Source: a virus. Taken from it: a stretch of DNA of 26,706 nucleotides. Both the position numbers and the translations under genes were made by a program. The stretch lies in the UHGV virus genome UHGV-0147372; one strand, written 5' to 3'. This document shows positions 1 through 26,706 of the stretch, piece after piece (position 1 is the stretch's first letter; the number at the start of each line of letters is the position of its first letter). Under the pieces are notes generated by a model. It saw nothing but the letters and a program-made list of their open reading frames with translations. It was not told where the DNA came from and made no database searches.

Positions 1-1192
1 TTGTCGGATAAACCTTTGCCAGTTCCGGGTATTCTTCAGCAGAAAAAGCCGCACCGTTGCATTTCAGCCAGCCAGTAGGCGGAGTGGCTGAAGGCCACGG
101 AACAGGCACCCCAACCGGTAATGCAGAGCCTTCCCCCAAACCAAGGTATGCGAGAAGACCTGCTACATCCTTTCCACTCAAATGAGTCAGCGTATTGTCC
201 AGCGGTTGTTTACCTGCCAGCGCATTAAGCATTGTCGTGGCAAAGTTCGGATCATTCCCCAGTGCCGCCGCCAGTTCGTTCAGTGTATCCAGTGCCGCAG
301 GTGCAGAACCCACCATTGCCGCAATCGCCGATTTCACAAATGCCGTGGTGGCAATCTGTGTATTGTTGACCGACTGTGCCGCAGTAGGTGCTGTTGGCGT
401 TCCGGTGAGTGCCGGACTCGACAGCGGCGCTTTCAGTGCCAGTGCATTATTAATAGTGGTACTGAATTTCGGGTCATTGTTAATGGCTGCGGCAATTTCT
501 TTCAGTGTGTCCAGCGTGGCTGGCGCACCATTAATCAGAGCAGTAATAGCGGCCTGAACAAACTCTGTGGTCGCAATCCGAGTGGTGTTATTTCCTGCTG
601 CAGGCGTCGGCGCTTTTGGTTCTCCGGTAAATGTCGGATTATGTTTCTGCGCATACTGGGTATGAGGATCTTGTGCGGCAATGTGGTTTCTCATCTGGTC
701 ATCCACATACAGCTTTAATTCCAGGACTTTATCATCCACGTATTTACGGGTTGCCAGCACTACAGCAGGGTCGATTTTCAGGGTGATATTGTCCGTGCTG
801 CTGGTAATCAGCACCATGCGCACGGTCTGGGTACGCCCGCTGCCTTCAGCCAGTTGCGGCTTATAGCTTTCCGGGCAGTTTCCCACGGCAATCAATGCCC
901 CGGACCCATCAAACAGGCCCACTTCACGTATCCACCAACCGCCCTCGTTTTCAGGGATCACCTGTTCAGCAATAATCTGGCTGCTGTTCTGCGGGTCGAT
1001 ATAAAGCATATTCAGCGCAGCCCGGCGTTTCTCATTTACCAGTGCCGTCTGCTTTGCGTCCGGCGTTGGCAATACTCCGCCGCCATCGCCCACCGCCATA
1101 TGGGTAATTTTTAGCGGCACACCGAGCGCGGCGGCGCTGGCAAGTTTCGCCGCGCCAATATCCGTCAGCAGGGTATAAAATTTTGTGCTCAT
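1..1192 (-). CDS. H: Tail fibre protein gpH, N-terminal part (gene continues beyond window start)
   Basis: Minus-strand ATG at 1192..1190 gives MSTKFYTLLTDIGAAKLASAA..., matching the P2 H N-terminus as recalled (MSTKF...AGAAKLA...MAVGDGGG); ATGA overlap with gpI stop; reading frame runs off the window. Confidence 0.8.
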   Translation of the reverse strand, partial: MSTKFYTLLTDIGAAKLASAAALGVPLKITHMAVGDGGGVLPTPDAKQTALVNEKRRAALNMLYIDPQNSSQIIAEQVIPENEGGWWIREVGLFDGSGALIAVGNCPESYKPQLAEGSGRTQTVRMVLITSSTDNITLKIDPAVVLATRKYVDDKVLELKLYVDDQMRNHIAAQDPHTQYAQKHNPTFTGEPKAPTPAAGNNTTRIATTEFVQAAITALINGAPATLDTLKEIAAAINNDPKFSTTINNALALKAPLSSPALTGTPTAPTAAQSVNNTQIATTAFVKSAIAAMVGSAPAALDTLNELAAALGNDPNFATTMLNALAGKQPLDNTLTHLSGKDVAGLLAYLGLGEGSALPVGVPVPWPSATPPTGWLKCNGAAFSAEEYPELAKVYPT

Positions 1193-1794
1193 GGATTCAC
1201 TCTCATTGTGTCAATAACATGGACCGCCCCGCCTTCATGCGCGGTGCCACCGGAAATAATCGTTTCGTTGATATACGGATAGATCGTGATTTCTTCGCCA
1301 AGATAGCTGGCGGCTCCCACCCAATGCGGGCCGCTGGTCTGCAGATTGATGGACATGCCGATCATGTGGCGGCTACATGGTTTGGCATCGCTTATCAGTC
1401 GCTCAAGTTCCAGATAGGTATCTTCAGTGATGCCCTGGTCCTGCACGCCGATATCCAGGCGAAACGTGCCCGGTGCCTCTCCGGTCTGCCACCACTCAAT
1501 AATGCGGATCAGAAAGCCGAACGGCTCCACCACCCGCCGCACGGCACTGGTGGTCCCTTTATGCTGATGAATATAAAAAGCATCCTTCACCACCTGGCGC
1601 TTGACGCTTTCTGTCCAGCCCTCGTCCCAGCGATCCACAGAGAACGCCCAGGCGAGATAAGGCAGGAAACTGACCGGACAGGTTGCCGGATTCCACAAGT
1701 CACGAAGCGGCACCTGCAGATCAGAAATCCCGCTGCAGGTTTGCGCCAGTCGGCGCTCCAGTGGTGTTGAACCCGGCGGCAGCAGACTATTCAT
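1189..1794 (-). CDS. I: Baseplate assembly protein gpI
   Basis: 201 aa ORF; position between J and H; similarity to P2 gpI from memory. Confidence 0.85.
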   Translation of the reverse strand: MNSLLPPGSTPLERRLAQTCSGISDLQVPLRDLWNPATCPVSFLPYLAWAFSVDRWDEGWTESVKRQVVKDAFYIHQHKGTTSAVRRVVEPFGFLIRIIEWWQTGEAPGTFRLDIGVQDQGITEDTYLELERLISDAKPCSRHMIGMSINLQTSGPHWVGAASYLGEEITIYPYINETIISGGTAHEGGAVHVIDTMRVNP

Positions 1795-2695
1795 CCGTTC
1801 CTCCGTTGGTTACGCTCCACTGCGTACATGATGCCGCCTGTGTTTTGTTCAGGACCACATCCGCCAGAGGAGAAGCCAGCTCCACACGCTGCACACCCTC
1901 AACATGCAGGGCGGCAAAGATGGCGCTACGGCGAATATCCCGACCAAGACGTGTCTGACTGGCGATGTACTTCTGCAGGCTGGCTTTTGCCGCTGCCATT
2001 ACCGGCTCTGCTTCCGGTCCCGGATAGAGAAAAATGGTGGCTTCCACGCGATACGGGATGATTTCTGCGCTGCGAACCGTAAGACGGTCAGCCACCGGGC
2101 GGACGTTCTCACTGTTCAGGGCTTTCTCCACCACATCCAGCAAGTCTTTTTCTGCTGTTCCATCGCCTTCGCGGCTAAGGACAGTCAGCACCACCTCTGC
2201 AGGTGCCGGACTGGTTGCACTGGCATCCGCCACCCGACCGTCGGCGCTTCGGGCATGAAATTCATAAGCTGCAGTTGGCCCCGCAACTGAAAGCCCCTCA
2301 AAGGCTGCAGGCACACGCAGGCGTAACGCTTCATCGCTTTCCATCACAGCTGCAACGGGCGGCACAGCGTCATCATCAGCAGGCGTCACCGTCAGGCGTT
2401 TCACGTTGTAGTTGGCAGCGAGCTGGTCAAGATCGCCGCCCATCGCGTAAGCCACCATCACCGCCTGCGCGGCTTCGTTAATGCGCTGGCGCAGAAGCAA
2501 CTCACGGTAAGCGTTCTCCTGCAACAATTTGGTGACTGGTTCAGATTCCAGTTCCAGCGTGCGGATCACTGCTTCCTGCTCATCTTTCGGATGAAGCGCC
2601 ACAAATTCTGCCTTGCGTTCGGCAAGCAGCGTCTCAAAGTCCGACACATCCACAATCTGCGGCGCAGGCAACTGCGAAAGGTCAATCACTGCCAT
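1787..2695 (-). CDS. J: Baseplate assembly protein gpJ
   Basis: Start moved to internal ATG at 2695 (MAVIDLSQLPAP...), aligning with P2 J N-terminus (MPIIDLNQLPAP...); ends ...VTNGGTDE like P2 J. Confidence 0.88.
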   Translation of the reverse strand: MAVIDLSQLPAPQIVDVSDFETLLAERKAEFVALHPKDEQEAVIRTLELESEPVTKLLQENAYRELLLRQRINEAAQAVMVAYAMGGDLDQLAANYNVKRLTVTPADDDAVPPVAAVMESDEALRLRVPAAFEGLSVAGPTAAYEFHARSADGRVADASATSPAPAEVVLTVLSREGDGTAEKDLLDVVEKALNSENVRPVADRLTVRSAEIIPYRVEATIFLYPGPEAEPVMAAAKASLQKYIASQTRLGRDIRRSAIFAALHVEGVQRVELASPLADVVLNKTQAASCTQWSVTNGGTDE

Positions 2696-3041
2696 TCTCT
2701 GCTCCTGTTGATACGGAAAGGGAAACAGGCACACCGCTATTACGCCGCCCGGTCAGCTCCACCACCATTGAACCGTCAAAATTACTGTTTATGGTGATGG
2801 AATCCAGCGTCAGCCGTGGCTCCCAGCGACTCAGCGCCACATACACTGCCGACATGACCTGCAGGCGTAACGCCGGATTTTGTGGCTGGTCTATCAGTGC
2901 CGACAGCAGGGAACCATATTCACGACGGGCAATACGGCTACCCTGCGGTGTCAGCAGAATGTCCCGCACCGACTGGCGCAGATGGTCAATATCAGTAATG
3001 ACTTTGCCGCTGGTATTGTTCATCCCGATATAAAGCGTCAT
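2682..3041 (-). CDS. W: Baseplate wedge protein gpW (gp25-like)
   Basis: 119 aa; ...YIGMN...DILLTPQGSRIARREYGS... pattern matches P2 W. Confidence 0.88.
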   Translation of the reverse strand: MTLYIGMNNTSGKVITDIDHLRQSVRDILLTPQGSRIARREYGSLLSALIDQPQNPALRLQVMSAVYVALSRWEPRLTLDSITINSNFDGSMVVELTGRRNSGVPVSLSVSTGAENGSD

Positions 3042-3616
3042 ACCGGGCCTCCGGTTGTATCGCCGCCTTTCAGGACGCCAGCATGCTGATGCGCATCAAC
3101 CACGATCCCGTTAGAACTCATTGCACCGCCGTCCTGGGTAACGCCACCATTGATTACTACTTCGCTGTTAATACGCGTGCGGTCAGCCTCCAGCACAAAC
3201 TCACTGGTTTTCAGGGTGATATTGTCAGCGGCCTCAATGACCATTGATTTGATGCCCCTGACATACCAGCGCCCAGTGGCTGGTTCGTATTCAAACCAGC
3301 CACCGTCAGGATGTTCTGTCACGCAGGCGTCCGCCGACGTCGACGGTGGTGCGAACTGATTCGAATAGATGGCGGGCAGCGCAAAGGCTGTTTCCAGATT
3401 TCCGCCCAGACTCAGCAGCACCACCTGCTCACCTTCCGATGGTCGCCACCATGTGCGGGCATTACCGGCACGCAGCGTCAGCCAGTTAATCCAGTTGGTT
3501 TCAAGGTCGCCCGTTTTCACCCGGCAAAGCCAGTTTTCCCGGTCCACTTCGGTGACTACACCAGTGCGGATCAGATTGGTGATAAGGCGCATGATTTCGG
3601 TTAATTGTGCGTTCAT
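3038..3616 (-). CDS. V: Baseplate spike/hub protein gpV
   Basis: 192 aa; ...LITNLIRTG...WLTLRAGNARTWWRPSEGEQV... and C-terminal GGDTTGGPV match P2 V. Confidence 0.88.
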   Translation of the reverse strand: MNAQLTEIMRLITNLIRTGVVTEVDRENWLCRVKTGDLETNWINWLTLRAGNARTWWRPSEGEQVVLLSLGGNLETAFALPAIYSNQFAPPSTSADACVTEHPDGGWFEYEPATGRWYVRGIKSMVIEAADNITLKTSEFVLEADRTRINSEVVINGGVTQDGGAMSSNGIVVDAHQHAGVLKGGDTTGGPV

Positions 3617-3663
3617 GTGCTTAGCATGTCGACTTGTCGACTTTTACGATAGATGAGGTAGAT

Positions 3664-3681
3664 TGTGTGCTAAATGACACA
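3664..3681. promoter_or_regulatory. TGT-N12-ACA dyad (ATTGTGT-N8-ACACAAT) in the V upstream region; candidate Ogr/B-type late activator site
   Basis: Sequence tgtgtgctaaatgacaca read directly; P2-family late promoters carry a TGT-N12-ACA activator site; the site is closer to the V start codon than the classical -55 position. Confidence 0.35.
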
Positions 3682-3704
3682 ATGCTTACTGGGATAAGAG
3701 TAAA

Positions 3705-4370
3705 ATGGATATCGAAGATAAAGATTATAAAGACACACTGCTTGCTCTTGAGAAACGAGCCAAATCCACAAAACGTGTAACTCTCAGCTTCATTTACATT
3801 ATGTTTATCTCCATGATCTTAGTTATCGGAGGAGTAGTTTCAATGAAGGCCAATAGTGACAATGCTGTGAGTAGATTTGTTACTGGGATTTTAGATAAAG
3901 ATAAAGTTGAGTCCGCAAGACTCATTAATGAAAGAATGCAAAAACTCCTTGACCAATTTGCTGCTTCAGAAAATAAATTACCGATTCATGATGATCAAAA
4001 CAAAGTAAGCAGAAAATCAATTCAACCCAATGACCTAATTTTCTTTAGAAAAGACACATCAGAAAAAATAGCCGACTCAGTCACTTCTATTATAGTCAGT
4101 TTTTCCATACTCATTTTTATTGGGTATGTTATGCGTGTAGCAATAGTATTCATAAAATATCATATGCAACTCGGCACCGACTACGACAATCAAAAAATCG
4201 CTTTTCTATTAAGCAAAGGACAACCTGAAGAATTTAGAAATAACCTGGAAACTCTTCGAAACCATACCATTGGGTTTGATAAAACACCCCTACCACCACA
4301 AGAAAAAATAATCATGGGATTAATCGATGCTGTCGGCGCAGCAAGAAAAAACACTAAATCTGAGAGTTAG
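3705..4370 (+). CDS. Hypothetical membrane protein (two predicted TM helices), AT-rich moron between S and V
   Basis: 221 aa ORF on the strand opposite the flanking tail genes; hydrophobic stretches LSFIYIMFISMILVIGGVVSM and VTSIIVSFSILIFIGYVMRVAIVFI; A+T-rich codon usage unlike neighbours. Confidence 0.6.
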   Translation: MDIEDKDYKDTLLALEKRAKSTKRVTLSFIYIMFISMILVIGGVVSMKANSDNAVSRFVTGILDKDKVESARLINERMQKLLDQFAASENKLPIHDDQNKVSRKSIQPNDLIFFRKDTSEKIADSVTSIIVSFSILIFIGYVMRVAIVFIKYHMQLGTDYDNQKIAFLLSKGQPEEFRNNLETLRNHTIGFDKTPLPPQEKIIMGLIDAVGAARKNTKSES

Positions 4371-4813
4371 TTTCTTAACCAGTTCAACAAAATCTCCCGT
4401 GTAATGATCTCCACATCATCATTCACACCTAATAGGCGGCGCTCTGCGTAACGGACCTCCGGTCCTTTGCCACTGACGCGATCACGCAGGCCGTAATGGT
4501 GAACGCGGGCAATGCGCTGCACCTTACCTTCAAACTGCACGCTGGCAGAATCGGCGCTGGCGGCAGTTTTCAGGTATTTTGTGGTGCGCAGCTTTGCAAA
4601 CATCTGACGTTTGATGCGCCCCTTCTTGCTGCGTGCTGTTACCCTGCGCGGTTCATAACTGCTGCCATCTGGATTGCGCTGCATCCTGATATTCTGCTGC
4701 TGTGTCCGGCGCAGTTCCTGCGCCAGCTGGCGCATCATACGGCTTCTTGCGGCTGGCTCCAGATTCGCCAGCAAGGCACTCAGCCAGTCGTCCACCTTCT
4801 GCAATTCAGCCAC
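4367..4813 (-). CDS. S: Tail completion protein gpS
   Basis: 148 aa; size and position match P2 S. Confidence 0.8.
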   Translation of the reverse strand: MAELQKVDDWLSALLANLEPAARSRMMRQLAQELRRTQQQNIRMQRNPDGSSYEPRRVTARSKKGRIKRQMFAKLRTTKYLKTAASADSASVQFEGKVQRIARVHHYGLRDRVSGKGPEVRYAERRLLGVNDDVEIITREILLNWLRN

Positions 4814-5258
4814 GTTTCACCGTCCACATTTCTTCAGGTTCATCAGGTTCCGCTATAGCTTCAACGCTCGACACACTGCCGTCAGTACTGACCAGCACAC
4901 GCTCCGTCAGTTGCAGGTTCAGGCTGATATCACAGACATCGTTGCGCAGAATATCCACCTCAAAGGTGAATAGTTTTTCCCGTAACGCCGGGTTATTGAT
5001 GGCATCGGGCTGGTTATCCCTCAGCCACAGCAAAACCGGGGCCATCAGCAGATTCTGGTCGCCGCTGAAATCCTCAATCACCGCGTTCAGGGTGTAACGG
5101 TACTCCCACGACATGGAGCTGGCCCCCGTAGCAACCAGCGAACCGTTATCCACAAACAGATGCAGTTTGTCCGGGTTATTGCGGACATAAGGCACCGCTT
5201 TATTGAGGGCGTGGCGCAGGGATTGTGGTTTGTTCACTGTTTCGCTCCTGACACGCAA
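4806..5258 (-). CDS. R: Tail completion protein gpR
   Basis: 150 aa; size and position match P2 R; overlapped at its start by the lysC 3' end as in P2. Confidence 0.8.
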   Translation of the reverse strand: MRVRSETVNKPQSLRHALNKAVPYVRNNPDKLHLFVDNGSLVATGASSMSWEYRYTLNAVIEDFSGDQNLLMAPVLLWLRDNQPDAINNPALREKLFTFEVDILRNDVCDISLNLQLTERVLVSTDGSVSSVEAIAEPDEPEEMWTVKRG

Positions 5259-5490
5259 TAATCATGTCCACTTTGTCTGCACAGACCGCCCAGGCGGTCT
5301 CCGTTTCATCCAGCAATGCGTTCAGATCACCGTTAGTGCGCGGCGCTGCCTGCTCCAGCCGACACGGCGTCACTCGCGGACAACCACTGACGGTAAGCTG
5401 CACCTCCGGTGAGCGTGGGGCGTTCCCGCAGCCGGATAATGTCAGCAGGCAAAGGAGTATCAGCCCAGCGGCGTAAATCCTCGTTCTCAC
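5200..5490 (-). CDS. lysC: LysC / Rz1-like outer-membrane spanin (lipoprotein)
   Basis: 96 aa; lipobox LTLSGC after a signal peptide; embedded out of frame in the lysB 3' end and running into R. Confidence 0.75.
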   Translation of the reverse strand: MRTRIYAAGLILLCLLTLSGCGNAPRSPEVQLTVSGCPRVTPCRLEQAAPRTNGDLNALLDETETAWAVCADKVDMIIACQERNSEQTTIPAPRPQ

Positions 5491-5761
5491 GTTTCAGTTC
5501 CTCAATCCAGTGTTGTCGTTGTCTCAGCAGTGCGCTGGTCTGTTCTGCGTCGGCATAGAGCCGCGCCTGCTCCCGGTTGTTGGTTTCAGCCAGAATGGAC
5601 AGACCGATCAGCTGGCTATTTTTCTTCGTTAGTTCCTGCGCTTTACTTTTCAGCGCCGCGCGCTGCGTTTCGATGGTGTGGCTGGCGCTGTTAAGCCGCC
5701 ACGACTGCCAGCCCAGCGCAACGAGTGCCAGCGCCACCACTACTGCCAGAGCACGTGTCAT
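5333..5761 (-). CDS. lysB: LysB / Rz-like inner-membrane spanin
   Basis: 142 aa; N-terminal TM helix then coiled-coil-like charged region; position after the endolysin. Confidence 0.78.
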   Translation of the reverse strand: MTRALAVVVALALVALGWQSWRLNSASHTIETQRAALKSKAQELTKKNSQLIGLSILAETNNREQARLYADAEQTSALLRQRQHWIEELKRENEDLRRWADTPLPADIIRLRERPTLTGGAAYRQWLSASDAVSAGAGSAAH

Positions 5762-6273
5762 AGTCCAGCTCCTTTAAGGCACCAGGCCATCTCCCGCGCA
5801 CGGCGGTTATCCAGCCCCTGATTAAACACACCTTTTACATAAACCCAGCGCGGCAACTGTCGGCACGCATCCGCCCAGCGCCGCTGATTGAGCAATTTCA
5901 CCAGCGTGGAACTGCAGGCATTGCCCGTACCCACGTTGAAGGCAAACGACACCGCAGCGTCATACACCTTCTGCGGCGGCTGTTGCTTCACACACCTTTC
6001 CAGCGCCCGCTCCACACGCAGCACGTTGGAGATCAGCCCTTCTGCTGCCTGTCGCTCCGTAATGGTTTTGCCGGGAATGACGCCCGACGTATTACCAATG
6101 CCGTCGGTCCAGACACCCGCGCTGCACTGATACGGCTGCAGACGACAACCTTCGTAATCGGCAATCAGTTTCAGCCCTTCCACGGAGGTGTGAAGCTGCT
6201 GAAAACCCGGCAGCGTGGCAGCAATAGCCAGCACGGCCCCGACAAGGCAGCGTTTAACGATTGATGGATTCAT
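5758..6273 (-). CDS. K: SAR endolysin (lysozyme with N-terminal signal-anchor-release domain)
   Basis: 171 aa; N-terminal VGAVLAIAATLPGF hydrophobic segment; C-terminal ...FAFNVGTGN...STLVKLLNQ...CRQLPRWVY... matches phage 21 R-type lysozyme as recalled. Confidence 0.85.
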   Translation of the reverse strand: MNPSIVKRCLVGAVLAIAATLPGFQQLHTSVEGLKLIADYEGCRLQPYQCSAGVWTDGIGNTSGVIPGKTITERQAAEGLISNVLRVERALERCVKQQPPQKVYDAAVSFAFNVGTGNACSSTLVKLLNQRRWADACRQLPRWVYVKGVFNQGLDNRRAREMAWCLKGAGL

Positions 6274-6469
6274 AGTCCTCCCGCGAGATCTGCCCGTCGC
6301 GCAGAAGCTGGTAGGCTTTGTGTTTGTAGTACCAGTTGATAGCCAGCATCAGCACACCAATCATCAGGCCGCCCAGCGTTGAGGCATCCTTGATGGACAA
6401 ATCGCCCAGCCAGGCCAGCACGACGGCGATGCAATACGTGATAAAGGCGCTGATTCGCTCAAGCGTCAT
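6254..6469 (-). CDS. Y: Holin (71 aa, two TM; pinholin-like)
   Basis: Two hydrophobic helices; directly upstream of and overlapping the SAR endolysin; P2 gene Y position. Confidence 0.65.
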   Translation of the reverse strand: MTLERISAFITYCIAVVLAWLGDLSIKDASTLGGLMIGVLMLAINWYYKHKAYQLLRDGQISREDYESINR

Positions 6470-6472
6470 AAT

Positions 6473-6676
6473 TCAGTCCCATAGCTGGACGGTCTGCACG
6501 GTGGTGGTGGTCGGAATGTCCGGCAACTCCACCTGCAGCCCGTGAGGTAAAAAGGGGCCGTATTCGGCAAGCCCCGGATTTGCCTTCAGTACCTGCTCCG
6601 TGACACCCTGCGTGCGCCCGTAATGACGCCAGCAAAGCGCGTCCACCGTGTCATACTGATGCGCACGCACTTTCAT
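6473..6676 (-). CDS. X: Tail protein gpX
   Basis: 67 aa; position between L and Y; P2 X-like. Confidence 0.8.
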   Translation of the reverse strand: MKVRAHQYDTVDALCWRHYGRTQGVTEQVLKANPGLAEYGPFLPHGLQVELPDIPTTTTVQTVQLWD

Positions 6677-7203
6677 CAGATAAGCTCCACTGTGCAGTGC
6701 GGCGCATCCTGCACCCGGCTGATGGCCCAGCGGGCGTCACGCCACAAATCACCGCTGGCTTCTGCCAGTTCTTCGCCTCGCTTCACACCGGATGCCGTGG
6801 CGTCATAGTCCTGGTATCGTTCGTTGAGCATGGCGCGTGCCCAGCAGTAAACCGCGTTGAAATAGTGCTGAATGCGCTCACTTTTGCCGTCCAGCTGCTC
6901 CGCCGGAACCTCTGCCAGCGAGGCATATCCCAGCATCTGCTGGCGTCTGCGAAACTCATACAGCTCTGCGTTGACCTCCGAAATTGCCGACAGCGCAACC
7001 TGCGTTAAACGCGGCTGCGTCACCGTGCCGTCAGTGCGCATGACACTGCGAAACTCCGACAGGTCCACATCAGGCCAGAACGGCGTGTTTCTGATGATTT
7101 CCGCCTGTTCCGGTGCCTGTTCTGGCGCAACAAACTTCATGCTGCTTTCTCCTGAAATAGAGGGCGGTGGACGGGGTTTTGATGTGGCAGTGCCTTTCGC
7201 CAC
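6676..7203 (-). CDS. L: Head completion/stabilisation protein gpL
   Basis: 175 aa ORF in P2 L position; the true start may be an internal Met. Confidence 0.8.
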   Translation of the reverse strand: MAKGTATSKPRPPPSISGESSMKFVAPEQAPEQAEIIRNTPFWPDVDLSEFRSVMRTDGTVTQPRLTQVALSAISEVNAELYEFRRRQQMLGYASLAEVPAEQLDGKSERIQHYFNAVYCWARAMLNERYQDYDATASGVKRGEELAEASGDLWRDARWAISRVQDAPHCTVELI

Positions 7204-7235
7204 CCCGTGCCGCCCGTGCGCGGGGGCACGTTCTG

Positions 7236-7886
7236 TCAGCGGCTGTCATTGCGCAGTCTGCGCTCCAGCTGCTGTTTGTCTTTTTTCACGCCACAGCGGG
7301 GATCGAGCTGTAACGCATGGTTGAGATGATTAAGGGCAGACGCCGGATTGCTTTCACTCAGGACCGCGCCAATCGCTTTATGCAGACGCGCCCGTGACTG
7401 GTCCGGCATATCCAGACCGTCTGTCAGCTCCAGCGTCTGCAGCAACAGATCGGCATCAAAGCCGGTGGTGGCAAGCATTGCGCTCTGCGCGGCGTCTGCC
7501 ATTTCCTCTGCCAGCACGGTCTGCACGTTGCGGTTACCCAGCGGCATCACCCAGCCATGACGCAGGGCATGACGCCCGATCTCCAGCGCTCCGGCATAAT
7601 CTCCGGCATCAATGCGCCACAGCATCACGTACATCAGCACGTCATCCTGTTGAGCGCCTCCGGCAGCCAGGACACCCTCTGCCCAGGCGGCGTACTTCGG
7701 CAGCAGCTCCACCTTGATTTCCGCTTTTTTGACCGTGGACTGAACGCCCTTGAGACGGCGGCGGTCTTCCGCCAGTTGCAGCAGCATCAGGTCATAGCCC
7801 GATGCGTGGCGAACACTGCCGCCCTCGCGGGCGGCCTGTTCAGCCTGAACGCGCAGGCGATGCTGCCGTGCGGGACTCAGGCTCAT
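7236..7886 (-). CDS. M: Terminase small (endonuclease) subunit gpM
   Basis: 216 aa; P2 M position and general similarity. Confidence 0.82.
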   Translation of the reverse strand: MSLSPARQHRLRVQAEQAAREGGSVRHASGYDLMLLQLAEDRRRLKGVQSTVKKAEIKVELLPKYAAWAEGVLAAGGAQQDDVLMYVMLWRIDAGDYAGALEIGRHALRHGWVMPLGNRNVQTVLAEEMADAAQSAMLATTGFDADLLLQTLELTDGLDMPDQSRARLHKAIGAVLSESNPASALNHLNHALQLDPRCGVKKDKQQLERRLRNDSR

Positions 7887-7889
7887 GGA

Positions 7890-8948
7890 TTACGCTCCGG
7901 TTTCGGCTGCGGCGGCGCTGAAATCACCAATCTGGATGTTTTCCACCAGTGCGGCGCAGCGGTAGTCCTCAACCACATAGGCTTCGTTAACGGATTCAAA
8001 GTTTTCAATCCGGTCACGTTTCGGGTTGTCGATAACTGAACGGCGGCGGGTGTCTTCCTGCCAGTAGATGGACAGGTTATCCAGACGGGTGATCAGCAGC
8101 GCATTCGGCGGGAAGAACGGCGCACGCACGGCCTGCAGGCCACCCATGCGTTTCTGACTGATGATCATATCGGCAGCCAGTTTTTCACTGTTTTCCTGCT
8201 CTTTGTTGACCAGCGGGAAATACTTGTCAGACAGCAGTTCACGACCGCAAATCACCACCAGATCGTCATCGTCCTGATAGACCACGTCGATAAGCTCATT
8301 AACGGCATCCATCACCACGGCGTCCAGGTTGGCATATTCGCCACCTTTCCCGACTTTCACCGCACCCGGTGTGGTTTCACCGCCCGTGGTGGTGCTGCCC
8401 ATGACGTGATCCGGTGCATCCTCACGGATTTTCTGCAGCCAGCCTTTATTCACATCCTGCAGTAACGGGTTTTCGCTACGGTTGGAGGTTTTCGCACGCT
8501 TCACGCCGTTAAAGCCGATCATGATGCGGTCCAGTGCCTGACGTTTCACGATGGCGTCACGGATACGCACCTGAAAATCCTGAAACTTCGCCCACAGGTC
8601 CAGCTTCGCGTAGGTCAGTACCGTGTCAAAGTTGGTCTGCTCGCATTTATATTCCACATCGACCATCAGCGTCGGATCGACAGGTTCACGCTCTTTCGCG
8701 GTGGTATCAGTGGTTCCGGCAATGGTGCTGCCAACTCCCAACCCCAGCAGCTGACCGGACTGCTCAGTCACTGGCGTGACGTTAATCAGCGTCAGGAAAG
8801 CGGCGGACTGCTGGATCTGGTCTTCCAATGTCTGCTGCACGGACGGCTCTACGGTGAACTTGCTGGACAGTTCTTCAACTGCCACACCGTTCAGACGCGC
8901 CAGTTGCTGCAGGTAAGCGTTAAAAGCAAAGCGGGTATTCTTCTTCAT
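7890..8948 (-). CDS. N: Major capsid protein gpN
   Basis: 352 aa; P2 N size and position. Confidence 0.88.
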   Translation of the reverse strand: MKKNTRFAFNAYLQQLARLNGVAVEELSSKFTVEPSVQQTLEDQIQQSAAFLTLINVTPVTEQSGQLLGLGVGSTIAGTTDTTAKEREPVDPTLMVDVEYKCEQTNFDTVLTYAKLDLWAKFQDFQVRIRDAIVKRQALDRIMIGFNGVKRAKTSNRSENPLLQDVNKGWLQKIREDAPDHVMGSTTTGGETTPGAVKVGKGGEYANLDAVVMDAVNELIDVVYQDDDDLVVICGRELLSDKYFPLVNKEQENSEKLAADMIISQKRMGGLQAVRAPFFPPNALLITRLDNLSIYWQEDTRRRSVIDNPKRDRIENFESVNEAYVVEDYRCAALVENIQIGDFSAAAAETGA

Positions 8949-8964
8949 CAGGTTTTGTGCTCCA

Positions 8965-9798
8965 TCAGCAATTGGTCAGAGTGTCAGCGGGGGCGTTACC
9001 GCCTGTTGCACGCTGGCGGTAGTCCTGGCGGCTGTCTTCTTGGCTCAGCTTGTCCACCAGTTCGTTAAAGGCGGTCTGCTGTGCCTGCAGGGCAGTCTCC
9101 AGCTCAGACAGGCGTTCTTCCTGCTCAGACAGGGATTTTTCGGTGCGCGCACTCAGGTTCTGCTGCTCAGTGGCGACCAGTTCCACGGCCTTATGCACAT
9201 CAGAGAACCGGGCGTCATCGGACTGCTCTTTTTTGGTGAACAGCGCCGTGACACGGGCAAACAGGGACGGTTTGTCATCCTGGATTTCTTCCAGTTCGAT
9301 CACCGTTTCCTCTGCAGCGGTAAAAAGATTGGCGGGATTCTGCTTGCGGTTTGCCAGCGGGTTATGGGCTGCACTGGCGCTGAATGTCAGCATTTCAGTG
9401 CCCAGACTGGCAGGGTCATCAGTGGCAGCCAGGCCGACCAGGTAGGCTTTGCCCGTATCAGCAAACTTCGGGCTGACTTCCATAGAGGTGAATAATTTCT
9501 GGCCTTTTTTCACCAGTTCCACCAGTGATTCCGTTGGCTCAACGTCGGCATACAGCGCCATCTTGCCTGCCAGCGGACCTTCCGTGATTTCTTCAGCAAA
9601 CAGCGCCGTCACCTTGCCGTAGCGGTTAAAGGTGCTGTCCGGCAGATAAGACTTGATGTGCTCAAGGTTAATCAGCGCGGTGTACATCGTCGGGTTGTAG
9701 CTGGCTGCCATCTGTTCCAGCCATTCACGCTGGATTTCGCGTCCGTCGGTGGTGGCACCTTCCACCCCGATGCGAAAACGCTTTGCTTTCACTGTCAT
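8965..9798 (-). CDS. O: Capsid scaffolding protein gpO
   Basis: 277 aa; P2 O size and position; acidic coiled-coil C-terminus. Confidence 0.88.
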   Translation of the reverse strand: MTVKAKRFRIGVEGATTDGREIQREWLEQMAASYNPTMYTALINLEHIKSYLPDSTFNRYGKVTALFAEEITEGPLAGKMALYADVEPTESLVELVKKGQKLFTSMEVSPKFADTGKAYLVGLAATDDPASLGTEMLTFSASAAHNPLANRKQNPANLFTAAEETVIELEEIQDDKPSLFARVTALFTKKEQSDDARFSDVHKAVELVATEQQNLSARTEKSLSEQEERLSELETALQAQQTAFNELVDKLSQEDSRQDYRQRATGGNAPADTLTNC

Positions 9799-9876
9799 GA
9801 GCTGTGCTCCGTTAGAAAAAACTTACTGGAGCCTTATGGTTGCGGTGATGGGGGCAGTGAAACAATGCGCGGTATT

Positions 9877-9894
9877 TGTACCGACAACCACACA
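9877..9894. promoter_or_regulatory. TGT-N12-ACA dyad (TTTGT-N12-ACAAA) in the divergent O/P intergenic region; candidate late activator site
   Basis: tgtaccgacaaccacaca read directly; dyad centre is about 87 bp upstream of the O start, consistent with a -55 site and a roughly 30 nt leader. Confidence 0.4.
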
Positions 9895-9940
9895 AACCGC
9901 AGGCGGGGAAAGCCTTCATTCAAGGTTGTAGGTTTGTGCC

Positions 9941-11707
9941 ATGAACACCACACTGACACCCGCAGATCTCGATCCCCGTCGGCAGGCCATGCTGCTGTAC
10001 TTTCAGGGATACCGCGTAGCCCGCATTGCTGAAATGCTGGGCGAGAAAGTTGCAACCGTTCACAGCTGGAAAAAACGCGACAAGTGGGGTGACTATGGGC
10101 CGCTGGATCAGATGCAGCTCACCACCGCCGCACGCTATTGCCAGCTCATTATGAAGGAGCACAAAGAAGGGAAAGATTTCAAAGAAATTGACCTGCTGGC
10201 ACGCCAGTCGGAGCGCCACGCGCGGATCGGCAAGTTTAACAATGGCGGCAACGAAGCCGACTTAAACCCTAACGTCGCCAACCGCAACAAAGGGCCGCGC
10301 CGTCAGCCGGAAAAGAATGTTTTCACCGATGAACAGATTGAGAAGCTGGAAGAAATCTTCCATTCCTCCATGTTCAACTACCAGCGCCACTGGTGGGAAG
10401 CTGGAAAAACCAACCGCATCCGTAATCTGCTGAAGTCACGCCAGATCGGCGCGACCTTTTACTTTGCCCGTGAAGCCCTGATTGACGCCCTGCTTACCGG
10501 ACGTAACCAGATTTTCCTTTCTGCCAGTAAGGCACAGGCTCACGTCTTTAAGCAATACATCATCGACTTCGCCAAAGAAGTCGAGGTGGAGCTGAAAGGC
10601 GATCCGATGGTGCTTCCTAACGGGGCCACGCTTTACTTCCTCGGCACCAATGCCCGCACTGCCCAGAGTTATCACGGCAACCTGTATCTGGATGAATATT
10701 TCTGGATACCGAAATTCCAGGAGCTGCGCAAAGTGGCTTCCGGTATGGCTATTCACAAAAAATGGCGACAAACCTATTTTTCCACGCCATCCAGCCTGAC
10801 CCACAGTGCTTATCCGTTCTGGTCCGGTGCGCTGTTCAACCGTGGACGCAACAAAGCTGACAAGGTGGACATCGACCTGTCCCACATCAATCTGGCCCCC
10901 GGCCTGCTGTGCGCAGACGGGCAATACCGCCAGATAGTCACCGTGGAAGATGCGGTGCGCGGCGGCTGTAACCTGTTCGACCTCGACCAGCTGCGCATGG
11001 AGTACAGCCCGGACGAATACCAGAACCTGCTGATGTGCGAGTTTGTGGACGATCTCGCGTCCGTGTTCCCGCTCAGCGAACTGCAGGCGTGCATGGTGGA
11101 CAGTTGGGAAGTCTGGACCGACTTTCATGCACTGGCCCTGCGCCCGTTTGGCTGGCGCGAGGTGTGGATCGGTTATGACCCAGCAAAAGGTACGCAGAAC
11201 GGTGACAGTGCCGGGTGCGTGGTGGTGGCTCCGCCAGCTGTGCCGGGCGGTAAGTTCCGTATTCTTGAGCGTCACCAGTGGCGCGGGATGGACTTCCGCA
11301 CCCAGGCGGACGCCATCAAAAAACTGACCGAACAGTACAACGTGACATACATCGGCATCGACTCAACCGGCGTTGGTCACGGGGTTTACGAGAACGTGAA
11401 AGCGTTCTTTCCTGCCGTCCGGGAGTTTGTCTACAACCCCAACGTTAAAAACGCCCTGGTACTCAAGGCCTACGACATTATCAGCCACCGCCGTCTGGAG
11501 TTTGACGCCGGGCACACCGACATTGCGCAGTCATTCATGGCGATCCGTCGCGCCACCACCGCCAGCGGCAACCGCCCGACCTATGAAGCCAGCCGCAGCG
11601 AAGAAGCCAGCCATGCCGATCTGGCCTGGGCAACAATGCACGCACTGTTTAACGAACCGCTGCAGGGCGAGTCCGCCAATACCAGCAATATTGTGGAGAT
11701 TTTTTGA
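9941..11707 (+). CDS. P: Terminase large (ATPase) subunit gpP
   Basis: 588 aa; P2 P size, position and similarity. Confidence 0.9.
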   Translation: MNTTLTPADLDPRRQAMLLYFQGYRVARIAEMLGEKVATVHSWKKRDKWGDYGPLDQMQLTTAARYCQLIMKEHKEGKDFKEIDLLARQSERHARIGKFNNGGNEADLNPNVANRNKGPRRQPEKNVFTDEQIEKLEEIFHSSMFNYQRHWWEAGKTNRIRNLLKSRQIGATFYFAREALIDALLTGRNQIFLSASKAQAHVFKQYIIDFAKEVEVELKGDPMVLPNGATLYFLGTNARTAQSYHGNLYLDEYFWIPKFQELRKVASGMAIHKKWRQTYFSTPSSLTHSAYPFWSGALFNRGRNKADKVDIDLSHINLAPGLLCADGQYRQIVTVEDAVRGGCNLFDLDQLRMEYSPDEYQNLLMCEFVDDLASVFPLSELQACMVDSWEVWTDFHALALRPFGWREVWIGYDPAKGTQNGDSAGCVVVAPPAVPGGKFRILERHQWRGMDFRTQADAIKKLTEQYNVTYIGIDSTGVGHGVYENVKAFFPAVREFVYNPNVKNALVLKAYDIISHRRLEFDAGHTDIAQSFMAIRRATTASGNRPTYEASRSEEASHADLAWATMHALFNEPLQGESANTSNIVEIF

Positions 11708-12738
11708 TGGGAAAGAGTAAGAAAAACCGCGCAGCGGCGATGAATCAGATCCAGCATAAAAACCAGACTTCAGCCGAAGCATTCAGCTTCGGCGATCCCG
11801 TTCCGGTTCTGGACCGCCGTGAACTGCTGGACTATGTGGAATGCGTACAGACAGATCGCTGGTATGAGCCGCCAGTGAGTTTTGACGGACTGGCACGAAC
11901 ATTCCGCGCCGCCGTACACCACAGTTCACCGATTGCAGTGAAATGCAACATTCTGACCAGCACCTACATCCCTCACCCGCTGCTCAGCCAGCAGGCTTTT
12001 TCACGTTTTGTGCAGGACTATCTGGTATTTGGTAACGCCTACCTGGAGAAACGCACGAACCGCTTCGGTGAAGTTATCGCCCTTGAGCCTGCTCTGGCAA
12101 AATACACCCGACGCGGGTTAGACCTGGATACCTACTGGTTTGTGCAATACGGTATGACAACCCAGCCGTATCAGTTCACGAAAGGCAGCATTTTTCATCT
12201 GATGGAACCTGACATCAACCAGGAGATCTACGGCCTACCAGGTTATCTTTCTGCCATTCCGTCAGCCCTGCTCAACGAGTCCGCCACGCTGTTCCGCCGG
12301 AAGTATTACATTAACGGCAGCCATGCAGGCTTCATCATGTACATGACCGATGCCGCGCAGAACCAGGAGGATGTGAACAACCTCCGCAATGCGATGAAAA
12401 GCGCCAAAGGCCCTGGCAACTTCCGCAACCTGTTTATGTACTCGCCTAACGGCAAAAAGGACGGGCTTCAGATCATCCCGTTGTCAGAAGTCGCGGCGAA
12501 GGATGAATTTCTGAACATCAAGAACGTCAGCCGTGATGACATGATGGCGGCGCACCGTGTACCGCCACAAATGATGGGTATTATGCCGAATAATGTTGGG
12601 GGGTTTGGGGATGTGGAGAAGGCAAGTAATGTATTTGTTCGTAACGAACTTATCCCCTTACAAAAACGTATAGAACAATTAAATCAATGGATAGGAAACA
12701 CAATTATTAATTTTTTACCATATTCTCTCCAAAGTTAA
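11704..12738 (+). CDS. Q: Portal protein gpQ
   Basis: 344 aa; P2 Q size and position; ATGA-type overlap with P. Confidence 0.9.
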   Translation: MMGKSKKNRAAAMNQIQHKNQTSAEAFSFGDPVPVLDRRELLDYVECVQTDRWYEPPVSFDGLARTFRAAVHHSSPIAVKCNILTSTYIPHPLLSQQAFSRFVQDYLVFGNAYLEKRTNRFGEVIALEPALAKYTRRGLDLDTYWFVQYGMTTQPYQFTKGSIFHLMEPDINQEIYGLPGYLSAIPSALLNESATLFRRKYYINGSHAGFIMYMTDAAQNQEDVNNLRNAMKSAKGPGNFRNLFMYSPNGKKDGLQIIPLSEVAAKDEFLNIKNVSRDDMMAAHRVPPQMMGIMPNNVGGFGDVEKASNVFVRNELIPLQKRIEQLNQWIGNTIINFLPYSLQS

Positions 12739-12750
12739 AAAATAGCATAT

Positions 12751-12773
12751 GGGTGCATAATGTTTATGCACCC
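12751..12773. terminator. Hairpin (GGGTGCATAA-tgt-TTATGCACCC) between convergent Q and the TIR-like gene; candidate bidirectional terminator
   Basis: Perfect 10 bp inverted repeat with a 3 nt loop read directly; flanked by A/T-rich sequence. Confidence 0.4.
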
Positions 12774-12778
12774 TCTTA

Positions 12779-13396
12779 TTACCAGTTAAAAATTGATGAG
12801 CTGCGAATTGCAGGAACATCCGATGGATTTCGTTTAGCAGCTGGTTCCATCAACTTACGCTTGTTAAATGCCTGATCAATATAATACTCAGGATTTTTAA
12901 TAAAGACAGAGTATTTTACCAATGCACAATATACGTCAGAGTCATTATAATGGGGAACTGTTTTTTCATAAACATGATTCTTTCTAACCAGATAAGGCAA
13001 ATAATAATCATATCCCCAACCTGGCGTTCTTAGACTTATAGAACATCCGCATGATGGATCTGCACATACTGCAGGAGTAAACACACTGTCGTAAATTTCA
13101 TCTCTGATAACACCAATTAGACCATTATAGTTTTCTCCCCAGAGTGATGCTTGAATTTCAGAGTTTATAAATGGACGATTTTTGGTTTCCGTTCCAATAA
13201 GAACGACAGTAACCGTTGAGTCTTTTAAAAAATCCTCACGAATAGTCCTCATTATTGTTTCATCAGTGTTAGTTGTACTAATGTCACCATCACTTACCGA
13301 CTTATCAATAAACGATTCTCCTCCGAATAAATCAATAATCTCATCTTTGAGATCTTGTTCGTTAGCATGATGATAACTAAGAAACGTCTTATGCAT
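12779..13396 (-). CDS. TIR-like (ThsB/DUF1863-like) protein, candidate NAD-processing signalling enzyme
   Basis: 205 aa; N-terminus KTFLSYHHANEQD resembles the TIR beta-A strand (FISYxHxD); block TVTVVLIGTETKNRPFINSEI resembles the ThsB/TIR beta-C/alpha-C region with the catalytic Glu; AT-rich; identification from memory of motifs, not a search. Confidence 0.5.
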   Translation of the reverse strand: MHKTFLSYHHANEQDLKDEIIDLFGGESFIDKSVSDGDISTTNTDETIMRTIREDFLKDSTVTVVLIGTETKNRPFINSEIQASLWGENYNGLIGVIRDEIYDSVFTPAVCADPSCGCSISLRTPGWGYDYYLPYLVRKNHVYEKTVPHYNDSDVYCALVKYSVFIKNPEYYIDQAFNKRKLMEPAAKRNPSDVPAIRSSSIFNW

Positions 13397-14127
13397 TATT
13401 CACTCCATTTATCAACATTTATATCAAACTCTTTGACTACCTTATCATTGAAGAAATCGTTTACTTCTTTAAAACCTTCCAATACTTGACTAAAATGATA
13501 ATAATGCTTTTGTATAGTACTTATAGGGGTTAAATGATACGGCAGTGATATAAATTCGCCGTTAGGGTCTCTATCCTTTGTGGTCACTTTATCATTATCT
13601 GAAACATATTTATGCCATCTCCGATAATTATTTTGATGCTTTGTTAAAAAAGAGTTTAACGTTTTCAAAATTTCATTTGAAAGTAAATACAGTTTTTTAT
13701 CTCTTTTTTTCTTCACATCTAGTAATTTCATTTCATCTCTAATGAATTTATAGCACTCATAATATGAGTTTAAAACTTCTTCAATTGAGTCATAATTCGG
13801 ATCAAATTTAAATAATGTTCGCTTCGTATCCAGATAATTTTTTACGCTCTTTTTAAAAAGAAGATCAGACTTATTTAGTAAAATATTAATACCACCAAAA
13901 CTAAGTTGCTCCAATCTCAATGAATATCTTTGATGAAATGCACCGACCAGCAAGATATAAGCAACTAAAAATAGTATTAATACTGATAGAAAAGCACGAA
14001 TTATGCTTACATTTGACATGAAATTAACTATAAACCACCATTTTTCAAACGGTGAAAACGGAATGCACCCCATGATAATAAGTAGAAGAACAAAGATACA
14101 ACCCCATAAAACCCACAATCTGTACAT
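13396..14127 (-). CDS. Hypothetical membrane protein (2-3 N-terminal TM helices plus a roughly 170 aa Lys/Tyr-rich soluble domain); candidate effector
   Basis: ORF track begins at a TTG at 14172 that lies inside the predicted promoter; ATG at 14127 (MYRLWVLWG...) with AAGGA upstream is preferred; stop overlaps the TIR-like start by 1 nt. Confidence 0.6.
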   Translation of the reverse strand: MYRLWVLWGCIFVLLLIIMGCIPFSPFEKWWFIVNFMSNVSIIRAFLSVLILFLVAYILLVGAFHQRYSLRLEQLSFGGINILLNKSDLLFKKSVKNYLDTKRTLFKFDPNYDSIEEVLNSYYECYKFIRDEMKLLDVKKKRDKKLYLLSNEILKTLNSFLTKHQNNYRRWHKYVSDNDKVTTKDRDPNGEFISLPYHLTPISTIQKHYYHFSQVLEGFKEVNDFFNDKVVKEFDINVDKWSE

Positions 14128-14149
14128 AAGAAAGATCCTTTTTCTTTTT

Positions 14150-14177
14150 ATAATACTGCAACTACACCTCAAGTCAA
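14150..14177 (-). promoter_or_regulatory. Candidate sigma70 promoter for the membrane-protein/TIR-like operon
   Basis: Minus-strand TTGACT (14177..14172), 16 bp spacer, TATTAT (14155..14150); about 25-45 bp upstream of the ATG at 14127. Confidence 0.35.
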
Positions 14178-14279
14178 AACCCTCTTCTGATATTACCCTC
14201 TACTACAGTAACCCATCACATGACCTCCGACTTATCAGAAGACTAGCCAAACTTTCTCAATCAAATCAGGTTGCGCGCG

Positions 14280-14298
14280 CTCGTATCCCCGCCACGCC
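14280..14298 (-). other. Candidate cos cohesive-end sequence (GGCGTGGCGGGGATACGAG on the minus strand)
   Basis: 14 of 19 positions, and 12 of the first 13, match the P2 cohesive end GGCGAGGCGGGGAAAGCAC as recalled; orientation relative to Q matches P2; a GC-rich island in AT-rich surroundings; adjacent hairpin CCCGCCA-attc-TGGCGGG at 14349..14366. Confidence 0.4.
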
Positions 14299-14415
14299 TG
14301 CCCGCTTTATGTAGTAGTTTTCATGCAGGTGCATGATCTACGCGAAAGCCCGCCAATTCTGGCGGGCCCTAGCAAAAACGATCCTCAAACGATCATGCGA
14401 TCTCATGCAGCATAG

Positions 14416-15258
14416 TCATGCACGATCATTTGACTCAGCATCTGCTGCACGCTTGCTGCGCGAAGATGCACTTTTACTATCAATCTTTCGACAGTTCTTT
14501 CTATCCCTGGCTTCATTTTCTTTAAATTTGTTATATGTCTCAGTATCAAAAAACGAAATTGTTTCAACCTCATCTTTTGGTATGAGCACACGGAAATCTT
14601 CGATATTAAGCCGAGACATTCCACTTATCACACCACTATCAAGATAATGTTGGTGATAGTTAGTCGTGATACTAATCGTTAGATCATCTTTATCCCGATA
14701 TCCGCTTAACATCGGGAGAAGTTCAAGGTGCTCTGAAAGCCCGTTTTCTAACGCCGGACAAGTAACAAGACCAACATAGATTTTGCGAGACGACAGAGTT
14801 GCTATGATCGGAAACTGTCTTGCGGACGCTTCCATGAGTAATGATTCGAAAGCGTTATTACCCACAGCTTTAGCTAAGGCATCCCAGCGACGATCTCCAC
14901 GTGATGTGCGTAACTTATTTCCAAAACCTGAAATCGCAGCGAGGACAATTGAAATCATAACCCATGCTATCTGTTTGATTTCATTTATTCTTTGAAGTTT
15001 GTCTTTCGATGAAGACAACATGCCATTAAAACTGTCAGGTGTTAGATTCAAGGCATTAGCCAGCCAACGAAACCCTCCGCTGACGTTCAAAATAAAGGTG
15101 AAAAAACCGCCAAGGAGAAAAAAAACGATACCCCAGGCAGCCACAAAAAAATAAGCGTCCCAGCCGTTGGAACGCTTATATCGGTATCTTGTTGAAAGTG
15201 ATAGGTTTACATAAATAAAACCACTAACCAAAATCACTGCTAAAAGTAATGTTGCCAT
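14416..15258 (-). CDS. Hypothetical membrane protein (three predicted N-terminal TM helices plus soluble C-terminal domain)
   Basis: 280 aa ORF; hydrophobic segments at about aa 3-20, 35-56 and 100-118; start overlaps the stop of the upstream 71 aa gene by 1 nt. Confidence 0.6.
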   Translation of the reverse strand: MATLLLAVILVSGFIYVNLSLSTRYRYKRSNGWDAYFFVAAWGIVFFLLGGFFTFILNVSGGFRWLANALNLTPDSFNGMLSSSKDKLQRINEIKQIAWVMISIVLAAISGFGNKLRTSRGDRRWDALAKAVGNNAFESLLMEASARQFPIIATLSSRKIYVGLVTCPALENGLSEHLELLPMLSGYRDKDDLTISITTNYHQHYLDSGVISGMSRLNIEDFRVLIPKDEVETISFFDTETYNKFKENEARDRKNCRKIDSKSASSRSKRAADAESNDRA

Positions 15259-15473
15259 TATCTGGTTCTATTAGTTTTCTCTTTTACAGTGCTCGTTTTG
15301 ATGCCTTCAAGCTTATCCATCTGTGCCTTGATGGCATCCATTGCTCTTTTGTTAGACAAGTCTACGGACACAAAACCATCTTTACTAAGATTGAGTTTGT
15401 CCTGGTTCTCTTTAAGAACCCTTGCCAGACGTTCAACTGGGTTACCCAGGCTAAATGCGGCGATGCTTGACAT
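15258..15473 (-). CDS. Hypothetical small protein (71 aa), first gene of a two-gene accessory operon
   Basis: ATG at 15473 preceded by a strong SD (GGGGGAG) 3-4 nt upstream; translationally coupled to the 280 aa membrane protein. Confidence 0.55.
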   Translation of the reverse strand: MSSIAAFSLGNPVERLARVLKENQDKLNLSKDGFVSVDLSNKRAMDAIKAQMDKLEGIKTSTVKEKTNRTR

Positions 15474-15743
15474 AACTCCCCCTTTTCACATGGCGCGGAA
15501 GTCTACACTCCGACGCCTACAACCTCAACAGATTATCTTTAAAATTTAGACAACAATATCATCTGTTGATTGCGTTACTTAAACTTAAGTTCAATGCGCT
15601 CGATCATGCAAGCTGTTTCTTAAGAACTGTTAATTTCCTGGCATATATAGTGGTTAAGGTAACAAATTGACACTAACGCCTCGCATAGCTCGTTGTTCAA
15701 CCTTGCTGACGCCAGAAGCAAGTTCAGACGCCAGCAACGTTTC

Positions 15744-15977
15744 TTAATGCAGCCAGCTGTCGTCTTCCCACACCTTCTGCATAATTTTCATCACTTGTTT
15801 TCTTTCTTCGTCCAGTTGCAATCCGGTCAGTTCCACACCGTTAGAGCTACCTTTGCGGATACGAATTACCGTTTTGGGATACAGAGGACGCAGATTGCGG
15901 TAAAGCTCGGATTCAAGGGCGTCCAGGGTAGACTGGCTAATCTTCTGCTCTTTATCGATCATTATTTCAATGCGCAT
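15744..15977 (-). CDS. DinI-like protein (186 Tum C-terminal-domain-like; candidate SOS-induced antirepressor or RecA modulator)
   Basis: 77 aa MRIEIMIDKEQKISQSTLDALESEL...QKVWEDDSWL aligns with E. coli DinI (MRIEVTIAK...LPAGAIDALAGEL...ETWESADDWF) as recalled; downstream of a LexA box. Confidence 0.75.
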   Translation of the reverse strand: MRIEIMIDKEQKISQSTLDALESELYRNLRPLYPKTVIRIRKGSSNGVELTGLQLDEERKQVMKIMQKVWEDDSWLH

Positions 15978-15988
15978 AAAAAGTCACC

Positions 15989-16177
15989 TCAACTGATGAC
16001 ATCCATTGAGCGGTTGTATTCGTGTGTTCTGATTTTTGCCATGAGTTCATCTGTTAGTTCAGAAACCCACTGCAAAGCCAGCCCCTTCTCTTCATCACTA
16101 CACTCACTAGCCGCTACAAGCTTAAGAAAAAAATCAATGCGCTGGAGCTTCAAAGACTCCAAAAAATAGTCCTGCAT
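15989..16177 (-). CDS. Hypothetical protein (62 aa), first gene of the LexA-boxed operon
   Basis: ATG at 16177 with AGGAGG 4-5 nt upstream; 11 nt gap and different frame from the DinI-like gene, which has its own GGTGA SD. Confidence 0.5.
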   Translation of the reverse strand: MQDYFLESLKLQRIDFFLKLVAASECSDEEKGLALQWVSELTDELMAKIRTHEYNRSMDVIS

Positions 16178-16201
16178 CTTTCCTCCTATGACACCAAAGC
16201 A

Positions 16202-16237
16202 ATACTGTAAATATAACCACTGTTTATATTTACAGTA
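16202..16237. promoter_or_regulatory. LexA operator: canonical SOS box CTGTTTATATTTACAG (16220..16235) within a longer dyad, overlapping a second half-matching box CTGTAAATATAACCAC
   Basis: CTGT-N8-ACAG read directly; inverted repeat ATACTGTAAATATA / TATATTTACAGTAT flanking it; sits 43-60 bp upstream of the 62 aa gene start, overlapping likely -10 elements. Confidence 0.65.
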
Positions 16238-16250
16238 TATAATAATCTTA

Positions 16251-16281
16251 CTGATGTAAAACGTTTTTTTACGTTCATCAG
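16251..16281 (-). terminator. Candidate hairpin terminator after gene A (CTGATG...CATCAG around an AAAACGTTTT core)
   Basis: Inverted repeat read directly, located between the A stop and the LexA box; stem imperfect, so weak. Confidence 0.25.
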
Positions 16282-16329
16282 CCTGATATGCCTGGTATTA
16301 TTAAGAGCACGAATTGTTAACCCGCGTAA

Positions 16330-18702
16330 TTAATACAGGTTTCGCCACTTATCATCTTCCTGCAAACGCTGGTTCCGATAGAAGATACGCAGGCCTGCTC
16401 CTGACGGAATACTGCCGCCGCGAAGGAGTAAATCGACCTCTTTCTCGCTACCATCAAATCCTCTGGACTTCAGCTCATAGACGAGCTGCTGTCGCTGATG
16501 GTCTGTAATTCGCTGTTTGTAGTCTTTACGCCGTTTCGGTTTAACCAGGCGTAACCTTGCTGCCAGTTCCCGGCGCTCTTTTTTGCTCATACTGTGCAGG
16601 TAATCGTGCAACTGCTTGTCATCCATGCGGGTAATGTCCGTTCTGGTGCCCCCATCAGCTGATTTATCTTTCTCCTGTTGGTTCAAATTTTCAGCAAGGG
16701 GACAGTTATTGCCACGAGTCCAAGGGGCGCAAGCGCCCTGGTCGGCTGCCGCCTCCTGAACGTCAACGGCCTTACGAACCATTTTCCACTTCACGGCATG
16801 AGTGCAGATCTTGCCCTCTGCAATAGGTGACCAGATGCCATAAATACGAATGCCGTGATCGCCATAGGCGGTCGGCTCTTCGTTGATTTCATAAGCAGTT
16901 CTGATGAGGTGATATTTGCGGGGAACCAGTACGCCACCCTGCTTCATGATGTAGGTGGCAAAACAACCAGCATCAGCAGCAGCCAGAATGGCATCAAGGC
17001 GCGGGTTATCCAGTACCGGCGCACCTGCTTTTTTGTCCCCCTGTTGCCTTGCCGCCTGACCAGCCAGCAATCGCAGTTCACGGTAAGCCTGACGCCCCGG
17101 AATGCCAAAGAAGCGGAATTGCTGAACACGATGCAGAGACGCCCAAGCATTAACGTATTCAGCATTATCACGCAGGGATTTCCCCGTTTCCTTGCTGATC
17201 TCGCCAGCCAGACCACGCCCGTCAATGTTCTTACTGATGTATTTCGCGATGTAGCTTGTTGGCGTACCTTTGCGCGGGTTAATCAACTCAGACTTAAAGC
17301 GCGGCCCAGTGTTATTGCCCAGCTCCTCGCGGTCTTCACGGATGGCAAACTTACGCAGTAATGCAGTGATGGTGCGGCGGTCTTTTTTGCGCATAAAACA
17401 CAACAGGTGCCAGTGAACTGTACCGTCATGATGCGGCTCAGCCACCCGCACGCCATACCACCGCAATCCGGCTTTGTGCATCGCCTTACGAAATGCAGCA
17501 AACATGCCGACCAGATAATCACTGCTTTGTCTTACCGTCGCATTTGTCCAGGTTGGGTTGGGCCTGCCGTTATTTAGCGTGGAATGGAAACGTGACGGAC
17601 AGGTGATGGTGTAGAAAACGGCGCAGTCACCGCGCATTTCCGCGATAAGCTCCAGACCTTTAACACAGGCCATCATCTCATTGCGGCGATGCGCAGGGTT
17701 GCTGCTGCTGGCGTTTACCACATCCTCCATGTCCAGCGTGTCGCCGTCTTCGTTCACCAGTTCATGAGAACGGAAAAACTCCAGCGACTTACGGCGCTGC
17801 TCACGTTTATGCATCACGGCTTCATAGCTGACATAGGGAGATGCTTTTTTGCTGACCAGGCAAACAGCACGCAACTGCTCTTCCCGCCATTCGCAACGCA
17901 TCTTCCATAATTTCCGGTACCACCAGTCGGCGCACAACATACGCGCCAGCGAACCCGGAATGAGTTCATAGGGCACGGGTTTACGGCGGTTTCTTTTCCG
18001 GCGGAGTTGCTCAAACGCAGGCGGTATGACATCCAGTCGCAGGGTTTCTGCTGCCACCTTTTCCCATGTCTTGCGGATTTCTTCTGGCTTAACGTCATCG
18101 GTGGCATACAAATCGCCACAAGCTGCATCAAGGCACATGCTCATATGCGCAGCAACAAGGGTGGACAGGCGTTTCACCTGATCCTGACTCATTTCAGGCA
18201 GAATCAGCAGGCCGTCCAGCCCTTCATGGCTTGCCATAAAGCGAAAAGAAGTGGATAGCTGACTGTCGCGCACATGCTCCAGCCGTTCCAGACATGGCTT
18301 AATCGTCTCACGCAAATAGCGGGAATAAGCCTTTGGCCTGCCAAGGCTGCTGAAGTATTCAATACGTTGCATCAGCGGCTTGCTGATATGGGAAGGCTGG
18401 GCATTGACGTCCGCCAGAATGACCATATCTGGATTAAAACGCTGCTGCTCATGCGCCAGCTTTGCCCGACTAATGAGCTTATCCTGCTCCATTTCGCGCT
18501 GGACAGGATCACGGGATTCATTAAAGAAATAACGCTCCCAGACCTGATCACTCAGTACCTCGCGGCGCAGGTGTTCCTGCTCGTTATCGGCAGCGTACAG
18601 AGCGATCAGGTTTGAAAGCGCAGAAACTGAAGATTGCTCTTCTGTCTCTACGTAAGGATTGATTGCTTTTTTCTCAGCATTCCAGGAATAGCTGTAGTTC
18701 AT
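16330..18702 (-). CDS. A: Replication initiation endonuclease gpA (rolling-circle initiator)
   Basis: 790 aa; P2/186 gene A size class and position at the end of the early operon. Confidence 0.88.
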
Positions 18703-19532
18703 TACGCAATCTCCAGTTCGAGCTGTGAAGGCTGCAAACCATTCGACAGCCAGTCAGAAACTGAAGGTGGGCGAACAGCTTCAATTGCACCTTTTAAAAT
18801 TGCGCAACGGTTTTTCAGAATGACAGCTTTCAGCTCCTTTTCCGTCAGATTGCGCGAATACTCAGCCTCCTGAATAGCCCGCGTAAGCTCAGGATATTTG
18901 CTATTAAATTTGGGGACATTGCAGGCAAGATTTGTACTGTCGGCAGTCGCCAGTGGGTAATTTCCCAACACACGACCGTCAAGCATGCGCAAACCATGAA
19001 CAGCTGTTTTGAAATTGTGTCGGCAATAAATTGCTTCAAAAGCGTCCTGCATACGACGATGCCAGTGCGCAGTTCTAATAGCCGCATATTCACCAGACGA
19101 TCCAAAGCAGACACGAGGCCATTCACGACATAGCTCGATAAGCCGATCGATTGACTCGTGCAGATGCCAGACGGGAGTTGCCTTCCCGTAGAACATTTTC
19201 GGAACTTCGTTTATCAGGGCATCATTGTCACGTTCACCTCCGTCCACAACATCAGGAATGACAAAAAAAGCGACCTTAGGATGGTAGTAATAGTTCAGGA
19301 GCCATTTATAAAAATCATTCCAGTTAATTTTTAGCCCACGCACCCATGCAGAAAATGCGCCGTTATCAATGCCAACGACCTGGGCGTGCTGAATGGACGC
19401 CGCAATCTGATCTGGTCGTACATAGGAGACGAAAGCACCAGCTCCGCTCACCGCAATACGATGAACGTCGCCAGCACTTCCCCAGACAGGCGTCCCATGG
19501 AAATGATGAATTCCGTGGTGCATTTCTTTCAC
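18702..19532 (-). CDS. TGT-fold (DpdA-like DNA transglycosylase) candidate; otherwise hypothetical
   Basis: 276 aa; motifs VGIDNGAFS (compare TGT LTDSGGFQ), FFVIPDVVD (compare IVMIFDEC) and FGSSGE (compare VGGLAVGE) in TGT order, with no zinc-binding C-terminus; ATGA overlap with Dam upstream and TAATG overlap with A downstream. Confidence 0.35.
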
Positions 19533-20383
19533 ACTTGCACCCCGAAAATAACAGTAGAGTCACGTCCCCTACTAAAATCGGCACTAAACCAATTAGCAGA
19601 TTTAGTGGCAATCATCTCTGTTGCAAATTTTCCCTCCCCCGCTGCAACGCCGATGCTGCGTTTCGCCCTGATGTAGTGGTGAGTGAAATTACGATAAAGA
19701 GACCGGGTCAAAGACGTGTCACTGTTAGAAACAATGACCGGATGTCCTTCAGATGCTCGATGTTCAAGAACGGATGCCAGGTGATACTGGTCATCTTCAG
19801 TGAAACCATCAGTGTGATAGCCGGAAAACGTACCGTCATACGGCGGATCGCAATACACCACATCCCCCGCCTTCAACATCGCCAGCGTTTCATCAAAGCT
19901 GGCGCAGATAAACGTTGCTCGCTGGGCCTTTTCTGCAAATGCGCGAATTTCTTTTTCAGGGAAATACGGATTTTTATAATTACCGTAGGGAATGTTGAAA
20001 TGCCCGCTCTTGTTATAGCGACATAAACCACGGTAACCGTGACGATTGAGATACAGGAAATATACCGCTCTCATGAAATCAGTAATTTCAGTTGAGTAAT
20101 TAAACTCCTGCCTTATGTTGTAATAAGCCACCTCCCTGTTTGCGATCTCAAATAAAACTCTGGCGCGAGATATAAACGATTCACAATCAGCGGCAACCTT
20201 TTTATAGAGGTTGATTAAATCAGGATTAATATCCGCAACCAGATAGCTGGGATAATCCGTCTCCATCATCACAGCACAGGAACCCGCGAAAGGTTCAACC
20301 AGTCGCGGGCCAGCAGGAAGATGTTTTTTCAGTTCGGACATTATGGCAGTTTTATTTCCCGCCCATTTCAGGATGGTGCTCAT
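19529..20383 (-). CDS. dam: DNA adenine methyltransferase (Dam family)
   Basis: Start moved to the ATG at 20383 ([11 protein letters not shown]...); motif [11 protein letters not shown] and motif IV DPPY present; ATGA overlap with the TraR-like gene. Confidence 0.85.
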
Positions 20384-20607
20384 ACAGCACCTCCGTTGTA
20401 ATGTTTGCCTTTCAGCTCTGCGATTTCCTGACAGGTAATGCAAAGTTGCACACCCGGAATGGCACGGCGGCGTGCTGGCGGAATTGGCGCTTCACACTCA
20501 ACGCAAAGCACGCGGGACACTCCCGGCGTTTTGGCACGGGCAGCACGGATATGACGCTGGCGTTCTTCTTCAACTCGCTGCTGTACGAGATCCATTGCAT
20601 CAGCCAT
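20380..20607 (-). CDS. TraR/DksA-family C4 zinc-finger protein (P2 orf82-like)
   Basis: 75 aa with CVECEAPIP...CITCQ four-cysteine motif. Confidence 0.8.
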   Translation of the reverse strand: MADAMDLVQQRVEEERQRHIRAARAKTPGVSRVLCVECEAPIPPARRRAIPGVQLCITCQEIAELKGKHYNGGAV

Positions 20608-20846
20608 CAGTGGATCTCCTGCGCTTCGTTCTGGATTGCTTCAGCAGTCACACGCAGCAGTTCTGCCGCTTCGACGTGGTTTAACTGGCGGGATGTGATA
20701 TGACACGCCAGGCGATCAAGGCGAGCTGCCATTGCTTCAGCCCTTGCCCGGCGTTCTTCCAGACGAGCCTCTGTCAGTAAAATATTAAGCCCTGCGTCAT
20801 CCGGTCCGGTTTTAGTCGTGAGGGTTTCAATATTACGCATAATCAA
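20607..20846 (-). CDS. Hypothetical early protein (P2 orf81 position)
   Basis: 79 aa ORF in the early operon; 1 nt overlap with the downstream gene. Confidence 0.55.
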   Translation of the reverse strand: MIMRNIETLTTKTGPDDAGLNILLTEARLEERRARAEAMAARLDRLACHITSRQLNHVEAAELLRVTAEAIQNEAQEIH

Positions 20847-20907
20847 TTCTCCTGAATTTAGATAAAGGGATGCCCGGCGGGTTTACGCCATTAATTTCAT
20901 TAGTTGG

Positions 20908-21249
20908 TTAATTCGGCATGGTTAGCCGTCTGGGAAATAAGCTCACCACTGCACGAAAATGATTCATTGCTTTAATCAGCTCCCGCTTTTCGTCAGTGGT
21001 CAGCTCATTAATGCTGATGCTATGACGTTCAGCCGGAATTTTTGCCATAAAGAATATAGCAGCCAGTGCCCGTTTATTTTGTTCATTATTGATATCCCGT
21101 GGATCACGCATATCTTTAATAAACCGCTCAAGCTCTGACTCAATATTCAGGCCAAAAACTTTCGCCCTTAATTCCGCTATGTGATTAAGTCCACTCAGGC
21201 GTTCACCGGGGCTTAATGGAACAGTCGCCGCAGCGCCTTCAATAGCCAT
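20908..21249 (-). CDS. Hypothetical early protein (P2 orf80 position)
   Basis: 113 aa ORF in the early operon. Confidence 0.55.
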   Translation of the reverse strand: MAIEGAAATVPLSPGERLSGLNHIAELRAKVFGLNIESELERFIKDMRDPRDINNEQNKRALAAIFFMAKIPAERHSISINELTTDEKRELIKAMNHFRAVVSLFPRRLTMPN

Positions 21250-21413
21250 TTGTTCCCCCTTTTTTTCGTAGATAGTTCTGCCAGCAATTCATCTTGTGAA
21301 CGGCACGGATGCCAGCGTTTACCATCCTCCCCCATGATCCAGCCGTGACCGTAGTGCATTGCCGGACTTTGTTTTACCAGCAGCGATGCAAATGATGGTT
21401 CTTTAGTAAGCAT
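21213..21413 (-). CDS. Hypothetical small early protein (Fil/Dhr position of 186)
   Basis: Start set to the ATG at 21413 (MLTKEPSF...), which has a GAGGTG SD 4-5 nt upstream; the longer ORF-track start would overlap the cII 3' end. Confidence 0.5.
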   Translation of the reverse strand: MLTKEPSFASLLVKQSPAMHYGHGWIMGEDGKRWHPCRSQDELLAELSTKKRGNKWLLKALRRLFH

Positions 21414-21420
21414 AAGCACC

Positions 21421-21930
21421 TCACAGCAAACCGAATGAAGCACCGAGGCCAGTCACGGTATCAACTGCACTCGCCATCGCAGGATTAGCCTGTAAACGGG
21501 CCTGCAATGAAACAGCCGCCAGCGCCATCAGTCGTGTTACAGAGTTAATGCTGCTGATAGCATCACGACGACCTGCACTGGTTTTTACATCGCCAGATAC
21601 CGCACCTGCAGCAACACGCCCGATCTCTGCGGTTGCACTCATGACGTAATGTGGCAGTTTCTCTTTTGCCACCTCATTAATCGGTACGCATGGCAGGCAG
21701 TGAATCTGAGCCAGAAAACCATCTACCAGCGTTGAATCTTCAGTCAGATCGGTAAGCAGCCAGATTTCTGGTGCGGTTAATAAATGAGGTTGAGCCGGGT
21801 TCAGCTTGTTCCGCAGAATCTGCACATTCATGCCAGCACGTTCTGCCAGTTGCACCAGGTTGTGGCGCAGCGCGAATGCACGACAGGCTTCATCAAAATG
21901 TGGATGTTTGGAAACTTGGTAATCAAACAT
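21421..21930 (-). CDS. cII: 186-type CII-like lysogeny establishment regulator
   Basis: 169 aa from the internal ATG at 21930; [24 protein letters not shown]... matches phage 186 CII N-terminus as recalled; same length as 186 CII. Confidence 0.7.
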
Positions 21931-21962
21931 AGTCGACACCCCTGATGTATCCCAAAATGGAA

Positions 21963-22184
21963 CTAGTTGAATACAACATTGCAATCAGTAAGTGCATCAA
22001 CGGTAAGAGCAGCAAGGTTGATCATTACCTTTTCTCTTTTCTTGTCTTTCCGAAGGCGATGACGAGGGATGCGACCATCAGCCAGCATATCGTTGATTGT
22101 GTCGATAGAAAGACCAGTAAGTTCGCTATAACGCTCAATTGTGACGTGCGGCGTATTCAGAGTTATTGAAATGTTAGGGGTCAT
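21963..22184 (-). CDS. apl: Apl/Cox-like excisionase and lytic-promoter repressor
   Basis: 73 aa from the ATG at 22184 ([24 protein letters not shown]...), AGGAGA SD 9 nt upstream; first gene of the early operon, divergent from cI. Confidence 0.65.
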
Positions 22185-22272
22185 GATGCAACATCTCCTA
22201 TTGGCTTGTGGTGAGCCGGTATTAATCGTGACGAAAACTTCACAAAACGGAGAATAGGTTCGCATAAAGAAT
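22185..22272. promoter_or_regulatory. Lysis/lysogeny switch region between apl and cI (expected promoters and operators)
   Basis: 88 bp intergenic region between divergently oriented apl and cI; candidate minus-strand TTGTGA -35; operators not resolved by eye. Confidence 0.4.
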
Positions 22273-23214
22273 ATGTCAACTAATAAAATCACATTTCGCC
22301 ATATTGAAGATCATCTGAAAGCCATGGTCATGCAGAATCGAGGAGGGCAAAAAGTCATTGAGAGAATACTCATGGCCTATGGTTTCAAATCACGCCAAGC
22401 ATTCTGTAACCACCTTGGTATTTCACAAAGTACAATGGCTAACAGATATGCACGCGATACCTTCCCTGCTGATTGGGTTGTTATATGTTCAATGGAAACT
22501 GGCGCATCAATCGAATGGTTAGCATTTGGTTTAGATGCTGAAGAAGGAGTGCCAGCTCCTTCGCCAGAACGGCATGCTGAAAAACAGTCTGCAGATGAAT
22601 TTTGCAATGAAGTTCACACCCCCACGATAAAGTTCGATAATGAAAACCACATGGATTTCACTCGAGGGGGTAAAGCAGCAATAGAGCGAATTGTTAAGGC
22701 TTACGGTTACAAAACGCGCCAAGCCTTAGCCGATCACCTTGGTATCTCAAAAAGCACATTAGCTACACGATACATGCGAGACATTTTTCCGGCAGACTGG
22801 ATCATCCAATGCTGTTTAGAAACAGGAGTGTCTCTCGAGTGGTTATCTTTTGGTAAGGGGCATTCCAATCAAACAAAGCTAAGTGGGTTGCTTACATTAG
22901 ACTGCTATGATCTACGTGACGGCAAACTTACTGATCAAAGAGAATTAATCGTTTCGAGCGAAATTTTACCTCAAAATTTAAAACATCCCTATATAGTTAA
23001 TTCCGCAAATGATTCATATATCATTAGCAAAGAGGAGTATCTTAGCGATGGTCTATGGTTAGTATCTATTAACGGAGAATTTACTTTTAGAGACATATTT
23101 AAACTTCCAAACAATCGCATCCGCGTTGAAAACACAAAATATAGCTTTGAATGCGATAAAGAAGATTTGGAATTTAATAATAAAGTTAAAGGAATAATTA
23201 GAAAAAGGGTTTAA
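22273..23214 (+). CDS. cI: CI-type immunity repressor with tandemly duplicated N-terminal DNA-binding domain
   Basis: 313 aa; two roughly 60 aa copies (KVIERILMAYGFKSRQAFCNHLGISQSTMANRYARDTFPADWVVICSMETGASIEWLAFG and AAIERIVKAYGYKTRQALADHLGISKSTLATRYMRDIFPADWIIQCCLETGVSLEWLSFG) resembling the 186 CI N-terminal domain, then a C-terminal domain. Confidence 0.75.
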   Translation: MSTNKITFRHIEDHLKAMVMQNRGGQKVIERILMAYGFKSRQAFCNHLGISQSTMANRYARDTFPADWVVICSMETGASIEWLAFGLDAEEGVPAPSPERHAEKQSADEFCNEVHTPTIKFDNENHMDFTRGGKAAIERIVKAYGYKTRQALADHLGISKSTLATRYMRDIFPADWIIQCCLETGVSLEWLSFGKGHSNQTKLSGLLTLDCYDLRDGKLTDQRELIVSSEILPQNLKHPYIVNSANDSYIISKEEYLSDGLWLVSINGEFTFRDIFKLPNNRIRVENTKYSFECDKEDLEFNNKVKGIIRKRV

Positions 23215-23216
23215 CA

Positions 23217-24266
23217 ATGAGCTTTACGAAAACTATTGAATTTGCAAACTATACCTTAAATTTTGGAGAGGACAAAGTTCTCTTAGATGCTTTTGATTGC
23301 ATTGTTTTTCCTTCATTTTTCGCACAAAAATACGTTAGAAAATTTAAAGATACAGAATATTTCTTTACTGACACAAAAATTATTACGTTAGATACTACAG
23401 ATTCAGATTTTATTGGTCCTATAGTTCCAACAATTGCATTGTGTGGCCGCATTATAAAAAAGACCATATTTAAACGAGATCAAATATTTCAAGATGGTCA
23501 ATTAATTCGAGATCACAGGACGCTAGAAAGTCACCCCAGCTCTATTTTTATTCTTATGCTTAATGAGCACAGATTAATGCTTTGCAAAGAGGTTTCTGGA
23601 GCCCCTACCCTAGAAGAATTTGAAAATACTAGCAAGTATTGCCTTGCACAGCGATATAATTCTTTTGTGGATTACGAAGTAAAAAAAAATAAAAGAATTA
23701 GAAAGAAAAAATCATACATTGATCGACTGTATAAAAAAGATATTTATCGTAAACTAGGAGCCCCCAAATTACGGGTTACCCCCTTAACAGACCCAAGATC
23801 ATTGAGCAATTTTGTTGAACTCTTTTCTGTTGTTAATAGATTATCAATTGAGTTATTGCCAACAAATAGTGAAAATATATCTCTTGATGGCTTCTGGAGG
23901 AAAATTGAACAAGAAAAAGAAGAACTTAATAGTAGTAAAGCTCAATTAGTATACACAAATAAAAATGAAGATGGTTTAAATTCTGAGGCCGTCATTCAAA
24001 AAACAACAAGTGCAACCCGAATGGCCAACTCTAAAGTAATTATAAGTGGTAAAGATGAACACGGAGCAAGGCTATCAGGGAATAATGATAGTTTTACTCT
24101 AAAAGCATCAAGGCCACAACTTAGTTCTGATTTGGAAAGAGCTGCTCAAGAGGCGTATTCTGCATTCACAGAATTAAAGGATGCAGGAAATATTATCATT
24201 CCAGAACGTGAAGATTATACTAAAATTTTTTCCAAGTTAACATCAATAATTTCTAGGTGGCTATAG
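23217..24266 (+). CDS. Hypothetical cytoplasmic protein (349 aa), AT-rich, co-transcribed with cI; RexA-like by position only
   Basis: Starts 2 nt after the cI stop; no recognisable motif; Lys/Asn-rich AT-biased composition. Confidence 0.6.
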   Translation: MSFTKTIEFANYTLNFGEDKVLLDAFDCIVFPSFFAQKYVRKFKDTEYFFTDTKIITLDTTDSDFIGPIVPTIALCGRIIKKTIFKRDQIFQDGQLIRDHRTLESHPSSIFILMLNEHRLMLCKEVSGAPTLEEFENTSKYCLAQRYNSFVDYEVKKNKRIRKKKSYIDRLYKKDIYRKLGAPKLRVTPLTDPRSLSNFVELFSVVNRLSIELLPTNSENISLDGFWRKIEQEKEELNSSKAQLVYTNKNEDGLNSEAVIQKTTSATRMANSKVIISGKDEHGARLSGNNDSFTLKASRPQLSSDLERAAQEAYSAFTELKDAGNIIIPEREDYTKIFSKLTSIISRWL

Positions 24267-24267
24267 T

Positions 24268-24873
24268 ATGAAATATACATTCAACCCAGAAGATCTGACC
24301 AAAGAGCGATCTTTGCATGATGTTTACAAATTAACTAAAAAAATAAAGGTCAATTCATTTGACTTTTATTTCACATTATTATTAGTGATATTATTATCTA
24401 TTAATGCTTTTTGTCTATCTTCATCACCAGAGTTAATTTCATCTATTAGACAATGGACACCTTTAGTATTCGGATTCACTACAACAACATTAGGTTTTTT
24501 AATTACTGGATTTACAATATTTGCAACCATAAATAAACCTGAACTTTTCCTTTCATTAATGGAGTATAAGCATCCATTATACGGGATAAGTTACTTAAAA
24601 TATGTTTATGGCGTATTTATGAGAGTATTTATATATTTCATATTTTGGTCTGTTATCTATCTTTTAGTCCTTCTTTTCGGGCAAGAAAATGGATTGGCTA
24701 CAAAATTACTCAGAGCCTTAATGTTTTCTCATTGCACTAAAGTTGTTGGAGTTCAAATACTATATATACTCGTAGGAAGCAGTGCAGTGTTCCTTGTATT
24801 AACTTTAAAAACTTTCCTGTTCAATATTTATGCTATGTTAATGCAATCTCTACGCTGGGAAGTAGAAAGATAA
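24268..24873 (+). CDS. Hypothetical polytopic membrane protein (201 aa, about 4-5 TM); RexB-like by architecture only
   Basis: Starts 1 nt after the stop of the upstream gene; several 20-residue hydrophobic segments. Confidence 0.62.
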   Translation: MKYTFNPEDLTKERSLHDVYKLTKKIKVNSFDFYFTLLLVILLSINAFCLSSSPELISSIRQWTPLVFGFTTTTLGFLITGFTIFATINKPELFLSLMEYKHPLYGISYLKYVYGVFMRVFIYFIFWSVIYLLVLLFGQENGLATKLLRALMFSHCTKVVGVQILYILVGSSAVFLVLTLKTFLFNIYAMLMQSLRWEVER

Positions 24874-24962
24874 AATTAACCTCAATGTATGAATCTCAAT
24901 TCATATACATTGACACTGGTTATACATACAGTAAAAATGCTCTCCACTGGAGGGCATTTTTT

Positions 24963-26015
24963 ATGGCAGTACGAAAACTCACCACAGGAAAATGGCTATG
25001 CGAATGTTACCCCGCGGGACGTAGTGGACGTCGTGTGCGTAAACAATTCGCCACCAAAGGTGAAGCTCTGGCTTTTGAGCGTCACACGATGGAAGAAACC
25101 GAAGCAAAGCCCTGGCTGGGTGAATCAGTGGATCGTCGAACACTGAAAGACGTGGTTGAGCTATGGTTCAAACTACATGGTAAATCTCTGACAGCTGGGC
25201 AGCATGTCTATGACAAATTGCTGTTGATAGTTGACGCTCTGGGCAATCCCCTTGCAACCGATCTCACCTCTAAAATGTTTGCCCACTATCGAGATAAACG
25301 CCTGACAGGAGAGATCTACTTCAGCGAAAAATGGAAGAAAGGAGCAAGCCCGGTCACCATTAACCTGGAGCAAAGCTATCTTAGTAGTGTTTTTAGCGAA
25401 CTATCCCGCCTGGGCGAATGGTCGTATCCGAACCCACTGGAGAACATGCGAAAATTCACCATCGCTGAAAAAGAGATGGCATGGCTTACCCATGAGCAGA
25501 TTGTTGAATTACTGGCTGATTGCAAACGTCAGGACCCAATTCTGGCACTGGTAGTTAAGATATGCTTAAGCACAGGCGCACGCTGGCGAGAAGCCGTAAA
25601 TCTTACTCGTTCACAGGTGACCAAATACCGAATTACCTTTGTAAGAACGAAGGGGAAGAAAAACAGAAGCATCCCTATCAGTAAAGAGCTTTACGAAGAG
25701 ATCATGGCGCTTGATGGGTTCAATTTCTTCACAGACTGCTATTTTCAATTTTTATCCGTGATGGAAAAAACGTCTATCGTGCTCCCTCGCGGTCAACTCA
25801 CACACGTTCTGCGCCATACGTTTGCGGCGCACTTCATGATGTCGGGTGGAAACATCCTGGCCTTACAAAAAATTCTCGGACATCACGATATAAAAATGAC
25901 GATGCGTTACGCACATCTGGCACCGGATCATCTGGAAACGGCGCTCCGTTTCAATCCTCTGGCAACGCTGCCAAGTGGCGACAAAGTGGCGGCAGCGGTT
26001 GGCATTACCCCGTAA
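24963..26015 (+). CDS. int: Tyrosine integrase (P2 Int family)
   Basis: Start set to the ATG at 24963 (MAVRKLTTGKWLCECYPAGRSGRRVRKQF...), aligning with the P2 Int N-terminus (MAIKKLDDGRYEVDIRPTGRNGKRIRRKF...); conserved LSTGARW.EA, HVLRHTFA and MRYAH boxes. Confidence 0.9.
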   Translation: MAVRKLTTGKWLCECYPAGRSGRRVRKQFATKGEALAFERHTMEETEAKPWLGESVDRRTLKDVVELWFKLHGKSLTAGQHVYDKLLLIVDALGNPLATDLTSKMFAHYRDKRLTGEIYFSEKWKKGASPVTINLEQSYLSSVFSELSRLGEWSYPNPLENMRKFTIAEKEMAWLTHEQIVELLADCKRQDPILALVVKICLSTGARWREAVNLTRSQVTKYRITFVRTKGKKNRSIPISKELYEEIMALDGFNFFTDCYFQFLSVMEKTSIVLPRGQLTHVLRHTFAAHFMMSGGNILALQKILGHHDIKMTMRYAHLAPDHLETALRFNPLATLPSGDKVAAAVGITP

Positions 26016-26038
26016 TAACCACCACTGACCACCAACTC

Positions 26039-26070
26039 AACTTATTGTTTTTACTCTAACTTATTGTTTT
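26039..26070. repeat. Direct repeat AACTTATTGTTTT x2 (19 bp apart) downstream of int; candidate Int arm-type sites in the att region
   Basis: Read directly at 26039..26051 and 26058..26070. Confidence 0.35.
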
Positions 26071-26075
26071 CATTA

Positions 26076-26102
26076 ACCCGTTTACATAAATGGGTTTTTT
26101 GT
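26076..26102 (+). terminator. Rho-independent terminator candidate downstream of int
   Basis: Stem ACCCGTTTA / TAAATGGGT (one G-U pair) followed by TTTTTTGTT. Confidence 0.5.
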
Positions 26103-26119
26103 TATCTAAAACTTATCTA

Positions 26120-26656
26120 CTACCCTGCAACCCTCTCAACCATCCTCAAAATCTCCTCGCGCGATAGCGGCTTACGGTCGGTGACAAAATGCAGCGTCAT
26201 CCCCTCAATAAACGCATCAAGCGCGCGGGCGGTTCCGGGTTCAAACCATTGTTCGAGCGTTTGCTGACTGCGCTGCATCCAGTTTTGCATTACCGTTTTT
26301 AATAGCGGTTTTCGGCTAGCCAGCGCGTAGAGCTGGTACATCAGCTCCATGTTATCCGGCGTTGCAACCTGTGAGCTGTAGATCATATCGGTGATAGCCT
26401 GGCATGCGCCCGGAGCATCACTAACATCGCTAAAAAATGCCTGATATTGCCGGGACATGATCTCAGTAAAACTGCTGAACGCCTCCAGTAACAACTCATC
26501 AATTCCTGAAAAATAGTAGGTCATCGATCCCAACGGTACCCCGGCAAGGGTAGCAATTTTGCGGTGCGTAACAGCATGTATTCCGTAAAGTTTCACCGCC
26601 TCCAGCGTGGCCTGGATAATTTTTTCTCGCCGTTGCGGATCGTTAGCGCGACGCAT
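26120..26656 (-). CDS. TetR-family transcriptional regulator (host gene; possibly RcdA/YbjK-like)
   Basis: Start set to the ATG at 26656 ([35 protein letters not shown]...), which has an SD; TetR HTH pattern; host-like GC content; RcdA identity is an unverified recollection. Confidence 0.8.
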
Positions 26657-26676
26657 GTCATTTCCTCTCTCTGCAA

Positions 26677-26696
26677 TTGTGTACAAATGTACACAA
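26677..26696. promoter_or_regulatory. Perfect palindrome TTGTGTACA-AA-TGTACACAA upstream of the TetR gene; candidate autoregulatory operator
   Basis: 9 bp arms read directly, about 20-40 bp upstream of the start codon. Confidence 0.5.
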
Positions 26697-26706
26697 CCTT
26701 GCTAAT

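Follow-up and report, generated by a model that had tools for sequence, protein, structure and literature searches.

A gene pair between the portal gene and cos of a P2/186-like Escherichia coli prophage is very probably a type VI Thoeris (thsG–thsB) anti-phage module

What occupies the interval between the portal gene and cos of a P2-like prophage when that interval is several times longer than in P2 itself? UHGV-0147372 raises this question: the window—the whole 26,706-nt stretch of DNA analysed—is a P2/186-like E. coli prophage that carries terminase P, portal Q and replication endonuclease A as full-length ORFs, and further encodes a Dam-type methylase, 186-type CII and CI, and an integrase. 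Two minus-strand genes, flanked by P, Q and A, come straight after Q, on the Q side of cos. The features of this region are as follows.

9941–11707, plus strand: terminase gene P
11704–12738, plus strand: portal gene Q
12751–12773, no strand assigned: GC-rich hairpin GGGTGCAT...ATGCACCC from a terminator scan, between the convergent Q and thsB
12779–13396, minus strand: thsB, 205 aa, ThsB-type TIR protein (from sequence profiles)
13396–14127, minus strand: thsG-like effector gene, 243 aa (from ORF and ribosome-binding site, hydropathy, AF2 model and alignment)
14140–14136, minus strand: Shine–Dalgarno AAGGA, 8 nt before ATG 14127, read from the sequence
14177–14150, minus strand: sigma-70-like promoter candidate TTGACT-16-TATTAT, 10/12 matches, 23 nt upstream of the ATG
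14280–14298, plus strand: cos core CTCGTATCCCCGCCACGCC, counterpart of the P2 19-nt cohesive end, unique match
16330–18702, minus strand: replication endonuclease gene A

The cos region was compared with the P2 and E1114 sequences in Table S2A of Rousset et al. 2022; for the core CTCGTATCCCCGCCACGCC, 0 matches were expected by chance and one was observed. The core marks the right-hand edge of the insertion slot and is context, lying outside the module. Because it sits at 14280–14298, the 1541 bp between the Q stop codon and cos are filled by the cassette. The corresponding interval in the P2 sequence of the same table is 167 bp, a figure that replaces the roughly 60 bp assumed in the original prediction. 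Module GC content is 0.32, as against 0.54 for P and Q together and 0.53 for A. The AT-rich minus-strand pair predicted between portal and cos is borne out, TAATG overlap included. We infer that the cassette is cargo which the phage acquired, at 32% GC, and which was placed between Q and cos. Rousset et al. 2022 describe the whole gpA–gpQ interval, with cos inside it, as a P2 defence hotspot, and one of the arrangements in their Table S5A contains WP_000549631, labelled 'DUF1863'; the 205-aa protein of the window is identical to RefSeq WP_000549631.1 of strain A14. The module was absent from all 50,697 phage GenBank records searched, in which the cos-proximal ~130 bp gave the only match.

The longest upstream ORF (13396–14172, minus strand) opens with a TTG, but the true start is ATG 14127, giving 243 aa, because an AAGGA ribosome-binding site precedes it, the RefSeq gene measures 732 nt and 28 of 28 aligned homologues begin there; the TTG at 14172 falls within the -35 hexamer of the promoter candidate. 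The stop codon TAA of the upstream gene and the ATG of the downstream gene share base 13396 (minus strand ...AGT GAA TAA TGC AT...), and translation of thsB would be coupled to that of thsG through this TAATG overlap. The pair had been credited with its own sigma70-like promoter. A site of that kind is present, TTGACT-16-TATTAT with 10/12 matches, and the operon would be transcribed from it; enrichment did not accompany it, as the AT-rich stretch holds 12 promoter-like sites against 10.6 +/- 3.2 in shuffles, and since shuffles give as many sites the candidate at 14177–14150 is plausible by position only. At the other end of the operon, a T-run follows the hairpin at 12751–12773 on the minus strand, and the hairpin is likely a terminator common to Q and thsB.

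The downstream protein is a ThsB-type TIR protein, an assignment for which the TIR fold is read from sequence profiles. Pfam PF08937 (ThsB_TIR) matches residues 5–96 with 54.7 bits against a cut-off of 21.2 (E=1.5e-14), and seven PADLOC models match the protein, six of them ThsB models; the earlier description of a TIR-like protein, with FLSYHH and TVTVVLIGTETKNRPFINSEI both found as quoted, is thus confirmed. Across VLIGTETKNRPFINSEI, phmmer aligns the protein with two ThsB structures (6LHY, 9B7D) and with 8WCF, the alignments spanning the motif VLIGxxTxNRxxxxxEI. In 9B7D and 8WCF, Glu80 falls opposite the glutamate of ...NRxWVxYEI, and 6LHY matches the same residues, 43–97. Because these alignments to ThsB structures cover VLIGTETKNRPFINSEI, Glu80 corresponds to the conserved glutamate and, within FINSEI, is the putative catalytic residue. 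The C-terminal half carries a Cys-rich insertion (C110, C115, C117 and C156); relatives from E. coli S1, Serratia and Oceanobacillus keep its four cysteines, which a short 160-aa relative (L006) lacks. Possibly, this insertion could be a phage-sensing element.

Turning to the upstream protein, hydropathy shows two strongly hydrophobic segments (window centres 10–20 and 41–59), and an AF2 monomer model built on 29 homologues places helices at 2–21, 26–38 and 40–64, followed by a disordered linker; the two to three TM helices expected of this protein are therefore in place. Two N-terminal transmembrane helices are predicted, at about residues 2–21 and 40–64. The model has a pLDDT of 83 overall and of 86–97 for residues 91–240, and its soluble domain (~85–243) is mostly helical with one small beta-hairpin, a confident fold that resembles no enzyme. 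Given two transmembrane helices and the basic residues after TM2, this domain probably faces the cytoplasm. Across an alignment of 28 homologues, K102, R103, D113, N158, T162, Q165, N166, R169, R170, W171, Q206, Y209 and W241 are invariant in it. The family signature is LTxHQNNYRRW, and the majority consensus calculated from 147 distant representatives still shows LTxxQxxYRRW. Judged from the window, the ligand is most likely to be contacted by K102/R103 and R169/R170/W171.

Searches for a known domain in this effector gave nothing at E<=1 or 0.1 against Pfam, PADLOC and NCBIfam, and a profile search of PDB sequences returned nothing meaningful. The proposal that the effector lacks Macro, SIR2 and SLOG signatures agrees with Pfam scans of the effector and its 28 homologues, in which no such domain appeared at E<=1; PADLOC likewise gave the effector no SIR2 or SLOG match, and DUF2270 and SLATT had no Pfam match at E<=1 either. 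One family recurs at lower scores. PF20355 (DUF6650) stays below the 27-bit Pfam cut-off on the effector, on 28 close relatives and on 147 representative relatives; the best direct match among the ~180 relatives scanned is to P0085 (16 bits, E=0.012), and precomputed weak or faint matches exist on five family members (P0026, P0050, P0063, P0065 and P0085), for which PF20355 is the sole family recorded. When 5.8 billion proteins were searched with a profile and 1.84 billion representatives exhaustively, no DUF6650 protein above threshold emerged, nor did one from a P0085-seeded search, from Pfam scans covering the 147 representatives along with chosen relatives that lack TM helices, or from plasmids and phages queried by tblastn with a Bacillus type VI TIR. 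Because PF20355 alone recurs, the effector family is likely, from its sequences, to be remotely homologous to DUF6650. Yirmiya et al. (bioRxiv 10.64898/2025.12.03.692087, December 2025) list a 98.4%-identical effector from E. coli ACN001 as 'DUF6650 and TM'; as PF20355 is sub-threshold, the homology of the TM-anchored clade to the Bacillus DUF6650 effectors stands as these authors' annotation together with the faint hits.

The ACN001 locus identifies the module. ACN001 carries it at 99.1% DNA identity (locus L002), with 202/205 residues of ThsB and 239/243 of ThsG identical, and with the two genes, their order and the 1-nt overlap all as in the window. Its position also corresponds, between a truncated portal gene and the DinI and A genes of a P2-like prophage. 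In Table S2 of the preprint, which is not peer-reviewed, the ACN001 TIR gene 2638504641 and effector gene 2638504642 are entered as type VI in E. coli MG1655, with 'Defense: Yes' and T7, and the type VI effector is named ThsG; the TIR sequence in Table S1 is identical to the protein of the ACN001 locus. According to the same source, the two-gene ACN001 cassette, cloned with its native promoter, protects E. coli MG1655 against phage, and T7 was used to trigger ACN001 ThsB. The window module is thus very probably a prophage-borne type VI Thoeris anti-phage module. Because only three plus four amino-acid differences separate it from ACN001, it is a near-identical allele of a named, validated system and not a new one.

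This identity divides the original prediction. A Thoeris-type system with a membrane effector was foreseen, and ThsB with ThsG of type VI matches it; the further claim of an undescribed flavour falls to the ACN001 system (99.1% DNA identity, 3/205 and 4/243 differences). The prediction had also named, as an outcome that would count against it, a match to an already described system with a known Macro or SLOG effector: the match to type VI is of that kind in spirit, but the described effector is neither Macro nor SLOG. The two alleles differ by seven substitutions in total. Those in ThsB (window/ACN001) are I77V, S79T and W127L, of which I77V and S79T flank Glu80; the window has the FINSEI form, which is found in Oceanobacillus too. 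The two prophages also differ, that of ACN001 being a remnant in which the portal and tape-measure genes are truncated, whereas P, Q and A are full-length in the window.

The pairing of the two genes extends well beyond E. coli. The effector family amounts to 66 clusters when grouped at 90% identity and to 208 representatives at the 50% level, and a ThsB_TIR gene lies directly downstream of the effector homologue in each of the six distant contigs read (Oceanobacillus, a Serratia P2-like prophage, a Klebsiella-type locus and three metagenomic loci). Their contexts include a type I RM island in Oceanobacillus and, in Serratia, a P2-like Q-to-A slot as in the window, the remainder being an integrase/Rep element, a transposon context, a multi-TIR array and a phage-like contig. 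An effector clade of ~42% identity is found on 140 enterobacterial plasmids; in the one plasmid opened from it, the effector and TIR genes are convergent. An Aureispira plasmid carries four TIR genes and, after them, a gene for a 204-aa effector homologue. The C-terminal part of this protein resembles the soluble domain of the effector studied here (hhalign probability 96.4%, E=1.4e-9), and Pfam makes no DUF6650 call on the protein.

These data bear on whether the pair is a defence module at all. It could instead be a non-defence moron, for example a membrane superinfection-exclusion protein accompanied by a host-directed TIR-like protein: the bacterial TIR proteins TcpC and TirS disturb host TLR signalling, and the E. 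coli strains that harbour the prophage include both commensals and pathogens, avian pathogenic E. coli (APEC) among the latter. We consider this highly improbable, given the strict ThsB_TIR pairing across phyla, non-pathogens included, the location in a validated defence hotspot, the lack of a signal peptide and of a secretion context in the window, and the ACN001 allele scored as defensive by Yirmiya et al.

For a type VI Thoeris module, published biochemistry suggests how the two proteins might act together. In the results given by Yirmiya et al., three of five type VI TIRs yield 2'cADPR upon infection, addition of 2'cADPR arrests growth of cells with two type VI systems, the sponges Tad1 and MoTad2 abolish type VI defence, and His-ADPR comes from none of the type V–XI TIRs reported on; AF3 predicts that ThsG forms a homo-hexameric tube whose pockets between protomers are positively charged. 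We propose that ThsB of the window would, on infection, turn NAD+ into 2'cADPR, an isomer of cyclic ADP-ribose, as described for the three other type VI systems; 2'cADPR would then bind the cytoplasmic domain of membrane-anchored ThsG, which would arrest growth, probably via a breach of the inner membrane, such that the infection is aborted. In the prophage, the cassette would shield the lysogen from other phages. The invariant K102, R103, R169 and R170 are compatible with such basic pockets between protomers in the window ThsG.

The identity of the signal is where a rival reading carries most weight. The E. coli/P2 clade (ACN001, S1 and the window) may share this architecture and yet use a different NAD+-derived molecule as the ThsB signal, with a ThsG matched to it. 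Among the five type VI systems, two yielded no measurable 2'cADPR, for which Yirmiya et al. raise the possibility of another signal, and this clade may be one of those two; the toxicity assays, as described in the preprint, name only the Gammaproteobacteria-scaffold and Bacillus-scaffold systems. The system of the metagenomic Gammaproteobacteria scaffold, which is the biochemically characterised model, has the same composition as ACN001, a TIR of cluster 2741407742 and a 'DUF6650 and TM' effector; it makes 2'cADPR, responds to it with ThsG growth arrest and is inhibited by Tad1, MoTad2 and, according to a 2026 preprint, XopQ, an enzyme that cleaves 2'cADPR. The window TIR, however, is 42.6% identical to the TIR of that system, over 101 aligned residues only, and has the extra Cys-rich insertion relative to the short L006 TIR, while its effector clade has diverged beyond what the Pfam DUF6650 model recognises. 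Against a separate signal, Yirmiya et al. place the ACN001 and S1 TIRs in cluster 2741407742, that of a 2'cADPR producer, and, because native promoters, and not pBAD, drove expression of the E. coli ThsBs, weak 2'cADPR production below detection is a simple alternative. A different signal in this clade is rather unlikely, although it is the most novel of the readings considered.

A second rival dispenses with the diffusible signal: the TIR would itself kill as an NADase that depletes NAD+, and the membrane protein would be a sensor or regulator. TIR domains of CBASS, Pycsar, Avs and SPARTA often deplete NAD+, Yirmiya et al. concede this option for unverified configurations, and a cyclase and a hydrolase cannot be told apart by sequence alone. 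The TIR of the window nevertheless belongs to the ThsB family (PF08937), which is the signalling class. In the preprint's account, 2'cADPR comes from three type VI TIRs and, when added, stops growth through ThsG. The Aureispira arrangement of four TIRs with one effector is, moreover, a many-sensors-one-effector layout typical of Thoeris. We regard direct killing by the TIR as very unlikely and retain ThsB as signal generator and ThsG as effector.

Other known systems resemble the module in part. Type II Thoeris likewise pairs a ThsB TIR with an effector that has N-terminal TM helices and a cytoplasmic ligand-sensing domain, and it ends in abortive infection or growth arrest, as proposed here; its effector, however, is a Macro-TM protein that responds to His-ADPR, whereas the window effector has no Macro domain. 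Type II was rejected on this ground (no Macro match at E<=1) and for a soluble domain that is mostly helical and not of the alpha/beta Macro fold. Type I, with its SIR2-SLOG ThsA, was rejected as well, the partner having no SIR2 or SLOG match in Pfam or PADLOC. Types V (DUF2270/ThsF) and VII (SLATT/ThsH) also combine a TIR signal generator with an oligomeric effector that spans the membrane and is predicted to have basic ligand pockets, but their signals are 3'cADPR and canonical cADPR, and the window effector has no DUF2270 or SLATT match.

A final candidate shares the genomic location. Rst_2TM_1TM_TIR of the P2-like phage AC1 (Rousset et al. 2022) joins a TIR protein to TM partners in the same cos-proximal gpA–gpQ hotspot and is experimentally defensive; it has three genes, for a 126-aa 2TM protein, a 185-aa 1TM protein and a 315-aa TIR protein with a long C-terminal extension, in contrast to the two genes of the window module. 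Homology to AC1 was rejected from a comparison that covered its TIR and 1TM proteins: BLASTP gave E=0.15 between the two TIRs and E=5.4 between the window effector and the 1TM protein. For E. coli more broadly, Wang et al. 2024 (PMC11350192) report 32 TIR systems, with a named set TIR-I to TIR-IX.

A defence system was thus called correctly from raw sequence, yet this is no discovery, the type VI system having been named and validated in late 2025 and the locus catalogued in 2022. Its value lies in a natural, apparently intact prophage setting for type VI Thoeris, with a candidate promoter of its own and on the Q side of cos, and in a convenient E. coli allele with which to study the signal made by E. 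coli variants and the way ThsG halts growth. Among 5,426 complete E. coli genomes, 42 carry the cassette with an identity of 98.6% or higher, ACN001 being one of them. Its carriers are commensal and pathogenic strains, APEC among the latter.

Of the cassette's other occurrences in E. coli, the one tested in the preprint of Yirmiya et al. (strain ACN001, NZ_CP007442.1 861315-870708) sits inside a decayed P2-like prophage, in which a truncated portal gene is fused head to head with a truncated tape-measure gene; by contrast, the flanking phage genes P, Q and A of the window are intact ORFs. E. coli 13TMH22 carries two copies, one chromosomal and one on a 36,172-bp record, NZ_CP019257.1, which is filed under plasmids and may be a P2-like phage genome:

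NZ_CP019257.1 320-1702: cassette copy of E. coli 13TMH22

The match to the effector gene in this copy is split into two pieces and the gene is unannotated, so the effector is probably frameshifted here.

An insertion within the TIR domain of ThsB (12779-13396, minus strand) holds four cysteines, C110, C115, C117 and C156. All four are kept in relatives from E. coli S1, a Serratia P2-like prophage and Oceanobacillus, and the insertion may serve as a zinc site or sensor element; the 160-aa TIR protein of a metagenomic locus (L006) lacks them.

At approximately 42% identity, the effector is related to a clade found on about 140 enterobacterial plasmids, of IncF and other types, where it adjoins a resolvase. 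One such pair (L012) was located as follows:

NZ_CP038792.1 58586-59948: plasmid-clade TIR and effector pair

Here, the TIR gene is convergent with the effector gene rather than co-directional, and a DUF1883 protein adjoins the pair; L006, a locus unrelated to L012, also encodes a DUF1883 protein, at a distance of a few genes from its own pair. A different arrangement was found on an Aureispira sp. plasmid:

NZ_CP133672.1 1-4470: multi-TIR array

After four TIR genes in a row comes a gene for a 204-aa protein homologous to the soluble domain of the window effector (hhalign 96.4%). The locus is thus a many-TIR, one-effector array of the Bacteroidota.

Elsewhere in the prophage, two ORFs lie on the side of cos towards the A gene:

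14416-15258, minus strand: ORF of 280 aa, possibly encoding a membrane protein, as judged by reading its sequence
15258-15473, minus strand: ORF of 71 aa, overlapping the 280-aa ORF by 1 base

Neither matched an entry in Pfam, PADLOC or NCBIfam; for strain A14, the RefSeq annotation of the 280-aa ORF is limited to a 152-aa version. Two further adjoining ORFs are flanked by the repressor and integrase genes:

22273-23214: 186-type CI repressor gene
23217-24266, plus strand: ORF of 349 aa
24268-24873, plus strand: ORF of 201 aa
24885-26015: integrase gene

The 349-aa and 201-aa ORFs, which gave no match in Pfam or PADLOC, may together constitute a second cargo or moron locus in the prophage.

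What the first reader, a model, noticed from the sequence alone, without database searches (positions are those of the whole stretch)
14416..15473. Second accessory pair (71 aa protein plus 3-TM membrane protein) in the classical P2 old/tin hotspot
On the other side of the candidate cos site, between cos and the SOS/DinI operon and gene A, is a two-gene operon with a strong SD and a 1 nt start/stop overlap: a small hydrophilic protein followed by a 280 aa protein with three N-terminal TM helices and a soluble C-terminal domain. This is the position where P2 carries old and tin, a known variable defence hotspot in P2-like prophages, but the proteins resemble neither as far as I can tell.
Basis: inference. 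Interest (0 to 1): 0.6.

Follow-up and report, generated by a model that had tools for sequence, protein, structure and literature searches.

The report
Unnamed two-gene membrane cassette, P2 hotspot
A P2-like prophage of E. coli carries, next to its packaging site, a self-contained two-gene cassette (a small soluble protein plus a three-helix membrane protein with an Sm-like barrel inside the cell) that is widespread in phages and plasmids, has never been named or tested, and is a reasonable but unproven candidate for a phage-exclusion system.

Summary
On the minus strand, a 71-aa ORF (15258-15473) and a 280-aa ORF (14416-15258) overlap by one base (TAATG). They lie between the cos core (14286-14308) and DinI/gpA, where P2 carries old and tin.

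Both genes are under purifying selection. The large protein has three TM helices and a cytoplasmic Sm/LSm-like beta-barrel. The small protein is soluble and basic.

Neither protein matches Pfam, NCBIfam or PADLOC. Both match only PHROGs of unknown function. The family is nevertheless large: 2888 clusters at 50% identity. A small ORF sits immediately upstream of the large gene in about 72 of 74 loci, and the two proteins co-diverge.

The cassette appears at several classic moron sites:
- the P2 cos hotspot;
- lambda-like tail clusters;
- the lambdoid nin region;
- between int and attP;
- beside repressors.

It also occurs on IncC plasmids and in small chromosomal islets.

Rousset et al. 2022 list two divergent relatives as untested P2-hotspot systems #43 and #57.

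The most likely function is a prophage-borne exclusion or abortive-infection module, with the membrane protein as effector and the small protein as regulator. This is inference; no phenotype exists. Interest is moderate.

The parts
15258..15473 (-). Gene for the 71-aa small, basic, soluble partner protein (RefSeq WP_000094764.1; phrog_9843)
   Evidence: It is an ORF and annotated as hypothetical in RefSeq. It matches phrog_9843 at E 1.4e-36. It has 29 close homologues, often mis-named 'multidrug ABC transporter ATPase'. dN/dS is about 0.2. The AF2 model shows helix, hairpin, helix at pLDDT 68.
14416..15258 (-). Gene for the 280-aa inner-membrane protein (RefSeq WP_021556032.1; phrog_3630)
   Evidence: It is an ORF and annotated as hypothetical in RefSeq. 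It matches phrog_3630 at E 8.8e-99. dN/dS is about 0.04. The family has 2888 representatives at 50% identity.
14923..15258 (-). Part of the 280-aa gene encoding the membrane domain (aa 1-112). It holds three TM helices, a conserved cytoplasmic loop RYRYKRSnGWDAYF and a variable periplasmic loop (aa 61-88).
   Evidence: Hydropathy peaks and the charge distribution are. R29, Y36 and G43 are invariant in A1. Across A5, loop 2 has a mean conservation of 0.17, against 0.45 for TM1.
14545..14853 (-). Part of the 280-aa gene encoding the cytoplasmic Sm/LSm-like beta-barrel domain (aa 136-238). It carries the near-invariant motifs SRKxYVG and LSGYRDKD.
14419..14544 (-). Part of the 280-aa gene encoding a variable, charged C-terminal tail (aa 239-280; 12 K/R and 8 D/E)
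   Evidence: pLDDT is 54-70. Mean conservation is 0.13. Nucleotide identity to close relatives falls to 61% here.
15476..15484 (-). Shine-Dalgarno sequence AAGGGGGAG of the 71-aa gene
   Evidence: It is read directly from the sequence and is conserved as AAGGAGG/AGGGGG in relatives (A6).
15500..15528 (-). Candidate weak promoter: -35 TTGAGG (15523-15528), a 17-nt spacer, and -10 TAGACT (15500-15505). The -10 is TATAAT in Serratia inhibens.
   Evidence: This rests on my own reading and alignment A6. It matches 8 of 12 consensus positions, below the scan's threshold, so the scan did not report it. It is an inference only.
15577..15590 (.). Conserved palindrome ACTTAAGTTTAAGT upstream of the cassette genes, a possible operator
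   Evidence: It is nearly invariant in all six aligned relatives. That includes L007, where the sequence further upstream is unrelated (A6). Its function is unknown.
14425..15620 (-). Extent of the mobile cassette: upstream control region plus the two genes, about 1.2 kb
   Evidence: Homology to Klebsiella phage ST15-OXA48phi14.1 runs from 14300 to 15620. The block 14300-14424 is shared with P2-like phages that lack the pair, so it belongs to the cos region and not to the cargo.
14286..14308 (-). cos core. This is context, not part of the cassette; it marks the downstream boundary.
   Evidence: There is an exact pattern match, with 0 expected by chance. Its sequence can be compared by eye with the P4 cos stretch in Rousset Table S2.

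Best explanation
The two genes form a self-contained moron cassette of about 1.2 kb carried by a P2-like prophage.

**What is shown**
- The two genes are translationally coupled.
- The large product is an inner-membrane protein. Its likely topology is N-terminus out, three TM helices, C-terminus in. Its conserved cytoplasmic domain has an Sm/LSm-like small beta-barrel fold.
- The small product is a basic cytoplasmic protein.
- The two proteins are inherited and diverge together.
- The unit moves between accessory sites of several temperate phage types, plasmids and chromosomes.

**What is inferred**
- The cassette is expressed from the prophage and acts in conflict between mobile elements, as a phage-exclusion or abortive-infection module.
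- The membrane protein is the effector. Sm-like domains usually form rings, so it may oligomerise through that domain and disturb the membrane, or block a step at its inner face.
- The conserved cytoplasmic barrel and loop 1 would be the site where a cytoplasmic signal is read.
- The small protein is the partner that holds the effector in check or passes the trigger to it.
For: **Cargo status**
- The region is 40-43% GC, against about 53% in the P2 core.
- The pair is present in 52 of 5426 E. coli genomes, whereas the flanking cos block is in 631.
- It sits at the old/tin locus that Rousset et al. define as a defence hotspot.

**Recurrence in that hotspot**
- Rousset Table S5B systems #43 (93 occurrences) and #57 (75 occurrences) are divergent relatives.
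- They share 33% identity (E 1e-43) and 21% identity (E 3e-15) with the 280-aa protein.
- System #57 has its own small partner.

**Other moron sites**
- Between lambda-like tail genes K and I/J in Enterobacter hormaechei.
- Just before the tape-measure gene in Aeromonas prophages.
- In the lambdoid nin region next to hok in E. coli.
- Between int and attP in phage phiES15.
- Beside the repressor in phage C5a.
- About 1.6 kb from a CI-like repressor in a Shewanella prophage.
- On IncC conjugative plasmids.
- Next to type I HsdR and to an SNF2/PLD protein in two chromosomal loci.

**A fixed two-gene unit**
- A 53-100-aa ORF lies within -13 to +20 nt of the large gene's start in most of the 74 loci that could be scored, and within 50 nt in about 72.
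- Distances between small proteins track distances between large proteins (Mantel r 0.87; 0 of 2000 permutations reach it).
- No third gene is constant: 148 neighbouring proteins hit 174 different Pfam families.

**Where sensing would occur**
- The cytoplasmic loop 1 and the barrel are the conserved parts.
- The periplasmic loop is the least conserved.
Against: - There is no phenotype of any kind, and none of the family was among the systems Rousset et al. tested.
- Neither the window proteins nor 75 relatives match any of 5027 PADLOC models.
- Enrichment of defence genes among neighbours is modest: roughly 8-10 of 148 neighbour proteins hit PADLOC at 1e-10. Many loci lie among housekeeping genes.
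- No promoter reaches the scan's threshold upstream of the pair, so expression in the lysogen is not shown.
- The P2 hotspot also holds non-defence cargo, such as partition systems and cdt toxin.
Confidence: 0.45

Rival explanations
1. It is a superinfection-exclusion protein that blocks genome entry at the inner membrane, in the manner of HK97 gp15, T4 Imm or P22 SieA. It would not act by killing or arresting the infected cell. The small protein would be an assembly or stability factor.
For: - It is an inner-membrane protein encoded at moron sites.
- Some of those sites lie inside tail gene clusters, next to tape-measure and tail-tip genes. From my own knowledge, not checked here, HK97 gene 15 lies in a comparable place.
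- The periplasmic loop is the most variable part, which would fit contact with fast-evolving phage proteins.
- In L001 the pair lies across cos from a SieB-family gene.
Against: - The conserved parts all face the cytoplasm, and the periplasmic loop is short (about 25 aa).
- A dedicated, co-diverging cytoplasmic partner is not a feature of the known entry blockers.
- The cassette is also found on plasmids and among housekeeping genes.
- tblastn against the phage collection returns no hit to HK97, T4 or P22.
Confidence: 0.2
2. It is a toxin-antitoxin style addiction module whose main role is to stabilise the mobile element that carries it. The membrane protein would be the toxin and the small upstream protein the antitoxin. 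Any anti-phage effect would be secondary.
For: - The small gene comes first, overlaps the larger gene, and the coupling is kept across the family (gaps of -13 to +20 nt).
- The cassette occurs on conjugative plasmids, in prophages and as isolated chromosomal copies.
- In one lambdoid prophage it sits next to hok.
- A conserved palindrome lies upstream and could be an operator for autoregulation.
Against: - The small protein has no recognisable DNA-binding or antitoxin fold. It has no Pfam hit, and its Foldseek matches are all at E above 3.
- The large protein is long and well conserved, with a folded cytoplasmic domain. That is unlike the short membrane-toxin peptides known from toxin-antitoxin systems (my own knowledge).
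- The large gene shows strong purifying selection (dN/dS 0.04), and intact copies are common.
Confidence: 0.15
3. It is lysogenic-conversion cargo unrelated to phage or plasmid conflict. One example would be a membrane-tethered Sm/Hfq-like RNA- or ligand-binding protein that changes host physiology or stress tolerance.
For: - The Sm-like fold matches RNA chaperones, WYL ligand sensors and the Rho inhibitor YaeO/Rof.
- Both proteins have basic tails.
- Many loci have only housekeeping neighbours.
- The hotspot is known to hold non-defence cargo.
Against: - Neither the Pfam LSM nor the Hfq model matches, so the Sm sequence motifs are not recognisable.
- The basic tails are not conserved in the family.
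- The patchy distribution, with repeated capture at moron sites in unrelated phages, is more typical of conflict genes.
Confidence: 0.12
4. It serves the carrying phage's own lytic cycle, for example lysis timing, tail or tape-measure handling, or packaging near cos.
For: - It is adjacent to cos in P2-likes.
- In Aeromonas prophages it lies between the major tail protein and the tape-measure gene, where tail-chaperone genes normally sit (my own knowledge), and no such ORFs are visible there.
Against: - Most P2-like phages lack it.
- Its position differs from one phage type to another.
- It is also present on plasmids and in chromosomal sites without phage genes.
- Its GC content marks it as foreign to the P2 core.
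Confidence: 0.04

Closest known systems
Rousset et al. 2022 (PMC9122126) Table S5B, P2-hotspot systems #43 and #57 (uncharacterised, no Pfam)
   Same: - They belong to the same protein family: 33% identity (E 1e-43) and 21% identity (E 3e-15) to the 280-aa protein, including the SRKxYVG and SGYRDKD motifs.
- They occupy the same gpA-gpQ hotspot of E. coli P2-like prophages.
- System #57 is listed with a 78-aa partner of the 'VVGRG' type.
   Different: - They are very divergent branches.
- System #43 is listed as a single gene.
- Phobius counted 2 TM helices there, against 3 by my hydropathy analysis.
- Neither was cloned or tested, so they add recurrence but no function.
Lambda RexA/RexB abortive-infection system
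   Same: It is a two-gene, prophage-expressed unit with one cytoplasmic and one membrane component. The proposed logic is the same: a cytoplasmic event gates a membrane effector. This comparison rests on my own knowledge of Rex.
   Different: - There is no sequence similarity, and PADLOC gives no hit.
- The sizes are inverted: RexA is the large soluble sensor and RexB a small 4-TM channel.
- Here the membrane protein itself carries the folded cytoplasmic domain.
Membrane-effector systems of the P2/P4 hotspots: gop-beta-cII, Hydrolase+3TM, RT-nitrilase+1TM and 2TM+1TM+TIR (Rousset 2022)
   Same: They share the same kind of locus, next to cos in P2 or P4, and are short operons that include a TM protein taken to be the effector.
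   Different: - There is no homology to any of their proteins (PADLOC). Motif strings from this family are absent from Table S2.
- Those systems pair the TM protein with an enzyme or TIR domain.
- Here the only partner is a 71-aa protein with no recognisable domain.
Sm/LSm/Hfq fold, including WYL sensor domains and YaeO/Rof
   Same: - The predicted cytoplasmic domain has an N-terminal helix followed by a strongly bent five-strand sheet.
- The best PDB sequence-profile hit is YaeO, at E 0.059.
   Different: - No Pfam LSM or Hfq match is found, so the Sm sequence motifs are not recognisable.
- The domain is fused to three TM helices.
- It has an insert of about 25 residues between the fourth strand and the last two strands.
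- Ring formation and RNA or ligand binding are untested.
HK97 gp15, T4 Imm and P22 SieA entry-exclusion proteins
   Same: They are inner-membrane moron products expressed from prophages. Some are encoded inside tail gene clusters, as this family is in some siphophage prophages. The comparison with the known proteins rests on my own knowledge.
   Different: - There is no sequence similarity.
- Those are single small proteins.
- They have no conserved cytoplasmic domain and no dedicated partner.
Lactococcal AbiP (membrane-anchored, nucleic-acid-binding Abi protein)
   Same: The concept is the same: an Abi protein tethered to the membrane by N-terminal TM segments, with a cytoplasmic domain that could bind nucleic acid. 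This is recalled from the literature and was not checked here.
   Different: Homology was not tested directly. AbiP is a single gene from Gram-positive plasmids. Nucleic-acid binding by the present protein is only a conjecture from its fold.

Membership tests
P2 Old (OLD-family ATPase + TOPRIM nuclease) | ABC-type ATPase domain and TOPRIM nuclease domain; sequence similarity to P2 old | tested here: not met
   Pfam, NCBIfam and PADLOC give no hit for either protein. tblastn of the 280-aa protein against 50,697 phage records returns no P2 record.
P2 Tin | Sequence similarity to P2 tin | tested here: not met
   tblastn of the 280-aa protein finds no P2 record. The 71-aa protein's homologues are all partners of this family. 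The 71-aa protein was not itself searched against P2.
Sm/LSm/Hfq superfamily | Fold: N-terminal helix plus five strongly bent antiparallel strands forming a small barrel | tested here: met
Sm/LSm/Hfq superfamily | Sm1/Sm2 sequence motifs, recognisable by the Pfam LSM or Hfq models | tested here: not met
   There is no Pfam hit at E up to 1 for the window protein, and none among 75 relatives. The best PDB profile hit is YaeO at E 0.059.
Sm/LSm/Hfq superfamily | Hexameric or heptameric ring; binding of RNA or another ligand | not testable with these tools
   No multimer prediction or binding assay was available.
MscS-type mechanosensitive channels (3 TM helices + Sm-like beta domain) | Match to the MS_channel Pfam models; pore-lining TM3 followed directly by the beta domain and an alpha/beta domain | tested here: not met
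Known anti-phage defence systems (PADLOC-DB v2.0.0, 2023) | Match to any of 5027 defence protein models | tested here: not met
   There are no significant hits for either window protein, and none for 75 diverse family members. Systems described after 2023 and the DefenseFinder models were not searched.
Type II toxin-antitoxin modules | Small upstream antitoxin gene overlapping or abutting the toxin gene | tested here: met
   The window has a TAATG overlap. Across the family most gaps are -13 to +20 nt, and a small ORF lies within 50 nt in about 72 of 74 loci.
Type II toxin-antitoxin modules | Antitoxin with a DNA-binding fold (RHH, HTH, AbrB); toxicity of the toxin alone, neutralised by the antitoxin | tested here: inconclusive
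   The small proteins have no Pfam domain. The AF2 model has low confidence and no fold match. Toxicity cannot be tested here.
Rousset 2022 P2-hotspot systems #43/#57 (unnamed family) | Sequence homology over the full length and location in the gpA-gpQ hotspot | tested here: met
   BLASTP gives 1e-43 (33% identity over 257 aa) and 3e-15 (21% identity over 279 alignment columns). The location is shown.
Tai (tail assembly inhibition) systems | Homology to phi80 TaiEcA (26 kDa; no transmembrane segment is mentioned in the paper) | tested here: not met
   tblastn against the phage collection gives no phi80 hit. The paper describes a single 26-kDa protein and never uses the word 'transmembrane'.
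Pfam DUF6338 | Match above the Pfam gathering score | tested here: inconclusive
   Only 3 of 75 relatives match, weakly (best E 4.6e-05), and the window protein does not match at all. A distant link is possible, but the family is uncharacterised anyway.

The most novel reading that the evidence does not exclude
The family is a new class of abortive-infection effector. The Sm-like domains assemble into a ring held against the inner face of the membrane, like an Hfq ring on a leash. The ring reads a nucleic-acid or protein signal of infection. The co-evolving 71-aa protein caps it until then. On release, the ring uses its 18-21 TM helices to open or disturb the membrane. If so, an RNA-chaperone fold would be acting as the sensor and gate of a membrane effector, in a family of thousands of unannotated proteins spread across phages, plasmids and chromosomes of Proteobacteria.
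Probability: 0.15. Interest if true: 0.75.

Novelty: new variant of a known kind. Interest (0 to 1): 0.48.

Why it matters
The P2 and P4 cos-proximal hotspots are among the best-validated places to find new anti-phage systems, yet most of their catalogued cargo is untested. This pair belongs to a family that occupies that hotspot in at least three divergent forms. The same family also turns up at moron sites of lambda-like, HK97-like and other temperate phages and on IncC plasmids. It has thousands of members, no name in any curated database, and a mis-annotation for its small partner ('multidrug ABC transporter ATPase').

If it proves to be an exclusion system, it would add a new protein family to the known repertoire. 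It would also add a new architecture: three TM helices, a cytoplasmic Sm-like barrel and a mini-partner. A sizeable set of 'hypothetical' prophage genes could then be annotated. If it proves to be something else, it still marks a common, mobile two-gene unit whose function is unknown.

Tried and rejected
- **Family databases.** Pfam, NCBIfam and PADLOC scans of both proteins gave nothing significant. PHROGs gave only families of unknown function.
- **Diverse relatives.** Pfam and PADLOC scans of 75 diverse relatives gave only 3 weak DUF6338 hits and no PADLOC hit. The one paper that mentions DUF6338 is uninformative.
- **Small partners.** A Pfam scan of ten divergent small partners found nothing.
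- **Small-protein fold.** The AF2 model has pLDDT 68, and every Foldseek match has E above 3.
- **Literature.**
  - Searches by eight protein accessions found no paper.
  - Keyword searches for Sm-like or membrane anti-phage systems found only WYL regulators.
- **Tai systems.** I considered them because some relatives sit in tail clusters. I rejected them: Tai is a different 26-kDa protein, and there is no hit to phi80.
- **Promoter scan.** It found no site upstream of the pair at its threshold. My candidate promoter matches only 8 of 12 positions.
- **P2 cos search.** The exact 19-nt P2 cos sequence has no match at up to 3 mismatches. A degenerate core pattern matched at 14286-14308.
- **Partner homology.** Profile-profile comparison did not link the window-type small proteins to the Pseudomonas '...SWAC' and 'VVGRG' partner types (P about 0.02). 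Those two types are related to each other (94% probability). Homology of all partners is therefore plausible but unproven.
- **Missing library.** The afdb50 structure library was unavailable.
- **A constant third gene.** None was found: 148 neighbouring proteins hit 174 different Pfam families.
Full report
**1. The observation**

The window is a P2-like prophage of E. coli. It is 100% identical over 14300-15700 to strain ECCRA-119 and several other strains.

On the minus strand lie a 71-aa ORF (15258-15473) and a 280-aa ORF (14416-15258). The stop of the first and the start of the second share one base (TAATG). The 71-aa gene is preceded by AAGGGGGAG, which ends 2 nt before its ATG.

Hydropathy gives three membrane segments in the large protein, at aa 1-19, 39-57 and 94-112. 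It gives none in the small protein.

- The cos core is at 14286-14308.
- The block 14300-14424 is conserved in P2-like phages that lack the pair, so it belongs to the cos region.
- DinI is at 15744-15977 and gpA at 16330-18702.
- Rousset et al. (PMC9122126) define this gpA-gpQ, cos-proximal region as the P2 hotspot where P2 itself carries old and tin.
- In Salmonella phages SEN4 and SEN5, a relative sits about 230 bp from the right end of the linear genome record.

**2. Are these real genes?**

Yes.
- dN/dS against three relatives is 0.035-0.048 for the large gene and 0.18-0.22 for the small one.
- Both are annotated as hypothetical proteins in RefSeq (WP_021556032.1 and WP_000094764.1).
- Both match PHROGs of unknown function: phrog_3630 at E 9e-99 and phrog_9843 at E 1e-36.
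- The pair is 40-43% GC, against about 53% in the P2 core genes.
- Only 52 of 5426 complete E. coli genomes carry it, while 631 carry the adjacent cos block.

It is accessory cargo. Homology to the closest phage record, Klebsiella phage ST15-OXA48phi14.1, runs from the cos block to about 147 nt upstream of the small gene. The cassette is therefore about 1.2 kb and includes an upstream control region.

**3. The upstream control region**

Six relatives share two features in this region (alignment A6):
- a palindrome, ACTTAAG(T)TTAAGT, at 15577-15590;
- a -10-like element, TAGACT in the window and TATAAT in Serratia inhibens, at 15500-15505, with TTGAGG 17 nt upstream.

This candidate promoter matches only 8 of 12 consensus positions. 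The scan did not report it. Expression in the lysogen is plausible but not shown.

**4. The large protein**

An AlphaFold2 model built from 35 homologues has a mean pLDDT of 78. It shows three long helices, then two short helices, then a beta-rich domain (aa 136-236) and a long, poorly predicted C-terminal helix.

- The Foldseek top 50 are all Sm/LSm entries, with target-normalised TM-scores mostly 0.5-0.75. No E-value reaches 0.001; the best is 4e-3.
- A profile of 75 relatives finds the Sm-like protein YaeO/Rof as its best PDB sequence match, at a non-significant E of 0.059.

I accept an Sm-like small barrel at the level of fold. The Pfam LSM and Hfq models do not match, so the Sm sequence motifs are not recognisable. 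Ring formation cannot be tested here.

Charge distribution supports a topology with the N-terminus out and the C-terminus in. Loop 1 (aa 20-34) has 4 K/R, and the segment after TM3 has 6 K/R. That puts the barrel in the cytoplasm.

Conservation across 75 diverse members is highest in TM1, loop 1 and the barrel. The barrel carries the motifs SRKxYVG and LSGYRDKD. Conservation is lowest in the periplasmic loop and the C-terminal tail.

**5. The small protein**

It is basic (14 K/R, 9 D/E) and soluble. The model shows helix, hairpin, helix at low confidence and has no fold match. It has no Pfam family. NCBI often names it 'multidrug ABC transporter ATPase', which is plainly wrong for a protein of 71 aa.

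**6. The family**

A profile search of 1.84 billion cluster representatives finds 2888 proteins at E up to 1e-3 and 2013 at E up to 1e-10. Nearly all of the 150 listed are 240-290 aa long. Every source name I could retrieve is 'hypothetical', apart from one spurious 'HrcA' label.

A scan of one genome per species returned 80 loci. They come from:
- Enterobacterales;
- Aeromonas, Vibrionaceae and Shewanella;
- Pasteurellaceae and Neisseria;
- Pseudomonas, Xanthomonas and Psychrobacter;
- Alteromonas;
- Acidobacteriota.

In about 72 of the 74 loci with an intact large gene, an ORF of 53-100 aa ends close to its start. Most gaps are -13 to +20 nt.

Iterated profile searches join 46 sequences, the window protein and 45 of these small ORFs, into one family. 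The partners in Pseudomonas ('...SWAC') and a 'VVGRG' group are related to each other (hhalign probability 94%). They are not significantly related to the window type.

Within the window-type group, distances between small proteins track distances between large proteins (Mantel r 0.87; 0 of 2000 permutations reach it).

No third gene is constant: 148 neighbouring proteins hit 174 different Pfam families. The unit is a two-gene module.

**7. Where the module sits**

Close relatives (46% identity or more) are in P2-like prophages between gpA and the portal gene. Other members lie in these places:
- between lambda-like tail genes K and I/J in Enterobacter hormaechei;
- directly before the tape-measure gene in Aeromonas prophages;
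- in a lambdoid nin region next to hok in E. coli;
- between int and attP in Cronobacter phage phiES15;
- beside the repressor in Pseudoalteromonas phage C5a;
- about 1.6 kb from a CI-like repressor in a Shewanella prophage;
- on IncC conjugative plasmids of Salmonella, after a RecD-like helicase;
- next to type I HsdR, and next to an SNF2/PLD protein, in two chromosomal loci;
- among ordinary housekeeping genes elsewhere.

In Pectobacterium, the trio of DinI, small gene and large gene survives alone in the chromosome.

Roughly 8-10 of the 148 neighbours hit PADLOC models at 1e-10. That is only a mild enrichment.

**8. Status in the literature**

Rousset Table S5A lists the window's two accessions as 'hypothetical + hypothetical' in P2 loci.

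Table S5B lists two divergent relatives as curated systems without Pfam domains:
- system #43: 93 occurrences, 33% identity, E 1e-43;
- system #57: 75 occurrences, 21% identity, E 3e-15, listed with a 78-aa 'VVGRG' partner.

No sequence of the family appears in Table S2, which holds the systems that were cloned, whether active or not.

The 2026 follow-up study of P2 and P4 repertoires does not use the words 'transmembrane' or 'superinfection exclusion'. I found nothing on this pair in the parts I read. Accession and keyword searches found nothing further.

The family is catalogued but unnamed and untested.

**9. How it most likely works**

Shown:
- It is a mobile, translationally coupled two-gene cassette.
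- The large product is an inner-membrane protein with a conserved cytoplasmic Sm-like barrel.
- It has a co-diverging small cytoplasmic partner.
- The cassette has been captured repeatedly at sites where temperate phages keep accessory cargo.

Inferred:
- It acts in conflict between mobile elements, most likely as an exclusion or abortive-infection module.
- The membrane protein is the effector.
- The conserved cytoplasmic surface (loop 1 and the barrel) is where the signal is read.
- The small protein restrains or triggers the effector.

I put this at about 0.45. The rivals are:
- entry-blocking superinfection exclusion (0.20);
- an addiction or toxin-antitoxin role (0.15);
- lysogenic conversion unrelated to conflict (0.12);
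- a role in the phage's own cycle (0.04).

The cytoplasmic location of everything that is conserved, together with the dedicated partner, favours cytoplasmic sensing over a periplasmic entry block. The positions inside tail clusters and the variable periplasmic loop keep the entry-block reading alive.

**10. Verdict**

Its interpretation is reasonable but unproven.

The pair is not a member of any named defence family. It belongs to a large unnamed family, two branches of which were already listed, untested, in the same hotspot.

I rate it a new variant of a known kind: prophage hotspot cargo with a membrane effector. Interest is moderate. The membrane-tethered Sm-like domain and the size of the unannotated family make it a worthwhile target for a simple cloning and phage-challenge experiment.

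Noticed in passing
window 12779-14172 (-): This is the accessory pair on the other side of cos. It consists of a 205-aa ThsB-like TIR protein (PF08937, 1.5e-14; PADLOC ThsB, 3e-12) and a 258-aa membrane protein, at 27-36% GC. It matches Rousset 2022 Table S5B system #35 ('DUF1863', 107 occurrences, 2 TM helices in protein 1). It is not in their tested set. It lacks a ThsA-type effector, so the membrane protein may be the effector.
   Followed up: partly
window 23217-24266 (+) and 24268-24873 (+): Two tightly packed ORFs (349 aa and 201 aa) lie between the CI repressor (22273-23214) and the integrase (24885-26015). They have no Pfam and no PADLOC hit. They form a third accessory pair, in the part of P2 between integrase and primase that the 2026 study lists as a minor defence hotspot.
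   Followed up: partly
window 18702-19532 (-): A 276-aa ORF between gpA and the Dam methylase has no Pfam or PADLOC hit. It is absent from L001, where the methylase follows gpA directly.
   Followed up: no
window 14416-15473 compared with L002, L003 and L006: Synonymous divergence of the 71-aa gene (dS 0.46-0.49) is about four times lower than that of the 280-aa gene (dS 1.9-2.3) against the same relatives. Nucleotide identity is 83-92% across the small gene and TM1/TM2, and 65-75% across the loop 2/TM3 region. This points either to a mosaic history inside the cassette or to extra constraint on its 5' half.
   Followed up: partly
window 15577-15590: The palindrome ACTTAAGTTTAAGT lies about 105 nt upstream of the 71-aa start codon. 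It is nearly invariant in six relatives, including one whose further upstream sequence is unrelated. It may be an operator; no binding protein has been identified.
   Followed up: no
L094 5560-6850 (Aeromonas caviae prophage) and L017: In these siphophage-type prophages the pair lies between the major tail protein gene and the tape-measure gene, where tail-assembly chaperone genes normally sit. No chaperone-like ORFs are visible there.
   Followed up: partly
L092 5372-6819 (Pectobacterium): DinI, the small gene and the large gene persist together between an MscS-family channel gene and an MFS transporter gene, with no other phage genes within 6 kb. This is either a relic of the cos-proximal end of a P2-like prophage or a separately mobile trio.
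   Followed up: no
protein database entries for the 71-aa family (P0059-P0083): NCBI and UniRef widely name these 55-75-aa proteins 'multidrug ABC transporter ATPase'. This is a propagated mis-annotation.
   Followed up: yes

What the first reader, a model, noticed from the sequence alone, without database searches (positions are those of the whole stretch)
15744..16237. LexA-boxed operon encoding a 62 aa protein and a DinI-like protein: 186 Tum-type SOS induction module
A canonical SOS box CTGTTTATATTTACAG sits within a larger dyad, overlapping the likely promoter 43-60 bp upstream of a two-gene minus-strand operon whose second product is DinI-like. In phage 186 the LexA-controlled tum gene encodes an antirepressor with a DinI-like C-terminal domain. 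Here the DinI-like domain is a separate ORF in a different frame from the 62 aa ORF (11 nt gap), so the Tum function may be split across two polypeptides or altered.
Basis: partly seen in the sequence, partly recalled or inferred. Interest (0 to 1): 0.45.

Follow-up and report, generated by a model that had tools for sequence, protein, structure and literature searches.

The report
Split Tum antirepressor module, LexA-controlled
This is the ordinary, already described DNA-damage switch of a P2/186-like prophage: a LexA-repressed promoter drives a small antirepressor (TumA) and a separate DinI-like protein (TumB), the same layout as in phages Fels-2, PSP3 and the E. coli HS prophage.

Summary
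A perfect LexA box (16220-16235) overlaps a 186-p95-like promoter. It lies 43-58 nt upstream of a 62-aa ORF (15989-16177, minus strand), followed after 11 nt by a 77-aa DinI-family ORF (15744-15977).

The DinI ORF aligns to 186 Tum residues 71-145 (41% identity). The 62-aa ORF is a remote homologue of the Tum N-terminal domain (hhalign probability 96.3%, E 1.8e-9).

The split is not a frameshift or an altered Tum. It is the common, published tumA/tumB arrangement. PSP3 is annotated this way, and Lemire et al. 2011 state that Fels-2 and PSP3 carry a split tum whose upstream half is the antirepressor.

The 62-aa protein is 98% identical to Fels-2 STM2728 and to E. coli HS ECHS_RS04495. In-frame deletion of the latter ("tum") abolishes mitomycin induction (Phollow paper, 2025). 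The module occurs in 1125 of 5426 complete E. coli genomes.

Verdict: a real, functional, already known feature of low interest. Two side points: databases still call TumA "hypothetical", and an identical TumA is paired with very divergent CI repressors.

The parts
16255..16260 (-). -35 hexamer TTTACA of the putative tum promoter
   Evidence: Read from the sequence. It is 17 nt upstream of TACTGT, the same layout as the annotated 186 p95 promoter (TTCACA / TACTGT). Assigned by analogy; the consensus scanner did not call it.
16232..16237 (-). -10 hexamer TACTGT, overlapping the left half of LexA box 1
   Evidence: Identical hexamer and identical overlap with the LexA site as the annotated -10 of 186 p95. 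Inferred, not mapped.
16220..16235 (-). LexA box 1, CTGTAAATATAAACAG (perfect CTGT-N8-ACAG)
   Evidence: Only match in the window. Kept in 154 of 161 close loci and present upstream of TumA genes in distant loci.
16205..16220 (-). Possible second, imperfect LexA box GTGGTTATATTTACAG, sharing one base with box 1
   Evidence: In 154 related loci the outer GTGG and ACAG are almost invariant, while the central 4 nt are the most variable positions of the whole promoter region. LexA binding is not shown.
16182..16187 (-). Ribosome-binding site AGGAGG of tumA
   Evidence: Sequence, 4 nt before the ATG. Invariant in relatives.
15989..16177 (-). tumA: 62-aa antirepressor candidate, homologue of the N-terminal domain of 186 Tum
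   Evidence: hhalign probability 96.3%, E 1.8e-9 against the Tum-N family. phrog_698, which the 186 Tum N-domain also hits. 98% identical to Fels-2 STM2728 and to E. coli HS ECHS_RS04495, the gene called tum there. Purifying selection. AlphaFold2 helical hairpin, pLDDT 90.7.
15985..15990 (-). Ribosome-binding site GAGGTG of tumB, overlapping the tumA stop codon TGA (15989-15991)
   Evidence: Sequence. A weak hairpin at 15983-16000 spans the stop codon and this site. It is kept in Fels-2 but not in a 52%-identical relative.
15744..15977 (-). tumB: 77-aa DinI-like protein
   Evidence: Pfam DinI, E 6.6e-23. 41% identical to 186 Tum 71-145, 100% to Fels-2 and 78% to PSP3 TumB. Matches E. coli DinI, PDB 1GHH, E 1.4e-5.
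15699..15741 (-). Strong GC-rich hairpin just after the tumB stop, with no U-tract; possible partial terminator or transcript stabiliser
   Evidence: RNA fold of 15640-15760(-) gives -38.6 kcal/mol, z -2.4. Same position as the partial terminator t95a after 186 tum. Function inferred.
22273..23214 (+). Presumed target: 186-type CI repressor, 313 aa, with a duplicated N-terminal helix-turn-helix domain
   Evidence: Pfam Phage_CI_repr (two stretches) plus Phage_CI_C. 33% identical to 186 CI. Its role as TumA target is inferred from 186.

Best explanation
This is the SOS-induction module of a P2/186-like (Peduoviridae, Fels-2-like) prophage, in the split tumA/tumB form.

**In the lysogen.** LexA sits on box 1, and possibly on the abutting weak box 2. 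Box 1 overlaps the -10 hexamer of a promoter just downstream of replication gene A, so the operon is shut off.

**After DNA damage.** RecA-stimulated LexA self-cleavage opens the promoter, and a bicistronic mRNA is made.

**TumA.** The first product is a 62-aa two-helix hairpin. It is the antirepressor: it binds the 186-type CI repressor and stops it holding the lytic promoter, so the prophage enters lytic growth. Binding most likely involves the conserved N-terminal DNA-binding domain of CI.

**TumB.** The second product is a 77-aa DinI-like protein that is not needed for antirepression. By analogy with DinI, and with the C-terminal products of 186 tum, it binds RecA filaments and tunes the SOS signal.

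**Shown here:** the sequence anatomy, the homologies and the conservation.
**Shown by others for a 98%-identical gene:** the requirement for induction and the dependence on LexA.
**Inferred:** CI binding by this TumA, RecA binding by TumB, the transcription start and a role for box 2.
For: - **Anatomy:**
- **TumB:** it is a DinI-family protein and matches the C-terminal half of Tum.
- **TumA:** it is homologous to the N-terminal domain of Tum.
- **186-type switch in the window:** CI, CII (CP76) and Fil are all present.
- **Literature:** Fels-2 and PSP3 have a split tum, and in PSP3 the upstream gene carries the antirepressor activity (PMC3121763).
- **Experiment in E. coli HS:** the deleted 'tum' is locus ECHS_RS04495. 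The deletion primers fuse exactly the ATG and TGA of the ORF62 homologue and leave the DinI gene intact. The protein is 98% identical to ORF62. Both the tum deletion and lexA(Ind-) abolish mitomycin-induced lysis.
- **TumA works without a DinI partner:** 80 of 80 loci of a distant TumA subgroup have no DinI within 2.5 kb, and 69 of the 77 where TumA could be located keep a LexA-like box. Single loci agree.
- **Evolutionary rates:** TumB is conserved (78% to PSP3) while TumA diverges fast (13% to PSP3), as expected for a host-directed protein and a repressor-directed protein.
- **CI partners:** the TumA type tracks the CI N-terminal domain type.
Against: - No experiment was done on this prophage.
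- Its CI (313 aa, double helix-turn-helix) is only 36-49% identical to the CIs of Fels-2 and E. coli HS. Sensitivity of this CI to TumA is therefore extrapolated.
- The consensus promoter scanner found no sigma-70 promoter here. The -10 TACTGT matches TATAAT at only 3 of 6 positions, although the annotated 186 p95 -10 is the same hexamer.
- BLASTP alone does not link ORF62 to Tum.
- TumB scores far below NCBIfam's DinI equivalog cut-off, 42.7 against 111 bits. It is DinI-like, not a dinI orthologue, and its RecA binding is untested.
Confidence: 0.85

Rival explanations
1. The two ORFs are a frameshifted, decaying or mis-sequenced 186-type tum gene, so the module is a pseudogene.
For: 186 Tum is a single 146-aa protein. 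73 of the 80 closest 186-type loci in IMG/VR are fused. The two ORFs here are in different frames.
Against: - Each ORF has its own ribosome-binding site and ATG.
- The DinI frame is closed by a TGA two codons before its ATG, so no frameshift before the tumA stop could produce a fusion (read from the sequence).
- The split is intact in 165 of 165 related loci, with 25 synonymous against 7 non-synonymous codon variants.
- It is kept at 52% protein identity.
- The gap length varies (3 nt in PSP3, 10 or 11 nt here), as expected for independent cistrons.
- The homologue in E. coli HS is functional.
Confidence: 0.01
2. The module is intact and LexA-controlled, but in this prophage it does not cause induction because the unusual double-HTH 313-aa CI is not a TumA target. 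The operon would then serve only as an SOS-inducible DinI-like modulator, or act in trans on other P2-like prophages.
For: The window CI differs strongly from the CIs of the two phages in which this TumA type is linked to induction (36% to Fels-2, 49% to E. coli HS). It also has an extra N-terminal domain.
Against: - Both HTH copies of the window CI keep the motif shared by all CIs paired with this TumA. The best HSPs, which start at the second HTH copy, are 36% identical to Fels-2 CI and 49% to HS CI; the first copy is 57-61% identical to the Fels-2 and HS N-terminal domains.
- Identical TumA proteins sit next to CIs of 152-318 aa in 70 phage contigs, including 11 other double-HTH CIs. Pairing with divergent CIs is therefore the rule.
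Confidence: 0.1
3. The DinI-like protein is the real inducer, and the 62-aa protein is an accessory factor or has an unrelated function.
For: Only the DinI-like ORF has a database family. ORF62 has no Pfam, NCBIfam or PADLOC hit. The 186 record names all Tum products 'RecA filament binding protein DinI'.
Against: - The E. coli HS deletion removed only the ORF62 homologue and abolished induction.
- Many P2-like phages keep a LexA-boxed TumA with no DinI gene.
- PSP3 antirepressor activity maps to the upstream gene (PMC3121763).
Confidence: 0.03

Closest known systems
E. coli HS prophage DuoHS tum (ECHS_RS04495) plus DinI-like gene (ECHS_RS04500); Salmonella Fels-2 STM2728 plus STM2726.1
   Same: Same position after gene A. 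Same promoter and the same pair of LexA boxes. TumA is 98% identical; TumB is 100% identical to the Fels-2 protein. The genes are separate with a 10-nt gap. Deleting tum in HS blocks SOS induction.
   Different: The gap is 11 nt instead of 10 (one extra T). The centre of box 2 differs. The CI repressor is a different immunity type (36-49% identical, duplicated HTH domain). The cargo genes downstream differ.
Phage PSP3 tumA / tumB
   Same: Two separate genes after gene A behind a LexA box, annotated as the 5' and 3' halves of 186 tum. TumB is 78% identical. The PSP3 CI also has a duplicated HTH domain.
   Different: PSP3 TumA is a different subtype: 13% identical, phrog_1993 against phrog_698, linked only by weak HMM cross-hits. 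The gap is 3 nt and in frame, and there is a single LexA box.
Coliphage 186 Tum (146 aa, p95 SOS operon)
   Same: LexA box overlapping a TACTGT -10 downstream of gene A. An N-terminal antirepressor domain homologous to TumA and a C-terminal DinI-like domain homologous to TumB. The 186 record also lists a 76-aa C-terminal product from an internal GTG start, the counterpart of TumB.
   Different: The two domains are fused through a linker of about 25 aa. There is one LexA box. orf97 follows in the operon. The N-domain is only about 20% identical to TumA.
Gifsy-1/Gifsy-2 dinI-gfoA / dinI-gftA operons (Salmonella)
   Same: A LexA-repressed prophage operon that pairs a DinI homologue with a small antirepressor acting on a non-cleavable repressor (PMC3121763).
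   Different: The gene order is reversed (dinI first). The antirepressors and repressors are unrelated to TumA and to 186-type CI, according to that paper. The phages are lambdoid, not P2-like.
E. coli chromosomal DinI (PDB 1GHH)
   Same: Same Pfam family, same length class and same acidic C-terminal W-E-D/E motif. Also LexA-controlled (LexA control of dinI is from general knowledge).
   Different: TumB falls below the NCBIfam equivalog cut-off (42.7 against 111 bits). It is phage-borne and co-transcribed with an antirepressor.

Membership tests
186 Tum-type antirepressor (TumA / Tum N-terminal domain) | Sequence homology to the N-terminal domain of 186 Tum | tested here: met
   hhalign probability 96.3%, E 1.8e-9 over residues 2-44. 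The 186 Tum N-domain hits phrog_698, the ORF62 family, at 5.9e-6. Plain BLASTP finds nothing.
186 Tum-type antirepressor (TumA / Tum N-terminal domain) | Gene lies immediately downstream of replication gene A, behind a promoter overlapped by a LexA box | tested here: met
   gpA is at 16330-18702. The box at 16220-16235 overlaps TACTGT. The layout matches the 186 annotation and is conserved in relatives.
186 Tum-type antirepressor (TumA / Tum N-terminal domain) | Resident prophage uses a 186-type CI repressor that is not the lambda-type self-cleaving repressor | tested here: met
   Pfam Phage_CI_repr plus Phage_CI_C, CII CP76 and Fil. 33% identical to 186 CI. Absence of self-cleavage was not tested.
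186 Tum-type antirepressor (TumA / Tum N-terminal domain) | Required for SOS induction of the prophage | not testable with these tools
   Shown for the 98%-identical E. coli HS gene (PMC12055606), not for this prophage.
186 Tum-type antirepressor (TumA / Tum N-terminal domain) | Binds CI and prevents operator binding | not testable with these tools
   Known only for 186 Tum (Shearwin et al. 1998, as cited in PMC3121763). Here there is only indirect support: the TumA type tracks the CI N-terminal domain type.
DinI family (PF06183) | Matches the family model above the curated threshold | tested here: met
   81.3 bits against a cut-off of 24.2, covering the full model 1-63.
DinI family (PF06183) | Orthologue (equivalog) of chromosomal DinI | tested here: not met
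   NCBIfam NF007893 scores 42.7 bits against a cut-off of 111. TumB is DinI-like, not dinI itself.
DinI family (PF06183) | Binds RecA filaments and modulates co-protease activity | not testable with these tools
   Inferred from the family. The 186 record notes that the C-terminal products 'modulate SOS induction'.
Split tumA/tumB arrangement (PSP3 / Fels-2 type) | Antirepressor and DinI-like halves are separate, adjacent cistrons in this order | tested here: met
   11-nt gap, separate ribosome-binding site and ATG for each gene. The same layout is found in Fels-2, E. coli HS and PSP3.

The most novel reading that the evidence does not exclude
TumA of this type may act as a 'master key'. One 100%-identical 61-aa protein is found next to CI repressors that differ greatly. 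CI length ranges from 152 to 318 aa, identity to the window CI from 34 to 100%, and the C-terminal domains share a median of only 32%. Both single- and double-HTH forms occur. The N-terminal DNA-binding domains, in contrast, stay at a median of 77% identity. If TumA recognises that conserved domain, a single SOS-induced TumA could induce many heteroimmune P2-like prophages in trans. The duplicated HTH domain of the CI in this window might then be a decoy or a way to change the dose response.
Probability: 0.35. Interest if true: 0.4.

Novelty: already known. Interest (0 to 1): 0.15.

Why it matters
The module explains how this prophage senses DNA damage without a self-cleaving repressor, but that mechanism is established.

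The practical value is for annotation. TumA has no Pfam or NCBIfam model and is 'unknown function' in PHROGs. RefSeq labels it 'hypothetical protein' in about a fifth of complete E. coli genomes (1125 of 5426, including BL21- and DH5alpha-labelled assemblies). Yet it is the gene that decides whether these prophages are SOS-inducible.

The comparison also shows that the antirepressor occurs in three forms: alone, next to a DinI gene, or fused to one. 186 Tum is therefore best read as a gene fusion.

Tried and rejected
- **BLASTP** of ORF62 against 186 Tum found nothing. Profile methods were needed to see the homology.
- **PDB searches** with the TumA family profile and a Foldseek search of the AlphaFold model gave no significant match, only generic helical hairpins.
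- **Rfam** on 15300-16500 gave one chance-level hit.
- **The promoter scanner** found no sigma-70 site. It does not weigh against a promoter, because the annotated 186 p95 -10 is the same weak hexamer.
- **PADLOC** has no model for either tum gene.
- **The search for related loci** with the full TumA alignment failed because the alignment was too diverse. A sub-alignment worked.
- **Bunny et al. 2002** (PMC151935), the primary source for the Fels-2 split tum, is not held. It is cited only through Lemire et al. 2011.
- **A search for papers using 'tumA' and 'tumB'** found none.
- **Frameshift fusion** of the two ORFs was considered and rejected. There is an in-frame TGA two codons upstream of the tumB ATG, and the gap length varies among relatives.
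- **The long 13-nt-arm dyad** was considered as a separate operator or hairpin and rejected. It is not conserved and comes from two abutting LexA-like boxes.
- **A heterology index** for the boxes was not computed, because the published matrix was not available here.

Full report
**What is in the sequence**

The window is a P2/186-like (Peduoviridae) prophage. About 80% of it matches Klebsiella phage 4LV2017 at 96% identity. About 70% matches E. coli phage vB_EcoM-813R9. The 801-bp region around the finding is 99.9% identical to an E. coli chromosome.

On the minus strand the order is as follows:
- Replication gene A, 16330-18702 (Pfam Phage_GPA, E 1e-127).
- A 152-nt spacer.
- A 62-aa ORF, 15989-16177, with AGGAGG 4 nt before the ATG.
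- An 11-nt gap.
- A 77-aa ORF, 15744-15977, with GAGGTG overlapping the upstream stop codon. This ORF is a DinI-family protein (PF06183, E 6.6e-23).

The spacer holds TTTACA, then 17 nt, then TACTGT. The TACTGT overlaps a perfect CTGT-N8-ACAG at 16220-16235. This box is the only one in the window, against 0.36 expected by chance.

**Is it more than chance?**

One box in 26.7 kb is not significant on its own, but its conservation is.
- The perfect box is kept in 154 of 161 closely related phage contigs.
- In eight divergent TumA loci (the window, Fels-2, PSP3, 186 and four metagenomic or genomic loci), seven have a perfect box 23-59 nt upstream of the start codon. The eighth has a one-mismatch box.
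- In a further, distant subgroup, 69 of 77 loci have a LexA-like box.

The arrangement of the -35, the -10 (TACTGT) and the box is the one annotated for promoter p95 of phage 186. The scanner's failure to call a promoter reflects the weak -10, which 186 shares.

The 'larger dyad' is box 1 abutting a second, imperfect box, GTGGTTATATTTACAG (16205-16220). In relatives the central four bases of box 2 are the most variable positions in the region, while GTGG and ACAG are nearly invariant. This pattern fits a weak second LexA site and does not fit a conserved long hairpin. LexA binding to box 2 is not shown.

The 62-aa ORF is a real gene. In 165 loci there are 41 nucleotide alleles but only 9 proteins. 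Codon variants are 25 synonymous against 7 non-synonymous, and 26 of 35 changes fall at third positions.

**What the two proteins are**

The 77-aa protein (TumB):
- 41% identical to residues 71-145 of 186 Tum.
- 100% identical to the Fels-2 DinI-family protein and 78% to PSP3 TumB.
- Matches E. coli DinI, PDB 1GHH, at E 1.4e-5.
- Scores below NCBIfam's DinI equivalog cut-off, so it is DinI-like rather than dinI.

The 62-aa protein (TumB's upstream partner, TumA):
- It has no Pfam, NCBIfam or PADLOC family, and BLASTP does not link it to Tum.
- Its family is large: 484 clusters at 90% identity and 66 at 50%, all short proteins across Enterobacterales.
- A profile of this family aligns to a profile of the 186 Tum N-terminal domain with probability 96.3%, E 1.8e-9, residues 2-44 on 2-44.
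- PHROGs agrees independently. ORF62 is phrog_698. The 186 Tum N-domain hits phrog_698 (5.9e-6), phrog_8554 and phrog_1993. PSP3 TumA is phrog_1993. All are labelled 'unknown function'.
- AlphaFold2 predicts a two-helix hairpin (helices 4-22 and 27-60, pLDDT 90.7). It has no specific structural relative in the PDB.

**It is the known split tum**

- The PSP3 GenBank record annotates tumA ('similar to 5' end 186 tum; UV induction of prophage') and tumB ('similar to dinI and 3' end of 186 tum') in exactly this position.
- Lemire, Figueroa-Bossi and Bossi (2011, PMC3121763) describe 186 Tum as an antirepressor fused to a DinI sequence. [quoted passage not shown] - ORF62 is 98% identical to Fels-2 STM2728.
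- ORF62 is also 98% identical (60 of 61) to ECHS_RS04495 of the E. coli HS prophage DuoHS. That gene has the same promoter, the same boxes and the same downstream DinI-like gene.

The Phollow paper (PMC12055606) calls ECHS_RS04495 'tum'. Its deletion primers (GTGGTGTCATAGGAGGAAAGATG-TGA-GGTGACTTTTATGCGCATTG) fuse the ATG and the TGA of precisely this 62-aa ORF. The DinI gene is left untouched. Both the tum deletion and lexA(Ind-) abolish mitomycin-induced lysis and virion foci.

The module is present in 1125 of 5426 complete E. coli genomes. It is annotated there as 'DinI-like family protein | hypothetical protein | replication endonuclease'.

**Frameshift and fusion question**

The split is not an error or a decaying gene.
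- It is intact in 165 of 165 loci.
- The gap is 10 nt in 162 loci and 11 nt in 3, including this window's variant. In PSP3 the gap is 3 nt. There is therefore no fixed frame relation between the two genes.
- The tumB frame has a TGA two codons before its ATG, which rules out a frameshift fusion.
- The same layout, with an 11-nt gap, is kept in a relative whose TumA is only 52% identical.

**Three architectures**

1. **TumA alone behind a LexA box.** In a distant subgroup, 80 of 80 loci have no DinI within 2.5 kb. Single loci of 186-type and other TumA proteins also lack a DinI gene.
2. **TumA plus a separate TumB.** This is the form in the window. At least 561-585 IMG/VR loci have it.
3. **Fused.** This is the 186 form: 73 of the 80 closest 186-type loci encode the 146-aa protein.

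The 186 record also lists a 76-aa C-terminal product from an internal GTG start that 'modulates SOS induction'. It is the functional counterpart of TumB.

Together this supports TumA as the autonomous antirepressor unit and the DinI-like part as an add-on. 186 Tum is best read as a gene fusion. This is an inference from distribution.

**Mechanism**

The shown, borrowed and inferred steps are these:
1. LexA is thought to repress the promoter. The anatomy and its conservation are shown here; LexA dependence is shown in E. coli HS.
2. DNA damage leads to LexA cleavage and transcription of tumA-tumB.
3. TumA is thought to inactivate the 186-type CI. CI binding is known biochemically only for 186 Tum, and the requirement for induction is shown in HS.
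4. TumB is thought to act on RecA filaments to tune the SOS signal (family inference).

A strong hairpin without a U-tract follows tumB (15699-15741), at the position of the partial terminator t95a of 186.

**CI partners (side result)**

The window CI is 313 aa with two helix-turn-helix domains plus the CI C-terminal domain. It is only 36% identical to Fels-2 CI and 49% to E. coli HS CI. PSP3 CI is also duplicated.

Eighty IMG/VR contigs encode a TumA 100% identical to the window's. In 70 of them a CI gene lies within reach, and these CIs are very diverse:
- Length ranges from 152 to 318 aa.
- Identity to the window CI ranges from 34 to 100%.
- Among the single-HTH forms, the N-terminal domains are a median 77% identical (minimum 60%). 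The C-terminal domains are a median 32% identical (minimum 21%).
- The 186 and PSP3 CI N-terminal domains, which go with other TumA types, differ more from this group in the direct alignments: 186 CI is 30-33% identical overall to the Fels-2 and window CIs.

This fits TumA recognising the CI DNA-binding domain. It also suggests cross-induction between heteroimmune prophages. It remains correlative and rests on only three TumA types.

**Verdict**

The feature is already known and very common, so interest is low. The residual uncertainty is whether this particular double-HTH CI responds to TumA.

Noticed in passing
window 22273-23214 (+): The CI repressor is 313 aa and carries two tandem copies of the Phage_CI_repr helix-turn-helix domain before the CI C-terminal domain. 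186 CI has 192 aa and Fels-2 CI 210 aa, each with one copy. PSP3 CI (286 aa) and about a dozen IMG/VR relatives are also duplicated.
   Followed up: partly
L175-L254 (IMG/VR loci around TumA) compared with window 22273-23214: A 100%-identical TumA is paired with CI repressors of many immunity types. CI N-terminal domains are a median 77% identical and C-terminal domains a median 32%. This suggests one antirepressor serves many repressors.
   Followed up: partly
window 12779-15473 (-): The variable cargo 'hotspot' between tumB and the portal gene holds four ORFs. They are a ThsB-like TIR protein (12779-13396; Pfam ThsB_TIR 1.5e-14, PADLOC ThsB 3.4e-12), an adjacent 258-aa ORF with no family, and an overlapping pair. 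The pair is a 71-aa ORF (phrog_9843) and a 280-aa ORF of unknown function whose N-terminal half looks hydrophobic by eye (phrog_3630). Relatives carry other cargo here, such as a retron in 4LV2017 and a methylase or GAPS4 in others.
   Followed up: partly
window 15474-15743 (-): No promoter-like site was found between tumB and the 71-aa/280-aa cargo pair on the same strand. Only a U-less hairpin follows tumB. As with orf97 in the 186 SOS operon, the cargo might be transcribed by read-through and so be SOS-inducible.
   Followed up: no
window 23217-24873 (+): Two ORFs (349 aa and 201 aa) lie between cI and the integrase gene. They have no Pfam or PADLOC family. The 349-aa ORF is also present in phage 4LV2017 as 'hypothetical protein'.
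   Followed up: no
proteins P0267, P0272, P0275, P0284, P0289, P0292, P0297, P0301 (distant TumA relatives); loci L257-L265: Many distant TumA homologues end in a conserved glycine-rich tail...K(N/S)PQxGGxxSGGxxLQ, which the window protein lacks. Its role is unknown.
   Followed up: no
window 15983-16000 (-): A weak hairpin (GTCATC...GGTGAC) spans the tumA stop codon and the tumB ribosome-binding site and is followed by T5. It may couple tumB translation to tumA termination. It is kept in Fels-2 and E. coli HS but not in a 52%-identical relative.
   Followed up: partly
(E. coli genomes): The same tumA-tumB module, and hence a P2-like prophage or remnant, is present in laboratory strain assemblies labelled BL21 and DH5alpha. 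RefSeq annotates tumA as 'hypothetical protein' throughout.
   Followed up: no

Follow-up and report, generated by a model that had tools for sequence, protein, structure and literature searches.

Gene organization at the replication locus

The window, by which we mean the whole stretch of 26,706 nucleotides that was analysed, belongs to a prophage of the 186/P2-like (Eganvirus) type in E. coli. Four genes follow one another on the minus strand in the order TraR/DksA, dam, a 276-aa ORF and A, with stop and start codons that overlap or almost do so. The TraR/DksA-type zinc-finger gene (positions 20380–20607, minus strand) matched PF01258 (E = 4.4e-11) and TIGR02419 (E = 1.5e-18), and is followed by dam (19529–20383, minus strand), which encodes a 284-aa protein. 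The last of the four, replication gene A (16330–18702, minus strand), encodes the rolling-circle initiator nickase gpA and matched PF05840 (E = 1.1e-127) and phrog_91 (E = 5.6e-288). Between dam and A lies a dpdA-like gene (18702–19532, minus strand), the product of which has 276 residues if translation starts at the GTG at 19532, or 273 residues from the ATG at 19523. The downstream ATG is the start chosen by PGAP, giving the 273-aa RefSeq entry WP_001420002.1, at present labeled 'hypothetical'. Homologues of the ORF numbered 4297 at E ≤ 0.001 and, judged by its sequence, it is a genuine conserved gene. A 421-aa ORF (P0011) in which Dam and DpdA are fused was alone in its cluster and probably arose as an artefact of assembly or deletion.

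The initial annotation had described two genes between the TraR-like gene and A, joined by ATGA/TAATG overlaps. Both ORFs are present, with an ATGA overlap at the TraR/Dam junction, where the TraR stop lies on the dam start, and a TAATG overlap between the stop of the 276-aa ORF and the start of gene A. The Dam/276-aa ORF junction departs from that description, being a GTGA overlap with the GTG start, or a 5-nt spacer if translation begins at the ATG 9 nt downstream.

A scan of the minus strand from 16000 to 22500 for sigma-70-like sites gave a single match, TTGACA-17-TATTCT at 22251–22279, which lies upstream of the operon and is a match to the consensus only; no promoter-like site was detected on this strand inside the operon. 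The site is likely to be the early lytic promoter of the operon containing dam and dpdA, a function that we infer from the gene order of 186/P2. The dpdA-like gene is located in the CI-repressed early lytic operon of the 186-like prophage, exactly between dam and A. A defence role expressed in the lysogen was rejected in view of this position in a repressed operon that has no internal promoter-like site. Published anti-deazaguanine glycosylases are not described as TGT-like (bioRxiv 10.1101/2025.10.29.685425).

Sequence analysis of the Dam methyltransferase

Comparison with protein family models solidly assigned the product of dam to the Dam-family N6-adenine DNA methyltransferases. The protein matched the Pfam D12 methyltransferase model PF02086 (E = 4.3e-76, 256 bits), the PADLOC orphan methyltransferase model (E = 2.8e-110) and TIGR00571 (E = 8.1e-95), the last with a score of 317.5 bits where the model's cut-off is 114.85. 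Its identity with E. coli K-12 Dam is 47%, and the two proteins have the block LNR.GY.GLCRYN..G.FN.P.G.YK.PYFPE in common. The identity and the DPPY motif proposed initially were confirmed, DPPY being found at residues 179–182, but the literal FxGxG was not, since the AdoMet-binding motif I reads FAGSC. Dam is an orphan enzyme, no partner restriction gene being found near dam, and would presumably be specific for GATC.

Relationship of the 276-aa protein to phage DpdA

Scans of Pfam, NCBIfam and PADLOC with the 276-aa protein returned no match, and a Pfam scan of 61 diverse relatives found nothing. The Pfam TGT model PF01702 matched neither the protein nor any of the 61 relatives, while E. coli Tgt scored 2.8e-168. 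Searches of PDB sequences with phmmer and two profile HMMs gave chance coiled-coil matches only, and no direct sequence link to TGT or bacterial DpdA emerged from the Pfam TGT, NCBIfam, PADLOC and PDB HMM searches. Alignment of the family profile with E. coli Tgt in hhalign gave a probability of 1.5%, which is uninformative because the template was a single sequence, and Foldseek against the PDB gave weak hits (E ~7e-3) to a mixture of pyruvate kinase, CitE, arcTGT and DpdA, which we set aside as evidence.

The 276-aa protein has significant homology to experimentally validated phage DpdA. It matched phrog_887 (E = 1.6e-95), a family that also takes in the DpdA proteins of CAjan (8.2e-96), 7-11 (7.1e-74) and MED16 (3e-70) and gp38 of SEN1 (3.7e-94). 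CAjan DpdA (DpdA1, Queuovirinae) is too distant for BLAST, and was missing among the 105 tblastn matches of the protein; a profile of the 61-sequence family aligned with it in hhalign with a probability of 98.8% (E = 7.6e-17). [quoted passage not shown] As in the 'DpdA-only' group 3, phage-encoded FolE, QueD, QueE, QueC and amidotransferase are absent from the window and from 89 related loci, and on the basis of these comparisons we place the protein as a new member of this published phage group. The idea of a DpdA in P2-like phages is itself already published, since the MED16 paper named a 'DpdA/TGT_1' cluster that contains MED16 DpdA and, from the P2-like Salmonella phages SEN1 and SW9, SEN1 gp38 and SW9 gp39 (PMC8306585).

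Fold and conserved residues

The 276-aa product is a TIM barrel, with the (β/α)8 fold of the TGT superfamily and no Zn subdomain. The motifs VGIDNGAFS (53–61), FFVIPDVVD (89–97) and FGSSGE (143–148) occur in the TGT-like order that had been noted at the outset. Absence of the zinc subdomain was also borne out, as no CxCxxC...H motif is present; the N-terminal lid of the tRNA TGTs is absent as well, and strand 8 is followed by a helical extension of only ~70 aa. Taken together, the phrog_887 match, the profile match to CAjan DpdA and the lack of a zinc motif support the proposal of a zinc-less, DpdA-like protein of the TGT superfamily in the early replication operon.

Six residues are invariant across relatives that are 27–59% identical, three of them Asp (D56, D94 and D198), which are invariant in the 61 relatives and located at strand ends. 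In the alignment of the family profile with CAjan DpdA, DxGAFS, H123, G144, H179 and D198-S199 were aligned, so that the CAjan/9g type and the 276-aa protein share the motifs DxGAFS, His, Gly-loop, His and D-S. D56 and D198 align with Asp residues of CAjan, whereas D94 is three residues off the CAjan register, the CAjan residue opposite D94 being S and that opposite D97 being D. Strand 1 carries an HYHGTP motif that is confined to the clade of the 276-aa protein.

Proposed host supply of 7-deazaguanine and chemistry of tested relatives

In agreement with the initial claim that preQ0 synthesis genes are absent, tblastn with the CAjan Que proteins found no significant que/folE homologue in the window, which takes in about 27 kb of the roughly 33-kb prophage; the best hit, with E = 0.004 across 38 aa, is attributable to chance. 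No que genes lie within 6 kb of dpdA in 89 related loci, and none are listed in the annotation of a 98.6%-identical prophage. E. coli makes preQ0. Use of host preQ0 has a precedent, since 9g DpdA expressed alone in E. coli draws on this supply, giving 790 dPreQ0 per 10^6 nt in plasmid DNA (PMC6884629).

Chemical data are available for relatives outside the P2-like clade. Deletion of dpdA in CAjan abolished dPreQ0 (PMC6884629). In the nearest tested relatives, the product is dADG rather than dPreQ0, at 354 per 10^6 nt in MED16, where dpdA is the only such gene encoded (PMC8306585), and at 50 per 10^6 nt in 7-11 (PMC6884629). The modification in tested DpdA-only relatives is tiny (0.02–0.13% of G), and is linked to dpdA by co-occurrence and not by knockout. 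The authors of the MED16 study reported minimal protection against restriction enzymes (PMC8306585). Because of this very low modification and minimal protection, an anti-restriction function is unproven for this clade.

Comparison with known transglycosylase systems

MED16, SEN1 and SW9 lack preQ0 genes, as does the prophage studied here. The SEN1 gp38 gene is found at the equivalent site, where it directly precedes the replication gene and overlaps it, but a 92-aa ORF takes the place of dam. MED16 also has an adenine methyltransferase gene, and its DNA contains m6A plus dADG; unlike our prophage, however, it is a siphovirus with dpdA apart from gpA and the methyltransferase gene six genes away. 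Phage 7-11 resembles the prophage in the absence of que genes and in its enterobacterial host, but is virulent, has a 90-kb genome, and its DpdA does not have the C-terminal helical extension. CAjan/9g DpdA functions without a DpdB partner and that of 9g is able to use host preQ0, although these phages encode their own FolE, QueD, QueE and QueC and replace 25–32% of G.

Bacterial DpdA, from the Dpd island of S. Montevideo (7UI4), has 413 aa and depends on the DpdB ATPase; it contains the insertions Ins1–3 and Ins8 as well as a CXCX2CX22H zinc site. The zinc site, all of these insertions and a DpdB/DpdC partnership were not found for the 276-aa protein, there was no PADLOC Dpd match, and the operon contains no gene for a ParB-like ATPase. 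Cap10 of type IV CBASS (9NTN) acts on a protein-linked base together with a CD-NTase and the QueC-like Cap9.

Distribution and synteny

Of 5426 complete E. coli genomes, 1239 contain dam and 107 (about 2%) contain dpdA, the ORF being intact in 105 of the 107 carriers at 95–99.5% identity. Relatives of dpdA occur in other genera of the Enterobacterales, including Enterobacter, Citrobacter, Klebsiella, Serratia and Salmonella. A search for related loci with alignment A1 covered close relatives only (at least 58% identity). In 83 of 89 related loci, dpdA was followed directly by a gpA-type gene, and these loci include lineages in which gpA is only 29–38% identical. The site between TraR/dam and A holds other cargo too, either dam alone or the SEN1 ORF, and this synteny may therefore merely reflect an insertion hotspot. 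In homologues from non-P2 phages (MED16, 7-11 and P22-like phages), dpdA does not adjoin a gpA gene.

The dam gene is thus a common resident of the site and dpdA a rarer insertion between dam and A. The initial annotation had implied that Dam and DpdA act together in dual modification, but the two genes assort independently, as seen from their numbers in E. coli and from SEN1-type phages, which have dpdA without dam. As each occurs separately, the idea of an obligate co-evolved pair was rejected.

Proposed role of the DpdA-like protein

The structure of the gene, its family, fold and conserved residues, its synteny and the lack of que genes were observed here, and on these we base the proposal that the product of the 276-aa ORF is probably a DpdA of the phage type. 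As a DNA guanine transglycosylase of the TGT superfamily, it would swap guanines in phage DNA for host-made 7-deazaguanine. On induction or infection, the operon would be transcribed as one unit, and with junctions this tight (ATGA; GTGA or a 5-nt gap; TAATG), Dam, DpdA and gpA could be made together at the start of replication. By analogy with TGT and bacterial DpdA, D198 may act as the nucleophile that forms a covalent ribosyl-enzyme intermediate, and D56 as the general acid/base. The G144-S-S-G147 loop after strand 6 would hold the 7-substituent, and H179 may pair with D198 as H226 does with D248 in Cap10. Selected guanines of newly made phage DNA would in this way be replaced by a 7-deazaguanine from the host FolE-QueD-QueE-QueC pathway, with dPreQ0 and/or dADG as the predicted product, probably at low density, while Dam would methylate GATC independently of DpdA. 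The predicted catalytic activity and inserted base would bring the phage a likely gain in evasion of some host nucleases, with anti-restriction as its presumed form.

A true DpdA could instead place a sparse, site-specific mark for replication or packaging, perhaps using ADG directly and at defined sites such as the neighbourhood of cos or of the gpA nick site, without bulk anti-restriction. The conserved placement of dpdA before even divergent gpA-type genes would fit such a mark, as would the approximately 50–350 dADG per 10^6 nt of MED16 and 7-11, a handful in each genome, and the slight protection against restriction (PMC8306585, PMC6884629). However, the other cargo carried at the TraR/dam–A site and the position of the MED16, 7-11 and P22-like homologues away from gpA argue against it, and we regard this alternative as unlikely. 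A related and rather doubtful suggestion is that the P2/186 clade of DpdA does not serve bulk anti-restriction but sets a small number of site-specific 7-amido-7-deazaguanines, perhaps through direct insertion of ADG. These would form an epigenetic mark tied to replication by gpA or to the discrimination of self from non-self among related prophages. It is drawn from traits of this clade, namely HYHGTP on strand 1, the C-terminal helical extension and the strict placement before the rolling-circle initiator gene. The gene could also be a passenger, catalytically idle or in decay, that leaves phage DNA in E. coli unaffected. Mycobacterium phage Orion, a DpdA-only phage, has unmodified DNA (PMC6884629), DpdA1 of phiSM showed no activity on expression in E. 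coli (PMC10516641), and dpdA is carried by few E. coli genomes. Orion's host, however, lacks the preQ0 pathway, whereas preQ0 is available in E. coli (PMC6884629), and the six invariant residues together with the intact ORFs are a signature of purifying selection on dpdA; an idle passenger also appears improbable.

Action on substrates other than DNA is less plausible still. The family bears the name 'queuine tRNA-ribosyltransferase' in PHROG and in several GenBank records, and the fold is that of the TGT superfamily, which would suit a minimal tRNA-guanine transglycosylase acting on host or phage tRNA and tuning translation during lytic growth. These labels are inherited annotation and not experiment, however, and the protein gave no match to Pfam TGT and has neither the zinc subdomain nor the N-terminal, tRNA-binding lid. 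Moreover, 9g DpdA failed to complement an E. coli tgt deletion (PMC6884629), and a tRNA substrate is very unlikely. A Cap10-like enzyme that handles a protein-conjugated 7-deazaguanine (deazaguanylation), with no action on DNA, seems extremely improbable; no genes for a QueC-like Cap9 or a CD-NTase were found in the window or the related loci.

WP_001420002.1 could be relabeled from 'hypothetical protein' to 'DpdA-like DNA guanine transglycosylase'. If the proposed enzyme is active, 7-deazaguanine marks derived wholly from the host queuosine precursor pool would be present in a common class of temperate coliphages. Deazaguanine modification of DNA would thereby be extended from virulent phages to easily engineered P2/186-type prophages. 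Since queC, queD and queF mutants of E. coli are available, such a prophage would be a convenient genetic system, and could be used to ask, for the 'DpdA-only' group, what base is put in, how dADG is formed in the absence of DpdC and which sites are targeted. It could also reveal whether sparse marks protect against restriction, or rather expose the phage to modification-dependent defences such as GrwAB or Dag1.

Organization of the early operon

Within the window, the terminase, portal, capsid, tail, CII, Fil, CI and integrase genes follow the order of phage 186, and the sequence represents most of a P2/186-like prophage; E. coli chromosomes match positions 18300-20700 at 98.6% identity. The early operon lies on the minus strand and comprises a DUF5347 gene (20908-21249), a DUF2732 gene (20607-20846), a TraR/DksA gene (20380-20607), the Dam gene (19529-20383), the 276-aa ORF (18702-19532) and replication gene A (16330-18702). 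TraR and Dam are joined by an ATGA overlap, and TAATG is common to the junction of the 276-aa ORF and A. The junction between Dam and the 276-aa ORF is a GTGA overlap if a GTG start is used, or a 5-nt gap with the ATG start preferred by PGAP, which yields a 273-aa product (WP_001420002.1) labelled 'hypothetical protein'. A sigma-70-like site at 22279-22251, upstream of the whole operon, is the sole minus-strand match in 16-22.5 kb. By analogy with 186 and P2 biology, this suggests that Dam and the 276-aa ORF would be carried on the CI-repressed early lytic transcript.

The Dam-family assignment made in the initial annotation is unambiguous from sequence comparison: the protein matches PF02086 (E 4.3e-76) and TIGR00571 (E 8.1e-95), contains DPPY, and is 47% identical to K-12 Dam, target-recognition block included. 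Motif I, given as FxGxG in that annotation, actually reads FAGSC.

The 276-aa protein is a probable phage DpdA

Neither the 276-aa protein nor 61 diverse relatives matched Pfam, NCBIfam, PADLOC or PDB sequences. The ORF is a real and widespread gene, with 4297 homologues at E<=0.001, none of them named, forming 550 clusters at 50% identity that are mostly 220-270 aa long and share a conserved core (residues 10-207). In PHROGs, the protein falls in phrog_887, 'queuine tRNA-ribosyltransferase' (E 1.6e-95), which also takes in the DpdAs of phages CAjan (8.2e-96), 7-11 and MED16, and SEN1 gp38. The DpdAs of CAjan, 7-11 and MED16, when scanned, likewise gave no match to Pfam TGT, so lacking one is usual among enzymes of this type in phages. 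A profile built from 61 relatives (27-59% identical) aligned with CAjan DpdA over 158 columns (probability 98.8%, E 7.6e-17), and deletion of CAjan dpdA is known to abolish dPreQ0 (PMC6884629). By tblastn/BLASTP, the protein is 75% identical to its counterparts in the Salmonella P2-like phages SEN1 and SI22, 55% to the DpdA of Pantoea phage MED16 and 34% to that of Salmonella phage 7-11. The 234-aa CDS annotated for 7-11 DpdA seems to have its start placed too far downstream: the tblastn alignment, which covers query residues 1-264 (NC_015938 30787-31560), reaches 31560, about 23 codons upstream of that start, and these additional codons would be the expected place of the conserved HYHG strand-1 region.

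An AlphaFold2 model (pLDDT 88.3, pTM 0.86) showed an eight-stranded beta/alpha barrel followed by ∼70 residues of helices. Among viral models, the named matches at E<1e-3 were phage 'queuine tRNA-ribosyltransferases', with one exception, an ART-PolyVal-like domain protein at rank 30, second-weakest of 32; Vibrio phage nt-1 R9TGF0 fell just under the cut-off (E 1.2e-3). The motifs on which the initial TGT/DpdA proposal was based occur in the order described. The CxCxxC...H motif was not found in the protein; therefore the zinc subdomain of bacterial DpdA and TGT is absent, as had been noted.

Residues D56, D94, H123, H179, D198 and S199 are invariant across the diverse family, and G144 and L181-R182 nearly so; all lie at the C-terminal ends of barrel strands in the model. 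Bacterial DpdA uses D95 as general acid/base, D130 for base recognition and D256 as nucleophile, along with H181 and G206-G207 in the loop after strand 6 (PMC10164549). Judged by position and spacing, D56, D94 and D198 probably correspond to D95, D130 and D256, respectively, H123 to H181, and the G144 loop to G206-G207. H179 and D198 probably resemble the Cap10 pair H226/D248 (bioRxiv 10.1101/2025.04.06.647259). One discrepancy in this mapping is that CAjan DpdA carries Ser where the family has D94, with an Asp three positions further along.

dpdA is cargo inserted between dam and A

We compared 89 related loci, from 9 genomes and 80 IMG/VR contigs. A gpA-type replication gene lies just downstream of the dpdA-like gene in 83 of the 89, including loci whose gpA is as little as 29-38% identical, and TraR lies upstream in most. 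Dam directly adjoins dpdA in 51/89, a set that takes in almost every relative at >=82% identity plus a few others; SEN1-type lineages carry a 92-aa ORF in its place. E. coli commonly has the order TraR-Dam-A, in which dam and A overlap, and dam occurs in 1239 of 5426 complete E. coli genomes, against 107 (∼2%) for the dpdA-like gene. Therefore, dpdA is additional cargo that has entered the site between dam and A, and the two genes represent stacked modification modules rather than an obligate pair.

In E. coli prophages with dam and without dpdA, the match to the window dam ends at nt 776/855, so the last ∼80 nt (19529-19610), encoding the Dam C-terminus, are specific to the dpdA-containing variant and probably mark the recombination joint of the insertion. 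In a 421-aa database ORF, the single member of its cluster, an N-terminal Dam portion (PF02086) is followed by residues 48-276 of the DpdA-like protein (99% identical). This fusion is probably not natural and would reflect an artefact of deletion or assembly.

Other cargo in the prophage

A 205-aa ThsB-type TIR protein (PF08937 E 1.5e-14; PADLOC ThsB E 3.4e-12) is encoded within 12779-15258 (minus strand), adjoining same-strand ORFs at 13396-14172 (258 aa) and 14416-15258 (280 aa), neither with a family match. These genes lie between the portal gene and gpA, which we take to be the tin/old cargo hotspot of P2. No ThsA was detected, so the genes may form a TIR-based defence module of non-canonical type. 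The CI repressor (22273-23214, plus strand; 313 aa) has two tandem Phage_CI_repr HTH domains and a CI C-terminal domain, whereas CI of the related E. coli 573 prophage is ∼210 aa with a single HTH; the DNA-binding domain looks duplicated. Two ORFs of 349 and 201 aa (23217-24873, plus strand), neither matching Pfam or PADLOC, separate CI from the integrase gene (24885-26015). Given this location, lysogens could transcribe them together with CI, which makes them candidates for cargo or defence genes expressed during lysogeny.

Supply of the modified base and proposed function

[quoted passage not shown] This agrees with a 'third group' described earlier, comprising 76 phages with DpdA only (PMC6884629). 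Within this group, DNA of 7-11 contains dADG at 50 per 10^6 nt (PMC6884629), and that of MED16 at 354 per 10^6 nt, plus trace dPreQ0 (PMC8306585); phage Orion, of the DpdA-only group, is unmodified in a host without the pathway (PMC6884629). When 9g DpdA alone is expressed in E. coli, host-derived preQ0 enters plasmid DNA (790 per 10^6 nt; PMC6884629), so drawing on the host's own supply is realistic in this species.

The best-supported reading is that DpdA, co-produced with Dam and gpA as lytic replication begins, would swap some phage-DNA guanines, probably sparsely, for host-derived 7-deazaguanine (dPreQ0 and/or dADG). A sparse but site-specific mark linked to replication appears less likely than this. 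A Cap10-like, protein-directed activity is likewise less probable than base exchange in phage DNA, as are action on tRNA, the substrate named in the PHROGs label, and an idle passenger gene. By analogy with CAjan and 9g, a benefit against restriction is plausible; in vitro, the dADG of MED16 protects DNA only slightly (PMC8306585). Defences that depend on modification, such as GrwAB and Dag1, are now known (PMC12137116; bioRxiv 10.1101/2025.10.29.685425), and their counter-pressure might explain the patchy distribution of dpdA.

The DpdA family, the absence of que genes alongside it, and the P2-like Salmonella phages SEN1 and SW9 as carriers were known already (PMC8306585), and the literature searched gave no further link between DpdA and Peduoviridae. 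The 276-aa protein is a new, unannotated member of this known family. The insertion site between dam and A, its presence in ∼2% of E. coli genomes, the HYHGTP signature of its clade and the helical extension at the C-terminus are new, if modest, details.

What the first reader, a model, noticed from the sequence alone, without database searches (positions are those of the whole stretch)
22273..23214. Immunity repressor with a tandemly duplicated DNA-binding domain
The CI-like protein is 313 aa, against 192 aa for 186 CI as recalled, and contains two consecutive, clearly related copies (roughly 55-60% identical by eye) of the 186-CI-type N-terminal HTH domain, each with the ...HLGIS.ST.A.RY.RD.FPADW......ETG.S.EWL.FG signature, followed by an AT-rich C-terminal domain. 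A single chain with two DNA-binding domains could read both operator half-sites or two operators as a monomer, changing cooperativity and immunity specificity relative to 186.
Basis: seen in the sequence. Interest (0 to 1): 0.55.

Follow-up and report, generated by a model that had tools for sequence, protein, structure and literature searches.

The report
Two-headed 186-type prophage immunity repressor
The gene is a real, widely conserved prophage repressor that carries two different DNA-binding heads on one chain, borrowed from two separate repressor classes, and its own promoter region carries the matching DNA sites; nobody appears to have studied such a repressor.

Summary
Observation confirmed. 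ORF 22273..23214 (+) encodes a 313-aa CI with two PF07022 HTH domains (aa 22-88 and 127-198; 64% identical), a disordered 38-aa linker and a 186-type C-terminal domain (PF16452).

It is not an artefact. The allele is intact in 11 complete E. coli genomes and in Klebsiella phage 4LV2017. About 50 protein clusters share the architecture.

It is not a recent in-place duplication. D1 belongs to the HTH class of ~207-aa single-domain CIs. Residues 127-313, starting at a retained Met, are collinear with a whole 187-aa CI. In all 48 tandem proteins D1 and D2 are only 43-67% identical.

The lytic promoter region is composite:
- D1-class half-sites (TCACAWWWCG) lie at -33, -13 (two mismatches in this window) and +16 from the cI ATG. 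These are the offsets seen in 207-aa-class phages, and the sites are absent from phages that have only a D2-class head.
- An opposite-strand TCACGATTA site lies at -42, as in D2-class phages.

Natural D1-deleted derivatives have also lost the D1 sites.

Best reading (inferred): an oligomeric 186-like repressor in which each subunit reads two operator classes. A cross-immunity or defence role is a live alternative. It is a new variant of a known kind. I found no paper on it. Interest is moderate.

The parts
22273..23214 (+). cI: 313-aa immunity repressor with two HTH domains (stop codon included)
   Evidence: ORF. 2x PF07022 + PF16452. PDB 2FJR 186 CI matches aa 136-309 at E 1.8e-28. Annotated 'repressor protein CI' in KY271398 and by PGAP.
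22273..22335 (+). N-terminal extension (aa 1-21), shared with the ~207-aa CI class; it contains half-site d
   Evidence: Alignments. Nonsynonymous changes exceed synonymous ones here except in the TFRH codons. The TFRH codons decay to KLKFSH where the gene is not next to pR.
22336..22536 (+). D1: first PF07022 HTH domain (aa 22-88), 207-aa class, recognition helix SQSTMANRYAR
   Evidence: It is the most constrained part of the protein: 82-97% aa identity across the family, with 8-36 synonymous against 2-12 nonsynonymous codon changes.
22537..22650 (+). Disordered, hypervariable linker (aa 89-126)
   Evidence: AF2 pLDDT is below 50 for aa 89-121 and 123-126. Only 21-53% aa identity among relatives, with variable length.
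22651..22866 (+). D2: second PF07022 HTH domain (aa 127-198), 187/189/196-aa class, recognition helix SKSTLATRYMR; it begins at a retained Met127
   Evidence: aa 127-313 align without end gaps to the whole 187-aa CI of Kluyvera locus L085 (115/187 identical).
22867..23211 (+). C-terminal domain with the 186 CI fold (oligomerisation domain in 186); AT-rich
   Evidence: PF16452 E 1.3e-19. Foldseek 2fkd_A TMt 0.90, rmsd 1.7 A. GC 31.6%. Only 21-37% identical among family members.
22240..22249 (+). Half-site b, TCACAAAACG (D1 class), about +1 to +10 of the predicted pR transcript
   Evidence: One of only two exact TCACAWWWCG matches in 26.7 kb. It sits at offset -33 from the cI ATG in 28/29 tandem switch regions and in all 17 207-class ones, and in none of the D2-only phages.
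22260..22269 (+). Half-site c, TCGCATAAAG (degenerate here), in the pR -35/-10 spacer
   Evidence: Offset -13. It reads TCACAAATCG or TCACAAAACG in relatives and in 207-class phages. It resembles the 186 FR half-site TTCACATAAAG.
22289..22298 (+). Half-site d, TCACATTTCG (D1 class), inside cI codons 6-9, upstream of the pR -35
   Evidence: The second exact match in the window. Offset +16 in both the tandem and the 207-class families.
22221..22231 (-). Half-site a, TCACGATTAAT on the pR strand (candidate D2-class site)
   Evidence: An opposite-strand site of this type is present in tandem (24/29), 189-aa (21/22) and 187-aa phages and absent from 207-class phages (0/17). The pattern was defined post hoc, so this evidence is weaker.
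22251..22279 (-). pR-like lytic promoter: TTGACA (22279-22274), 17 nt, TATTCT (22256-22251); its -35 overlaps the cI start codon
   Evidence: Consensus scan, 10/12. It occupies the position of pR in the annotated 186 record.
22166..22194 (+). Putative pL-like promoter for cI: TTGAAA, 17 nt, CAACAT, spanning the apl start
   Evidence: Found by eye, by analogy with the annotated 186 pL. Conserved in relatives. It did not pass the consensus scan, so it is an inference.
22203..22217 (.). Conserved palindrome GGCTTGTGGTGAGCC between the two promoters; function unassigned (candidate Apl site)
   Evidence: Present in all phages that share this Apl. Absent from 207-class phages.
21963..22184 (-). apl/cox-like excisionase-repressor gene (73 aa), divergent from cI
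   Evidence: phrog_575 'Cox-like excisionase and repressor', E 9.6e-32. 85-100% identical in tandem and D2-only phages, about 26% in 207-class phages.
21421..21930 (-). cII (186-type lysogeny establishment activator)
   Evidence: PF06892 Phage_CP76, E 4.4e-42.

Best explanation
This is the working immunity repressor of a 186-like (Peduoviridae) E. coli/Klebsiella prophage.

Architecture: it is a chimera. An N-terminal module (a 21-aa extension, HTH domain D1 and a disordered 38-aa tether), taken from the ~207-aa CI class, is fused in front of a complete 187-aa-class CI (D2 plus the 186-type oligomerisation domain).

Proposed action: the protein oligomerises through its C-terminal domain as 186 CI does. 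Each subunit then offers two different HTH heads.
- D1 binds the co-oriented TCACAWWWCG half-sites b, c and d. These cover the start site, the spacer and the region upstream of the -35 of the lytic promoter pR.
- D2 binds the opposite-strand half-site a (TCACGATTA), immediately downstream, and possibly weaker sites toward pL.
- Together they shut off pR and so relieve the convergent cI promoter.

Shown: the architecture; the class membership of each domain; purifying selection on both; the C-terminal fold; the presence, position and class-specific distribution of the sites.

Inferred: which domain binds which site, oligomerisation, and the effect on transcription.
For: Architecture and fold:
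- 2x PF07022 + PF16452.
- The AF2 model shows three folded domains and a linker with pLDDT below 50.
- C-terminal domain TM 0.90 to 2FKD.

Class membership of the two domains:
- The D1 helix-turn-helix SRQAFCNHLGISQSTMANRYARDTFPADW is near-identical to that of ~207-aa CIs (identical in P0078).
- D2 carries the SKST[LM]A[TN]RYMR recognition helix of the 187/189/196-aa CIs.
- Identities: D1 to the 204-209-aa class 72%, D1 to D2 56%, D2 to the 196/203-aa class 79%. The NJ tree agrees.
- aa 127-313 are collinear with a whole 187-aa CI. The DNA from the Met127 codon through the downstream cargo genes is 72% identical to Kluyvera locus L085.

Selection: D1 has 8-36 synonymous against 2-12 nonsynonymous codon changes versus 13 relatives; D2 has 18-35 against 13-26.

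Sites:
- Exact TCACAWWWCG occurs only twice in 26.7 kb, both times at pR.
- The looser pattern is found at -33, -13 and +16 in 28/29 tandem and 17/17 207-class switch regions. It is found in 0/22 189-aa, 0/1 187-aa, 0/1 186 and 0/2 D1-deleted regions. Background is 0.003 per 175 nt.
- The sites track D1 and not the neighbouring Apl. Apl is 85-100% identical in phages that lack the sites and about 26% identical in 207-class phages that have them.

Natural controls:
- The 196/203-aa CIs keep MSTxK plus the linker end, so they are D1 deletions. They have separately lost site b, which is replaced by a palindrome, GTCCCCAAATGGGAAC, that resembles the 186 pR operator.
- Where the tandem gene sits away from pR, site d has decayed.

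Other points:
- The TCAC core equals the half-site of the annotated 186 FL and FR operators.
- The a-b spacer varies from 6 to 8 nt among relatives, which suits tethered heads better than a rigid dimer.
Against: - There are no binding data of any kind.
- D1 and its sites are physically adjacent (-33 to +264), so their co-occurrence could partly reflect linkage in one recombination module.
- The assignment of site a to D2 rests on a pattern defined after looking at the data (background 0.027 per 175 nt), and the D1-deleted phages miss that regex by one base.
- D1 and D2 half-sites share the same TCAC core, so either head might bind any of them.
- Site c is degenerate in this window (2 mismatches).
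- The site spacings are 20 and 29 bp. Only the first fits the two-turn phasing known for 186 (PMC3675496).
- pL was identified by eye only.
- The wheel-forming contacts of the C-terminal domain were not examined, and that domain is only 28% identical to 186's.
Confidence: 0.55

Rival explanations
1. Stacked (dual) immunity or defence. The main selective value of carrying two unlike heads is to repress incoming phages of two otherwise heteroimmune classes (207-aa class through D1, 187/189-aa class through D2). The lysogen is then protected from both. Repression of the phage's own pR needs only one head. This is not exclusive of the best explanation.
For: - Each head has the recognition helix of a free-standing CI class found in the same hosts.
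- The tandem phage's D1 sites sit at the same offsets as in 207-class phages, so cross-recognition is plausible.
- In L012-type prophages a normal 191-aa cI sits next to apl. An intact tandem cI (307 aa, cluster of 98 sequences) follows as a second gene without operators of its own, in the cI-int slot that holds a KAP-like NTPase gene (my reading of the sequence) there and AAA/SMC-type cargo in other loci.
- Unlike-head combinations arose several times, in both orders (L167, L168, L169). They are always heterotypic: 43-67% identity in 48 of 48 proteins.
Against: - There are no infection data.
- Sharing D1 sites would also make the tandem phage sensitive to the repressor of a resident 207-class prophage, which is a cost.
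- Co-occurrence or exclusion of prophage classes within genomes could not be computed with these tools.
- The L012 arrangement could be a by-product of recombination.
Confidence: 0.25
2. Single-chain pseudo-dimer. A duplicated HTH lets one polypeptide read both halves of an operator as a monomer, replacing dimerisation.
For: Two homologous HTH domains on one chain. Sites a and b form an inverted pair of TCAC cores, GTGAC-N7-TCAC.
Against: - The domains are heterotypic and old: 64% aa identity, with third codon positions near saturation.
- A full 186-type oligomerisation domain is retained.
- The tether is about 38 disordered residues, with no confident packing of D1 against D2 (pTM 0.38).
- The other sites (c, d) are co-oriented single half-sites, not palindromes.
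- No 186-type TTCAC-N5-GTGAA palindrome lies near the switch.
Confidence: 0.1
3. D1 does not bind operators. It is a regulatory appendage, for example a decoy or docking site for an SOS-induced antirepressor, or an autoinhibitory domain. D2-CTD does all the DNA work.
For: - D2-CTD is by itself a complete CI.
- D1-deleted derivatives exist and sit in the normal cI position.
- An SOS module with a LexA box and a homologue of the C-terminal half of 186 Tum is present, with a novel 62-aa ORF in place of Tum's N-terminal half.
Against: - D1 is the most conserved part of the protein. Its HTH residues match those of 207-aa CIs, in which this domain is the only DNA-binding domain.
- The D1-class sites sit on the pR core elements.
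- The D1-deleted derivatives also changed their operator.
Confidence: 0.07
4. Artefact: two adjacent genes joined by a frameshift or sequencing error, or a decaying pseudogene.
For: None found.
Against: The identical open frame occurs in independent complete genomes and phage isolates. About 50 clusters at 90% identity share the architecture. Both domains are under purifying selection.
Confidence: 0.01

Closest known systems
Coliphage 186 CI immunity repressor (PDB 2FJR, 2FKD; 14-mer wheel of seven dimers)
   Same: - Same Pfam families (PF07022 HTH, PF16452 C-terminal domain).
- Same C-terminal fold (TM 0.90).
- Same locus layout: int and cI on one strand, apl and cII divergent.
- A pR-like promoter abuts the cI start.
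- The TCAC half-site core is that of the 186 FL and FR operators.
- A LexA-controlled module includes a homologue of the C-terminal half of Tum.
   Different: - Two HTH domains per subunit instead of one, joined by a disordered tether.
- 31% identity over D2-CTD.
- The pR sites are co-oriented half-sites plus one opposite site, not three palindromic operators two turns apart.
- No FL/FR-like palindromes were found.
- 186 uses one HTH to read two operator types (per Shearwin et al. 2002, from my own knowledge). Here two heads could divide that labour.
~207-aa single-domain CIs of Klebsiella/Enterobacter 186-like prophages (e.g. P0053, P0078; loci L064-L082)
   Same: - N-terminal extension and HTH near-identical to D1.
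- The same pR promoter.
- The same TCACAWWWCG sites at -33, -13 and +16.
   Different: - A single HTH.
- Two further upstream sites (-48, -68).
- An unrelated Apl (about 26% identity).
- No opposite-strand site.
187/189/196-aa single-domain CIs (e.g. Kluyvera L085, E. coli P0120, Enterobacter P0108)
   Same: - D2-CTD is collinear with them.
- The same Apl family.
- The same GGCTTGTGGTGAGCC palindrome and opposite-strand TCACRA site.
- L085 even shares the downstream cargo genes.
   Different: - They lack D1 and the D1-class sites.
- The 196/203-aa forms look like secondary deletions of D1 from a tandem ancestor.
Monomeric two-domain mycobacteriophage immunity repressor (TipsytheTRex; PMC9283540)
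   Same: One chain uses two DNA-contacting domains to read an asymmetric site.
   Different: That protein's two domains are unrelated folds and it is monomeric. This one has two homologous HTH domains plus an oligomerisation domain.
P2 C repressor (PMC2995052)
   Same: An immunity repressor of a related phage group that recognises direct rather than inverted repeats.
   Different: An unrelated small protein with a single domain. It acts as a dimer on two direct repeats.

Membership tests
186-type CI immunity repressor | N-terminal PF07022 helix-turn-helix domain | tested here: met
   Two copies, whole-protein E 2.5e-57.
186-type CI immunity repressor | C-terminal PF16452 domain with the 186 CI CTD fold | tested here: met
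   E 1.3e-19. Foldseek 2fkd_A TMt 0.90, rmsd 1.7 A over 108 columns.
186-type CI immunity repressor | [quoted passage not shown] | tested here: met
   apl-like phrog_575, cII PF06892, integrase PF00589 at 24885-26015. Two cargo ORFs lie between cI and int.
186-type CI immunity repressor | One DNA-binding domain per subunit | tested here: not met
   Two domains. This is the point of difference from the canonical family.
186-type CI immunity repressor | Face-to-face pR and pL promoters with CI operators over pR | tested here: inconclusive
   pR-like site 10/12, with TCAC-core sites across it. pL was found only by eye and by analogy. No binding data.
186-type CI immunity repressor | Assembly into dimers and a 14-mer wheel that wraps DNA | not testable with these tools
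   Only a monomer model was possible. The fold is conserved but the interfaces were not assessed.
186-type CI immunity repressor | Induction by a LexA-controlled antirepressor (Tum) rather than RecA-mediated self-cleavage | tested here: inconclusive
   Perfect LexA box at 16220-16235. The DinI-like ORF is 42% identical to Tum aa 72-145. The upstream 62-aa ORF has no similarity to Tum's N-terminal half. No PF00717 hit in CI.
Recent in-place tandem domain duplication | The two copies are each other's closest relatives | tested here: not met
   D1 is closer to 204-209-aa CIs (72% mean, 83% best) than to D2 (56%). D2 is closest to the 196/203-aa and 182-189-aa CIs. D1-D2 identity is 43-67% in all 48 tandem proteins.
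LexA / lambda CI type self-cleaving repressors | Peptidase S24 catalytic domain | tested here: not met
   No PF00717 hit at E <= 0.1. Only weak fold resemblance to LexA (E 5.7e-5, TM 0.30). A distant relative, P0260, does combine 2x PF07022 with S24.
Monomeric two-domain repressors (mycobacteriophage type) | No oligomerisation domain; acts as a monomer on an asymmetric site | tested here: not met
   A 186-type oligomerisation-domain fold is present. The oligomeric state itself was not measured.

The most novel reading that the evidence does not exclude
The two-headed CI is a natural 'immunity stacker'. By joining the DNA-recognition heads of two heteroimmune repressor classes on one oligomerising scaffold, it represses its own composite promoter and also silences incoming phages of both parental classes. 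It can also be carried as a stand-alone anti-phage cargo gene behind a normal cI, as in L012-type prophages. Repeated, independent assembly of unlike-head combinations would then be an arms-race strategy among 186-like prophages.
Probability: 0.25. Interest if true: 0.7.

Novelty: new variant of a known kind. Interest (0 to 1): 0.5.

Why it matters
Phage 186 CI is one of the few repressors whose cooperative, nucleosome-like wheel has been worked out in detail. It is also known for reading two different operator types with a single HTH.

A natural relative with two different heads per subunit, a matching composite promoter and ready-made natural controls gives a direct way to ask three questions: how immunity specificities arise, how they combine, and how they are exchanged between prophages. 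The natural controls are D1-deleted derivatives with a swapped operator, single-head parents of both classes, and a copy detached from the promoter.

If the heads also act on other phages, this would be a simple repressor-based form of prophage-encoded defence in clinically common E. coli and Klebsiella lineages. The modular design may also be useful for engineering multi-specific repressors.

Tried and rejected
- 186-type palindromes (TTCAC-N5-GTGAA, up to 2 mismatches): none convincing near the switch. The only nearby hit, at 22156, has 2 mismatches, and hits are scattered across the window.
- Distal FL/FR-like copies of the D1 site: none. One-mismatch matches are at chance level, 13 found against 12.6 expected.
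- Short inverted repeats in 20800-23300: none resembles the 186 pR operator. One 12-nt imperfect hairpin lies inside the linker codons (22538-22567) and is unexplained.
- An internal start at Met127 giving a short D2-CTD isoform: rejected as a general feature. The Met is kept only in this subgroup and no Shine-Dalgarno sequence precedes it.
- The out-of-frame ATG after the AAGGAG in the linker: it is in the wrong frame (by inspection).
- PADLOC on CI and on the two cargo ORFs: no hits.
- A D2-class operator consensus: attempted from the 189-, 187- and 196-aa phages. Only a loose opposite-strand TCACRAWWA pattern emerged.
- Species-representative genomes: only 2 of 14 loci are tandem, so this scan says little about distribution.
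- Literature: four full-text searches plus a read of the P2-like regulatory-gene survey (PMC3448106) found no description of a two-HTH CI. That survey notes only 'longer couplers' and longer C-terminal domains. Many subscription-journal papers are not in the library.
Full report
**1. What is there**

The ORF at 22273..23214 (+) is open for 313 codons.
- Pfam finds two Phage_CI_repr HTH domains (PF07022, E 2.5e-57) and one Phage_CI_C domain (PF16452, aa 213-305, E 1.3e-19).
- The two HTH segments (aa 23-86 and 131-194) align without gaps at 41/64 = 64% identity. The score is 241, against 25.6 +/- 3.8 for shuffles.
- Their DNA is 66% identical, with 27/64 identical third codon positions.
- An AlphaFold2 model built on 30 family members shows three folded units: helices at aa 13-85, helices at 133-193 and a beta domain at 206-310. 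The linker is disordered (pLDDT below 50 for aa 89-121 and 123-126). There is no confident inter-domain packing (pTM 0.38).
- The solved 186 CI (2FJR) matches aa 136-309, that is the second HTH plus the C-terminal domain (E 1.8e-28).
- The modelled C-terminal domain superposes on the 186 CI C-terminal domain 2FKD with TM 0.90 and rmsd 1.7 A.
- The C-terminal domain has 31.6% GC, like the two downstream ORFs (30-33%) and unlike D1 (41.8%) and D2 (45.8%).

**2. It is not an artefact and not rare**
- The gene with its upstream region (window 22100-23214) is 99.7-100% identical in 10 complete E. coli genomes, and 98.7% in an eleventh. About 400 further genomes carry partial matches at 80-90%.
- The protein is 98% identical in Klebsiella phage 4LV2017 (Peduoviridae, Elveevirus) and in 11 Kp48xx phage records. 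A second tandem group, at 52% identity, occurs in other Klebsiella prophages.
- Among the 120 best database clusters, 49 have two HTH domains (lengths 227-330 aa). They come from E. coli, Salmonella, Klebsiella, Enterobacter, Citrobacter, Kosakonia and Edwardsiella.
- An exhaustive search of 50%-identity representatives adds more distant two-HTH + CI_C proteins from Hafnia, Citrobacter, Edwardsiella and Shewanella. One architecture combines two PF07022 domains with a peptidase S24 domain.
- All are annotated simply as 'phage repressor protein CI' or 'helix-turn-helix domain-containing protein'.
- I found no paper that mentions the double domain.

**3. The two heads are of different kinds**

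In a tree of all HTH domains, D1 of the main tandem family groups with the HTH domains of ~207-aa single-domain CIs. These also share the 21-aa N-terminal extension. D2 groups with the 182-203-aa CIs.

Mean identities:

| Pair | Mean identity |
|---|---|
| D1 vs 204-209-aa class | 72% (best 83%) |
| D1 vs D2 | 56% |
| D2 vs 196/203-aa class | 79% |
| D2 vs 182-189-aa class | 68% |

- The helix-turn-helix of D1 (SRQAFCNHLGISQSTMANRYARDTFPADW) is near-identical to that of 207-aa CIs (identical in P0078). D2 carries the SKST[LM]A[TN]RYMR recognition helix of the other class. Phage 186 itself has ASSSLSNRYTR.
- Residues 127-313 start at a retained Met (MDFTRGGK...) and align end to end with the whole 187-aa CI of a Kluyvera prophage (L085, MDFNSGGK...; 115/187 identical).
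- The DNA from the Met127 codon through both cargo ORFs is 72% identical to that locus.
- So the protein is an N-terminal module (extension, D1, tether) placed in front of a complete CI.
- Other combinations exist, all in the normal cI position:
  - a 186-like head followed by a D2-class head (Kosakonia, L167);
  - a D2-class head followed by an SNSTLANRYLR head (Edwardsiella, L168);
  - a third type (E. coli, L169).
- In all 48 tandem proteins D1 and D2 are 43-67% identical. None is a recent duplication.

**4. Selection**

The window gene was compared codon by codon with 13 family members.

| Region | aa identity | Synonymous / nonsynonymous codon changes |
|---|---|---|
| D1 | 82-97% | 8-36 / 2-12 |
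| D2 | 64-82% | 18-35 / 13-26 |
| Linker | 21-53% | mostly nonsynonymous |
| C-terminal domain | 21-37% | mostly nonsynonymous |

D1 is the most constrained part of the protein. The C-terminal domain goes with the cargo rather than with the heads: it is 59% identical to L085, which shares the cargo, against 21-37% to other tandem CIs.

**5. The switch region**
- A sigma-70-like promoter on the minus strand (TTGACA 22279-22274, 17 nt, TATTCT 22256-22251) has its -35 overlapping the cI start codon. It corresponds in position to pR in the annotated 186 record.
- The annotated 186 FR and FL operators are ATTCACATAAAGTGAAT and ATTCACATTAAGTGAAG. The TCAC core is therefore a known CI half-site.
- In the window, exact TCACAWWWCG occurs only twice in 26.7 kb, at 22240 (b) and 22289 (d). 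Both are on the plus strand.
- A degenerate copy (c, TCGCATAAAG) lies at 22260. An opposite-strand TCACGATTAAT (a) lies at 22221-22231.
- Relative to pR these sites lie as follows:
  - a: about +13 to +23;
  - b: over the start site;
  - c: in the -35/-10 spacer;
  - d: upstream of the -35.
- Across 29 distinct tandem-family switch regions the whole segment is strongly conserved. The a-b spacer varies in sequence and by up to 2 nt in length.

**6. Which head goes with which site**

A census of the 175 nt around the cI start gave the following for the D1-type pattern. Background is 0.003 per 175 nt.

| Class of locus | Regions with the D1-type pattern |
|---|---|
| Tandem, next to pR | 28/29 (offsets -33, -13, +16) |
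| 207-aa class | 17/17 (same offsets, some with further copies at -48 and -68) |
| 189-aa class | 0/22 |
| 187-aa class | 0/1 |
| Phage 186 | 0/1 |
| D1-deleted (196/203 aa) | 0/2 |
| Tandem gene not next to pR | 0/4 |

- The sites do not follow the neighbouring Apl. Apl is 85-100% identical between tandem phages and the D2-only phages that lack the sites. It is only about 26% identical in the 207-class phages that have them.
- Two natural controls agree.
  - The 196/203-aa CIs begin MSTSKYPNEIKINPNQGGK, which is the tandem protein's first residues joined to the end of its linker. Their HTH domains nest inside the D2 clade, so they are D1 deletions. Their site b has been replaced by GTCCCCAAATGGGAAC, a palindrome resembling the 186 pR operator TCTCCCAATTGAGAGA.
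  - In L012-type prophages a normal 191-aa cI lies beside apl and an intact tandem cI follows as a second gene. There the codons that hold site d have drifted (ITFRH to KLKFSH). This suggests that the conserved TFRH motif reflects the DNA site rather than the protein.
- The opposite-strand site a has counterparts in tandem (24/29), 189-aa (21/22) and 187-aa phages and none in 207-class phages (0/17). That pattern was defined after inspection and has a higher background.

**7. Interpretation**

The tandem-CI phages combine two things: the apl/pL side and the D2-CTD of one CI class, and the pR operators and head of another.
- The most economical mechanism is an oligomeric 186-like repressor in which D1 occupies b, c and d on the pR core, while D2 occupies a and perhaps weaker sites toward pL.
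- The long disordered tether explains the tolerance to spacer variation.
- A cross-immunity or defence role is not excluded and may coexist with this. Three observations point that way:
  - the L012 arrangement;
  - each head is the sole head of a free-standing class in the same hosts;
  - unlike-head combinations arose repeatedly.
- All binding assignments are inferences. Linkage between D1 and its adjacent sites is a caveat.

**8. Context**
- The window is a 186-like prophage. It carries gpA (PF05840), Dam methylase, cII, a Cox/Apl-like gene, cI, two AT-rich cargo ORFs and an integrase.
- A perfect LexA box (16220-16235) precedes a 62-aa ORF and a DinI-like ORF. The DinI-like ORF is 42% identical to the C-terminal half of the 186 antirepressor Tum. 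The 62-aa ORF has no similarity to Tum's N-terminal half.
- This suggests SOS induction through an antirepressor, as in 186.

**9. Verdict**

This is a real, conserved and apparently undescribed variant of a well-known repressor family. It is a new variant of a known kind and of moderate interest, and it offers clear experiments.

Noticed in passing
window 23217-24266 and 24268-24873 (+): Two AT-rich ORFs (349 aa and 201 aa; 30-33% GC) lie between cI and int. They have no Pfam or PADLOC hit; the 349-aa ORF has only a weak match to phrog_10040 (unknown function), and the 201-aa ORF has none. By eye, the 201-aa protein has several hydrophobic segments. The pair is 76% identical to a pair at the same position in a Kluyvera prophage (L085). 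It is a candidate accessory or defence cargo in a cI-int variable slot.
   Followed up: partly
window 22867-23211, compared with L085 and L010-L061: GC drops at the D2/C-terminal-domain boundary. The C-terminal domain is far more variable (21-37% identity) than the heads, and it co-varies with the downstream cargo (59% identity to the locus that shares the cargo). The recombination boundary of the variable slot seems to lie inside cI.
   Followed up: partly
L012 (also L013, L014, L017, L027) 2375-3924: These prophages have two cI genes in a row: a normal 191-aa cI next to apl, then an intact 307-aa two-headed cI without operators of its own, then a 505-aa KAP-like NTPase ORF (my reading of the sequence, not a tool hit) and int. 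The two CIs share the D2-class recognition helix and are 55% identical over D2-CTD.
   Followed up: partly
L083, L084, L086 (cI at 2501 or 2148): The 196/203-aa CIs appear to be D1 deletions of tandem CIs: the N-terminus is MSTSK joined to the linker end. In the same loci the D1 site at -33 is replaced by the palindrome GTCCCCAAATGGGAAC, which resembles the 186 pR operator.
   Followed up: yes
window 22288-22300 (cI codons 6-10): Half-site d lies inside the coding sequence. The conserved residues T7 F8 R9 H10 seem to be held by the DNA site, since they drift when the gene is not adjacent to pR. This is a case of overlapping protein and operator constraint.
   Followed up: partly
window 15744-16235 (-): A perfect LexA box, CTGTTTATATTTACAG (16220-16235), is followed by a 62-aa ORF with no known relatives and a 77-aa DinI-family ORF. 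The DinI-family ORF is 42% identical to aa 72-145 of 186 Tum. It looks like a Tum-like SOS antirepressor module split into two ORFs, with a different N-terminal part.
   Followed up: partly
window 12779-13396 and 13396-14172 (-): A ThsB-like TIR-domain gene (PF08937, E 1.5e-14) sits next to a 258-aa ORF with no family hit. This may be a Thoeris-like or other TIR-based defence cargo in a second variable region of the prophage.
   Followed up: no
window 18702-19532 (-): A 276-aa ORF between gpA and the Dam methylase matches phrog_887 'queuine tRNA-ribosyltransferase' (E 2.6e-95) but no Pfam family. It may be a DpdA-like DNA-modification enzyme.
   Followed up: no
window 22203-22217: The palindrome GGCTTGTGGTGAGCC, between the predicted pL and pR, is conserved in every phage that shares this Apl (tandem, 196-, 187-aa and other tandem types). 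It is duplicated in L049 and absent from 207-class phages. It may be an Apl site or a further CI site.
   Followed up: partly
window 22538-22567: An imperfect 12-nt inverted repeat (CTGAAGAAGGAG / CTCCTTCGCCAG) containing an AAGGAG lies inside the linker-coding region. Its significance is unknown.
   Followed up: no
proteins P0260, P0190, P0225, P0157: Two PF07022 domains also occur with a peptidase S24 (LexA-like) C-terminal domain (P0260), and in Shewanella and Edwardsiella proteins. Doubling of this HTH is therefore not confined to the 186-type C-terminal domain or to Enterobacteriaceae.
   Followed up: partly

What the first reader, a model, noticed from the sequence alone, without database searches (positions are those of the whole stretch)
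23217..24873. RexAB-like pair (349 aa cytoplasmic plus 201 aa polytopic membrane protein) inserted between repressor cI and int
Both genes are markedly AT-rich relative to cI and int and are tightly coupled to cI (2 nt and 1 nt intergenic gaps), so they should be expressed from the lysogenic promoter in every lysogen. That is the architecture of lambda cI-rexA-rexB (cytoplasmic sensor plus multi-TM membrane effector). P2 and 186 have nothing between their repressor and int. Neither protein shows a motif I recognise, so this is a candidate exclusion or abortive-infection module of unknown mechanism.
Basis: inference. Interest (0 to 1): 0.8.

Follow-up and report, generated by a model that had tools for sequence, protein, structure and literature searches.

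The report
RexAB-type phage-exclusion gene pair in prophage
Two tightly linked genes sitting between the repressor and integrase of a 186/P2-like prophage encode a soluble protein with the fold of phage lambda's RexA and a four-helix membrane partner, so they are very probably an untested branch of the known RexAB/"DUF4747-CarolAnn" class of prophage-borne anti-phage suicide systems rather than something of a new kind.

Summary
ORF1 (23217-24266, 349 aa) and ORF2 (24268-24873, 201 aa, four TM helices) are real genes. They lie 2 nt and 1 nt from their upstream neighbours, between a 186-type cI and int, in the most AT-rich stretch of the window.

- The exact protein carries a precomputed Pfam DUF4747 tag. 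The literature links that domain to RexA and to the validated Sbash and CarolAnn systems.
- ORF1 and ORF2 homologues were adjacent in all 23 loci examined (27-100% identity). These include copies outside prophages next to type I R-M operons, and copies left intact in decaying prophages.

Limits:
- No sequence method links either protein to RexA/RexB, CarolAnn gp44/gp43 or the validated P. putida RexABpp (PADLOC PDC-M53).
- ORF2's relation to RexB is architectural only.
- Nothing has been tested experimentally.

Verdict: an untested, large sequence clade of a known kind of system, in a slot already described as a minor P2-family defence hotspot. Interest is moderate.

The parts
22273..23214 (+). 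186-type CI repressor (313 aa) with a tandemly duplicated N-terminal HTH domain. It is the first gene of the presumed lysogenic operon that carries the pair.
   Evidence: Pfam gives Phage_CI_repr (2.5e-57, two stretches) and Phage_CI_C (1.3e-19). PGAP names it 'phage repressor protein CI'. The internal duplication aligns aa 22-86 with aa 130-194.
23217..24266 (+). Gene A: a 349-aa soluble protein with the RexA/RdgC fold (DUF4747-type). It is the presumed cytoplasmic sensor and DNA-binding component.
24268..24873 (+). Gene B: a 201-aa inner-membrane protein with four TM helices. The N-terminus (about 30 aa), the TM2-TM3 loop and an amphipathic C-terminal helix are predicted to be cytoplasmic. 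It is the presumed membrane effector.
   Evidence: Hydropathy and K/R distribution are. The AF2 model has pLDDT 81.2. The family alignment shows that conservation concentrates in TM2, the start of TM3 and the C-terminal helix. A homologue of this gene follows a gene A homologue in 23/23 loci.
24963..26015 (+). Tyrosine integrase, using the PGAP start (the longest ORF starts at 24885). It is the last gene of the presumed cI-A-B-int transcription unit.
   Evidence: Pfam gives Int_N 6e-32 and Phage_integrase 1e-21. PGAP coordinates come from L001.
26075..26096 (+). Terminator-like hairpin followed by a T-run. It is the first such site downstream of cI on the + strand, apart from a weak one inside ORF1.
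   Evidence: This is a consensus scan only and is not proof of function.
22185..22272 (.). Intergenic switch region between the apl-like gene (- strand) and cI. It presumably holds the lytic and lysogenic promoters that drive cI-A-B-int. This is an inference.
   Evidence: Gene positions come from the PGAP annotation of the identical prophage. A promoter-like site lies on the - strand at 22279-22251. No + strand promoter was detected by the simple scan.

Best explanation
The two ORFs form an obligately paired, horizontally mobile two-gene cassette of the RexAB type (also called DUF4747/CarolAnn-type). The prophage carries it to protect its lysogen from other phages.

Gene A is a soluble protein with the two-domain RexA/RdgC fold. 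By analogy it is probably a DNA-binding dimer. Gene B is a four-helix inner-membrane protein with both termini in the cytoplasm. In this 186-like prophage the cassette sits inside the lysogenic cI->int transcription unit, so it should be made in every lysogen.

The proposed mechanism is inferred from lambda RexAB, Sbash gp30/31, CarolAnn gp44/43 and P. putida RexABpp:
1. An incoming phage produces a cue, either a phage protein or a protein-DNA/replication intermediate.
2. The cue acts on A.
3. Activated A switches on B at the cytoplasmic face of the membrane.
4. B oligomerises or opens and collapses membrane potential or integrity.
5. The infected cell stops growing and the superinfecting phage fails to multiply (abortive infection).

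Shown here: the genes, their tight coupling, the strict A-B pairing, the RexA-like fold of A, the 4-TM topology of B, the absence of terminators within the cI-int unit, and defence-type genomic contexts.

Inferred: expression in lysogens, DNA binding and dimerisation of A, the sensor and effector roles, membrane depolarisation, and any phage specificity.
For: Fold:
- The ORF1 model is confident.
- Its only significant PDB matches are the two chains of lambda RexA, at Foldseek E=1e-5 and 2e-4 with prob 1.00. The next hit is at E~0.1.
- The secondary-structure order matches RexA's split globular domain with an inserted dimerisation domain: an N-terminal beta-rich domain, an inserted alpha/beta domain, and C-terminal helices returning.

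Family tag:
- The exact protein has an unmarked precomputed PF15931 (DUF4747) hit, and newer PGAP annotations name it DUF4747.
- DUF4747 is the domain reported in RexA, Sbash gp30 and CarolAnn gp44.
- 'DUF4747/CarolAnn prophage system' is listed as an immune operon class in PMC13373217.

Pairing:
- A is immediately followed by a B homologue in 15/15 viral loci and in 8/8 further loci at 27-45% identity.
- Gaps range from -14 to +11 nt in all but one locus (+136 nt in L056).

Architecture of B:
- It has four TM helices with N-in/C-in topology. RexB, Sbash gp31 and RexBpp are described the same way.
- TM positions 33/66/120/159 are close to those of RexBpp at 31/58/117/156.

Context:
- The layout cI->A->B is the same as in lambda and CarolAnn.
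- No convincing terminator lies between cI and int.
- Non-prophage copies abut type I R-M operons.
- The pair stays intact where the neighbouring cI and/or int are fragmented (L012, L024).
- The cassette is always more AT-rich than its flanks, even in a 68% GC genome.
- The cI-int slot is a described defence hotspot in P2-related phages.
Against: - No experiment exists for this clade.
- No sequence method links A to RexA: Pfam RexA gave no hit, and hhalign gave prob 2.6-2.9%, E~0.016, over the C-terminal ~70 columns only.
- No sequence method links A to CarolAnn gp44 or PP_5643.
- No sequence method links B to RexB, gp43 or PP_5644.
- PADLOC's RexA, RexB and PDC-M53 models all miss both proteins, although they hit their own positive controls.
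- The local Pfam copy does not reproduce the DUF4747 hit.
- B has no significant structural match (best E=0.35 in BFVD), and a 4-TM bundle is a generic architecture.
- Lysogenic transcription is inferred, not observed.
Confidence: 0.68

Rival explanations
1. The pair mainly serves the prophage's own lysis-lysogeny control rather than defence. [quoted passage not shown] By analogy, gene A next to cI would modulate the CI/Apl switch of this 186-like phage, with B as an accessory. This reading is not exclusive of defence.
For: The RexA fold is shared. The gene sits immediately downstream of cI. [quoted passage not shown]
Against: The same A-B pair occurs without any cI nearby. Examples are copies next to type I R-M operons (L051, L052), copies in other chromosomal contexts (L053-L058), and copies downstream of int (L011, L012). 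It pairs with repressors of different types and lengths (189-313 aa, 41-51% identity). It stays intact where cI and/or int are fragmented.
Confidence: 0.1
2. This is a superinfection-exclusion system acting at entry. The membrane protein B blocks DNA injection or a receptor or channel of incoming phages (Sie/Imm-like), and A is a regulator or chaperone. There is no cell suicide.
For: B is a small polytopic inner-membrane protein encoded in the immunity region. Prophage membrane proteins that block injection are common; the CarolAnn paper cites the Charlie example.
Against: The strict co-inheritance and translational coupling with a 349-aa RexA-fold cytoplasmic protein is not expected for a single-protein entry block. 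Validated relatives with the same architecture act after injection and cause B-dependent toxicity or membrane damage.
Confidence: 0.08
3. A is an RdgC-like recombination or DNA-metabolism protein that, for example, modulates RecA or replication forks for the prophage. B is an unrelated membrane protein that happens to be co-transcribed.
Confidence: 0.04
4. This is a toxin-antitoxin-like addiction module that stabilises the prophage or island. B would be a membrane toxin and A its inhibitor. There is no role in phage sensing.
For: It is a two-gene, tightly coupled, AT-rich mobile cassette. The pair persists in decaying prophages. One copy lies near ParDE.
Against: In the validated P. putida relative, A overexpression activates B toxicity rather than neutralising it (abstract). 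The RexA fold has no known antitoxin role. TA-like behaviour and abortive infection are not mutually exclusive.
Confidence: 0.05

Closest known systems
Phage lambda RexA/RexB (Pfam PF15969/PF15968; PDB 8TWQ for RexA)
   Same: The gene order is repressor -> soluble A -> 4-TM B on the lysogenic transcript. A has the RexA two-domain fold and RexA is its top PDB hit. B has four TM helices. Both proteins are basic and have similar hydropathy.
   Different: There is no detectable sequence similarity for A or B. A is 70 aa longer, with a long helix at about 132-164 between the domains. B is 57 aa longer, with a ~30-aa cytoplasmic N-terminal extension and a longer TM2-TM3 loop. The host phage is a 186/P2-type myovirus, not a lambdoid. 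The gaps are 1-2 nt, against 112 nt (cI-rexA) and 15 nt (rexA-rexB) in lambda.
Actinophage systems CarolAnn gp44/gp43 and Sbash gp30/gp31 ('DUF4747/CarolAnn' class; experimentally validated)
   Same: They are two-gene systems with a soluble protein of about 370 aa followed by a 4-TM protein of about 165-178 aa. In CarolAnn the pair is directly downstream of and co-transcribed with the immunity repressor. They are linked to DUF4747 and RexA by HHpred. The A size is closer to ORF1 than lambda RexA is. A 165-aa Sbash protein (gp31 by length) had the highest probability and the highest TMt among the top-ten non-significant BFVD hits to ORF2.
   Different: No sequence similarity was detectable with my profiles or by tblastn. 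The hosts are Actinobacteria. The triggers there are specific phage proteins (Kita gp53; Crossroads gp132/gp141), and nothing comparable is known here.
Pseudomonas putida RexABpp (PP_5643/PP_5644; PADLOC candidate PDC-M53A/B; validated 2026, PMC12894663)
   Different: PDC-M53A/B HMMs do not hit the window proteins. hhalign gives prob 0.1-0.2% for A and 1.1-1.4% for B, the latter covering only the TM1-TM2 region. In P. putida two extra genes separate it from the repressor.
RdgC (recombination-associated DNA-binding protein; PDB 2OWL)
   Different: RdgC is a housekeeping chromosomal gene with no membrane partner. There is no sequence similarity. The context here is a mobile, AT-rich, defence-associated pair.

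Membership tests
Lambda RexA family (Pfam PF15969 / PADLOC PDLC02339) | Significant match to the RexA sequence profile | tested here: not met
   No PF15969 hit was found for ORF1 or for any of the 24 and 57 family members scanned, at E<=10 and E<=1 respectively. There was no PADLOC RexA hit at E<=1, whereas lambda RexA hits at 9e-110. hhalign of the family against the RexA family gave prob 2.6-2.9%.
Lambda RexA family (Pfam PF15969 / PADLOC PDLC02339) | RexA two-domain fold (split globular domain plus inserted dimerisation domain; RdgC-like) | tested here: met
Lambda RexB family (Pfam PF15968 / PADLOC PDLC02340) | Significant match to the RexB sequence profile | tested here: not met
   No Pfam or PADLOC hit was found. 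hhalign against a 6-sequence RexB alignment gave prob 0.5-0.65%, covering 19 columns in TM2.
Lambda RexB family (Pfam PF15968 / PADLOC PDLC02340) | Small inner-membrane protein with four TM helices encoded directly downstream of the A gene | tested here: met
   Four TM segments are predicted. The gap to ORF1 is 1 nt. This feature is conserved in 23/23 loci.
Pfam DUF4747 (PF15931) | Match to the PF15931 profile above threshold | tested here: inconclusive
   The precomputed table lists an unmarked PF15931 hit (E<=1e-5) for the exact protein and for P0022. Five homologues carry the tag. Two recent PGAP annotations name the protein 'DUF4747 family protein'. My own hmmscan against the local Pfam copy returned no PF15931 hit for any of 57 members even at E<=1. 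A difference in model version is probably the cause.
RexAB-type / DUF4747-CarolAnn-type defence system (functional class) | Obligate two-gene module: RexA-fold soluble protein plus adjacent 4-TM protein | tested here: met
   
RexAB-type / DUF4747-CarolAnn-type defence system (functional class) | Expressed from the prophage in the lysogenic state | not testable with these tools
   This is only inferred. The genes are on the same strand as cI, with 2-nt and 1-nt gaps. They lie between cI and int, with no convincing terminator before 26075. No transcriptome was available.
RexAB-type / DUF4747-CarolAnn-type defence system (functional class) | Confers exclusion or abortive infection against heterotypic phages, with both genes required | not testable with these tools
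   No experimental report for this clade was found in the literature searches.
RexAB-type / DUF4747-CarolAnn-type defence system (functional class) | A is a dimeric, non-specific DNA-binding protein; B causes membrane depolarisation or damage when activated | not tested
   These properties are known for lambda RexA, Sbash gp30, CarolAnn gp44, Toast gp42 and RexApp/RexBpp.
PADLOC candidate system PDC-M53 (= P. putida RexABpp) | Match to PDC-M53A and PDC-M53B HMMs | tested here: not met
   PP_5643 and PP_5644 hit at 8e-157 and 3e-72. The window proteins give no hit at E<=1.
CarolAnn gp44/gp43 - Sbash gp30/gp31 sequence family | Detectable sequence homology to gp44/gp30 and gp43/gp31 | tested here: not met
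   hhalign gave prob <=0.13%. tblastn of ORF1 against 50,697 phage genomes finds only the 4LV2017 group. tblastn of gp44 finds only actinophages. The power of these tests is low (see the control).

The most novel reading that the evidence does not exclude
The window pair represents a fourth large lineage of a single ancient superfamily of 'RexA/RdgC-fold sensor + 4-TM effector' abortive-infection modules. The other three lineages are lambda RexAB, actinophage CarolAnn/Sbash, and Pseudomonas PDC-M53/RexABpp.

The lineage has at least 702 clusters at 50% identity. It moves as an AT-rich cassette between P2-family hotspots and R-M-linked defence islands.

The B components would be true but extremely diverged homologues. 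The recurrent weak TM1-TM2 alignments to RexB and RexBpp hint at this. If so, Rex-type systems would be one of the most widespread Abi classes, and current defence finders largely miss them.

A stronger version is that this lineage senses a cue different from lambda Rex and kills by a pore with different stoichiometry.
Probability: 0.3. Interest if true: 0.55.

Novelty: new member of a known kind. Interest (0 to 1): 0.42.

Why it matters
RexAB was the first abortive-infection system described, and its mechanism is still unresolved. Each additional validated lineage has so far been found by fold rather than by sequence (actinophages in 2019, P. putida in 2026).

This cassette is a sizeable, untested lineage:
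- It has 702 clusters at 50% identity.
- The exact window protein occurs in 385 assembly blocks.
- It is carried by P2/186-like prophages of clinically relevant E. coli and Klebsiella, including Klebsiella phage 4LV2017.
- PADLOC v2 does not detect it.

If it is active, it would affect phage-therapy host range in these species. It would add a tractable E. coli-native comparator for working out how RexA-fold sensors talk to their membrane partners. It would also justify adding models for this lineage to defence-annotation tools.

It does not open a new category. Both the architecture and the genomic slot are already described.

Tried and rejected
Searches that gave nothing:
- Direct family searches of ORF1 and ORF2 against Pfam, PADLOC, NCBIfam and PHROGs gave nothing useful. 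The one exception was phrog_10040 (unknown function, 3.5e-9) for ORF1.
- phmmer of ORF1 and a 57-sequence profile against PDB sequences found no RexA.
- Pfam scans of 24 and 57 family members did not reproduce DUF4747.

Profile-profile comparisons:
- hhalign was run for A against RexA, gp44 and PP_5643, and for B against RexB, gp43 and PP_5644. I used the tool and then larger home-made alignments (166 A and 28 B sequences). All results were non-significant.
- A control showed these tests are underpowered. My RexA profile also fails to find PP_5643, although the published HHpred probability is 98%. I therefore do not read the negatives as evidence against homology.

Structure searches:
- The fold search of ORF2 against BFVD gave no significant hit.
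- AFDB50 was not available.

Locus retrieval:
- The search for related loci with the diverse alignment A3 failed for lack of a conserved stretch. A1 worked.
- I tried to fish the P. putida locus with a primer-derived 34-mer in genome contigs, metagenome contigs and viral contigs. All three gave 0 hits, probably because of an OCR error in the primer. A 27-mer from another primer succeeded.
- My remembered Sbash accession was wrong: KP027195 is phage Cosmo. The correct record, KP027201, was found via gp44.

Other:
- A Pfam scan of ORFs flanking the cassette in L019, L020 and L026 was uninformative.
- Cluster-name look-up of high-GC representatives gave no organism names.
- Promoter-like sites inside ORF1's 3' end could have been a lambda P_LIT analogue for gene B. 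I rejected them as evidence because the number of promoter-like sites in the region (15) equals the shuffled expectation (13.8 +/- 3.6).
Full report
**1. Observation**

ORF1 is 23217-24266 (349 aa) and ORF2 is 24268-24873 (201 aa).

The upstream gene (22273-23214) is a 186-type CI repressor. Pfam gives Phage_CI_repr twice plus Phage_CI_C. The downstream gene is a tyrosine integrase.

The gaps are 2 nt (cI-ORF1) and 1 nt (ORF1-ORF2). The gap to int is 11 nt if int uses the longest ORF, or 89 nt with the PGAP start at 24963.

The pair is 31.7% GC against 49% for the window, and it is the lowest-GC 1.66-kb stretch in the window. However, the low-GC tract already begins inside cI's C-terminal domain (31.6% GC).

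ORF1 has no hydrophobic segment. ORF2 has four.

The DNA is 99-100% identical in 11 of 5,426 complete E. coli genomes and in the Klebsiella phage 4LV2017 group (Peduoviridae, Elveevirus). PGAP annotates both ORFs as genes. The surrounding genes are gpA-type replication endonuclease, Dam, TraR, Fil, CII/CP76 and an Apl-like regulator. These identify a 186-like prophage whose right end abuts host rcdA.

**2. What gene A is**

Direct profile searches were empty. Pfam, PADLOC and NCBIfam gave nothing, and PHROGs gave only phrog_10040 of unknown function. phmmer against PDB sequences found nothing.

Some RefSeq records call the protein 'DUF4747 family protein'. The precomputed table for the exact sequence shows an unmarked PF15931 hit. 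My local Pfam copy does not reproduce this for any of 57 family members. I report this as an unresolved discrepancy, probably due to model version.

DUF4747 is the domain that the Hatfull-lab papers found by HHpred in lambda RexA, Sbash gp30, CarolAnn gp44 and, weakly, Butters gp30 (PMC6426596, PMC6426606, PMC7542560).

I predicted the structure from a 24-sequence alignment (pLDDT 81.6, pTM 0.82).
- Foldseek against 350,542 PDB chains returned two significant hits. Both are chains of the lambda RexA crystal structure 8TWQ (E=1e-5 and 2e-4, prob 1.00). The next hit has E~0.1.

The RexA structure paper reports that RexA is structurally homologous to RdgC (PMC11077077). The order of predicted elements fits the published topology of a split globular domain with an inserted dimerisation domain.

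Global TM-scores are low (0.30-0.35). I attribute this to the hinge between the two domains and to ORF1's extra ~70 residues, which include a long helix at 132-164. I could not test this domain by domain.

**3. What gene B is**

The AF2 model (pLDDT 81.2) shows four long helices at 30-50, 53-88, 109-137 and 155-200. The K/R distribution is 13 on the predicted cytoplasmic side against 4 on the periplasmic side. This places the ~30-aa N-terminus, the TM2-TM3 loop and an amphipathic C-terminal helix in the cytoplasm.

Family conservation concentrates in TM2 (LGFLITGFTIFAT), the start of TM3 and the C-terminal helix (KTFxFNIYxxxMxxxRWE).

There is no significant structural hit in BFVD (best E=0.35). 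A 165-aa Sbash protein, whose length matches gp31, had the highest probability (0.51) and the highest target-normalised TM-score (0.46) among the top ten hits. At E=1.7 this is only a hint.

hhalign against a RexB alignment built from lambda and five diverged RexB sequences was negative (prob 0.5%).

**4. The pair is an obligate, mobile module**

- A profile of the A family finds 702 representative clusters (50% identity) at E<=1e-3 and 350 at <=1e-30. Almost all are 325-350 aa.
- In 15 of 15 IMG/VR loci (39-100% identity) the A homologue is followed directly by a 4-TM B homologue.
- In 8 further loci, representing members at 27-45% identity, the downstream gene again matches the B profile (E from 5e-24 to 7e-73). 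Gaps are -14 to +11 nt in seven of the eight.
- Ten of the 15 viral loci analysed show cI->A->B->int, but with different repressors (189-313 aa, 41-51% identity to the window's cI). Two have cI-int-A-B. Three have no cI.
- Two non-prophage copies lie directly beside type I R-M operons.
- In L012 and L024 the neighbouring cI and/or int are broken into fragments while A and B are intact.
- The cassette is more AT-rich than its flanks in every case, for example 44% against 68%.

**5. Relation to validated Rex-type systems**

CarolAnn (KX557275) has repressor gp45 -> gp44 (370 aa) -> gp43 (178 aa), with overlapping junctions.

I recovered the P. putida RexABpp locus using a primer sequence from the paper's supplement. 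PP_5643 is 330 aa and PP_5644 is 188 aa. PP_5644 carries W25, F35 and L55, as listed for the published mutants.

PADLOC controls behaved as expected:
- Lambda RexA and RexB hit their own models.
- PP_5643/44 turned out to be PADLOC candidate PDC-M53A/B.
- CarolAnn and the window proteins hit nothing.

hhalign of the A and B families against gp44/gp43 and PP_5643/44 was non-significant. My RexA profile also fails to detect PP_5643, even though the authors report HHpred 98%. These negatives are therefore weak evidence.

The TM positions of ORF2 (33/66/120/159) are close to those of RexBpp (31/58/117/156). They are less close to gp43 (35/58/106/137) and RexB (8/48/84/116).

On present evidence there are four sequence-distinct lineages sharing an A fold, a 4-TM B and A-then-B order. 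Three of them have been validated experimentally. The window belongs to the fourth, which has not.

**6. Mechanism**

By analogy with the validated systems, A is probably a DNA-binding dimer that is activated by a phage product or a nucleoprotein intermediate. B is probably the membrane effector, and its activation collapses membrane potential or integrity and aborts infection. The conserved cytoplasmic surfaces of B are candidate contact sites for A. This is an inference.

Expression in lysogens is inferred from four points. The genes share a strand with cI. The gaps are 1-2 nt. They lie between cI and int. The first convincing terminator-like hairpin comes after int, at 26075-26096. Promoter-like sites are no more frequent than in shuffled sequence, so I make no claim for an internal promoter.

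**7. Prior knowledge of the slot**

Rousset et al. [quoted passage not shown]

A 2026 preprint counts integrase-primase (8%) and integrase-att (3%) hotspots among P2-like defence loci. Neither paper mentions Rex or CarolAnn.

A 2026 EMBO J paper lists 'DUF4747/CarolAnn prophage system' among immune operons regulated by CapK/CapS, often next to R-M systems (PMC13373217). That matches the contexts I found.

**8. Verdict**

It is now backed by fold, by strict pairing and by context. It remains without sequence-level homology to any validated system and without experiments.

I file it as a new, untested member lineage of a known kind. Confidence in a Rex-type anti-phage function is 0.68. The main alternatives are modulation of the prophage's own switch, an entry block, an RdgC-like role, and an addiction module. 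Each is disfavoured by the cI-independent contexts and the obligate A-B pairing.

Noticed in passing
window 22273-23214 (+): The CI repressor carries a tandem duplication of the Phage_CI_repr HTH domain. Residues 22-86 align with residues 130-194 (64 aa, local alignment score 241), giving a 313-aa protein. From memory, phage 186 CI has a single such domain. Related prophages have CI of 189-313 aa, so both single- and double-domain forms occur.
   Followed up: partly
window 22873-23214: The low-GC tract of the cassette begins inside cI's C-terminal (oligomerisation) domain. That domain is 31.6% GC, against 43% for the N-terminal part. The recombination junction of the acquired block may therefore lie within cI rather than at its stop codon.
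   Followed up: no
window ~18528-19538 (-), mapped from L001 1312-2322: A PAPS-reductase-domain gene lies between the gpA-type replication endonuclease and Dam methylase. In otherwise identical copies of this prophage (L047-L049) it is replaced by an unrelated 273-aa gene with no Pfam hit. This looks like a second variable accessory slot.
   Followed up: no
L046-L049: Prophages that are identical across the stretch examined (Dam to int) have at least two different genes beyond int. In the window, L046 and L047 a TetR-family gene (rcdA) and an MFS transporter follow. In L048 a Wzz-family gene follows.
   Followed up: no
L012 3273-4898; L024 4166-5221: In L012 both cI and int, and in L024 int, are split into fragments (apparent pseudogenes). 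The adjacent A-B pair is intact in both loci. This is consistent with the host retaining the cassette after prophage decay.
   Followed up: partly
L051 590-5646; L052 1-5668: Copies of the pair outside prophages sit immediately next to complete type I R-M operons (HsdM/S, and HsdR in L052). In L051 a resolvase and ParDE are also nearby. This is typical defence-island context.
   Followed up: partly
window 24874-24962: The int start is ambiguous: the longest ORF starts at ATG 24885 and PGAP uses 24963. A promoter-like site (TTGACA-17-AAAAAT, 24910-24938) lies between the two, so int might also have its own promoter.
   Followed up: no
ORF1 (window 23217-24266) and homologues: There is a tool discrepancy. 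The precomputed Pfam tables give PF15931 (DUF4747) for the exact protein at E<=1e-5. hmmscan against the session's Pfam-A copy returns no PF15931 hit for 57 family members, even at E<=1.
   Followed up: partly
Literature: PMC11181664, Table 1: A Salmonella Welikade isolate has a strain-specific 'DUF4747 family protein' gene (894 bp) followed by a 606-bp hypothetical gene. That is exactly the length of ORF2, so the same cassette is probably present there.
   Followed up: no
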